Assembly (NCBI GenBank): GCA_021654395.1
Contig: AP024486.1
Coordinates: forward strand, 720,001 to 752,000
Direction: 5' to 3'
Length of the DNA: 32,000 bases
Source: Candidatus Saccharimonadota bacterium
Lineage (GTDB): Archaea; Micrarchaeota; Micrarchaeia; Micrarchaeales; Micrarchaeaceae
Shown in pieces: positions 1-32,000 of the stretch. How positions within the stretch are numbered: the first letter of the stretch is position 1; each line of letters begins with the position of its first letter. The notes beneath the pieces are model-generated. The model ran no database searches and was not told where the DNA came from. It was given only the letters and a program-made list of their open reading frames with translations. The position numbers and the translations under genes were made by a program.

Positions 1-490
1 TCTTCTCTAATAGGCTCTGAAATGCTTTAATCTCTTTTAGATTGAAGTTGCTTAATCCTATATATCTTATCTTATTCTCTTCTACTGCCTTCTCTAATGC
101 CTTTGCTGTCTCTTTTAGATCTATTAAAGGATTTGGATAGTGTATAAAGTATAGATCTATATAATCTGTTTTTAGCCTCTCTAAGCTCTTAGATAAGGCC
201 TTATTAAGTCTTCTAGCTGAAAGATTTGTTAACCATACCTTAGATGATATGAAGATCGACTCCCTTTTAAAGCCTTCTATAGCCTTACCAACAAGCTCCT
301 CTGTCTGATATATCTCTGCTGTATCTATTATATCTGCCCCTAGCTCTAATCCTCTTCTTATAGCTTTTATTCTAGATTCCTTATCAATATCTCTCTTTAT
401 TAAAGAGCTTAATATCCAGTTCTTACCATACCAAGTGCCTAAGCCTATCTCAAATAGCTCCTTGTTAGTCCAGCCAAATCTCTTATACAT
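1..490 (-). CDS. aldo/keto reductase (N-terminal part; the 3' end runs off the window)
   Basis: Manual minus-strand translation from ATG at 490-488 gives MYKRFGWTNKELFEIGLGTWYG...IDTAEIYQTEELVGKAI...SKVW...LERLKTDYIDLYFIHYPN...IRYIGLSNF. These are the classic AKR family blocks. It is absent from the ORF track because it is truncated. Confidence 0.8.
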   Translation of the reverse strand, partial: MYKRFGWTNKELFEIGLGTWYGKNWILSSLIKRDIDKESRIKAIRRGLELGADIIDTAEIYQTEELVGKAIEGFKRESIFISSKVWLTNLSARRLNKALSKSLERLKTDYIDLYFIHYPNPLIDLKETAKALEKAVEENKIRYIGLSNFNLKEIKAFQSLLEK

Positions 491-504
491 ATATATCTTT
501 CGTA

Positions 505-594
505 GGCCTCGGCCGGGATTTCCATAATAGAGAATATTGAACCCGGTCCTGAAGGTCCACAGCCTTCCGTGCTAGCCTTTACACCACCGAGGCC
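505..594 (-). tRNA. tRNA-His (anticodon GTG) with a ~17-nt insertion (intron) in the T-loop
   Basis: The reverse complement folds as G(-1) / GCCTCGG / TG / GTGT-AAAGGCTA-GCAC / G / GAAGG-CTGTGGA-CCTTC / AGGA / CCGGG-[TTCAATATTCTCTATTATGGAAAT]-CCCGG / CCGAGGC / C. An encoded G-1 opposite C73 is the tRNA-His signature. Removing 17 nt restores a canonical TTCAAAT T-loop. Confidence 0.8.
521..537 (-). other. putative non-canonical tRNA intron within the T-loop of tRNA-His (boundaries ambiguous by +/-1 nt)
   Basis: There are 24 nt between the T-stem halves CCGGG and CCCGG. Excision at 56/57, 57/58 or 58/59 each leaves TTCAAAT. Confidence 0.6.
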
Positions 595-709
595 TAAGAT
601 ATGATTAGTTAGAATATATTAATAGATTTAACTTATAACTATTTAACACTTATACAATACTTAAACAACTTGAATTAGATATAGATAAGCTAAGACTTAT
701 TTCAGAAAG

Positions 710-1141
710 CTATCTGTTATAATAGCTACCTATAGATTTAAGTATAGCAAATACTAAGCCCAATCCTTTCTTTATATCTGGATCATGTAGCTGATGCATC
801 ATATCAAGTAAGCCGTTTACCTCTTTTATATCTTTAGCAGATATAGCATTTAACGCATTATTAGTTATAGCTATCGCTTTAGATAGATTCTCTAGATCAA
901 GCTTGTTTAAAGCATCTATAATTGAGTCTATATTAAGCAAGAGATTCATCACAAAGTCGCTGCTTAAGCAGCGCATCGCCTTACTAAATGTATCCTCATC
1001 CTCTAATGCGCCTATTATAGGCTCGATTAGACCTCTTTTATCAAGAGCTGCTACAAGCTCTATAAATCTCTTTATAGACTCTGCATTCTGATCCGCATAG
1101 ATCAATATCTCATTCTTATCATCCTTAGTACTCTTTCTCAT
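710..1141 (-). CDS. DUF1641-family protein
   Basis: The C-terminal block GLLDMMHQLHDPDIKKGLGLVFAILKSIG resembles the DUF1641 signature. It lies directly downstream of an SQR/NDH-II-like flavoprotein, a common pairing. The likely start is ATG 1141, preceded by GTGATAGCT; the track start at 1150 is the GTG inside that motif. Confidence 0.6.
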   Translation of the reverse strand: MRKSTKDDKNEILIYADQNAESIKRFIELVAALDKRGLIEPIIGALEDEDTFSKAMRCLSSDFVMNLLLNIDSIIDALNKLDLENLSKAIAITNNALNAISAKDIKEVNGLLDMMHQLHDPDIKKGLGLVFAILKSIGSYYNR

Positions 1142-1167
1142 AGCTATCACTTCTTAGTATTATAAGA

Positions 1168-2400
1168 CTACTGCTCAAAGTATTGATCTAGGGCCATATC
1201 TCCCTTTGTCCATATAAAATACTTATATAGCATGCTCTTTGCCATATGCTTCGCCTTTGATTCTGTAACTCTGCTTATACCTCCATTGAATAATGTGTTG
1301 TCTACTACCTCTACTCCCGTATTCTCTAATGGATTGTCTGCTATACAGTATATCTTTGGATCATAGCTCTCTATCTTTACATTGACTCCTAGCCTATTTG
1401 CAAGATCCTCTGCTGCTATCCTTGCTGTGAATACTGCTAATGCACCTAACTTCGGCACTGTAAGCTGATTCGCATCACCAACAAAGTATATATTATCATA
1501 AGATATAGAGCGCATATGCTCATCTGTTAATCCAAAGCCAGCATCATCGAATAGCTCAGGAGTTGAGCTCTTTGCTACATCATTTGCCTCATAAGGAGGC
1601 AGAACTATTGCGATATCTGCCTTTATCTTCTTACCATCCTCAGATATAATCTCTTTCTCTCTTATCTCCTTTATTCTAAAGTCAGTTACTAATTCATATC
1701 CCATCTTTTTATACAGATCTCTTACAAGCCTTCTAGCAGACTCACTTAGATCTGTAAGTATATCACTTCCAGGAGTGAATATAGTTATATGTGTCTTATT
1801 ATATACACCAAGCCTCTTAAGAAATGGTGGTAGCATTATAGACATCTCAAATACAGGACCCTCGCAAGCGGAGTCTGCCTTAGGAGCCCAGCTCTCTGGA
1901 TACTTTCCTCTTTTTCTTAATGAGCCTTGGTAGAATACTCCAGATCCTATCGCTATATTACCCCCTTTAAATTCCTTAAGCCTATTATAAAGCTTTAATG
2001 CATACTCTGGCTCACATACGCTATAGCCATACTTATTAAAGCCCTTTATCTTTTCTACTCCAAGCTTTGCTCCAAATCCAACAATAAGGTAGTCATATCT
2101 CTCTATATGCTCCTTACCATTACTATCTAGATAGTATACGGCATTCTTATTAGCATCTATCCTTACTACTTTACCATTTATAAAGTTTATGCCTTTTCTA
2201 CTTAGAGCAGACTTTAGATCAAACTCTAACTCCTCTGGCTTCGCTAAGCCTAATGCTACATGTGGCAGATTCGGTCTAAATACTGCATAAGGCTTATCAT
2301 TTATCAGAGTTATATCTATCTTATTACCAAGAAGCCTCTTAGCGGTATATGCAGCAGTTAGTGCTGCAAATCTCCCACCCAGAACTAGAAGCTTTGTCAT
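1168..2400 (-). CDS. sqr: sulfide:quinone oxidoreductase-like FAD-dependent pyridine nucleotide-disulfide oxidoreductase
   Basis: It has an N-terminal dinucleotide fold (KLLVLGGRFAALTAA), a second fold (NIAIGSG) and a C-terminal FVGDA block. Cysteines sit at residues 129, 179 and 352, close to the Cys triad I recall for the Acidianus-type SQR. Confidence 0.65.
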   Translation of the reverse strand: MTKLLVLGGRFAALTAAYTAKRLLGNKIDITLINDKPYAVFRPNLPHVALGLAKPEELEFDLKSALSRKGINFINGKVVRIDANKNAVYYLDSNGKEHIERYDYLIVGFGAKLGVEKIKGFNKYGYSVCEPEYALKLYNRLKEFKGGNIAIGSGVFYQGSLRKRGKYPESWAPKADSACEGPVFEMSIMLPPFLKRLGVYNKTHITIFTPGSDILTDLSESARRLVRDLYKKMGYELVTDFRIKEIREKEIISEDGKKIKADIAIVLPPYEANDVAKSSTPELFDDAGFGLTDEHMRSISYDNIYFVGDANQLTVPKLGALAVFTARIAAEDLANRLGVNVKIESYDPKIYCIADNPLENTGVEVVDNTLFNGGISRVTESKAKHMAKSMLYKYFIWTKGDMALDQYFEQ

Positions 2401-2514
2401 ATAATCATCAATCTATCTTAGTAGATAATATTTAATAACTCTTATATCTCAAAGCTTTTATCATATTCAAACAAGTATAAGACATTATGCAAGAGATATA
2501 AGAGCAAATCATAA

Positions 2515-3411
2515 TCAGGCTCTTATGCGACTAGAATGGCTTATAATTGCTTCTCTATCTAATCGATTACTCTCTTCATTAAGCCCATAAACTTCTTCAA
2601 GTAGCTTATTCAACTCGTTGCGAAGTATATTATTTATATATGATATATCCATATCCGATAGATCCTTTATACTAATAGATAGGTCATGATACCTATTAAG
2701 CTCTCTTTTGATTGTGCTTCTATCTATATATCCTGTTGTAATGTATCCTACTTGTGTCTGTGTGTTACTGCTTATACTATTTGAGCTATTAGTATACCAT
2801 GTTTTATATTGTACTTCACTGCCTTTATTAATACTATATGTTAAGTATGGCGAGCTTATGATAACCATAGTTCTATTTGAGTTAATCCCATTACTCTCTA
2901 AATTTTTATAAAGTTCATTAAAGCTACTAAAAAGATCGTTTAAGCTTAGCTTATACTGAGATAGTCTATCTATAAACTGCTGCATTACTTTAGATATCTG
3001 ATTGTTATATACTGCGCCGCTTGCTACAATCCTTAATGCTTGTATAAGTAATTTAGATGCAGCAAGCCCTAGATCTGCATACTTCTTTAATCTTTCTATA
3101 TTCTCTTTTGTATATAATTGATCTAGACGATCTGCCTTACTTTCTATCATCTCTCTTAGATCATCATATATCTTGTTATCTGAGCCGTCATCTTTATTAC
3201 TTGGCTCTAAGATAAAGGAGTTTATCATAGTAGAGCAATATACTATCGAATATATGACAGAGAGATTCTGCCTTAGATAGCCACCACTTCTATCTTCTAA
3301 TCTTTTTATAGAGACTTTAATTAACCAGTCAAGCTCCTCTAGATCCTCGAACTCGATGGTCTTCCATAGGTCGCCCTTCCCAAATGATATCTCTTTAAGT
3401 TGCTTATCCAT
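2515..3411 (-). CDS. hypothetical protein (helical N-terminal half, Ser/Asn/Thr-rich middle, no TM segment)
   Basis: A long ORF with host-like codon usage. I recognise no family motif. Confidence 0.5.
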   Translation of the reverse strand: MDKQLKEISFGKGDLWKTIEFEDLEELDWLIKVSIKRLEDRSGGYLRQNLSVIYSIVYCSTMINSFILEPSNKDDGSDNKIYDDLREMIESKADRLDQLYTKENIERLKKYADLGLAASKLLIQALRIVASGAVYNNQISKVMQQFIDRLSQYKLSLNDLFSSFNELYKNLESNGINSNRTMVIISSPYLTYSINKGSEVQYKTWYTNSSNSISSNTQTQVGYITTGYIDRSTIKRELNRYHDLSISIKDLSDMDISYINNILRNELNKLLEEVYGLNEESNRLDREAIISHSSRIRA

Positions 3412-3486
3412 GATTGATATATTGAAAATAGAAAGATATTTAATCTAACTCCTCAATATTAACAGTTGTTTAAGATCCCTTATAAT

Positions 3487-4335
3487 CTATAGGAGATCCT
3501 TTATCTCGTAAGGAGTCTTAGCAACCTTTATGCCAGCTTCATTTAAAGCCTTTATCTTACTCTCGTAAGTTCCTCTGCCTAAGTAGACTACTGCACCTGC
3601 ATGACCCATTCTCTTCTCTTTAGGAGCTGTTAATCCAGCTATATAGGCAACGATCTTCTTGCTTATCAAGCCTTTCTTGTACTCCTCTGCTAATCTCTCT
3701 TCCATATCGCCGCCTATCTCTCCTATAACAACGATCTCTTCTGTATCATCATCATTATCCATCATATGAACTGCCTCTAAGAGATCTGTTCCTATTATAG
3801 GATCTCCACCTATTCCTATTACTGTTGAATGACCATACTCTCTCAAGGAGTTTGCAACCTCATATGTCAATGTGCCAGATCTAGATATTATTCCAATTCT
3901 GCCTTCTCTAAATGCAGAGTCAGGCATTATCCCTAGTAGAGCTCTCTCCTTAGGCACTATTATACCAGGGCAGTTTGGACCTATTATTCTTGCTCCCTTG
4001 CTCTTTGCATATAGCTTAGACCTGGCAAAGTCTATAACTGGAATATGCTCTGTTATAACAACTATAAGCTTTATATCGTTATCTACTGCCTCGTAGATAG
4101 CATCAACAGCCCTTGTATTTGGTACAAAGATGATAGATGCATCTATCTTATGATTGCTAACTGCTTCATAAACAGTATCATATACAGGAATATTCTCTAT
4201 ATACTCACCTCCTTTAAATGGAGTGACACCTGCAACTATCTTTGTTCCATAGCTTAGCATATGTCTTGTATGGAATGAGCCCTCTCTTCCAGTAATACCC
4301 TGTACAAGAACCCTTGTGTCTCTATCTATTAGCAT
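3487..4335 (-). CDS. sucD: succinyl-CoA synthetase (ADP-forming), alpha subunit
   Basis: Shows [37 protein letters not shown], the SRSGTLTYE block, and the phosphohistidine loop MGHAGA. It overlaps the sucC stop by 14 nt. Confidence 0.9.
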
Positions 4336-5350
4336 CTACACACGCCTTTATCATTGATGATACATCATCATAAGTCTTTATACCGTGATCGTTAAGTATC
4401 TTGTAGCCAAGCTCCTTATTAGTCCCAGTAAGCCTTACATACAGCTTTATATTCTTATCTATAGAGTCTAAGGCGCTTACTATGCCCTCTGCTACCTCAT
4501 CGCATCTTGTTATTCCGCCAAATATGTTTATTACAATAGCTTTTATACCCTCTATGCTGCTTACCTCTAATAAAGCAGATCTAACCTCATCTGCTGTCGC
4601 ACCACCTCCAATATCATAAAAGTCTGCTGCCTTTCCTCCATATATATTAACCATATCCATCGTTGCCATTGTTAATCCTGCTCCATTTCCTATTATCCCT
4701 ATATAACCATCTAGCCTTACCATTCTATCTAGCTTGCTCTCTGCGCTTATCTCCTTAAGCAGATCACTATGCTTAAACAATGCATTATCATCTAGTATAA
4801 TCTTTGAGTCTAATGCTATAAAATCATCTTTATATACTAAAGGATTTATCTCTACAAGCTCACAGTCTAGATCTGTATATATTCTGTATAATGCTCTAAC
4901 TAAAGCAGATAGCTGCTCAAATCTTCCTATCTTAAGATACTTGTATAGCTTTATTATATCATAATCTTTAACTCCTCTATCTAAAGAGATATCCTCTATG
5001 AAGATACTGCTCTGAGACTCTATATCTACACCTCCGTTCGATGAGCTCACTAATGACAAAGAGGCCTTATCTCTATTCATTATAAGTGCAATATAGAGCT
5101 CCTTATCATGCTCTATATACTCTTCTATCAGAAACTTATCTATACCTTGCTTCTTGAGCTCATCTATGGCTTCTAGAGGTTTATCTGTGACTCTTACTAA
5201 GCCCCTCTTGCCTCTACTGCCTTCAAGTATCTGAGATTTAACGACGACCTTTACTCCTTTATCACTTATGCTATCTATATCTATCTGATTTGGTACATTT
5301 ATTCCATATCTCTTAAATATATACTTTCCTTGATACTCATAAAGCTTCAT
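4322..5350 (-). CDS. sucC: succinyl-CoA synthetase, beta subunit (ATP-grasp)
   Basis: Has the [21 protein letters not shown]-terminus, an ATP-grasp body, and the C-terminal ligase-CoA blocks [13 protein letters not shown] and [14 protein letters not shown]. Confidence 0.85.
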
Positions 5351-7876
5351 CTAGTTCATCTCTTTTCTAAGCTTTAGAATCTGCTCTATCATCTCAATAG
5401 ATCTGTTATAATCTTTCTTTGTATCATCCCTTAAGCTATTACCAATCTTCTCCTTAACAAGCTCTAGATCCTTTTTAGAATCAACGATATTGCTTAATGA
5501 CTGTGTATATCTCTGCAGTATATTTGTACCAGGAGGATACTCCTCCTTAAGATAATCCCATTTGCTTATAAGCCACTTTAATAGAGAGCTCTTCTTTATA
5601 TTTACATTTAATGATAGATTTGCAAACATTATGAAGCGGTCCTGCTTTCTTACATTCTCTGATTCCATATATCTTAAGTATATGTCTAGATCGTTATCTT
5701 TAGCAGCATATGCAAGTGCTCTAAGATATGTTGCCTTCTCTGTTGGATTTATCTCCTCTTCATATAGCTTCTTTATCTTTGCTGCAGTATCTTTAGATGC
5801 ATTTAATGCAGCTGCTTTTAGTATTGCGCCCTTAGAATCTTTATTCTCGAATCTTCCATTAAGTATATTCTTAAACTCTTTCTCTATATAGTTAATTATC
5901 TTACTATGCTTCGAATAAGCACCAGCTACTATTATATTGTTCTTAAGAAGCTTCATTATCATTGTATCCTCTTTATCTGGCATTACTCCAAACTTATTAT
6001 AAAGCAGATCTACGTATGAGCTTAAGCTTTCCTTTATATGCTCTGCTTTCTTTGTATCATAAAATGTCTCATATAGTATGCGTAGATTTGCTACAATTGT
6101 ATTTAATGTATATATGCTTGAATCTTTAATGCTCTTATGGAAAGCATTATCGTAATATCTCAAAAGCTCATCAATGCTTATTCTATCTGCCATGAATAGT
6201 AGCTTTATATCCTCTAATAGCTCTGCCTTATCTAGATCACTAAGCTTCTCAATCTCTTTTACTATAAGATTTAGCATGCTATCTGGATAGTCTGTCACAT
6301 ATAGATAATTAAAGGATGCATTGAGCTTGATATAGTCTGATTTACTATCTATATAATGCTCTTTAGATGTTACAAGCTCTTGCTTCTTTTTAAGCTCTTT
6401 ACCTTTCTTCTCCAGATATTCTATATTTATAGGCCATGGCTCTGATCTCATATACTTTGATAATACAAATCTCTTCTGCTCCAGCTTATATCTCCCTTTG
6501 CTCTTTGATATACTTATAACAGGATATCCTTCTTTCTCAAGCCATGCCTTGGCAAACTTTATAACATCTCTATTCTTAGATACATTGTTTATCATATTCC
6601 ACAGATCATCTTTAGATGCATTGCTGTACTTATACTTATTAAGATAGCTGCTTATAGCGTTTCTGAATACATCTTCACCAACAAACTGCTCAAGCATCAT
6701 TAAGAATGATGCTCCTTTTTCATATGTTACAGTATCAAATAGTGAGCTTAACTCCTCTGGTGTTTCGACCCTTGCATTTATAGGATGAGTTGTCTTTAAT
6801 ACATCATAGTTCAATGCCTCCTCTAGAATCTCCATTCTCTTTAGCTTATCTACATCAAACTGCTTATAGTAGCTGCCTGCATTCTCTATTGCCTTGTAGC
6901 TCATAAATGTAGCAAAGCTCTCATTTAGCCAGAGATCATCCCACCATCTCATTGTTACTAGATCTCCAAACCATTGATGAGCCAGCTCGTGAGCAACTAC
7001 TTCAGCAGATCCAAATCTATCTGTTATTGATGAGCTCTCATTTACTAAGAATCTGCTCTCTCTAAATGTTATTGCTCCCCAGTTCTCCATAGCTCCTACT
7101 GGAAAGTCAGGTATAGCTAATAGATCGAGCTTCTCTAGAGGATACTTTATCTTAAAGTACTTAATATAGAATCTTACAAAGTCTATCGCATATCTTAGAG
7201 GAAGCTCTGTTAATGAGTCTTTACCTTCAGTATAAACAACTGAGTACTTAATCCCATCTGCAGTCTTAGATCTTCTAAAGAATCTCCCAATTCCTATATA
7301 AAGCAGATATGTGGACATCTTTGGAGTTGGCTTAAATACGAATCTCTTCTTGTTAGAGATAGCTTTTATGCTCTTTACCGGAGAGTTAGATATCACCTCA
7401 AACTCTTTATCAACTGTTACGCTTAGATTAAAGACTGATTTAAATGATGGCTCATCGAAGCACGGTATAACTCTTCTAGCATCAGCAGGCTCTAGCTGAG
7501 TTGATAATAGATACTGAGTGCTACCTTTAGAATCCTTATACTCGCTTATATACAATCCAGCGAGATCGTCATTTGCCTTTCCAGAGAAGCTTATATGCAG
7601 AATTGCTTTGTTCTTAATCTTCTGACCTATGCTTAACGCTATCTGTTGCTGATTCGTGAGATTCTCTATCTCTGCCTTTATAATCTTATTCTTATACTCT
7701 ATAGAAGCATTCTCTATGTTTAGACCTAATGAGTTAAGCCTTATCTCCTCTACTGCTCCATCTATGCTTAGCTTTATCTCCTCATCTCCATAGAATGAGA
7801 AGTCCTTCATATTTACATTAAGATCTATATTATACTGCTCTGGCTTTATCTTCTCATCTAATCTGAGATATCTCAT
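5351..7876 (-). CDS. M1-family zinc aminopeptidase (aminopeptidase N / tricorn-interacting factor F3-like)
   Basis: Carries the GAMEN exopeptidase motif (VGAMENWG) and zincin HEXXH-X18-E (HELAHQWFGDLVTMRWWDDLWLNESFA). The likely start is ATG 7876, after ATGATCTAT. Its stop TAG (5351-5353) abuts the sucC ATG. Confidence 0.9.
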   Translation of the reverse strand: MRYLRLDEKIKPEQYNIDLNVNMKDFSFYGDEEIKLSIDGAVEEIRLNSLGLNIENASIEYKNKIIKAEIENLTNQQQIALSIGQKIKNKAILHISFSGKANDDLAGLYISEYKDSKGSTQYLLSTQLEPADARRVIPCFDEPSFKSVFNLSVTVDKEFEVISNSPVKSIKAISNKKRFVFKPTPKMSTYLLYIGIGRFFRRSKTADGIKYSVVYTEGKDSLTELPLRYAIDFVRFYIKYFKIKYPLEKLDLLAIPDFPVGAMENWGAITFRESRFLVNESSSITDRFGSAEVVAHELAHQWFGDLVTMRWWDDLWLNESFATFMSYKAIENAGSYYKQFDVDKLKRMEILEEALNYDVLKTTHPINARVETPEELSSLFDTVTYEKGASFLMMLEQFVGEDVFRNAISSYLNKYKYSNASKDDLWNMINNVSKNRDVIKFAKAWLEKEGYPVISISKSKGRYKLEQKRFVLSKYMRSEPWPINIEYLEKKGKELKKKQELVTSKEHYIDSKSDYIKLNASFNYLYVTDYPDSMLNLIVKEIEKLSDLDKAELLEDIKLLFMADRISIDELLRYYDNAFHKSIKDSSIYTLNTIVANLRILYETFYDTKKAEHIKESLSSYVDLLYNKFGVMPDKEDTMIMKLLKNNIIVAGAYSKHSKIINYIEKEFKNILNGRFENKDSKGAILKAAALNASKDTAAKIKKLYEEEINPTEKATYLRALAYAAKDNDLDIYLRYMESENVRKQDRFIMFANLSLNVNIKKSSLLKWLISKWDYLKEEYPPGTNILQRYTQSLSNIVDSKKDLELVKEKIGNSLRDDTKKDYNRSIEMIEQILKLRKEMN

Positions 7877-7925
7877 ATAGATCATCTAAAGATTATGATT
7901 TAATATTTATAATAATTTAGATTCT

Positions 7926-8456
7926 CTATCTTGAGCCTAGTAGATCATCTTTAATGCTCTCGTTTATCACATACTTCTTGTATATTCCATCCTTATACTC
8001 CTTTATTATGCCTTTACTTAAGAGACGCTTTATTAGTCTATGAACCTTTACCTTGTTTAAGCCAGTTATCTGAGCTAAGCCCTTCTGAGTCATTCCATTA
8101 CTGTTTATTATATAGCGAAGTAATAGATACTCTTCCTTATCAGTAAATCTTTTAGCTATACTCTCTATACTGCTATTTATCTTATCTTCAGACTTGGAGC
8201 TATAGCTTACTCTAAATATATTTAAGAGAAGTCTGCCATTATATATAAGCATAAAGCCTGCTATAAATGGAATTATAATTCTAAAAACTATATTAAATGT
8301 TGTTAGATATACATCCTCTACAGTATGGATACCATTCTTTATCGTTATATAAACTGCTATAACTCCATAAACGGCTGATATTATTAAAAGTATTAAGCCT
8401 ATGCTTATCGATACTATAGCTATATTAAAGATATGCCTTTGAGACTGATCCTGCAT
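7926..8456 (-). CDS. membrane-anchored winged-helix (MarR/ArsR-like) DNA-binding protein
   Basis: Two N-terminal hydrophobic segments (IAIVSISIGLILLIISAVYGVIAVYI and FRIIIPFIAGFMLIY) precede a C-terminal HTH (MTQKGLAQITGLNKVKVHRLIKRLLSKGIIKE). Confidence 0.55.
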   Translation of the reverse strand: MQDQSQRHIFNIAIVSISIGLILLIISAVYGVIAVYITIKNGIHTVEDVYLTTFNIVFRIIIPFIAGFMLIYNGRLLLNIFRVSYSSKSEDKINSSIESIAKRFTDKEEYLLLRYIINSNGMTQKGLAQITGLNKVKVHRLIKRLLSKGIIKEYKDGIYKKYVINESIKDDLLGSR

Positions 8457-8553
8457 ATAATAAGCACTATTATTAAGCTGTTACTTCTTAAATAAGTATA
8501 TAAAAGAGTTAAATAATTAAGCTTTATATATTAAATTATATCTTGTGATATAT

Positions 8554-8853
8554 ATGGATAACCTCTTGATTAAAGAGAAGCAGGCGAATCTGCTGTTCGT
8601 CCTTATGAAGAGGAATAAGGGAATGTCAGTATCAGATATATCTAGAGAGACAAGAACAACATATGTGCATACATCAAATCTACTGAAAGAGTATGAGGCT
8701 TTAGGCCTAATAAAAGCAGAGAAGCATGGAAAGACAAAGTTTATAGTAATAACAGAGAAAGGATTTAAGATAGCGCAGCTACTAGATGAGGTTAAGAATC
8801 TAGTATACAAGCAGCAGGACACAGATCAGAGCAATGAGATACAGCAGCAGTGA
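8554..8853 (+). CDS. small winged-helix transcriptional regulator
   Basis: Contains MSVSDISRETRTTYVHTSNLLKEYEALGLIKAEKHGKTKFIVITEKG, an HTH plus wing. ATG 8554 is preceded by GTGATATAT. It is preferred over the antisense ORF 8517..8822, which is Cys/Ser/Phe-rich and looks non-protein-like. Confidence 0.6.
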   Translation: MDNLLIKEKQANLLFVLMKRNKGMSVSDISRETRTTYVHTSNLLKEYEALGLIKAEKHGKTKFIVITEKGFKIAQLLDEVKNLVYKQQDTDQSNEIQQQ

Positions 8854-8857
8854 TATG

Positions 8858-9268
8858 TTATAATGCCTTTATCTCTATATCTTTTCTTATCTCTGATTCT
8901 ATAAGATCCTTATTGCCTAATGGATGCCTCATTATATTTAATGCAATCTTAAAGCTTCCTTCCTTGATTGAAGGTGATGGAAAGACCTCAAAGCTTATCT
9001 CTTTCTTCTCATTTACTTTTATATCCCCAATCTCAAACTCTCTTGTCTTATCAACTCCTACTGTCTGACTGAATGATAGCTCTTCTGGTAGGGCCGCCTT
9101 CATAGATAGCAGCAGATCCTTATCTGTCTCATTCTTTATTGTTACCTTAACTAATACAGAGCCGTTCTTATCTTTAATATTTAGATGATATGGAATTAGC
9201 TCATAGCTAACTATAAGACCTCTACCGCTCTTATTCCTGTTGCTAGAGAAGATATCAAGTATTCCCAT
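8858..9268 (-). CDS. hypothetical protein (predicted all-beta, soluble)
   Basis: An ORF with host-like codon usage and no recognisable motif. ATG 9268 is preceded by GTGAATATA. Confidence 0.45.
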   Translation of the reverse strand: MGILDIFSSNRNKSGRGLIVSYELIPYHLNIKDKNGSVLVKVTIKNETDKDLLLSMKAALPEELSFSQTVGVDKTREFEIGDIKVNEKKEISFEVFPSPSIKEGSFKIALNIMRHPLGNKDLIESEIRKDIEIKAL

Positions 9269-9350
9269 TATATTCACTAATTAGTTATTTAAAATTCAAT
9301 CTTTTTAAAAATTATCTTAATTAAGTAAGAGCGATAGACTCTTGATTAAG

Positions 9351-10547
9351 ATGAAGCTGCTTATAATGGATACTGGATCCTTCTTCGATATTGGTGGAGC
9401 AGAGAAGGATACTGCAGATCTCTATAGATATCTAAAGTCAAAAGGAGATATAGAGCTTTATCTATATGGAGATCTTAGTAAGCTAGGAGTATATGACTGT
9501 ATAAAAGATATTAATAGCGTTAAGATAGAGGATCTTAACCTTATAATAATAAACTCTATAAAGGATGTCGTTACTTTAAAAGGAGTTGGTCTAGATAAGA
9601 TAAAGGCCAAGCTTATGCTTATAGATAGAGGAGATCTAATAGTTCATATGCATAGATCTCCATTAAAGAGATTTATATCGCGTATATTTGATATAAAGGA
9701 TATAAGCAATCCAGAGAGCTATAATCAGAGGCTAAAGAGTATTACATCAAAGAGCAGGCTTATACTATTAAGAGAGATTAGAGACTTCCTATCTAAAAGC
9801 TATAATATATACCTTTTTAGAAGTATAATGAATAGAATAGATGTATATATTGCTATAAATGCTACGCAGATGATGCTTGCTGAGAGATACATAAAAAGAG
9901 CTAAGAAGATCTACCAGCCGATTGCACCTCATAAAGAGTTCAGAAAGCTAGAGATAAGCAAGGATTACGAAGGAGCTATATATGTTGGGAGATTAGAAGA
10001 GACTCAAAAGAGAGTCAGCTTTATTATAAAAGGCATAAGGAGAGTTATAGATAAGCATGGAGATCTAAAGGATAGAGAGCTTTTGAGAATAATAGGGGAT
10101 TATAATAAGAATGACGGTCCCTATTATAAAGAGCTTGTAAGAAGGCTATCATTAGAGAAGAATATAAGATTTATTGGAGCCTTATATGGAGACGATCTTG
10201 TTAGAGCCATAAACAACTCTGGATTTATAGTATCTGCATCTAAATGGGAGAGCTTCTCTAGGAACTTTATTGAGGCTATGGCCTGCGGTATACCAGTACT
10301 AACAGATACTAGAAATAATGTATTAATAAATTATAATCCAGAAGAGCATCTTATAAAGGATGGATATAACGGTTTAATCTATAAGTATAATTGCATAGAT
10401 GACTTTGCAGATAAGTTCTATCTAATGCTTAATAATAAGCAGCTAAGAGATGAGATGGCAGATAATGCATATAAATTTGTTAAAGAGAGATTCGATATAG
10501 ATAAGAATAGAGAAGAGCTATACAGTATAATAAAGAGCTCTCTTTAA
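9351..10547 (+). CDS. glycosyltransferase, GT4 / group 1 (GT-B fold)
   Basis: The C-terminal half has the GT1/GT4 signature: YVGRLEETQKRVSFII...ASKWESFSRNFIEAMACGIPVL (the E-x7-E region). Confidence 0.8.
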   Translation: MKLLIMDTGSFFDIGGAEKDTADLYRYLKSKGDIELYLYGDLSKLGVYDCIKDINSVKIEDLNLIIINSIKDVVTLKGVGLDKIKAKLMLIDRGDLIVHMHRSPLKRFISRIFDIKDISNPESYNQRLKSITSKSRLILLREIRDFLSKSYNIYLFRSIMNRIDVYIAINATQMMLAERYIKRAKKIYQPIAPHKEFRKLEISKDYEGAIYVGRLEETQKRVSFIIKGIRRVIDKHGDLKDRELLRIIGDYNKNDGPYYKELVRRLSLEKNIRFIGALYGDDLVRAINNSGFIVSASKWESFSRNFIEAMACGIPVLTDTRNNVLINYNPEEHLIKDGYNGLIYKYNCIDDFADKFYLMLNNKQLRDEMADNAYKFVKERFDIDKNREELYSIIKSSL

Positions 10548-10551
10548 TCTA

Positions 10552-13056
10552 CTATCTTATCTGAGAAGCGTTGTATAATGTAACGTTAATGAGCCTTATA
10601 GATGAGCTCTGATTTACTATCGGCTTTGTAAATCCTACTAGAGCGCAGTTCTGAAGTGTATCGTTATACGATCTAAATAGGGATAAGAATGTTCCTCCAT
10701 TAGTAGCTATTATTGTATGTCCTCTGCAGTTTATATCAACATTGCTTACATTATCTGCTGTAAAGCATGCTGCTCCGTATGTATATATATTATCTGAGTC
10801 TAATGTGTAGTACTGCGGTGCTTGGAACTGCTGGCATGTTAATGTATAGTTTGTATATGGCAGAGAAGCCATCCATATGCAGTTAAGCTTACTAGCTCCA
10901 TAGTCTACTCCAGGAAGATTGGAGTTTACTGCTGAGCTATTTCCATAGCATGCATAGCTATATGAGCTTGTAACTAAGAAGTTATTTCTGGTTATGTTGT
11001 TGTTAATAGAATTATTTACTATTATTCCATATACCACTCTGTCTCCTCTATTATTAATTACCTTGCTGCTGTATGTCTTATTAAGTATTATGCTATAGTT
11101 TACATATCTAAAGCTGTTATTATATATATCTGCGTTGCTTATTGAGTAGCCAAATAATCCGTATCTATCATTACTAAAAGAGCTGTTTGCAACAGTAAGA
11201 TTAGTTATACTATTTAAGTTAGCTCCATAGACTAAGCCGCTTAGATTATCATTGTATATACTTAATCTTCTTATATTGCTTGCGTTTACTCCATATCTGA
11301 AATCATTTATATTACAGCCATCTATAGTTATATTGCTCAATCCGTTCTTTATCTGTATAGCAGGCTTTCCAGATATCTTATAAGATGATATATATAGATT
11401 ATTACAGTTTAATCTTACATTACTTGCTTCTATATTTATACATGTGCTTCCATTATCGATCAAAGAGCCTAATAGACTATAATTAAATGGTCTTGTTATT
11501 GTTATGCAGCTTTTTAATGGGATAAAGTCTAAGTTTGGTGAGATATGCTGCTTACATGTTGCCCAGTAAGCATTTGTAAATCCGCATGAAACTTTATAAG
11601 CAAGATTGCTACTTATATTTGCAGAGTTGACTGATGCATATATATCAAATGCAGTATTATTCTCTAGATTGCTATTCTGAATGTACATATTATGCGTATT
11701 AATCGTCTCTAATCCATATGTATTATTAAAGGAGTTTAGATTGCTTATAAAGCTGCTGTTACTATTATTAAGCAGTAGAGCCACATAGTTGCTATAAGCA
11801 GTAATATTAGTAAGATGCAGGTATGAATGATTTGATAGTATACTTATATTATTTGAAGAGAGCTGTAGATTGTTACCATTAAACTGCGAGTCATTTAATA
11901 GATATAATCCATATCTACTGCTATCTATCTTACAGTTTTCTAAAGATATATTGCTTAAGCTATTGGCATATACTGCATAATATGCATTAGATATTGAGTT
12001 ATTGTTGCAGTCTATCTTTACATTACTTACTTTAATGTATATGCATGTTGCATGTGAGCTATTTACCTGCTCTGGTGTTAAGTAGTTAAGCATATCTATA
12101 TTAGAGCTTATGCTATACACTCCAGGACTTACTATGCTTCCGCAGCTGTCTATATTGCTCAATAGATGCAATGAAGTTATATTAAATAGCTTATTAACAC
12201 CTCCGCATGATATAAAGTTGCAGTAAGACTCGTTATAGCATAGGTTAAACTCAGCCTTATTGCTTGGTGCGTATCTGCTTACACCGCTGCAGTATAGCGA
12301 TTGATTTAATGAAGAGAATACATTATGCAGGAAGAGATTTCCTGTTGAGTTATCTATATAAGCAGATCTTATAAATGAGAATCTTATTGTATTATTTCTA
12401 AATACATTGTTATAAGATCTATTCATGAATAGACTTCCAAATGCAGATACTCCTTTAATTAATGTATTATATGATATATTTGAGCTGTTAACTCCATCTA
12501 GAGCTAGATTTGATATATAATTATTAGTAAGATTATCTCTATATATTTTAGAGCTCTTTACATTATTAAGATATATACCATATGAAAAGTTATCTATGAC
12601 ACAGTTACTTATTGTTATATTGCTCTCGTTGCTTGCGTATACTCCATATGTAAATGGAGGTACACCCTGAAATGGGCCTTTACCAGATATAGAGTTGTTA
12701 TCGCATGTTATATCTACATTAGGACTCTTTACTATTATACAGCTGCTTACTGCAGATACACCTATACTCTTATTTATAACATATCTACCAGAGCTAGTTA
12801 TATTAGAGCAGCTTGATAGATAAGTAAAGCCTAGTGGCTTACTAATTATAGTAGTTGTAGACTTAGTAATAGCATGCTTAGATGATATAGATAAAAGAAC
12901 TGCTATAATAGCAACTATAGCTATAGCAGCTATTATACCTATAAGCTTAGTTGGTCTCTCCTTTTGAGGTGGCGGGAGCTCATTCTGGAGCTCTTGATTT
13001 ACCTCTGGCCTCTCGAATCTTTCGTTACTATCGCTGCCTCCAGAGCTATTGTTCAT
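10552..13056 (-). CDS. membrane-anchored, heavily N-glycosylatable surface protein with parallel beta-helix (PbH1/CASH, NosD-like) repeats
   Basis: A charged N-terminal tail is followed by one TM segment (LIGIIAAIAIVAIIAVLLSI) and about 770 aa of Asn/Ser-rich sequence. The pattern N-x-x-I-x-N-x-x-x-G(I/V/L) recurs roughly every 22 residues. There are four Cys-framed module starts and more than 40 N-x-S/T sequons by my manual count. Confidence 0.7.
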   Translation of the reverse strand: MNNSSGGSDSNERFERPEVNQELQNELPPPQKERPTKLIGIIAAIAIVAIIAVLLSISSKHAITKSTTTIISKPLGFTYLSSCSNITSSGRYVINKSIGVSAVSSCIIVKSPNVDITCDNNSISGKGPFQGVPPFTYGVYASNESNITISNCVIDNFSYGIYLNNVKSSKIYRDNLTNNYISNLALDGVNSSNISYNTLIKGVSAFGSLFMNRSYNNVFRNNTIRFSFIRSAYIDNSTGNLFLHNVFSSLNQSLYCSGVSRYAPSNKAEFNLCYNESYCNFISCGGVNKLFNITSLHLLSNIDSCGSIVSPGVYSISSNIDMLNYLTPEQVNSSHATCIYIKVSNVKIDCNNNSISNAYYAVYANSLSNISLENCKIDSSRYGLYLLNDSQFNGNNLQLSSNNISILSNHSYLHLTNITAYSNYVALLLNNSNSSFISNLNSFNNTYGLETINTHNMYIQNSNLENNTAFDIYASVNSANISSNLAYKVSCGFTNAYWATCKQHISPNLDFIPLKSCITITRPFNYSLLGSLIDNGSTCINIEASNVRLNCNNLYISSYKISGKPAIQIKNGLSNITIDGCNINDFRYGVNASNIRRLSIYNDNLSGLVYGANLNSITNLTVANSSFSNDRYGLFGYSISNADIYNNSFRYVNYSIILNKTYSSKVINNRGDRVVYGIIVNNSINNNITRNNFLVTSSYSYACYGNSSAVNSNLPGVDYGASKLNCIWMASLPYTNYTLTCQQFQAPQYYTLDSDNIYTYGAACFTADNVSNVDINCRGHTIIATNGGTFLSLFRSYNDTLQNCALVGFTKPIVNQSSSIRLINVTLYNASQIR

Positions 13057-13080
13057 ATAAATCAATTACTATAGAAAGAT

Positions 13081-13719
13081 TTATTTATCATATCTTAAAA
13101 GATATATGTTCTTATAGAATGGCTTACCATCAATATACTTACTAAACTTGTATGAGACCTGTGGCTTTATCTTTGTATGATTTGCAAAGAACTCGTTCAT
13201 TATCTTCTTACTGCTAACGTATACATCTGCACCATTCTTAAGATACTCTATCTTTGATACAAACTCTCCTTTTAGATTTACAAATCTTAGTAGTCTTTTT
13301 ATTATGACCTCTGTAGTTGTTACACTTGCTCTTATCTGTACTATAGCTTCATAGTAGCTACTCTTCATTAAGGAGCATCTCTTGCAGATTGTCTGCTTAT
13401 AATCTAATACTATCTTAAGCTTTGTATATGCTTTACTGTTAAAGCTGCTTATCTCTGCATAGAAGCTATCATCAGCTATATCTATAATCTTTATGCCCTT
13501 CTTCTCAAGTTTGCTGTTTATTATGCTTTTTAGTATGGCAGAGTCTTCCTTATAAAACTCATCCTTATACTTAACTCTACCACAGCTCTTGCATCTATAT
13601 ATCTCTATATTAAGATCCTGCTCTCTTACATTTCTCTTTATATAGCAGTCTATACATATATTATCTATAAAATCCTTTTCATCGCTTGAAGCGTTACAGA
13701 AAGGACAGTATATAGCCAT
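13081..13719 (-). CDS. NMD3-family zinc-ribbon protein (archaeal 60S-subunit-factor homologue, short form)
   Basis: Has four Cys pairs (CPFC, CIDC, CKSCG, CKRC) and the NMD3 block CKRCSLMKSSYYEAIVQIRA. ATG 13719 is preceded by GTGATCATT, which contains the secD stop codon TGA. Confidence 0.65.
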   Translation of the reverse strand: MAIYCPFCNASSDEKDFIDNICIDCYIKRNVREQDLNIEIYRCKSCGRVKYKDEFYKEDSAILKSIINSKLEKKGIKIIDIADDSFYAEISSFNSKAYTKLKIVLDYKQTICKRCSLMKSSYYEAIVQIRASVTTTEVIIKRLLRFVNLKGEFVSKIEYLKNGADVYVSSKKIMNEFFANHTKIKPQVSYKFSKYIDGKPFYKNIYLLRYDK

Positions 13720-13724
13720 AATGA

Positions 13725-15272
13725 TCACTTCTTTATATATCTCTTGCTTACTATCGCTGCATATGCAGGTCTAGTTATTAGTATGCCCAGCAATGTACCT
13801 ATTATAGTTGCTTCAGAGAATCCAACTATATTAACTAATGATGTATCAAAGAATAATGGAAGCATTGCTATTACTAGAAGCGCAACATCAGTTGTTATTA
13901 TATAGAATGCTTCACTTATAACGAGCCTTGGATTTGAGCTGCTACCTTTAGATATTATCTCATCAGTAATTATTATCTGCGCATCTATACCAGTTCCTAA
14001 GACCGCAAGTATACCAGCAAATGCAGCTATATCTATAGTTCCTATTAAGCCCAGGATAGATGTTATAAGGAATAGCTCTGTTAGGCTCGTTATTATTATT
14101 GGAATTATTAATGATGGCTTCTTATAGCGAAGTGTTATAAATATAGATATTAATACTACAGCCGCTATAAGCATATATACGCTTATATCCAGTATATTCT
14201 TTCCTAATGTTGGATAGTATACTATGGGCTTACCTGGTGTAACTGGAACTGGTAGCGAGCCACCGCTTAACACTGATCCTATAAGCTTCTCTTGATTTAC
14301 TGCATATGCATACATATCTTGCGGAGAAACATTTAATGGAACAAAGCCGGAGATCTGATAAGATGATGATGGAGTACCATTTGTAATAGATGGATTTAAT
14401 AATGCAGTTGAGACGAGACCTATAGCTGGCCAGGATTGAACAAGACTTGTATTAGAGAAGCTTGGAAGCAGGCTACTTAAGAGATAGTACTTTACTGTTA
14501 TATTATACTCTTTTGCATAATCTAAAAGCTGCTTAGGCAGTGTAGAGTTTGCTAAAAGCTCTTTAATGCTATAGTTCTTTATAACAGATTCTGCATAAGA
14601 TATGGAGCTGTTACTGCTATTTAATAGAATTATTGGTATAACTGATCCTTTGACATATGTTATATTATAGATCTGCTTTATCTCTGCTCCATTGAACTTA
14701 GAATAAAAAAGGCTCTGATTTATAACTATTGCAGCATTGCTCGGTCTATTTATAAACATATATAATGGATAGTTTGCCTTGCCTTTAACGAGAGCAGCGA
14801 ATCTATCTGCCGCACCGTTTGTTAAGAAGAACTGTACAGCCCATTCATAAGTTCCGTTAGCTGCGATAGGAGCTATCTCTCCTATAGTTCCTTTTAGTAT
14901 ACCAGTGCCATTTAGCACCTCTCTGCCATCGACTATTCCTACAAATGTGCCCTGCTGTGATATTAAAGAGAGAGTCTGATTTAGATCGGAGCTACTGAAT
15001 GTAGGAAGTATAACTAAGACCTCTCTGTTTCCTATGCCTTGTACTATTATCTGCTTTAAGCCGAATGTGTTAAGCCTCTGCTGAAGAGTAGATATAATAG
15101 ATTGCATCTGAGTAGGATTTACTGGCTGCGCTAAAACTACTGGAATCTCGTATCCACCAGTAAACTCTATACCGAAGTGAACGCCATATCTTATATCTAG
15201 AATTGCAAATATAGCTACTATTAATACTAATGCTACTATCCTTCTATCTTTAATGTAATCAAGCATACTCAT
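13725..15272 (-). CDS. secD: protein-export membrane protein SecD
   Basis: TM1 is followed by GIEFTGG, a ~330-aa extracytoplasmic domain and a C-terminal 5-TM bundle. The bundle carries IAAFAGILAVLGTGIDAQIIITDEI, matching the SecD GIAGxxLTxGxAVDA block. Confidence 0.8.
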   Translation of the reverse strand: MSMLDYIKDRRIVALVLIVAIFAILDIRYGVHFGIEFTGGYEIPVVLAQPVNPTQMQSIISTLQQRLNTFGLKQIIVQGIGNREVLVILPTFSSSDLNQTLSLISQQGTFVGIVDGREVLNGTGILKGTIGEIAPIAANGTYEWAVQFFLTNGAADRFAALVKGKANYPLYMFINRPSNAAIVINQSLFYSKFNGAEIKQIYNITYVKGSVIPIILLNSSNSSISYAESVIKNYSIKELLANSTLPKQLLDYAKEYNITVKYYLLSSLLPSFSNTSLVQSWPAIGLVSTALLNPSITNGTPSSSYQISGFVPLNVSPQDMYAYAVNQEKLIGSVLSGGSLPVPVTPGKPIVYYPTLGKNILDISVYMLIAAVVLISIFITLRYKKPSLIIPIIITSLTELFLITSILGLIGTIDIAAFAGILAVLGTGIDAQIIITDEIISKGSSSNPRLVISEAFYIITTDVALLVIAMLPLFFDTSLVNIVGFSEATIIGTLLGILITRPAYAAIVSKRYIKK

Positions 15273-15276
15273 ATTA

Positions 15277-16386
15277 TCACTTCTTTATAGATAGTATTAC
15301 AGGAGTTGTACCGAACCATGTAGTAAATATATCCCCTATAAGGCCTATTATGAGTATAGATGCTATCTCTTCATATGTCGCTATATTAAATATTATAGAG
15401 AATACAAGCATTGATGTAAATGCTATTAACGCACTAGATGTCATAGTTAAACCTGTTTTCATGCTATTAAAGGCTCTAATCTCTTTAGTGTCTTCATGCC
15501 TCTTTATTATTCTTATTGCTGCTAGAACCTCTGTATCTATGGAGAATCCTATTATCATTAATAGCGCTGCTAATGATGTTATACCTAAAGGTAGATGGAA
15601 TATAACTAATGCAGACATTGCGATAGAGATATCTGCAAGAGCTCCTAATACTATTGTAAATGCCGGTAGTATATCTCTAAATATAATATATACTGCTATA
15701 AAGACCATAACAAATGCTGCTATGAGTATATCTATAAAATCATTTAAGAAGTAGCTGCCTATCTCTGGGCTTACTGACTCTATGGTATAGCTATCTGCAT
15801 TTATAACGCTCCTTATCTTAGATATGGTCATATTATAGTATCTTGCTTGAGATTCATTAAAGTATAGCAGCGATAGCTTAATTACGCTACTTATATTACT
15901 AGAGTTATAGCTGTTATTTGCTCTCAAGCCAAGATCTGCTGCTTTAAGCTGCTCAGATGTAAAGTTTGATAGTATCTTATTATAAAGAAGCTGAAGTGAT
16001 GGCTCTAAAGACAGATAGCTGCTATTACCTTCTGATCTTAATACAGTTATATTAGAGTAGATCTGCTGATAGCTATTATAGTCTGCTTGTATATTCTCAT
16101 AGCTGCGCTCTATAGCTGATAATGTGCTATTAGCACTTATGTATATATCAATCTGGTTTAGATTCTTCGTTACAGTAACGACGCTGCTTGGGAATAAGCG
16201 GCTAATACTGCCTTGAAGGTAGCTTAAGGAGTAATTGCTGCTCTGATTTACTATAATAAGAGTACCTCCAGTAAGATTTATACTTAGAGGCAGCTTAGCT
16301 ATTATTATTGATAGTATTGAAGCTAGAACTATTACTATAGGTATGATTGGATACAGCTTATAATTCCTTTGATATATATTAAGCAT
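15277..16386 (-). CDS. secF: protein-export membrane protein SecF
   Basis: TM1 is followed by LTGGT, an extracytoplasmic loop and a 5-TM bundle with SLAALLMIIGFSIDTEVLAAIRIIK, matching the SecF AALLTxxGYSxNDT block. It lies 4 nt upstream of secD. Confidence 0.75.
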   Translation of the reverse strand: MLNIYQRNYKLYPIIPIVIVLASILSIIIAKLPLSINLTGGTLIIVNQSSNYSLSYLQGSISRLFPSSVVTVTKNLNQIDIYISANSTLSAIERSYENIQADYNSYQQIYSNITVLRSEGNSSYLSLEPSLQLLYNKILSNFTSEQLKAADLGLRANNSYNSSNISSVIKLSLLYFNESQARYYNMTISKIRSVINADSYTIESVSPEIGSYFLNDFIDILIAAFVMVFIAVYIIFRDILPAFTIVLGALADISIAMSALVIFHLPLGITSLAALLMIIGFSIDTEVLAAIRIIKRHEDTKEIRAFNSMKTGLTMTSSALIAFTSMLVFSIIFNIATYEEIASILIIGLIGDIFTTWFGTTPVILSIKK

Positions 16387-16537
16387 GCTATCATCCCAGC
16401 ATATAATTTATAAATACTTATAAGCAGCAAGCCACAACTAATTACAAGTATTAATCTGTAGCATTAATTTAAATCTATTTATAAGATAAAGCTTATTATA
16501 TCTATTTTAAAGGCTTTCTAATCATAAATATATATTT

Positions 16538-17245
16538 ATGAAGCTATGCGTTATAATACCAACATATAATGAAGCAGATAATATTAAAGACTTAATAAGA
16601 AACATAAAAAGCAGCATAAGCGATATTGATATAATTATAGTAGATGATAATAGTCCAGATAAAACTGCTGAGATCGCTAAAAATGAAGGGGCTATTGTCT
16701 ATATAAGGCAGAGTAAGCAAGGCATAGGAAGCGCGCTTAGATTTGGCTTAGATAAGGCATTAGAGCTAGGGTATGATTACGCTGTAACTATGGATGGAGA
16801 TTTTAGCCACGATCCAATATACATAAAAGATATGCTAAGATATGCAGATAGCTACGATCTAGTATTAGGATCTAGATATACAAAAGGCGGCTCCATAAAG
16901 AACTGGCCTTTCTATAGATTTCTTATAAGCAAATCCGCGAATCTTGTTGCTAGAGTTATACTAGGCTTGTATAGCATACATGATCTTACAACAGGATATA
17001 AGCTCTACTCTAGAAAAGCTATAGAGGCATTACTAATTAACTGCAGCATGGCAGAAGGATACGAGTTTCAGGTCTGCTCTGTATACATGATCGTAAGAAG
17101 CGGATTAAAAGTAATAGAGGTTCCAATAGTATTCACAGATAGAAGAAATGGTGTTAGCAAGCTAGGTAAGATGCAGATCTTTGAATGGATATTGTATCTA
17201 GTAGAGCTATCAAGAAAGATGCCAAAGCTCATAAACAAAAAGTAA
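16538..17245 (+). CDS. dolichyl/polyprenyl-phosphate mannosyltransferase-like GT2 (Dpm1 family)
   Basis: Shows MKLCVIIPTYNEADNI...IIIVDDNSPDKTAEIA...VTMDGDFSHDP...GSRY...TGYKLY, the canonical Dpm1/GT2 motif series (DxD, DGD). Confidence 0.85.
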   Translation: MKLCVIIPTYNEADNIKDLIRNIKSSISDIDIIIVDDNSPDKTAEIAKNEGAIVYIRQSKQGIGSALRFGLDKALELGYDYAVTMDGDFSHDPIYIKDMLRYADSYDLVLGSRYTKGGSIKNWPFYRFLISKSANLVARVILGLYSIHDLTTGYKLYSRKAIEALLINCSMAEGYEFQVCSVYMIVRSGLKVIEVPIVFTDRRNGVSKLGKMQIFEWILYLVELSRKMPKLINKK

Positions 17246-17296
17246 AAAGCAGCAAAGTTAAATAAAAGCTTAAAAGCTTTTAATCTAATACTATAC

Positions 17297-18295
17297 TTGA
17301 TTTACTTGGACCCATTTACAACTAAATATCTAGCAATAGGATTAGTAATAGGATTATTAGTAGGTGCTCTAGTAGCATATATTGGATTCCATACAGCTTC
17401 TACGAATACTAATGTAAAGTTTATCTATCTAAATAGAACAATAAATAAAACAGTAATAAAAGATGTCTACTCTAACAGCAGCTTATTTGGAAAGATAAGC
17501 TCTGGATTTTACGATAATAATGTAGTTATGCTTATATATACTAAGAATTATACTTGCACTCCAGGCATATCAGCATCTATGTTAAACTCTACTGTAGACT
17601 CTTTAACTAAAGGATGTGAGATAGGGATCTTAAATAATGCAACGTACAACTCTAGTGTAATGAAGGCCTATGAGCTAATACCTGCTTATACAGGATTTGG
17701 TGTATTCGGCTTCTATGCTATAGGAGCAGATCAGTACGGATTCCCTCAGTTTTCTTATAATGGTAGTGTGTATAACATAGTTACAAGCTGCGGTGCATCT
17801 GGCTCTAGAGCAGATTGCAATTATACGCCGTCTTATGTCTATTCGCCTTTCTTTAGCAGTCTTGAATCACTTGTAAGCAATCATGGTATTGGGGGCTTAC
17901 CTAAAGGAGTTTTACCATTACCTTCAAGCGACTATCTATTAACAAGCGTAACAAATAGATCTAACCCAATAAATATAGTTGCAGTATTAGTATTAGATCC
18001 GAATATAATGCCAGATCCAATAACAGGAGAATGCTCTAGAATTGTCCAGAGTAATCTAAGTAATCCAATAGCAGATTGCTTAAACTCCACAACTGCTCTA
18101 TACAATGCCTTACAGACAAAAGACTCTGCGGTTGCTGCTGCAAATGCAAACAATATAGTATGGAAAGACTTAGGAGAGCCAGAGTATCAGGTTATAATCC
18201 CAGGCTTGACATCTCCATCAGAGCTTGCAAATATAACAAATACAAATATAATACTTTACTTTAACGCAACAGCCCAGTATCCACCAGTGTCTTAA
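17297..18295 (+). CDS. membrane-anchored extracellular protein, N-x-S/T-rich, function unknown
   Basis: Has an N-terminal TM segment (YLAIGLVIGLLVGALVAYIGF), many sequons and several Cys residues. There is no ATG near the 5' end, so the start is TTG at 17297 or TTG at 17306 (TTGATTTAC precedes the latter). Confidence 0.5.
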   Translation: MIYLDPFTTKYLAIGLVIGLLVGALVAYIGFHTASTNTNVKFIYLNRTINKTVIKDVYSNSSLFGKISSGFYDNNVVMLIYTKNYTCTPGISASMLNSTVDSLTKGCEIGILNNATYNSSVMKAYELIPAYTGFGVFGFYAIGADQYGFPQFSYNGSVYNIVTSCGASGSRADCNYTPSYVYSPFFSSLESLVSNHGIGGLPKGVLPLPSSDYLLTSVTNRSNPINIVAVLVLDPNIMPDPITGECSRIVQSNLSNPIADCLNSTTALYNALQTKDSAVAAANANNIVWKDLGEPEYQVIIPGLTSPSELANITNTNIILYFNATAQYPPVS

Positions 18296-18328
18296 TAGCT
18301 TCTGATTCTTTTTCTTCTTTTTATATCT

Positions 18329-19227
18329 TTATTCGAATAATGGATTCTTGTTTCTTATGAAAGTGCCATTCTTAAGCTCTCTAAATGCCTCTTCTATCTC
18401 ATCATATCTATTCATAACTATTGGACCATACCATGCTATCGGCTCTCTTATAGGCTTTCCAGCAAGCAGTATAAAGCTTAAGCTGCTATACTCACTGGCT
18501 CTTACTCTTATCTCGTCTCCATCTCCATATATAACAAGATAGCCTTCACTTATTAACGGCTGTATATCGTCAAAGTATCCTGATCCGCTAATTATAAAGG
18601 CCAATGTTGTATAAGATCTATCTATATTATATTTAAATGTACCGCCTTTCTCTATTTCTATATGCAGATATAAAGGCATGACTGGACTCTTAACCTTGAC
18701 TAAGCCTCCTATACCATTATAAGATCCAGATACTATCTTAACTTTACCAAGATCTATATCTTCTATTGGTATCTTATCTGCTCTTATATCTCTATATACA
18801 GGATCTGTAAGCTTCATATTATGTGGAAGATTTATCCATAACTGTAACCCTTTATTTCTAGTATTTAAGATCTTATTGCCTTTGTCATCTATATCATATG
18901 AGGGCTTTGGCATCTCCTGATGAAATATTCCACTACCTGCAGTCATCCATTGTATATCTCCAGCATTTATAACGCCTTTATTACCTTCGCTATCCTCATG
19001 CTCTACTCTGCCATTAATTACATAAGTGACTGTTTCTATGCCTCTATGAGGATGCCAAGGAAATCCATTTATATAATCCTCTATGCTATCAGATCCAAAG
19101 AAGTCTAACAGTAAGAATGGATCTGTAATCTGGGCTATTGCTGGACTCCAAATACTCTATAGAGCTTTACACCTGCTCCGTCATATGTATAGCTTCCTTT
19201 AATAAGCCTTGTAATGCGCTTTATCAT
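18329..19227 (-). pseudogene. pirin-family (bicupin) gene interrupted by a single frameshift
   Basis: Frame A (19227->19138) reads MIKRITRLIKGSYTYDGAGVKLYRVFGVQQ and ends at TAG 19137-19135. Frame B (-1 relative to A, open from 19156) continues IAQITDPFLLLDFFGSDSIEDYINGFPWHPHRGIETVTYVINGRVEHEDSEGNKGVINAGDIQWMTAGSGIFHQE... to 18329. Together they form one colinear pirin sequence. Confidence 0.8.
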
Positions 19228-19248
19228 AATCTTATTATAAAGTCTTAC

Positions 19249-19256
19249 TTTTTAAA
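19249..19256 (-). promoter_or_regulatory. TATA-box-like TTTAAAAA upstream of the pirin gene (leaderless-type spacing)
   Basis: The minus strand reads TTTAAAAAGTAAGACTTTATAATAAGATT-ATG. The box ends about 21 nt before ATG 19227 and no SD is present. Confidence 0.3.
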
Positions 19257-19363
19257 TCCCATATGGATCTATATCTTTTACTTCGGTATAAAGGATAGAT
19301 GTAATATATTAACCTACTATTTAATTATTAAAAAGAAGAATAAGATTACATAGGTGTATTCAA

Positions 19364-20200
19364 ATGAAAGCGCATACTGCAGTTCATGTATTTGCTAGAA
19401 GTCTACAAAGATTAGGACTAAACATATTTGTAAGAAAGGCTGAGGAGCAAGAGAATGAGGGAAGGATCTATATAAAGCCTGATATTGATAGAGACAGCAT
19501 ACTGAAAGCAGAGATAAATGTGAATAAGATTATACATCAGAATCTTAATGTAAGCTCAGAGATCTTTAATACATTAAAGGAAGCAAAGGAGAGATATCCA
19601 GAGCTTAGATATAACTGGGAGCGCTTAGATGAGAATCAAGAGGTAAGGATAGTTAAGATCGGAGACTTTGATGTAGCAGCATGCTCAAGAGAGCATGAGA
19701 GCTCTACATTGATGCTTAAGGCGTTCTCTATAGATAGCATAAACCATAAGGGTGATGAGACTATTATACACTTCTATGTTGGTGATTCAGCTATAGAGAG
19801 TATGCTTACACTAAAGAGCAAGTATATAGAGGTTAGAGACTACTTAAATACAGATAATATAGTTAAAGCATTTGAGAATCTAAAGGCAGAGAGAGATCTT
19901 CTAAATGATGAGGCTGTTGCGTTAGTAAGACAGGCTGCATCAAAGCTTAATATACTAAGAGTTGAGTCTGCGATGCGCTATATAAAGTTTATAAATGTAA
20001 TAAGTAAGGACGCTGCTTCATTTATACTTGTTGGAAAGAACGATATACTAGCTTATAATAGCTTAAAGGATCTTAAAAGCATAGAGCAGAGTATAAAGAG
20101 CCTGGGATTTAAGGGCCTTGTGAAAGAGCATATTATAGGAGGTAGTGTGCCTAATGATAAGCTTAATGATCTATTAGTAGCTATAAATAGCGAAAAGTAA
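19364..20200 (+). CDS. alaX: AlaX-type trans-editing protein (alanyl/threonyl-tRNA synthetase second additional domain)
   Basis: Has the zinc motif pair HxxxH (HTAVH at residues 4-8) and CxxxH (CSREH), with the surrounding tRNA_SAD-like context VRIVKIGDFDVAACSREH. An AGGTG SD lies 8 nt upstream. Confidence 0.7.
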   Translation: MKAHTAVHVFARSLQRLGLNIFVRKAEEQENEGRIYIKPDIDRDSILKAEINVNKIIHQNLNVSSEIFNTLKEAKERYPELRYNWERLDENQEVRIVKIGDFDVAACSREHESSTLMLKAFSIDSINHKGDETIIHFYVGDSAIESMLTLKSKYIEVRDYLNTDNIVKAFENLKAERDLLNDEAVALVRQAASKLNILRVESAMRYIKFINVISKDAASFILVGKNDILAYNSLKDLKSIEQSIKSLGFKGLVKEHIIGGSVPNDKLNDLLVAINSEK

Positions 20201-20211
20201 GACTAAAAGCC

Positions 20212-21654
20212 TTACTTCTTTCTTTTCATAGCTGGGAATAGTATAACCTCCTTTATCGATGGGCTATCTGTAAGTAGCATAGAAAGTCTCTCTATAGCTA
20301 TTCCCATACCTGTTGTTGGTGGCATTCCATACTCCATAGCCTCTAAGAAATCTGTGTCTGATGGAGGTACCTCAGAGTCTCCTTTCTTTCTCTCTTCCTC
20401 CTGCTGCTCAAACTTCTTCCTCTGCTCTATAGGATTACTCTCCTCTGAATAAGCATTTCCAAGCTCCATTCCACCTATATACATCTCAAATCTCTCTGCA
20501 AGTAACGGATTGCCTCTCTTTACCTTTGCTAGAGGGCTCATATAGACAGGGTAGTCAACTACAAATGTAGGCTGTGTAAGCTCTGGCTTTATATACTTGT
20601 CTAATAAAGCATCTGCTACATGAATAGTATCTTTTATTCCAACCTCTAGCTCCTCGCTCTTTATTATCTCATCTAGCTCTTCATCTTTTAGCTTTAGAAC
20701 ATCTATTCCAGATCTCTTTCTTACCTCATCTACCCAGTAGATTCTTCTAAATGGTGGTGTTAGATCTATATCCTTTCCGTTAAAATGAATCTTAGTTGTC
20801 CCTAGTATATGCTCTGCCATACTGCTGACTAGCTCTTCTGCTAGGCTCATCGTATAGTTATAATCCTTATATGCTCTATAGAACTCTATCTGAGTGAACT
20901 CTGGATTATGCGTGGTATCTATATCCTCATTTCTAAAGTCCTTTGATACTTCGTAAACTGCCTCATATCCTCCAATTATAAGCCTCTTTAGATATAGCTC
21001 ATCAGATATTCTGAGATATGCTATCTCATCTATAGCGTTATACTTTGTTGTAAATGGAGCGGCGTATGCTCCACCATATGTTGGCTGTAGTACAGGAGTC
21101 TCAAACTCTATAAATCCTTTGCTATCTAGGAAGCCTCTGAAGTATGTAAGCACTTTACTTCTTATTATGAACTTCTTTCTAACATCTAGATTCATTATCA
21201 GATCTAATGATCTATTTCTATATCTCTCTTCTACATCCTTAAGCCCGTGAAACTTCTCTGGAAGTATCTTTAATGTCTTAGATAGTATGGTTAGCTCCTT
21301 GCAGTCTACACTTATCTCTCCTCTATTACTCTTTGTTACAGTACCTTTTACACCTATGATATCCCCTCTATCTATTATGCTGCTTAGAAGCTCAAAGGAT
21401 CTCTGATCAGCATAGTTCTTCCTTACCATTATCTGTATATCGCCCTCCTGATCTCTTAATACTAAGAAGTAGATTCCTCCCATCTTTCTTATATTCATTA
21501 CTCTTCCAGCTACACCAACCTCTTTGCCTTCTAGCTCATTGTAGTGCTCGATTATCTCTGTGCTATGATGTGTCTGATCAAACTCGTAAGGATATGGATT
21601 TATACCCATCTCATTAAGTCTATCTACTTTCTCTATAAAGTTACTCTCTGCCAT
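20212..21654 (-). CDS. lysS: lysyl-tRNA synthetase, class II
   Basis: An N-terminal OB anticodon-binding domain (GKEVGVAGRVMNIRKMGGIYFLVLRDQEG) is followed by class II motifs: 1 (ETPVLQP), 2 (FRNEDIDTTHNPEFTQIEFY) and 3 (GMGIAIERLSMLL). Confidence 0.92.
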   Translation of the reverse strand: MAESNFIEKVDRLNEMGINPYPYEFDQTHHSTEIIEHYNELEGKEVGVAGRVMNIRKMGGIYFLVLRDQEGDIQIMVRKNYADQRSFELLSSIIDRGDIIGVKGTVTKSNRGEISVDCKELTILSKTLKILPEKFHGLKDVEERYRNRSLDLIMNLDVRKKFIIRSKVLTYFRGFLDSKGFIEFETPVLQPTYGGAYAAPFTTKYNAIDEIAYLRISDELYLKRLIIGGYEAVYEVSKDFRNEDIDTTHNPEFTQIEFYRAYKDYNYTMSLAEELVSSMAEHILGTTKIHFNGKDIDLTPPFRRIYWVDEVRKRSGIDVLKLKDEELDEIIKSEELEVGIKDTIHVADALLDKYIKPELTQPTFVVDYPVYMSPLAKVKRGNPLLAERFEMYIGGMELGNAYSEESNPIEQRKKFEQQEEERKKGDSEVPPSDTDFLEAMEYGMPPTTGMGIAIERLSMLLTDSPSIKEVILFPAMKRKK

Positions 21655-21694
21655 AAATAAGAATTAGAAGTACGCAGCTTTAAAAATGATGCTA

Positions 21695-22636
21695 TTATAT
21701 AAAGCCTATCTCTCTGTAGTACCTTATAGTTCTATCAATTCCCTCTTCTAGGCTTATCTTTGCCTCGAAGCCTAGCTTTCTCTTTGCTTTCTCTGTATAT
21801 GCTTGCGTCTCTCTAACATAGTTCTTTATTGGATTCTCTACATACTTAGGAGCTATATCCTTATCCAGCTTCTTATTTAGTATACTTACAAGCTCGTTTA
21901 ATGTATAGCTCTTGCCAGTACCGACATTATATGCTTCAAAGCCATCTGCCTTTAATGCTGCCTTTATGTAAGCATCTACTACATCATCTATATTTATGAA
22001 GTCTCTTGTCTGTGTGCCATCCCCATATATCACTGGCTGCTCTCCTTTAGATATAGCCCATATGAACTGACTAACAAGATTAGCATACCTTCCTTTGTAC
22101 TCCTCATGCTTACCATATACAGAGAATAGCCTTAATGCTACTGCGTCTATTCCATAATAATTTGAGTAGAACTCTGCTAATCTCTCTATCGCTATTCTAC
22201 CCTCTGTGTATAAGTCCGTGACCTTCAACGGAAGATCCTCTTTATGAGGTGGCTCTAATCCATTGTATATAGAAGACGATGATGTGATTACAATCTTTGA
22301 ATTATTCTTTTTAGCAAGATCTAATATAGCTATAGCGCCCTTTATAGCCTCAGCTACAAGAAGTGGATTTTCTTTATACATTGGAGCTGATGAGTATATT
22401 CCTAAATGAAATATGTAATCTGGCTTTATATCATACTTGTTAATATTCGCAACATCATCTTTTATTAGCTCGACATTGCCTGTCTCTAAAGCTGATCTCA
22501 GATTCTTCTCTGTACCTGTATGCATGTTATCTATAACATAGATCTTATTCTTGTCTGCCAATCTTTCTACTATGTTACTACCTATAAAACCAGCTCCACC
22601 AGTAACAAGAATTGTGCTATCTGAGATGCTTTCCAT
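21695..22636 (-). CDS. NAD-dependent epimerase/dehydratase (extended SDR, UDP-sugar epimerase/decarboxylase-like)
   Basis: Has the Rossmann motif ILVTGGAGFIGSNIVERL and a Ser-rich catalytic strand (ITSSSSIY). The expected YxxxK reads YTEGR (Tyr143, Arg147). An AGAGGT SD is present upstream. Confidence 0.85.
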   Translation of the reverse strand: MESISDSTILVTGGAGFIGSNIVERLADKNKIYVIDNMHTGTEKNLRSALETGNVELIKDDVANINKYDIKPDYIFHLGIYSSAPMYKENPLLVAEAIKGAIAILDLAKKNNSKIVITSSSSIYNGLEPPHKEDLPLKVTDLYTEGRIAIERLAEFYSNYYGIDAVALRLFSVYGKHEEYKGRYANLVSQFIWAISKGEQPVIYGDGTQTRDFINIDDVVDAYIKAALKADGFEAYNVGTGKSYTLNELVSILNKKLDKDIAPKYVENPIKNYVRETQAYTEKAKRKLGFEAKISLEEGIDRTIRYYREIGFI

Positions 22637-22653
22637 AAAATAAACCTCTTTAC

Positions 22654-22696
22654 TTAAATTTAACTTTAGATCGATATTAATATTTAAATTTAACTT
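22654..22696. repeat. 13-nt direct repeat TTAAATTTAACTT (22654-22666 and 22684-22696)
   Basis: Read directly from the intergenic region upstream of the epimerase gene. The proximal copy lies 18-30 nt upstream of ATG 22636, so this is a TATA-box-like duplication. Confidence 0.5.
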
Positions 22697-22728
22697 CTAA
22701 GTAAGATTATAATTTAAAATTCTATCTT

Positions 22729-23679
22729 TTAATTTTTATATACGTAGCCCTTACTTATTGCAATATTTAAGCCTCTCTTATAGCCATAAACTCCGAATAC
22801 AACAACAGTTATAATAACTATAAAGAATCCCACACCTAGGGAATGAAGATTATGTATATATATTGGTGTTACTATAGAGTAGCTTAAGAGCTGAGGATAC
22901 ACAACTATCGCAATGCCAGCTATTATGAATACTAATCCACCATACTTCAAGACAGTTGTTGTTATTGTTCTACCAACTAATGCTATCCCTTCTCTAGTTA
23001 ATCTCTTTACTTTAAGAAGTGTAGATGCGAATACTGCACCTAGAGCGATCTGTGCAACCATCGTGCCTAAACCGAATAATGCACCTGGTATCCAACCGAT
23101 ATAAGCGTTAGGCATTATAGGAGCTATTACAGTATATATTATTAATGCATATGCTCCAAATCCGAATCCTGCTATAAGACCATGTATAAATGCTAGCCTT
23201 GTTGGAACTGGCTTAAAGCTTACATCTGTATCTTTATGCATAAGCTCTATCTCCTGAGTCTTTTTATCGCCTTTATGCATCTTAGTTAGATTCTCAAGAC
23301 CTCTTTCGATAAGATGCCAGTGTAGATATCTGCCCTCTCTTGATATAAATATACCTGCTAGAAGCATCGCTAAGCCAACGAAGATATATGTTACTCCAAA
23401 GACTATTGATGACATAAATACAGAAGCTAGTGCAAGATAAGCAAGCTCTGACATAAATGCTCTTTGAATGGTAAAGCCTAAAGAGAAGATAAGCCCTGTC
23501 TTAGCACCGCCTCTTGCGTTAAATGTGCCTATAGAGTAGCTAAATGTTATCGGCCATGTATGCTCATCAGGCGTTACTCCATGCATCATCCCTAATAGAA
23601 ATGCTACAAGCAATGCCGATGCTAATGTGAGATCCTGCGGATTCCATAGATTGATATCTATACTAAGCAGATATAGCAT
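22729..23679 (-). CDS. polytopic membrane protein, possible NicO/NiCoT-like metal-ion transporter
   Basis: About 8 hydrophobic segments with a two-fold layout. The first half has LGMMHGVTPDEHTWP, the second has FIHGLIAGFGFG, and a His-rich loop (HWH...MHKGDKK...MHKD) links them. The family assignment is tentative. Confidence 0.35.
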   Translation of the reverse strand: MLYLLSIDINLWNPQDLTLASALLVAFLLGMMHGVTPDEHTWPITFSYSIGTFNARGGAKTGLIFSLGFTIQRAFMSELAYLALASVFMSSIVFGVTYIFVGLAMLLAGIFISREGRYLHWHLIERGLENLTKMHKGDKKTQEIELMHKDTDVSFKPVPTRLAFIHGLIAGFGFGAYALIIYTVIAPIMPNAYIGWIPGALFGLGTMVAQIALGAVFASTLLKVKRLTREGIALVGRTITTTVLKYGGLVFIIAGIAIVVYPQLLSYSIVTPIYIHNLHSLGVGFFIVIITVVVFGVYGYKRGLNIAISKGYVYKN

Positions 23680-23741
23680 ATTGTATATATTAAATTATAC
23701 AAGATATTTAAATTATATTTATCAATATAATAATTACTTAG

Positions 23742-24806
<1,065 letters not shown>

Positions 24807-25003
24807 TTAATGCATCTCTCTAAAGGCAATTAATCTTTTATTTGTAGTCTAAAGAAATTGTATCATATCTTTATAGATAAAACCAGGAATCTTATTTAGC
24901 TAATGCTTTTAGCTATTATAAGCTTAACAGTATACGAAATTTACTTAAACATATAACTAAAAGTTTAAAAATATTATAATAGATTAATTTATAAAGTGAC
25001 TAA

Positions 25004-25369
25004 ATGTCTGATAGATATACATCAGTAAAAACATTAAAGGAGCTAGTACAAAGGTTCTGCGAAGAAAGAGATTGGGATCAGTTCAATAATGCTAAAGATC
25101 TTGCAATAAGTATAACAACTGAAGCCGCTGAGCTACTTGAGCTATTTAGATTTAAGACAGAAAAGGATATAGATGCAATGTTAAAGGATCCTGTAAAACG
25201 TGAACAGATAGGGGAAGAGCTTGCAGATATATTTTATTCTACATTAAGATTTGCTCAGCGATTCGGATTTGATCTTTCTGATGAATTAAGAAGCAAGCTA
25301 CGTAAGAACGCAAAAAAGTACCCTATCGAAAAAGCTAAGGGCTCTAATAAGAAGTATAATGAGGTGTAA
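25004..25369 (+). CDS. MazG-like all-alpha nucleoside-triphosphate pyrophosphohydrolase (DCTPP1/RS21-C6-like)
   Basis: FCEERDWDQFNNAKDLAISITTEAAELLELFRFK carries ExxExxE, GEELADIFYSTLRFAQRFGFDL carries EExxD, and the protein ends with KNAKKYP. This matches the DCTPP1-type pattern as I recall it. Confidence 0.8.
   Translation: MSDRYTSVKTLKELVQRFCEERDWDQFNNAKDLAISITTEAAELLELFRFKTEKDIDAMLKDPVKREQIGEELADIFYSTLRFAQRFGFDLSDELRSKLRKNAKKYPIEKAKGSNKKYNEV
25361..25366 (+). promoter_or_regulatory. Shine-Dalgarno-like GAGGTG for the HNH gene, embedded in the last codons of the MazG-like gene
   Basis: The sequence reads ...aatGAGGTGtaataATG. The MazG-like stop is at 25367-25369 and the next ATG at 25372, which suggests translational coupling. 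Confidence 0.5.
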
Positions 25370-25371
25370 TA

Positions 25372-26298
25372 ATGACTGAAATATATATAATACCTATTGG
25401 ATCTAAAGAACCTGTAGAAAATATGAATAGAACTTTAATCAATAAAGTAAGTAAGAAAGAGGTAGAGGAGCATCATGTATCCTTGGAATCGCTTGGTATA
25501 ATGGATGATTCAGTAAATATATGGGGACTTATACCAGGTAAGAAGAATAATAAAAAGTGGTCTAGATATAATAACGGCGACTATGTAATATTTGTTCCAA
25601 CAAGATATCCGTTAATAGTAGCACAGATAATAGGCAAGACAGACAGCAAAGATCTAGCAGAGTATCTATGGGGTAGGAATAAAAATGGAGCTACATGGGA
25701 GCATATATTCTTCCTTAAAATAATCTCTTTCTTAGAGAAAGAAAAAAGAGAATTTTTAAGAGAGCTTGGGTATAGAGACAAAGACGTATTAAAAGACAAC
25801 CGAAGAATAACTGAAAGATTTATTAAGGTTTATGGCAGCATAGATAACTTTCTATCAAAGAACTATGAAGACAAAGTTAGCGAAGAAGAGATATCTAATG
25901 ATCTTACTGAAAGCCTAATAGAAAGTATATACAGTAAAGAGGACAATAAAAAGGCTTTAGTAGAGCTAGAGAAGATAATAGAAGAGTCTGAAAAGAAGCC
26001 TGCAGATTATATAGAAGTTAGAGGAAGAAGATTTAAGCGCAAGCAACTATTTGTAGTATACGTAAGGATGAGAGATAATTATAGATGCAGGGCTTGCGGA
26101 TTTAACTTCATTAAGAAGGATGGGAAGCCTTATGTAGAGGTAGCGCATATAGTACCTTTATATAAAGGTGGTTTAGATCATCCTTCAAATATGGTTGCTT
26201 TATGTCCAAATTGTCATAAAAAGTTAGATAAAGGAGACGATAAAGCAAGACAAGAGGTCTTAGAAGCACTGAAGAATGCAGGAGCAATTAAAGTATAA
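25372..26298 (+). CDS. HNH endonuclease with an uncharacterised ~130-aa N-terminal domain and a charged helical linker
   Basis: The C-terminus reads YRCRACGFNFIKKDGKPYVEVAHIVPLYKGGLDHPSNMVALCPNCHKKLD, with CxxC...H-IxP...N...CxxCH intact. The N-terminal block is VNIWGLIPGKKNNKKWSRYNNGDYVIFVPTRYPLIVAQIIGK...ATWEHIFFLK. Confidence 0.8.
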   Translation: MTEIYIIPIGSKEPVENMNRTLINKVSKKEVEEHHVSLESLGIMDDSVNIWGLIPGKKNNKKWSRYNNGDYVIFVPTRYPLIVAQIIGKTDSKDLAEYLWGRNKNGATWEHIFFLKIISFLEKEKREFLRELGYRDKDVLKDNRRITERFIKVYGSIDNFLSKNYEDKVSEEEISNDLTESLIESIYSKEDNKKALVELEKIIEESEKKPADYIEVRGRRFKRKQLFVVYVRMRDNYRCRACGFNFIKKDGKPYVEVAHIVPLYKGGLDHPSNMVALCPNCHKKLDKGDDKARQEVLEALKNAGAIKV

Positions 26299-26417
26299 CA
26301 GTATATATTTTATACTTATAATGTAGATACTGTCCAAAATAAACAAATTTTTAAATCTTATTACTTCATATCCAGATAGATTTAAATATCAGAACAGCTT
26401 CAAATAAGATGATCGGT

Positions 26418-28109
26418 ATGACAACAGTCTCTAAATTAAATTCAGAGGAAAATAAGAGTTCTGATTATGCAACTTTTATACTTAAAGCGGTTCCTGATCT
26501 TAATTATGCGAATGTTAAAAGAGTTAAGATTGCATATCTAGAAGGAGGGTTAGAAGTATATCAGATTGATGATGGTAATCTAAGAAGTTACATGATGCGA
26601 GTGAATGGGGCAGATATTGAATTAACTAGAGACCAGTTCCTCAAGATATGGAATAATACAGCTGCAAAGATAGAGAAGACAGTTTATACGCTACGTACTG
26701 ATAATAATAATGAAGCTATAGAGATACACTCTTACGAAGGCAATTTAGAAGGACTAGTATTGGCTCTAGTGCCAATGAACACTAGAATTGATGAGATCTA
26801 TATAAAGGAGTTATCTAATAATATTATTAATGATGTTAGTAATAACCATACATATGATGATACTGAGCTTGCTAGAGCTGACATTCTAGGATCTTTTAGA
26901 TTAAGAAGAGGGCTTGATCCAAAGCTCAAAGGTATGGATTTTGAATCTGCTGTTAAAGAGATTAAAGAAGAAGTAAAGTTTCTAAATAAAAAATTAAGAA
27001 GACCTGTTGTTATCATAATCGCTGGTGCCTCCGGATCTGGTAAGACAACTTTAGCTTCTATGCTTTATCGCGAAATTCCTCGCTCTGTAGTAATATCAAC
27101 TGATAACTATTATATAGGAATAAAGCGTATGAAGGAGAAAGGTATAGATGACTTTGATCTTCCTGAAGCCATAGATAATGATCTACTTAAAGAGCACATA
27201 CGTGCATTAAGAGAACTTAAGTCAATAGAGATGCCAATCTATAGCTTCAAATCTGGTGAGAGAGAGGGTTATATTAATGTAGATCCGATTAAAGATAATG
27301 AACATATTGAGGCTATAATAGTTGAAGGAATATATTCACTTCAAAGTTTTTCAGAGCTTGGTGACATAAATATCTATATATTAATCACTCCACATGATGC
27401 TAGAATTAGAAGATATGGAAGAGACACAAATAGAACCTCCTGGCCACTGAATGATATAATAAGCTATGAGCTATATAAAGTAGCACCCAAGTTTCCATTA
27501 TACATTATGCCGCAAGAGGCAAGAGCTAATACAGTATTAGAAAACAGATATAATCCAAATAGAGAAGGAGTAGAGCTTATTAAGGGTATTGAAAAGCAGT
27601 TTAAGTTTAAACTATCAGAAGATGATTTAGCTAAGGTATATAGAGCCATTTCTGCAAGCTATGCAGAGATATTAGCAAATTCAAAGCAGATAGATATATA
27701 CCTAAAGATTCCTGAAGGCCATAAAGGAGAGCAGCTAAAGCTGAGAATAGAAGGTGATCAAATAATATTTGAATACAAGTTTGTAGCATATGATGGTACA
27801 AGAAGAAGACTAATGGTACCAATAACAGAGGTTGAGTTTGCACGGCTACTAAGCGAATACAAACAGATAAGTCACATAGTATCAAAGTATAGAACCCTAT
27901 ACTCGATTAATGGAATAAACTTCACTGTAGATAGAGATGTTAGAGTGATAACTTTTAACGATAACATGCAGAAGGAGTGTAGACTTGGAAGCTTTATTGA
28001 GATAAAGAACCCAAAGAGCGATGATGATATAAATTGGATAAAGAAGCTACTAGGTTTAGAGGGTAATCCTATTGAGGATTCATATATAGATCTAGCAGAT
28101 CGAATATAA
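26418..28109 (+). CDS. three-domain fusion: degenerate CYTH-like domain, uridine kinase/PRK-family P-loop kinase, and CyaB/ThTPase-like CYTH domain
   Basis: The N-terminal domain aligns by eye to NeuTTM-type CYTH (FILKAVPDL...KIEKTVYTLR...EIHSYEGNLEGLVLALV). The centre has Walker A IIAGASGSGKTT plus ISTDNYY, FDLPEAIDNDLL, MPIYSF, IIVEGIY and ARIRRYGRDTNR (Udk blocks). The C-terminus has IEKQFKFKL...QIDIYL...LKLRIEG...KYRTLYSINGINFTVDRD...LGSFIEIK...SYIDL (CyaB-like). Confidence 0.75.
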   Translation: MTTVSKLNSEENKSSDYATFILKAVPDLNYANVKRVKIAYLEGGLEVYQIDDGNLRSYMMRVNGADIELTRDQFLKIWNNTAAKIEKTVYTLRTDNNNEAIEIHSYEGNLEGLVLALVPMNTRIDEIYIKELSNNIINDVSNNHTYDDTELARADILGSFRLRRGLDPKLKGMDFESAVKEIKEEVKFLNKKLRRPVVIIIAGASGSGKTTLASMLYREIPRSVVISTDNYYIGIKRMKEKGIDDFDLPEAIDNDLLKEHIRALRELKSIEMPIYSFKSGEREGYINVDPIKDNEHIEAIIVEGIYSLQSFSELGDINIYILITPHDARIRRYGRDTNRTSWPLNDIISYELYKVAPKFPLYIMPQEARANTVLENRYNPNREGVELIKGIEKQFKFKLSEDDLAKVYRAISASYAEILANSKQIDIYLKIPEGHKGEQLKLRIEGDQIIFEYKFVAYDGTRRRLMVPITEVEFARLLSEYKQISHIVSKYRTLYSINGINFTVDRDVRVITFNDNMQKECRLGSFIEIKNPKSDDDINWIKKLLGLEGNPIEDSYIDLADRI

Positions 28110-28146
28110 GCAGCTATTAATTCTTCCATTACATTGTTAAATGTTA

Positions 28147-28171
28147 TTTTTAGATAGTTTCTCTGCTTTTT
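28147..28171 (+). terminator. two oligo-T tracts (TTTTT at 28147-28151 and 28167-28171) downstream of the kinase-fusion gene
   Basis: Archaeal terminators are typically oligo-T runs, and these lie 38-62 nt after the stop at 28109. In an AT-rich genome this evidence is weak. Confidence 0.3.
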
Positions 28172-28243
28172 GAATATTACTATAGAGCTTACATAAAAGC
28201 AGCCGATATAAAACCAAATTAAACCTTAATATCAAAGTAATTA

Positions 28244-28317
28244 CGCTCCCACCGGGATTTGAACCCGGATTACAGGCTCCGCAAGCCCGCGTTCTATCCA
28301 GGTTAGACTATGGGAGC
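28244..28317 (-). tRNA. tRNA-Arg (anticodon GCG)
   Basis: The reverse complement folds as GCTCCCA/TA/GTCT-AACCTGGATA-GAAC/G/CGGGC-TTGCGGA-GCCTG/TAAT/CCGGG-TTCAAAT-CCCGG/TGGGAGC/G. There is one C-A mismatch in the D-stem and one G-U pair in the anticodon stem. No CCA is encoded. Confidence 0.85.
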
Positions 28318-28342
28318 TGATAATATTAATTAGAATGATACT

Positions 28343-28352
28343 GTTAAAAATA
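28343..28352 (-). promoter_or_regulatory. TATA-box-like element upstream of tRNA-Arg
   Basis: The minus strand reads TATTTTTAAC, ending about 25 nt upstream of the tRNA 5' end (28317). Confidence 0.3.
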
Positions 28353-28424
28353 GTAAGCCACAACCTTAATATCTATTAGATAAAGCTTCTTAAAAGATCT
28401 TATACAGATATAAAGATACCTTAA

Positions 28425-28787
28425 TTACTTTATAAATTTAGATAGCTCTTTCTTCATTGATTCTTTATCTAGCGCTATTCCATTAGATCTTGCATAGTCC
28501 TCTATGAGCCTTATAGAGTTAGTGCTGTATCTAGATGCAGCTGATATTATAGCTTTATCTAATGCATCTTTACTAAAATAAAAGGATCTTAATAAAGTCT
28601 TTATTACCTCTCCTCTATCCTTAATTGCAGCTGCTATTAGGCTATTATCTAGATGCTCTCTTATATCAATCTGCTTCTGGCTTAGATCTTCTAGTATCAG
28701 CTTAAGGATATCAGCATAGCCGTATCTAGCTAGCAGGATAATTATATCAGTATCTATATCTTCTATTCTATGGCTGCTATCCTGCAT
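28425..28787 (-). CDS. hypothetical helical-repeat protein (weakly ankyrin-like)
   Basis: Three approximately 33-aa units resemble degenerate ankyrin repeats: IIILLARYGYADILKLILED, SLIAAAIKDRGEVIKTLLRS and KAIISAASRYSTNSIRLIEDY. Confidence 0.4.
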   Translation of the reverse strand: MQDSSHRIEDIDTDIIILLARYGYADILKLILEDLSQKQIDIREHLDNSLIAAAIKDRGEVIKTLLRSFYFSKDALDKAIISAASRYSTNSIRLIEDYARSNGIALDKESMKKELSKFIK

Positions 28788-28992
28788 CTTGCAGATTATC
28801 TCCGCTATCTTCTATTGTGGTAGATGCCTCTCTATGCTGGATCTAATCTTAAGATTAAACTTATTAGCATCCATATACTAAATTTAACAGATAAGCTTAA
28901 TCTAGATTCTGTTTAACATAATTGTATCTTGTGTATATCTTTCTAGATAATATTTTATATTCTAATATATAATCTTATGGCAGCCGCGTCCT

Positions 28993-29697
28993 TTACTTTG
29001 AGCTACTTATCTCTTCTATTGTAGCCTCTGCTGAAGCATACAGTAGATTGTCTATGCTACTTAGATACTGATTAGACTGGTTACTCAAGCTATTTAGATT
29101 TATAACAACTAGAAAGTCTTTATAGACAAAAGCTAATACATAAGACAACCTACGCTGCTCTATAAAAGCAGAGTAGTGGCTAATATTACTATTATTTATA
29201 GAGAGATTAAGCTTACTTACACCTAGATTAGAGGAGTTAATGCTGCTAATAAGACCATAATATAAGCTATCTGCTACGCTGCTATTGCTATATCCAGTAA
29301 TAGCGATATCCATATAGTACTTGCTATTTCCTATATATCCTATATATGTATTTAATTGAGAGAAAGTAACATAATTTGCAAGCGTTGTAACTGAAGCAGT
29401 ATAAGTAGAGTTGAGAGAGAAGTTAGCTATGCTTGAAGGTGGTGTAAAGTTGTATACAATCTTATGAGAGCTTGGATTAGCTATATTGAATACTGTCGTT
29501 GTTATAGTTGTTGAGATAGTTGTTGATGTTGTTTTAATACTTGCTTTAGATGTTGTATTATGCAAACTTCTCTGCTGTATTGTTGTATATACTGTTGTTA
29601 AGTTATATGATTTACTAGGCTTATTTATAATTAGATATGCTGCAATTATAACAACTACTGCTACTATTACTGCTGCTACTATCTGTCCTTTCTCCAT
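28993..29697 (-). CDS. membrane-anchored extracellular protein with a Thr/Ser-rich stalk, function unknown
   Basis: An N-terminal TM segment (IVAAVIVAVVVIIAAYLII) is followed by TTSKASIKTTSTTISTTITTT and then a sequon-rich domain. Confidence 0.5.
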   Translation of the reverse strand: MEKGQIVAAVIVAVVVIIAAYLIINKPSKSYNLTTVYTTIQQRSLHNTTSKASIKTTSTTISTTITTTVFNIANPSSHKIVYNFTPPSSIANFSLNSTYTASVTTLANYVTFSQLNTYIGYIGNSKYYMDIAITGYSNSSVADSLYYGLISSINSSNLGVSKLNLSINNSNISHYSAFIEQRRLSYVLAFVYKDFLVVINLNSLSNQSNQYLSSIDNLLYASAEATIEEISSSK

Positions 29698-29736
29698 ATT
29701 TATTTACTTTAATAACAACTTATAAAAATCTTTATA

Positions 29737-29898
29737 TCATTTAACTTCTCTGCTTAAACCACTTTTACATCTTACGCATATATTTAGAGCTGGATCTATA
29801 TGACTCTCGCATGTATATCTGTTGCATATAATACATCTCTTACTCGCTGGTTTACCACAGATATAGCATAAGCTATACAGATTGCTACTCTCCTTCAT
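29737..29898 (-). CDS. small (53 aa) Cys-rich zinc-finger protein, below the ORF-track size cutoff
   Basis: Manual translation gives MKESSNLYSLCYICGKPASKRCIICNRYTCESHIDPALNICVRCKSGLSREVK, ending at TGA (29739-29737). The pattern is CxxC-x7-CxxC-x4-CxxH-x7-CxxC. The start is preceded by the same ATGATGTAT motif seen at other genes. Confidence 0.5.
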   Translation of the reverse strand: MKESSNLYSLCYICGKPASKRCIICNRYTCESHIDPALNICVRCKSGLSREVK

Positions 29899-29987
29899 AT
29901 ACATCATTTAGGATCTTACTATTACTAGTATTATTGCTTTACATATCTATTAGTAATAGCTACTAGATAAAAGGAGAAGTAAACTAT

Positions 29988-30842
29988 TTAGCGCTTCTTG
30001 TACCTAATCGCTTGCTTAATTGTATCTTCGTCTAGAATTGCTGGTAGCTGACCAGAGGATACATACTTATATAATAAGAGCCTAAATGCATTGAATGTAG
30101 TTGAGGATACTATTGCTCCTAATATTATGAATACTGAAAATAGTATGAGGCCTATAGCTAAGAATATTGAGCTATTTAATAAGCCAGATGCTATAGCAGA
30201 TGTTATCAGTACTAAAAAGCCTATTAACATCATTCCAATGCCATAAAGATCTGAATATGCTATTCCGCTGATAGTAGACCCGAATGCCTTTACAAGAGTC
30301 TCAGCACTTTCTTTAACCGCTGATATAGGATCGAGCTTCTTCTCATATATAATTGGAAATGCAAATATAAGGCCTGCCCATAAGGCCATGCCTGCAGCTA
30401 ATCCCAATATTATACGAGATATTCCTCTTAAACGTGATTCAATGATCCTTATTATTAATATAACTGTTGAGTAGAATAATGACCACTTAAGCAGTACAGA
30501 GCCATAATCTTTAGCTTTACTTAATGCTTCGCTTAGAGAGATATTATTACCTTTCAGATGCTCATCGAATGCTATATAGAATGCCATTAGAAAGTAAGCT
30601 GAAGTAAATGAAGATATAACGTAGAATATAAATAGAAGCACTATATAAACTAAAGGGCTAACTCCAGCTTGAGTTGGAGCTTGAGAGATACTAACTATAA
30701 AGAATGATGCTACAATTAGTATGAACTCTAGAATTACAACAATAGCTGACGCTATTGGATATAGAAGCAGCTTCTTATCTTTAAATATCTCTTTCCTTAT
30801 CTTTGATGCAATTCTCCATCCTGCTACTAATCTTTCAAACAT
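29988..30842 (-). CDS. polytopic membrane protein (DUF6159-like), function unknown
   Basis: Begins MFERLVAGWRIASKIRKEIFKDKKLLLYPIASAIVVILEF, followed by about 6 TM segments. The N-terminal pattern resembles the family I recall as DUF6159. ATG 30842 is preceded by ATGATATAT. Confidence 0.5.
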   Translation of the reverse strand: MFERLVAGWRIASKIRKEIFKDKKLLLYPIASAIVVILEFILIVASFFIVSISQAPTQAGVSPLVYIVLLFIFYVISSFTSAYFLMAFYIAFDEHLKGNNISLSEALSKAKDYGSVLLKWSLFYSTVILIIRIIESRLRGISRIILGLAAGMALWAGLIFAFPIIYEKKLDPISAVKESAETLVKAFGSTISGIAYSDLYGIGMMLIGFLVLITSAIASGLLNSSIFLAIGLILFSVFIILGAIVSSTTFNAFRLLLYKYVSSGQLPAILDEDTIKQAIRYKKR

Positions 30843-30924
30843 ATATATCATTACATCTTATCAAACAAAACTTTATAAGTCTTATTAAAGCTCTCGATCT
30901 TTAATAGAGTATCCTTATATAAGA

Positions 30925-31024
30925 CGCCAGGGCTGGGATTTGAACCCAGAAGGCCCACGAGGGACCACACGCTCTCTAGTATGAAACTCCAGGCGTGCGC
31001 GTTACCGGATTCCGCCACCCTGGC
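30925..31024 (-). tRNA. tRNA-Ser (anticodon GGA), class II with long variable arm and a 13-nt intron at the canonical 37/38 position
   Basis: The reverse complement folds as GCCAGGG/TG/GCG-GAATCCGGTAA-CGC/G/CACGC-CTGGAG[TTTCATACTAGAG]A-GCGTG/variable arm TGGTCCCTCGTGGGCCT/CTGGG-TTCAAAT-CCCAG/CCCTGGC/G. The 3-bp D-stem, long variable arm and G73 fit Ser. Confidence 0.85.
30974..30986 (-). other. tRNA-Ser intron (13 nt)
   Basis: There are 20 nt between the anticodon-stem halves CACGC and GCGTG. Removing TTTCATACTAGAG leaves the loop CTGGAGA. Confidence 0.7.
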
Positions 31025-31085
31025 ATAGCTATTAAGTTAATACAATATAATCTTTAAGCAAAGGAAATCTAATAAGATAATAGCT

Positions 31086-31277
31086 TCACTCCTGTATCTC
31101 TAATGCATACTCGCCTTTTAATGCTATATTTAGCTTCTTAGCAATCTCTGATCTCTCTGGATCTATAACTATTAAGAGCCTATTCCACTTTGCTGTAAGA
31201 TCCTTAGATCCGCATACAGGGCACTCTGATTTATCTGTTATATATCTACAGCTTTTACATGCTTTATAATCTGCCAT
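31086..31277 (-). CDS. spt4: transcription elongation factor Spt4 (RNA polymerase subunit E'')
   Basis: MADYKACKSCRYITDKSECPVCGSKDLTAKWNRLLIVIDPERSEIAKKL shows the zinc ribbon CxxC...CxxC plus the Spt4 C-terminal block. It lies immediately downstream of rpoE'. An AGGTG SD is present. Confidence 0.85.
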   Translation of the reverse strand: MADYKACKSCRYITDKSECPVCGSKDLTAKWNRLLIVIDPERSEIAKKLNIALKGEYALEIQE

Positions 31278-31288
31278 AATATAACACC

Positions 31289-31855
31289 TTAACTCTTAGA
31301 CTTGGGCTTTGATCCCTTCTTACTCTCTATAAGATCTACTAATCTGCCTAAGCCTTCACCTCGCATAGTCAATGCAATCTTTGAATCTTTTACATTATCC
31401 TTTAAGCTTATAGTTGATATCTTTGCAACTATTATATCTCCTTTCTTTAGATAAACCTTGTTATCCTTTGTTACTATAGCATCAAGCTTTCTATTAAAGT
31501 GAAGCTTATCTCCGGATATCTGAGATATGTGGACTAGTGCATCTATAGGACCAACTCTAGCAAATGCTCCAAACTCTGCTAGCTCTGTAATATAGCTTCT
31601 ATAGACCTCATTAATCTTTGGCATGAAGCATAATGCCTTGAACTTTGCCTCATATACAACATCTGGCTCTCCTAAGATTATACTTCCATCGCTCGTGCTC
31701 TCAGCAGATATTATTGCAACGACTAAGCCCAGATCCTTGTCTATTCTGCCCTCATACTTGCTCTTAAAGTACTCTACTGCAACTTCATTGATATCTCTAC
31801 CAAAGTCCTTAGGCTTTAACCTGAATCTGTCTTTTATCTCATTTATATAATACAT
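31289..31855 (-). CDS. rpoE: DNA-directed RNA polymerase subunit E' (Rpo7), N-terminal domain plus S1 domain
   Basis: MYYINEIKDRFRLKPKDFG...GEPDVVYEAKFKALCFMPKINEVYRSYITELAEFGAFARVGPIDALVHISQI matches the typical Rpo7/RpoE' sequence. A GAGGTGA SD overlaps the upstream stop. Confidence 0.9.
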   Translation of the reverse strand: MYYINEIKDRFRLKPKDFGRDINEVAVEYFKSKYEGRIDKDLGLVVAIISAESTSDGSIILGEPDVVYEAKFKALCFMPKINEVYRSYITELAEFGAFARVGPIDALVHISQISGDKLHFNRKLDAIVTKDNKVYLKKGDIIVAKISTISLKDNVKDSKIALTMRGEGLGRLVDLIESKKGSKPKSKS

Positions 31856-31859
31856 ATAT

Positions 31860-32000
31860 TCACCTCAGATTATATCTGCTTATTCTATATGCTTTAACTC
31901 CTATATCCTTTAAAGCATAATAAAGCTCAGTATCATTAGTTAATACAGCTATATCTTTATCCTTTAGCATATCTGCTGTCTTAAGTATCGATCTATCTGC
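31860..32000 (-). CDS. PIN-domain protein, C-terminal end only (the conserved archaeal gene upstream of rpoE')
   Basis: Manual translation gives ...ADRSILKTADMLKDKDIAVLTNDTELYYALKDIGVKAYRISRYNLR*. The D-x-x-I...+++T-N-D-x-x-L pattern is the C-terminal PIN motif. Confidence 0.55.
   Translation of the reverse strand, partial: ADRSILKTADMLKDKDIAVLTNDTELYYALKDIGVKAYRISRYNLR

Follow-up and report, generated by a model that had tools for sequence, protein, structure and literature searches.

Two adjacent genes of the DPANN archaeon Ca. Micrarchaeota ARM-1 are best explained, with a probability that we put at roughly 0.6, as a translationally coupled gene pair for modification-dependent (type IV), apparently antiviral restriction, in which a predicted modified-base reader–HNH nuclease (gene 2) is preceded by a MazG-like pyrophosphatase (gene 1), and the gene that follows them (gene 3) is an unrelated resident. 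The novelty looks to be a type IV restriction enzyme with a MazG-like partner, a helper not previously described as such.

Organization and composition of the locus

The window analysed was a 32,000-nt stretch of an ARM-1 contig. The gap from sua5 (23742–24806; Pfam Sua5_yciO_yrdC, 8e-61) to the minus-strand tRNA-Arg(GCG) gene that bounds the region (28244–28317; ARAGORN and Rfam) is filled by three co-directional plus-strand ORFs, i.e., gene 1 at 25004–25369, gene 2 at 25372–26298 and gene 3 at 26409–28109, in agreement with the original prediction, whose intergenic signals were likewise found by reading the sequence. A GAGGTG Shine-Dalgarno-like motif within the end of gene 1 (25361–25366, plus strand) lies 5 nt ahead of the gene 2 ATG, and only 2 nt separate the gene 1 stop from the gene 2 start, which suggests translational coupling. 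The A/T-rich, TATA-like box TTTAAAAATA (24964–24973, plus strand), about 31–40 nt 5' of the gene 1 ATG, is by analogy with archaeal promoter architecture the putative promoter of the gene 1–gene 2 operon. A further TATA-like box, TTTAAATA (26381–26388, plus strand), lies 21 nt ahead of the gene 3 ATG in the 110-nt gap following gene 2; gene 3 would probably be transcribed from a promoter of its own, as a separate unit with a near-leaderless mRNA. The tRNA-Arg(GCG) gene was considered as an integration site, and neither duplication of a tRNA fragment nor flanking repeats were found. The pair is flanked in ARM-1 by housekeeping genes and its setting is not a defence island.

The three genes had been proposed to carry foreign-looking codon usage. 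The shift itself is statistically real: compared with the rest of the window, GAA rises from 21% to 52% (p 2e-8), CGN from 6% to 20% (p 8e-4) and AAA from 29% to 42% (p 0.012). It is not distinctive, however, as A-ending Lys/Glu fractions of 0.40–0.50 are common to 2515–3411, 16538–17245, 17297–18295 and 28425–30851 as well; since resident genes, gene 3 included, have the same pattern, the shift is not evidence of foreign origin. Nor did composition point to one, G+C and GC3 being inside the normal range of the window and the tetranucleotide deviation merely z=1.8. The long antisense reading frame claimed for 27464–28129 resolved into three ORFs of 61–85 aa in different frames, and similar ORFs occur all along the listed 22–32 kb stretch.

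Predicted proteins of the gene 1–gene 2 pair

The N-terminal part of gene 2 (residues 1–125; 25372–25746, plus strand), at first described only as an unknown domain ahead of an HNH nuclease, is detected by no Pfam model, but the AF2 model of the protein is confident (pLDDT 89) and Foldseek assigned this part to the PUA-like, YTH/EVE-type beta-barrel readers. It matched the N-domain of T. gammatolerans McrB (6p0f/6p0g; E 2-3e-6, target TM 0.70–0.72), and further the EVE proteins 1wmm, 2hd9 and 2p5d, THYN1, and YTH domains; conserved residues, aromatics among them, include W51, G52, L53, F74, W100 and F114. Residues 126–210 (25747–26001, plus strand) form a helical linker region in the secondary structure of the model. 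Residues 211–308 (26002–26298, plus strand) are a McrA-type HNH (beta-beta-alpha-Me) nuclease domain (PF01844, 4.8e-10) nearest in the PDB to EcoKMcrA (6ghc, 6e-14), ScoMcrA and TagI; in the alignment of relatives C239/C242/C278/C281 (the zinc site), H259, N273 and H282 are invariant. PADLOC reported mREase_IV (4.6e-15), and the Foldseek matches of gene 2 include the TgMcrB N-domain, ScoMcrA, EcoKMcrA and VcaM4I. The type IV-like layout claimed for gene 2 was thus borne out: as far as sequence and model tell, it is that of a standard modification-dependent restriction enzyme, from which we infer restriction activity. Full-length relatives were found mainly in DPANN MAGs, and otherwise in one Caldisphaera MAG and in unlabelled contigs from metagenomes.

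Known PUA-superfamily–HNH modification-dependent endonucleases, i.e., the EVE-HNH VcaM4I/TspA15I group, the SRA-HNH enzyme TagI, EcoKMcrA and ScoMcrA (PMC6765204, PMC7897488), likewise combine an N-terminal modified-base reader with a C-terminal McrA-type HNH domain bearing a CCCC zinc site. Gene 2 differs from them in that its reader is nearest the archaeal YTH-like domain of TgMcrB and not the VcaM4I EVE domain, in the 85-residue helical linker between its domains, and in usually being preceded by a MazG-like gene, whereas the literature describes the known ones as genes that stand alone.

Gene 1 (plus strand) encodes a 121-aa DCTPP1/RS21-C6-type, MazG-like NTP pyrophosphatase of the all-alpha class, as had been proposed, matching PF12643 at 1.6e-17 and DCTPP1 (6sqw/2a3q) at 4e-16, or 3e-25 with a profile. 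The alignment to DCTPP1 runs from end to end and takes in the C-terminal YP...GS..KY tail, and the ExxE...ExxD metal site is conserved. Partner-linked homologues all retain the metal-binding residues E40, E43, E72 and D75; the site appears intact by sequence, consistent with an active DCTPP1-type enzyme. Such enzymes are house-cleaning enzymes preferring modified dCTP. Gene 1 consists of the catalytic domain alone and has neither a regulatory nor a sensor part, and no PADLOC model matches it. More than 571 metagenomic relatives show how widely its family is spread. DCTPP1 is a eukaryotic stand-alone enzyme; gene 1, in contrast, is the first cistron of a nuclease operon, and its subfamily adjoins several nuclease types.

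Conservation of the pair and independence of gene 3

A gene 1 homologue (52–64% identity) lies directly upstream of, and co-directional with, 8 of 13 distinct gene 2 relatives (ARM-1, L003, L004-6, L013, L014, L015, L016 and L111). No flanking gene is common to the eight paired loci, whose non-syntenic contexts are mostly defence or mobile-element regions; neighbours of gene 2 relatives include type II and type III-like R-M, Vsr, Cas1, toxin-antitoxin, integrase, MORC-like and EVE genes. The recurrence in unrelated contexts indicates that gene 1 is a conserved accessory of gene 2 and not a chance neighbour. It is a dispensable one, since 5 of the 13 gene 2 relatives are without a MazG gene, and a gene 2 family member accompanied none of the 80 close gene 1 relatives sampled. 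The two showed weak co-phylogeny, with a Mantel r of 0.46 (p 0.04) and, on the same pairs, a Spearman rank correlation of 0.24 (p 0.22). Partners have been exchanged at least once: gene 1 of L016 is 85–87% identical to those of L013 and L111, and its gene 2 just ~45%.

In general, the MazG subfamily keeps company with nucleases. At 36 of 68 metagenomic loci the gene that comes next on the same strand encodes a NERD/GIY-YIG protein with an SLFN-g3 helicase (DUF2075), spaced mostly 0–30 nt from the MazG gene and related to PDC-S41, Nhi and AbiO; an HNH_2 protein that can be aligned distantly to gene 2 and a Bsp6I-type REase also occur as partners. Over half of the 68 loci have the MazG gene just 5' of one of these nucleases. 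Gene 2-linked and DUF2075-linked MazGs are interleaved in a neighbour-joining tree, which carries no support values.

A defence system of this composition is not known to have been described, and PADLOC names none. A MazG-adjacent HNH group had nevertheless been noted: the only prior mention of such adjacency that we found in the literature is "Group 23" of the His-Me finger nucleases, unannotated HNH proteins encoded beside MazG-family genes (Jablonska et al. 2017, PMC5714182). Its likeness to gene 2 is the adjacency, by description only; the group was described from bacteria alone, and its authors, who linked it to mazEF-type regulation, proposed for it neither a reader domain nor a restriction function or mechanism. 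In mazEFG, according to Gross et al. 2006 as related in PMC5714182, a pyrophosphohydrolase in an operon with a toxic nuclease modulates the consequences of that nuclease. E. coli mazEFG thus resembles the pair in uniting an NTP pyrophosphohydrolase and a toxic nuclease in one operon; however, the MazG of E. coli has tandem domains, acts on (p)ppGpp/NTPs and is encoded downstream of an RNase toxin-antitoxin pair, whereas gene 1 is a single-domain DCTPP1-type enzyme upstream of a DNA nuclease, with no antitoxin.

Gene 3 encodes a 566-aa CYTH–uridine kinase–CYTH protein that lies outside the module. It comprises a degenerate N-terminal CYTH domain (residues ~18–160), a P-loop kinase of uridine/cytidine-kinase type (195–392) and a C-terminal CYTH/TTM domain (395–560), with matches to Pfam PRK (1.2e-17) and CYTH (8e-5) and to the NCBIfam uridine kinase (3.7e-32). 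The CYTH–kinase–CYTH architecture first proposed holds at family level, as 35 of 35 relatives match CYTH and PRK, but in ARM-1 the N-terminal CYTH has lost its ExExK and AEVEF motifs. Residues 177–561 align to the kinase–TTM tandem of Arabidopsis TTM1, the top PDB match (3e-19; Foldseek to 7z66/7z67, 3e-24); unlike TTM1/TTM2, gene 3 and some 30 relatives (50%-identity clustering) add the N-terminal CYTH domain that is degenerate in ARM-1. Gene 3 thus appears to encode an enzyme of nucleoside-salvage type. Three of its relatives sit in housekeeping surroundings, and one relative (L107), in a MAG that lacks the gene 1–gene 2 pair, retains micro-synteny with the window through a DUF6159 gene in the same relative position, 46% identical to that at 29988–30851; these contexts argue that gene 3 is resident and that the trio is not one unit.

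Proposed function and alternatives

In the two-gene module, gene 2 would bind DNA by its PUA-like domain and flip a modified base into the aromatic pocket of that domain, whereupon the HNH domain would cleave nearby DNA. Gene 1, in the role that we favour, would hydrolyse modified dNTPs (e.g., 5-substituted dCTP) to the monophosphate. Modified nucleotides, whether salvaged or made by a virus, would thereby stay out of cellular DNA, which would then be no target of gene 2, and the virus would also be deprived of modified precursors. The separately transcribed gene 3 would adjoin the pair by chance in ARM-1. The dCTP-type partner fits gene 2 poorly in one respect, because a preference for N6mA DNA is reported (PMC7544203) for TgMcrB-N, the structure that it matches best. 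Both C5 and N6/N4 methyltransferases adjoin gene 2 relatives, so that a gene 2 reading plain 5mC or m6A would risk self-restriction.

The original prediction, in which the trio makes up a single nucleotide-surveillance system for pool sanitation and cleavage, with the kinase/triphosphate-tunnel protein as sensor or effector, now seems very improbable. In ARM-1 the three genes lie side by side in one orientation, have a relaxed codon pattern in common and all act on pyrimidine or triphosphate chemistry, and a sanitiser could be useful where a cytidine/uridine kinase brings salvaged nucleosides, some of them possibly modified, into the pool. Gene 3 was absent, however, from the fetched flanks (up to 6–10 kb per side, often less) of the other 12 gene 2 relatives and of 80 gene 1 relatives, and this lack of co-occurrence already largely refutes a three-gene system; its own TATA-like box, the contexts of its relatives and its PADLOC matches, which are weak and P-loop only, also speak against one. 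The pair could instead be a sensor-effector device, which we regard as unlikely: gene 1 would deplete dNTPs in infection, the PUA-like domain would sense a modified nucleotide or DNA, and the HNH would be a second effector, in the manner of the dCTP-deaminase/dGTPase defences and of PUA-Cal-HAD. That system joins a PUA-like sensor of modified nucleotides to a triphosphate-targeting enzyme, and its PUA family is also reported in HNH fusions (bioRxiv 10.64898/2026.01.15.699771); there, however, PUA is reported to be fused to Calcineurin-CE (replaced by a MazG-like enzyme in a rare variant) and a HAD phosphatase is required, whereas the present pair carries its PUA-like domain on the HNH protein, has MazG as a small protein of its own and includes no HAD partner. 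HAD or NUDIX genes do lie near some pairs (L003, L004, L014, L030), nucleases of several unrelated kinds occur with the MazG subfamily, and DefensePredictor lists MazG among predicted, unvalidated defence domains (PMC13092281). Yet constitutive dNTP depletion would be harmful and gene 1 has no regulatory part, a HAD gene accompanies the pair neither in the window nor at most loci, and the house-cleaning preference of DCTPP1-type enzymes is also against this device.

Quite improbable, too, is a role outside defence, as a house-cleaning/salvage cassette of a genome-reduced symbiont in which a DCTPP1-like sanitiser would work with a repair or turnover nuclease acting on the cell's own modified bases and with a nucleoside kinase. 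The absence of nucleotide biosynthesis in ARM-1 (PMC8784108), the housekeeping flanks, the wide spread of the gene 1 family and the mainly DPANN origin of full-length gene 2 relatives would suit such a cassette. Against it, the characterised proteins nearest to gene 2 are restriction enzymes without exception, its relatives adjoin R-M, Vsr, Cas1 and toxin-antitoxin genes and integrases, and the MazG subfamily pairs with Nhi/AbiO/PDC-S41-related nuclease-helicases and a type II REase homologue. The restriction module with a sanitising helper is the reading that we prefer. Sanitising is one among several possible roles of the gene 1 pyrophosphatase; if true, it would matter especially in cells such as these, where DNA is built from scavenged host nucleotides.

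Layout of the locus and products of its genes

The coordinates and layout first described for the three co-directional ORFs were correct. Gene 1 (MazG-like pyrophosphatase, 25004-25369, 121 aa), gene 2 (reader-HNH nuclease, 25372-26298, 308 aa, with a product identical to ARM1_0764) and gene 3 (CYTH-kinase-CYTH protein, 26409-28109, 566 aa) lie between sua5 (23742-24806) and a minus-strand tRNA-Arg(GCG) (28244-28317); genes 1 and 2, here termed the pair, are separated by 2 nt, with a GAGGTG at 25361-25366, and gene 3 follows after 110 nt, with a TTTAAATA box 21 nt upstream of its ATG. The long antisense ORF of the original prediction resolved into three short ORFs of 61–85 aa. Scans for sigma-70 promoters and terminators were set aside, as their bacterial models are uninformative for an archaeon. 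A second tRNA of 100 nt (30925-31024, minus strand), reported by Rfam and not by ARAGORN, probably contains an intron. Two minus-strand genes lie between the tRNA-Arg and a DUF6159 gene: the product of one (28425-28787) has 120 aa and weakly matches ankyrin repeats, and that of the other (28993-29697) has 234 aa, is rich in Ser/Thr/Asn, carries a hydrophobic stretch at its N-terminus and matched no family; both genes have the relaxed codon pattern of the three-gene “island”.

The gene 1 product scored 63.9 bits against the Pfam MazG-like family PF12643 (cut-off 27) and aligned over its full length with the mouse and human DCTPP1 structures 6sqw/2a3q (4e-16; 3e-25 with a profile). Its metal site ExxE...ExxD (E40, E43, E72, D75) was invariant among homologues (alignment A2). 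Judged by sequence it is a putative all-alpha NTP pyrophosphatase of the DCTPP1/RS21-C6 type; DCTPP1-type enzymes favour 5-substituted dCTP.

The C-terminus of gene 2 matched Pfam HNH (4.8e-10), EcoKMcrA (6e-14), ScoMcrA and TagI, and the protein matched the PADLOC mREase_IV model (4.6e-15) together with generic HNH effector models; H259, N273 and H282 and the zinc cysteines C239/C242/C278/C281 were invariant in 16 relatives. The HNH assignment of the original prediction therefore stood, and the N-terminal half that it called unknown, for which there was no Pfam match, could be placed by structure prediction. From 16 homologues a confident AlphaFold2 model (pLDDT 89) was obtained, and in Foldseek the best match of its N-domain was to the YTH-like modified-DNA-binding domain of Thermococcus gammatolerans McrB (TgMcrB-N; 6p0f/6p0g, TM 0.70–0.72, E 2-3e-6), followed by archaeal EVE proteins, THYN1 and YTH domains. 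From these matches and the C-terminal HNH, gene 2 is read as a PUA-like reader fused to a McrA-type HNH, a layout established for modification-dependent restriction enzymes (PMC6765204, PMC7897488); for TgMcrB-N a preference for N6mA DNA has been reported (PMC7544203). Gene 2 shares with the type IV PUA-HNH enzymes the catalytic and zinc residues of the HNH and, in the predicted structure, the PUA-superfamily reader fold; to this familiar class gene 2 adds an archaeal member whose reader is YTH-like. A viral origin of gene 2 was rejected, there being no full-length relative in IMG/VR, as was a fused MazG in the N-terminal extensions of the 391–515-aa relatives, which were without Pfam match.

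Gene 3 matched PRK (1.2e-17), CYTH (22.9 bits, below the cut-off of 23.2), Arabidopsis TTM1 (3e-19) and, in Foldseek, 7z67 (3e-24). Its P-loop kinase is of the uridine/cytidine-kinase type and leads into a CYTH/TTM domain; this order of P-loop uridine-kinase-type domain and CYTH tunnel domain is shared with TTM1-like kinase-TTM proteins. A word-index homology search, using the single sequence and a profile, returned only gene 3 itself and weak kinase matches; an exhaustive search gave 4,546 relatives, dozens of them 560–580 aa long with an extra N-terminal CYTH. In gene 3 this N-terminal CYTH (26460-26888, residues ~18–160) keeps its fold in the predicted model; compared with the family consensus it has SDYATF for EIERKF, ALVPM for AEVEF and a loop deletion, and the ExExK and acidic tunnel residues conserved in 34 relatives are absent. 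The CYTH-Udk-CYTH fusion of the original prediction was thus confirmed, with one CYTH likely a pseudo-enzyme domain because its motifs were lost while the fold was retained.

Genomic neighbourhoods of the pair and of gene 3

Contexts of gene 2 were compared for 13 distinct family members (37–54% identity) from metagenomes, DPANN MAGs and one Caldisphaera MAG. A gene-1 homologue was found directly upstream and in the same direction in 8 of the 13, namely ARM-1 and the fetched loci L003, L004-6, L013 (Parvarchaeota), L014, L015 and L016 (Micrarchaeota) and L111. Since no other window gene was common to these 8 loci, only the pair is conserved. Gene 3 was absent from every gene-2 family locus fetched elsewhere and from 80 gene-1 loci. 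The adjacency of genes 1 and 2 therefore recurred, amid defence and mobile genes, but the predicted adjacency of gene 3 did not, and the proposal that the three genes form one unit was not upheld, as gene 3 accompanies no fetched relative of gene 1 or gene 2 outside ARM-1.

Around gene-2 family members lie genes of the kind usual in the defence and mobile gene pool: an NgoPII R-M system, Vsr and an SNF2 helicase (L010); a C5 methyltransferase, Vsr, an EVE protein, a MORC-like ATPase and a PD-(D/E)xK protein (L007); an N6/N4 methyltransferase and a Res-like helicase (L111); PIN/RHH and ParE genes (L003); and an integrase and Cas6 (L012). Gene-2 relatives thus coexist with C5 (L007, L010) as well as N6/N4 (L111) methyltransferases, which seem to be parts of other R-M systems; a Pfam scan of the 18 kb around the pair in ARM-1 gave no methyltransferase.

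Several further genes were observed beside gene-2 homologues. Genes for MORC-like HATPase_c_3, EVE-domain and NUDIX hydrolase proteins recur (L007 8114-9598 and 10839-11291, L015 5913-7502, L014 8433-9263, L004 3688-4098). A radical-SAM gene (~397 aa, faintly matching DUF1848) is found right after the gene-2 homologue in convergent orientation (L003 8924-10114, L007 3943-5142, also L008 and L009); of the two distinct family members that it accompanies, only one has a MazG partner. In L005 (5900-8615) and L006 (3654-6369) a solo Cas1 gene (390 aa) overlaps the MazG start, forming a co-directional Cas1-MazG-HNH string; a casposon was considered, and the large ORFs nearby were without PolB or other Pfam match.

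Gene 3 gave only weak P-loop matches in PADLOC. Three of its relatives sit amid housekeeping genes without MazG or HNH, and on the contig of its closest relative (L107, MAG GCA_027318185.1) a DUF6159 gene lies ~2 kb downstream on the opposite strand, as in the window, with 46% identity to the gene at 29988-30851. This micro-synteny spans 26409-30851 of the window and 6001-10516 of L107, the intervening genes differing. From the housekeeping contexts and the micro-synteny we conclude that gene 3 is a resident gene with the pair upstream of it; it is plausibly a nucleoside-salvage kinase needed by a biosynthesis-deficient symbiont.

A profile of the partner-linked MazG genes, run against metagenomes, gave more than 571 relatives, of which the best 80 were 40–62% identical; no gene-2 family member occurred in the loci of these best 80. 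Downstream sequence sufficed in 68 loci, and in 36 of them a single family supplied the following co-directional gene, mostly starting within 0–30 nt. Its protein (~620 aa) carries an N-terminal NERD/PD-(D/E)xK or GIY-YIG nuclease and an SLFN-g3 helicase (PF09848, formerly DUF2075), sometimes followed by peptidase S24, and its nearest PADLOC models were PDC-S41, Nhi and AbiO (examples: L027 2892-5122, L031 4243-6491, L032, L033, L039, L040, L055, L061, L066, L080, L096 and others). Other downstream partners (L025 219-1283; L060 264-1606; L036 5656-6618) included a 315-aa protein ending in HNH_2, which aligned distantly to gene 2 over reader and nuclease (hhalign probability 68%), and a homologue of the Bsp6I-type restriction endonuclease. 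MazGs linked to gene 2 were interleaved with those of the DUF2075 proteins in a neighbour-joining tree without support values; co-phylogeny within the gene 1-gene 2 pairs was modest (Mantel r 0.46, p 0.04; Spearman 0.24, p 0.22, not significant), and there was one clear partner exchange. Such combinatorial partnering is what one expects of a defence-system component; a housekeeping gene would not be expected to show it.

Codon usage and composition of the three-gene stretch

The codon shift that the original prediction took as foreign-looking was real: comparing the three genes with the rest of the window, GAA made up 52% against 21% of Glu codons (p 2e-8), CGN 20% against 6% of Arg codons (p 8e-4) and AAA 42% against 29% of Lys codons (p 0.012). 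The foreign origin read from it was not sustained, because the same A-ending Lys/Glu fraction was found in several other window genes and in gene 3, which is resident by synteny. Composition did not set the stretch apart from its flanks either, G+C (0.33–0.35) and GC3 being ordinary and the tetranucleotide deviation (z=1.8) being exceeded at 10–13.6 kb. Codon usage, GC, GC3 and tetranucleotides were accordingly rejected as evidence for horizontal transfer, and relaxed codon selection in weakly expressed genes fits the codon pattern better than recent acquisition. The strongest tetranucleotide deviation of the window (10001-13600, z 2.1–2.3) lies over an 837-aa ORF (10552-13065).

Integration at the tRNA-Arg was likewise rejected: no duplicated tRNA fragment was found, the gene calls covering 18 kb around the pair included no integrase match, and GC was normal. 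A 28-nt direct repeat bracketing genes 1 and 2 (24920, 26291) was at chance level: 71 of 300 shuffles did as well, and other intergenic regions matched one another equally closely.

Function of the pair and its meaning

We favour, at a probability of about 60%, the reading in which the pair is a type IV restriction module and gene 3 an unrelated resident gene. What the analysis shows for the pair is its domain architecture, catalytic residues that are intact, a tightly coupled operon and an adjacency that recurs. Gene 2 would use its PUA-like pocket to recognise a modified base and its HNH to cut, and gene 1 would hydrolyse modified dNTPs. In the link that we prefer, the pyrophosphatase would bar salvaged or virus-made modified nucleotides from the cell's own DNA, whereupon the modification-dependent nuclease would spare the own genome; it may also rob viruses of modified precursors. 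ARM-1 (Candidatus Micrarchaeota), from which the window comes, is a cultivated thermoacidophilic DPANN archaeon without nucleotide biosynthesis (PMC8784108), and the link is attractive here because nucleotides or nucleosides must be imported from methylated hosts; it would also account for the same MazG type ahead of other DNA-degrading enzymes.

In a rival reading the MazG would itself be a dNTP-depleting effector, for which the PUA-Cal-HAD preprint (bioRxiv 10.64898/2026.01.15.699771) offers a comparison; we regard this as unlikely. A purely metabolic cassette we consider improbable. The three-gene system originally proposed has in its favour the co-directional layout from sua5 to the tRNA-Arg, and is very improbable given that gene 3 travels apart from the pair. 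The type IV module remains our reading. A broader, tentative possibility is that the DCTPP1-type MazG-like subfamily of gene 1, seen here beside PUA-HNH enzymes, NERD/GIY-YIG-DUF2075 helicase-nucleases and a type II REase homologue, is a general and as yet uncharacterised partner of defence nucleases in bacteria and archaea, acting as metabolic immunity: modified or damaged dNTPs from degraded foreign, host or own DNA would be destroyed, keeping the own genome free of the marks attacked by the partner nuclease, or viruses would be starved of modified precursors. If true, self and non-self would be discriminated at the level of the nucleotide pool, and not via DNA methylation.

The original prediction knew of no described defence system with this composition, and PADLOC-DB v2 indeed contained no named system of the kind and no match for gene 1; MazG-HNH adjacency had, however, been mentioned earlier, in the His-Me finger “Group 23” of unannotated bacterial HNH proteins adjoining MazG genes, for which only an analogy to mazEFG was proposed (PMC5714182). 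Rare PUA+MazG+HAD systems are also mentioned in the PUA-Cal-HAD preprint, and MazG is a predicted, unvalidated defence domain in DefensePredictor (PMC13092281). These three were the only items found in the literature on MazG with DUF2075, EVE-HNH or type IV restriction; MazG was unmentioned in papers on EVE/YTH restriction contexts and in the McrBC census, as far as these were searchable. No paper describing the MazG-DUF2075 pairing was found in the literature, and this pairing in metagenomes is much larger and uncharacterised.

The analysis removes a false lead, the three-gene “island” with its supposedly foreign codon usage, and leaves the pair as a two-gene candidate open to direct test. 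Type IV restriction enzymes are viewed as single proteins that can do without a protection partner, the modification being absent from the host. That such enzymes should be preceded by a conserved, putative sanitiser of the nucleotide pool, as other nucleases are in more than half of the loci related to gene 1, suggests a problem not recognised so far: nucleotide-recycling cells can incorporate foreign modifications into their own DNA. The problem would be most acute in DPANN symbionts living on host-derived nucleotides, and would explain the retention of the pair in a 0.8-Mb genome.

Follow-up and report, generated by a model that had tools for sequence, protein, structure and literature searches.

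The gene at positions 26409 to 28109 on the forward strand of the window (the whole 32,000-nucleotide stretch of DNA that was analyzed) specifies a cytosolic protein, from an archaeon related to the Sulfolobales, in which a Udk/PRK-type P-loop kinase lies between a degenerate CYTH domain on the N-terminal side and a second CYTH domain on the C-terminal side. This tripartite order, which the original prediction had read from the letters, is borne out by Pfam, by a NeuTTM-family HMM, and by a collinear homolog of 577 amino acids from Candidatus Jacksonbacteria/Parcubacteria (L081). On the evidence of sequence homology, the gene is a member of a small prokaryotic CYTH-kinase-CYTH family that combines a NeuTTM-type CYTH domain, a Udk-like kinase, and an SaTTM-type CYTH domain.

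The gene is complete according to the ORF list, with 566 codons and a stop codon at positions 28107 to 28109. A second candidate ATG at position 26418 corresponds to Met4 and gives a product of 563 amino acids, which is the protein of the gene caller (P0001); an identical protein is present in public data, where its precomputed Pfam matches comprise kinase and P-loop families only. The locus was found again with 0 mismatches in Logan run DRR248898, which is the sole second copy and comes from the same strain. A TATA-like element, TTTAAATA (positions 26381 to 26388, forward strand), was read from the sequence 21 to 30 nt upstream of both candidate ATGs, inside the 110-nt gap downstream of an HNH gene, and is possibly the kinase gene's own archaeal promoter.

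The N-terminal CYTH domain

The N-terminal domain (residues about 17 to 158; positions 26457 to 26882, forward strand) is a degenerate CYTH domain of the NeuTTM/CthTTM type, as identified by the NeuTTM-family HMM, by hhalign, and by BLASTP against L081. It has no match in Pfam, NCBIfam, PADLOC, PHROGs, or a phmmer search of the PDB, and the Pfam CYTH profile (PF01928) is blank over it, while the NeuTTM-subfamily HMM gives 21.6 bits. The highest score of this HMM in 2,000 shuffles was 7.6 bits, and the runner-up among the 88 ORFs of the window scored 4.8 bits. BLASTP aligned the domain with NeuTTM at an E value of 3e-4 and with the intact N-terminal CYTH domain of L081 at 1e-9, and hhalign aligned residues 22 to 123 with the NeuTTM family at 2.3e-5. 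The alignment to NeuTTM-like proteins, first made by eye, is therefore statistically real. An exhaustive phmmer search with residues 1 to 190 against 1.84 billion representatives returned the query itself and one other protein (P0008; 2,559 amino acids with 62-residue repeats), which was rejected as an artifact, its alignments containing 24 to 27% gaps and its E value being one weak match counted 25 times.

A single-sequence AlphaFold2 model of the whole protein was unusable (pLDDT 35). When AlphaFold2 was given the NeuTTM-family alignment, the N-terminal domain was modeled with eight strands at a pLDDT of 87.8, a result that is circular, as the alignment imposes the fold. Foldseek placed NeuTTM structures 3typ and 2fbl at the top of the matches to this alignment-biased model (E value of 2e-7; TM scores of 0.64 to 0.68).

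The domain is homologous along its length to NeuTTM (NE1496; PDB 2fbl/3typ) and CthTTM-type proteins, which constitute CYTH cluster 2 of Vogt et al. 2021 (PMC8233210). Those proteins are stand-alone tripolyphosphatases, whereas the archaeal domain is fused to other domains and missed by the Pfam CYTH profile. The core residues F23, P29, Y43, F77, W81, T84, K90, G111, and L116 are kept, while the ExExK and RxR motifs, R87, D101, the ExE of the V-E-V-E-F strand, and R141 are replaced. Neither CYTH domain is matched by the HMM that recognizes the other: the NeuTTM HMM scores 0.6 bits on the C-terminal domain, and an HMM made from five CYTH structures scores -0.2 bits on the N-terminal domain. The two tunnels therefore belong to different subfamilies, and internal duplication was rejected as their origin.

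The replacements extend through nearly the whole active site. Strand beta-1 (S18-D19-Y20-A21-T22; positions 26460 to 26474, forward strand) occupies the ExExK position, with F23 falling on the conserved Phe in both hhalign and BLASTP against L081, and S18, Y20, and T22 replace the two Glu residues and the Lys. The original prediction had placed D-Y-A-T-F at this motif, which is one residue out of register, and the two Glu residues and the Lys are absent either way. The segment L116-VLALVPM-123 (positions 26754 to 26777, forward strand) was placed at the L-V-E-V-E-F strand by the HMM alignment and the column table, confirming the predicted LVLALV reading of the LxEVEF strand, and both metal-binding Glu residues of the beta-8 ExE are gone (E114 and E116 to L120 and P122). 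The RxR motif reads YxI (R39 and R41 to Y51 and I53), R87 is V92, and R141 is T148, and the basic residues that are kept are K85 (as K90) and K52 (as R64). The predicted loss of the acidic metal ligands thus holds and extends to most of the basic tunnel residues. In total, 19 of the 23 charged residues that are invariant in the NeuTTM family are changed, and the archaeal N-terminal tunnel is therefore probably a pseudo-enzyme domain.

One alignment would restore part of the catalytic set. MAFFT, applied with 72 NeuTTM-family proteins, places E14 and K16 on the Glu and Lys of E-I-E-R-K, and a working triphosphatase could then be imagined in which S12-E13-E14-N15-K16 supplies an ExxK, followed by a six-residue insertion and the rest of beta-1. 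However, hhalign and BLASTP against L081 both put F23 on the conserved Phe without an insertion, and in the model of the domain residues 12 to 16 are disordered (pLDDT below 50) and beta-1 begins at Y20. This register was rejected on those grounds; even with it, the domain would still be without the first Glu, both beta-8 Glu residues, both Arg residues of RxR, R87, and R141. The best-supported register, from hhalign and BLASTP, keeps none of the catalytic Glu and Lys residues, and a catalytic N-terminal domain is extremely unlikely.

The losses are not confined to charged positions in a statistically significant manner. Identical columns amount to 4 of 23 for charged residues and 13 of 40 for other conserved residues (Fisher P = 0.25), and a selective loss of charged residues is not claimed. 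Judged from these columns, the N-terminal losses could stem from general drift just as readily as from a specific change in function.

The kinase and the C-terminal CYTH domain

A linker with a predicted helix (residues 159 to 196; positions 26883 to 26996, forward strand) precedes the kinase core and aligns with residues 27 to 50 of AtTTM1. The helix (residues 178 to 196) is seen in the low-confidence single-sequence model, and the linker region is 16% identical to that of L081. The Udk/PRK-type P-loop kinase (residues 197 to 388; positions 26997 to 27572, forward strand) was identified with Pfam, NCBIfam, and Udk/UCK structures. Pfam PF00485 matches residues 201 to 378 with 64.8 bits (E value of 1e-17; cutoff of 22), and the Udk/UCK structures match at E values of 1e-15 to 1e-10. 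The motifs are complete, as the prediction of an intact Walker A and of uridine-kinase/PRK blocks had held: Walker A GASGSGKTT at G206 to T214, the catalytic Asp232 in S-T-D-N-Y-Y, E306 in I-I-V-E-G, and the lid residues R334, R335, R338, D339, and R342. These motifs, including G206-ASGSGKT-T214, D232, and E306, are invariant in an alignment of three family members, and the kinase shares 38% identity with that of L081. With Udk and human UCK1/2 it shares the P-loop, the catalytic Asp, the Walker B Glu, and the lid arginines, at about 30 to 32% identity over the whole domain. It differs from them in having Gly282, which aligns with the His of 'RAHTRS' in Thermus Udk, in place of the base-recognizing His of Udk/UCK, R-T-S in place of R-G-R in the lid, and a tunnel domain on either side. 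It also falls below the cutoffs of the NCBIfam uridine kinase equivalogs NF004018 (111.5 versus 180 bits) and TIGR00235 (105.5 versus 220.3 bits).

The C-terminal CYTH domain (residues 389 to 566; positions 27573 to 28106, forward strand) is of the SaTTM/CyaB type according to PF01928, the five-structure HMM, and the family profile. PF01928 matches residues 395 to 526 with 22.9 bits in the whole protein, which is under its cutoff of 23.2, and with 26.5 bits when the domain is isolated; the five-structure HMM gives 19.6 bits. General-purpose profiles thus leave an annotation gap, in that they miss the N-terminal CYTH domain altogether and the C-terminal one at threshold. The ExExK motif reads E395-K-Q397-F-K399 (positions 27591 to 27605, forward strand), with the second Glu changed to Gln, and the Pfam and five-structure registers agree on it. 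The beta-8 ExE reads E531-I-K533 (positions 27999 to 28007, forward strand), in which the metal-1 Glu is kept and the metal-2 Glu is changed to Lys; this strand was left unaligned by hmmalign and was read against the G-L-G-x-F-[IV]-E-I-E that solved CYTH proteins have there. The metal-2 set that triphosphatase and ThTPase activity requires, made up of ExExK and ExE (Vogt et al. 2021, PMC8233210; Martinez et al. 2015, PMC4641920), is therefore incomplete, while the basic lining of the tunnel is kept (K399, K444, R446, K457, K499, and R501). Before beta-8 there is an insertion, DVRVITFNDNMQKECR (residues about 509 to 525; positions 27933 to 27983, forward strand), which is absent from the five solved CYTH proteins and adds about 13 residues between 'VDR' and 'LGSF'. 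Both E-K-Q-F-K and an insertion ahead of LGSFIEIK had been predicted, and both stand.

The single-domain archaeal triphosphatase SaTTM (Saci_0718; PDB 7ns8) aligns with this domain at ExExK, DxY, xRxR, K, KxR, and the S-Y of the plug helix, and the archaeal C-terminal CYTH domain differs from it in the Gln of ExExK, the Lys of ExE, the fusion to a kinase, and the insertion. A class IV adenylyl cyclase of the CyaB type was considered and rejected: the signature of that class is HFxxxxExExK with ExA on beta-8 (Vogt et al. 2021, PMC8233210), and here E-L-I-K-G-I precedes E395, with no His-Phe, and beta-8 has E-I-K rather than E-x-A.

The altered motifs are shared with bacterial relatives. L081 has the ExQxK (as E-V-Q-L-K), the Ex[K/R] (as E-I-R), and a shorter counterpart of the insertion (VIKIENGIETN), and a two-domain bacterial relative (L083) shares the Ex[K/R] only, as E-V-R. 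Each of the three divergent members thus has Ex[K/R], and two of them have ExQxK. Being shared, these features are not private decay of the archaeal gene.

The resemblance to the plant proteins TTM1 and TTM2 that had been noted for the kinase-then-CYTH order is confirmed, the best PDB match by phmmer being AtTTM1 (7z66), which aligns collinearly over residues 177 to 561 with its residues 27 to 390 (E value of 3e-19). AtTTM1 is the only solved kinase-CYTH protein. Like the TTM1/TTM2 proteins of plants and amoebozoans, the archaeal protein has a Udk-like kinase followed by a CYTH tunnel without the full acidic set, a helix before the kinase core, and a Gly or Ser for the base-recognizing His of Udk. 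In contrast, the plant proteins have no N-terminal CYTH domain, and the archaeal protein lacks both a C-terminal coiled coil and a membrane anchor, ending 8 residues past the plug-helix S-Y. E395 and E531 are retained where TTM1 has L-K-S-S-K and Q-V-Q, and the W/YxRxR of TTM1/2 is replaced by Q442-L-K-L-R446, which has no aromatic residue. Scored by domain, the kinase reaches 84 bits with AtTTM1, 75 bits with Thermus Udk, and 97 to 99 bits with enterobacterial Udk; the C-terminal CYTH domain alone matches the AtTTM1 CYTH domain with an E value of 0.13; and the family profile scores 55 bits with SaTTM, to which the C-terminal CYTH domain is closer than TTM1's contribution to the score would permit. 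These domain-wise scores led us to reject orthology with plant TTM1/2, and by this measure the sequence of the archaeal protein is not specifically related to the plant family.

Relatives, distribution, and origin

L081 was recovered in one tblastn HSP covering residues 41 to 562 with 29.5% identity (E value of 1e-42). The proteins of Candidatus Jacksonbacteria/Parcubacteria, such as KKT53669.1, which is annotated as 'adenylate cyclase', contain the same three domains in the same order and are collinear with the archaeal protein, although they belong to CPR bacteria and the gene studied here to a Sulfolobales-related archaeon. In addition to the C-terminal features, L081 shares the kinase motifs, including P-I-Y-S-F-K. 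Its N-terminal CYTH domain, however, scores 179.8 bits on the NeuTTM HMM and has all motifs intact (the canonical E-I-E-K-K, V-R-L-R, T-V-K, E-K-T-R-Y, and A-E-I-E-F), which are replaced in the archaeal copy. A profile built from three family members matched AtTTM1 (1e-43), Udk/UCK (1e-40), NeuTTM (8e-23; positions 17 to 149), and SaTTM (4.5e-14; positions 380 to 549).

Of the scans of genomes and metagenomes, an alignment-guided metagenome scan was the one that recovered relatives. Among 5.8 billion protein clusters there was no relative above about 36% identity, and no relative from Sulfolobales or other archaea was found in those clusters, the GTDB species genomes, or the JGI metagenomes. 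A word-indexed search with the whole protein returned kinase-level matches of other architectures only, and one with residues 330 to 566 was empty, an unreliable null in that it missed even the query's own cluster. Exact-peptide scans of the GTDB genomes and JGI metagenomes gave nothing, and tblastn against phages and plasmids gave ordinary Udk genes only. Within these collections, the tripartite architecture was seen in CPR bacteria and in no other archaea. We found no paper describing a tripartite two-tunnel architecture, in line with the original prediction, in which a second, degenerate CYTH domain at the N terminus was not known to have been described; the architecture itself is not unique to this gene, and its CPR copies have an intact N-terminal CYTH domain.

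The isolated occurrence of the gene among archaea, and CPR bacteria as its nearest relatives at 29.5% identity, would fit a horizontally acquired copy of a bacterial tripartite gene that is decaying, with an eroding N-terminal domain and little or no function. The divergence of that domain across the board, beyond the active site, points the same way, as does the position of the gene beside tRNA-Arg, MazG-like, and HNH genes in a variable-looking stretch. On the other hand, the 1.7-kb ORF is intact in a genome of 33% G+C, in which stop codons arise easily, all kinase motifs are present in a kinase 38% identical to its bacterial homolog, and the G+C content matches that of the surroundings. The low overall identity makes recent transfer unlikely, and a search for mobile elements around tRNA-Arg detected neither an integrase nor a tRNA-derived direct repeat flanking the region; the one 16-nt match is a second, intron-containing tRNA. 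We consider such a decaying copy unlikely.

The neighboring genes also raise the possibility of an anti-virus island, in which the kinase protein would act on nucleotides together with a MazG-like pyrophosphatase and an HNH (type IV restriction-like) nuclease. The three genes are adjacent on the same strand, the MazG-like and HNH genes being 2 nt apart with the kinase gene 110 nt further; the HNH protein matches the PADLOC type IV restriction models (E value of 5e-15), and the upstream MazG-like protein matches PF12643 (E value of 2e-17). Against this, nothing in PADLOC or PHROGs matches the kinase protein meaningfully beyond its P-loop, the kinase gene seems to have a TATA-like element of its own, L081 and L083 lie in unrelated housekeeping contexts (SDR, NUDIX, rnpA, and clpP for L081; mraZ and rsmH for L083), and searches of phage and plasmid collections yielded no relatives. 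A role in such an island is very unlikely.

Proposed function and significance

With moderate confidence, we propose from these comparisons that the protein would be a nucleoside-type kinase whose regulatory modules are one or two tunnel domains without hydrolytic activity. The kinase is taken as the working enzyme because it is the sole domain with a complete catalytic set, and it probably phosphorylates a nucleoside-like acceptor at the expense of an NTP. The C-terminal tunnel keeps its basic lining and E531, the Glu that holds the substrate-metal complex (roles of the CYTH Glu residues as in Martinez et al. 2015, PMC4641920, and Vogt et al. 2021, PMC8233210). Two of the three Glu residues for the catalytic second metal are missing (Q397 and K533), and the tunnel is therefore most likely a non-hydrolytic binder. 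In AtTTM1, an inactive tunnel sits docked on the pocket of the kinase, at a distance of 16 angstroms from its gamma-phosphate, and was proposed to regulate the kinase (Pesquera et al. 2022, PMC9582702). By analogy, the archaeal tunnel most likely binds a ligand bearing tri-, pyro-, or polyphosphate and gates the kinase. In the bacterial homologs the N-terminal tunnel has the look of a working triphosphatase, and its probable pseudo-enzyme counterpart in the archaeon may have a structural or regulatory part or may be vestigial. The original prediction had suggested that this domain might bind a ligand or act as a sensor.

That Ex[K/R] is conserved is as compatible with another chemistry as with the absence of any. 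The C-terminal CYTH domain might be active without being a hydrolase, performing phosphotransfer, polymerization, or cyclization with metal site 1 only, as part of a two-step pathway with the kinase. Both Ex[K/R] and ExQxK, recurring among divergent members as they do, look selected rather than decayed, and the domain retains the invariant metal-1 Glu, along with the DxY motif and the basic residues. Subfamily changes of this kind alter chemistry in class IV cyclases, in which the second Glu is Ala (PMC8233210), and phosphate polymerization persists in Vtc4p, in which the acidic patch is replaced by basic residues (PMC4641920). However, the defining HF motif of class IV cyclases is missing before E395, equivalent Glu mutations abolish hydrolysis in AtTTM3 and YgiF (PMC4641920), and the tunnel of AtTTM1 is inactive and lies 16 angstroms from the gamma-phosphate in the kinase. 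An active non-hydrolase tunnel is thus unlikely. A further-reaching form, which we regard as quite improbable, is that the prokaryotic kinase-CYTH proteins might represent a new catalytic tunnel subtype, marked by ExQxK and Ex[K/R], with metal site 1 preserved and part of the acidic patch made basic in the manner of the polyphosphate polymerase Vtc4p, for kinase-coupled non-hydrolytic phosphoryl transfer or condensation, with the N-terminal triphosphatase converted to an allosteric ligand sensor in the archaeon. It was long stated that no enzyme forming polyphosphate had been identified in Sulfolobales (PMC8233210), and such an activity, if true, would be notable, although the gene is present in only one known genome.

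The broader meaning lies in the distribution and in the pairing of the proteins. In the literature, kinase-plus-tunnel proteins have been regarded as confined to plants, or to plants together with amoebozoans (PMC9582702; PMC8233210), and prokaryotes also own versions of them, including a two-tunnel form. The archaeal and bacterial proteins have the same architecture, with an N-terminal tunnel that is gutted in one and catalytically complete in the other, and they constitute a natural comparison that makes the role of non-catalytic tunnels for an attached kinase testable with two recombinant proteins.

Kinase core and full-length relatives in bacteria

The gene is a single ORF on the + strand (26409 to 28109) with a 566-aa product, and the ATG at 26418 is both its fourth codon and the start of the public 563-aa product (P0001). 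The original prediction read the protein as a CYTH-kinase-CYTH fusion, and Pfam (PRK and CYTH), an HMM of the family of NeuTTM (NE1496; PDB 2fbl/3typ), and a full-length bacterial homolog all agree with this reading. Pfam PRK/Udk matches residues 201-378 with 64.8 bits, and NCBIfam uridine-kinase models match at 105 to 111 bits, far under their equivalog cut-offs. The Walker A motif (G206-ASGSGKT-T214), Asp232 in S-T-D-N-Y-Y, I-I-V-E306-G, and the lid residues R334, R335, R338, D339, and R342 are invariant among three family members. Asp232 is the counterpart of the catalytic Asp98 of Arabidopsis TTM1 (AtTTM1; PDB 7z66) (PMC9582702), and Gly282 occupies the position of the base-recognizing His of Udk. 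The best solved-structure match is AtTTM1, which is collinear with residues 177-561 (E 3e-19), while Udk and UCK structures rank after it and cover the kinase domain only. The kinase is predicted to be the active enzyme, with a nucleoside-like acceptor.

Relatives were sought by an alignment-guided scan of JGI metagenomes for the motifs I-[SN]-[TM]-D-N-Y and [EQ]-[MV]-P-I-Y-[SD]-F-K, which yielded three prokaryotic relatives in addition to numerous Udk genes and transcripts of plant TTM1/2. Two of the contigs, L081 and L082, are identical to one another and encode a 577-aa protein, which is present in public records of Candidatus Jacksonbacteria and a Parcubacteria bacterium as "hypothetical" or "adenylate cyclase" (e.g., KKT53669.1). 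A single tblastn segment with L081 spans residues 41-562 of the studied protein (29.5% identity, E 1e-42), and Pfam places PRK between two CYTH stretches of L081. On the NeuTTM HMM, the N-terminal domain of L081 reaches 179.8 bits, and its motifs are all intact (K-E-I-E-K-K-F, V-R-L-R-K-K, T-V-K, E-K-T-R-Y, E-L-D-V-Y, and A-E-I-E-F). The third relative (L083; Candidatus Paceibacterota, 372 aa) has the kinase and C-terminal CYTH only and adjoins mraZ and rsmH. One search of solved structures with a profile of the three proteins brings out all three parts, matching AtTTM1 (1e-43), Udk/UCK (1e-40), NeuTTM (8e-23, positions 17-149), and SaTTM (Saci_0718; PDB 7ns8; 4.5e-14, positions 380-549). In a protein-cluster homolog search, no relative of the gene exceeds about 36% identity, and its only other copy is in Logan run DRR248898, identical over 11.6 kb. 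A word-indexed search with residues 330-566 gave no match, a null that is unreliable because it missed even the protein's own cluster (P0001), which was found with the whole protein. According to the original prediction, a second, degenerate N-terminal CYTH domain is not known to have been described in such proteins; no paper that was found describes the CYTH-kinase-CYTH architecture, but its presence in L081 means that it is not unique to the studied gene.

Upstream of the kinase-CYTH gene of L083, at 15-1613 (+), lies a gene for a 532-aa protein that consists almost wholly of about 20 tandem copies of a 22- to 23-residue unit (consensus roughly SAEGLKLPETINGNLDLxSLx), which looks leucine-rich-repeat-like. 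Five further JGI metagenome or metatranscriptome contigs (L112, L084, L103, L108, and L126) carry intron-free plant-type TTM1/TTM2 coding sequences with a coiled coil and tail anchor, L112 carrying AtTTM1 residues 27-390 (364 residues, reconstructed from the 7z66 alignment) unchanged; these were rejected as prokaryotic relatives and are eukaryotic transcripts.

The C-terminal CYTH domain

Pfam CYTH matches residues 395-526 around its cut-off of 23.2 bits, scoring 22.9 bits when the whole protein is searched and 26.5 bits when the domain is searched alone, and detects no CYTH domain at the N terminus. The C-terminal motifs were mapped against five solved CYTH proteins, which bore out the predicted E-K-Q-F-K with Glu replaced by Gln and the insertion. 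E395-K-Q397-F-K399 aligns to ExExK (the strand beta-1 motif), D429-I-Y431 to DxY, K444-L-R446 to RxR, K457 to the lysine of T-Y-K, and K499-Y-R501 to KxR, and the plug-helix S558-Y559 is kept. The strand L-G-S-F-I-E531-I-K533, which hmmalign left unaligned, was matched visually to G-L-G-x-F-[IV]-E-I-E of the five solved sequences, and it is preceded by about 13 residues that are extra relative to them.

CYTH proteins bind the substrate-metal complex through the first beta-8 Glu, which is invariant, and the catalytic second metal through both ExExK Glu residues and the other beta-8 Glu, and mutation of these second-metal ligands cripples hydrolysis; in class IV cyclases, the second beta-8 position is Ala and a His-Phe motif lies upstream (PMC4641920, PMC8233210). 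In the C-terminal domain, the basic lining is kept along with the metal-1 Glu, Gln and Lys stand at two of the three metal-2 positions, and the His-Phe motif of class IV cyclases is absent. These features are common to the relatives and are no private decay: L081 carries E-V-Q-L-K, F-V-E-I-R, and an insertion in the corresponding position, and L083 has the beta-8 F-L-E-V-R (but E-I-E-T-Q-M-K at beta-1). In AtTTM1, a helical hairpin is displaced by tunnel loops that lie in the nucleoside site (PMC9582702). By analogy, the C-terminal tunnel probably binds a phosphate-rich ligand without hydrolysis and controls access to the kinase pocket. Alternatively, this tunnel may perform different chemistry; the conservation of Ex[K/R] speaks for selection, and a basic patch is functional in Vtc4p.

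The degenerate N-terminal domain

Residues 1-190 match nothing in Pfam, NCBIfam, PADLOC, or PHROGs, no PDB sequence is matched at E up to 10, and in an exhaustive phmmer search of 1.84 billion representatives, the sole matches are the query itself and one repeat-protein artifact. The predicted NeuTTM likeness is nevertheless supported by an HMM built from 120 collected NeuTTM-family members, the NeuTTM query sequence having been checked as identical to PDB 2fbl. The domain scores 21.6 bits, whereas 2,000 shuffled versions reach no more than 7.6 and no score is obtained for the reversed sequence; among the 88 stop-to-stop ORFs of the window, only the studied ORF scores (18.3 bits), with the runner-up at 4.8. 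BLASTP against NeuTTM gives E 3e-4, hhalign aligns residues 22-123 to NeuTTM 7-116 (E 2.3e-5), and BLASTP against the intact N-terminal domain of L081 gives E 1e-9. As an internal control, the NeuTTM HMM scores 0.6 bits on the C-terminal CYTH, and an HMM of the five solved SaTTM/CyaB-type proteins recognizes the C-terminal domain (19.6 bits) but not the N-terminal one (-0.2 bits). Because each HMM scores one tunnel only, the two tunnels represent different CYTH subfamilies rather than an internal duplication. A single-sequence structure model of the whole protein failed (pLDDT 35). Residues 12-165 modeled with the NeuTTM-family alignment form eight strands (pLDDT 87.8), and the top Foldseek matches are NeuTTM structures (E 2e-7, TM 0.64-0.68); because the input alignment supplied the fold, the model indicates compatibility with the NeuTTM fold and is no independent proof.

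In the register on which hhalign and BLASTP to L081 agree, F23 lies on the conserved Phe. The reported D-Y-A-T-F at ExExK is off by one, the residues being S18, Y20, and T22, and its conclusion that the catalytic residues are lost stands. In published NeuTTM numbering, which is one above that of P0009, R39 and R41 correspond to Y51 and I53, K52 to R64, E63 to D69, R87 to V92, D101 to H107, and R141 to T148, and K85 is kept as K90. E114 and E116 in V-E-V-E-F become L120 and P122, as expected from the predicted LVLALV. An alignment restoring one Glu and the Lys does exist in a MAFFT register, with S-E-E-N-K (residues 12-16) as E-I-E-R-K, and would imply retained catalysis, but it needs a six-residue insertion within strand beta-1, hhalign and BLASTP to L081 disagree with it, and in the model residues 12-16 are disordered and beta-1 begins at Y20; this register is very unlikely to be correct.

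Of the 23 charged positions that are invariant in the family, 4 are identical in the studied domain, versus 13 of 40 other invariant positions, a difference that is not significant (Fisher p = 0.25), and thus the domain has diverged throughout, with the active site not singled out. Identity to L081 is 26% in the N-terminal domain, 16% in the linker, 38% in the kinase, and 32% in the C-terminal domain. The degenerate tunnel is specific to the archaeal copy, where it is predicted to be noncatalytic, and in the bacterial proteins, the N-terminal tunnel is a probable triphosphatase. The archaeal domain may be a sensor, a mere scaffold, or eroding, and the gene itself may be a decaying horizontal acquisition.

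Genomic setting and relationship to plant TTM1/2

The G+C content of the gene region is 33%, the same as in the remainder of the window. A TATA-like TTTAAATA at 26381-26388, inside the 110-nt gap downstream of the preceding gene, and T-runs 3' of the stop codon suggest that the gene has its own promoter and terminator. The surroundings consist of archaeal housekeeping genes (succinyl-CoA ligase, M1 aminopeptidase, SecDF, NMD3, Asp/Asn-tRNA ligase, Sua5, RpoE/Rpb7, and Spt4), and the succinyl-CoA ligase alpha subunit shares 68 to 73% identity with its counterparts in Acidianus, Saccharolobus, Stygiolobus, and Sulfolobaceae genomes, which together point to a Sulfolobales-related archaeon.

Directly upstream are genes for a MazG-like nucleotide pyrophosphohydrolase (25004-25369, +; PF12643, E 2e-17) and, 2 nt downstream of it, a 308-aa HNH protein (25372-26298, +), which look like a two-gene unit. 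In the HNH protein, PADLOC type IV methyl-directed restriction models hit the C-terminal half (E 5e-15), two PHROG families without known function cover most of the length, and the N-terminal 150 residues have no assignment. The kinase protein may work together with this pair, but it has no defense-family match, and its bacterial homologs lie in unrelated gene contexts. Downstream are a tRNA-Arg (GCG) at 28244-28317 (-), 135 nt from the kinase gene, and a 100-nt, evidently intron-bearing tRNA at 30925-31024 (-), found by Rfam (47 bits) and missed by ARAGORN; a 16-nt direct repeat between the two sites was rejected as an attachment site, being T-arm sequence common to both. A 234-aa protein (28993-29697, -) with a single N-terminal membrane helix and extended stretches rich in Ser/Thr/Asn has no family match, and the adjoining 120-aa protein (28425-28787, -) has a weak ankyrin-repeat match (E 0.002). 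The block between Sua5 and the RpoE/Spt4 cluster, comprising the MazG, HNH, kinase, 234-aa, and 120-aa genes, may be lineage specific. Elsewhere, an 836-aa protein (10552-13065, -) with right-handed beta-helix/NosD-like repeats (PF13229, PF05048), probably surface or secreted, adjoins a group-1 glycosyltransferase and has no connection with the kinase-CYTH finding.

The kinase-CYTH arrangement has been called plant unique or confined to Viridiplantae and Amoebozoa (PMC9582702; PMC8233210). The suggested likeness to plant TTM1/TTM2 holds for the kinase-then-CYTH order, and the helix ahead of the kinase core and the incomplete acidic set are also common to both, but domain scores do not support family membership. 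The kinase shows no TTM1 preference (AtTTM1, 84 bits; Thermus Udk, 75 bits; enterobacterial Udk, 97 to 99 bits), the C-terminal CYTH alone barely matches that of AtTTM1 (E 0.13), and the three-protein profile scores 55 bits against SaTTM. In addition, the aromatic residue of W/YxRxR, the coiled coil, and the tail anchor of plant TTM1/2 are missing, and thus the likeness is treated as one of working principle rather than of family membership. The gene, found in a single genome, appears to be a member of the kinase-tunnel multidomain proteins, and the "plant-unique" kinase-tunnel arrangement is extended to prokaryotes, where the bacterial and archaeal proteins would make a natural pair for comparison, the N-terminal tunnel being probably active in the first and dead in the second.
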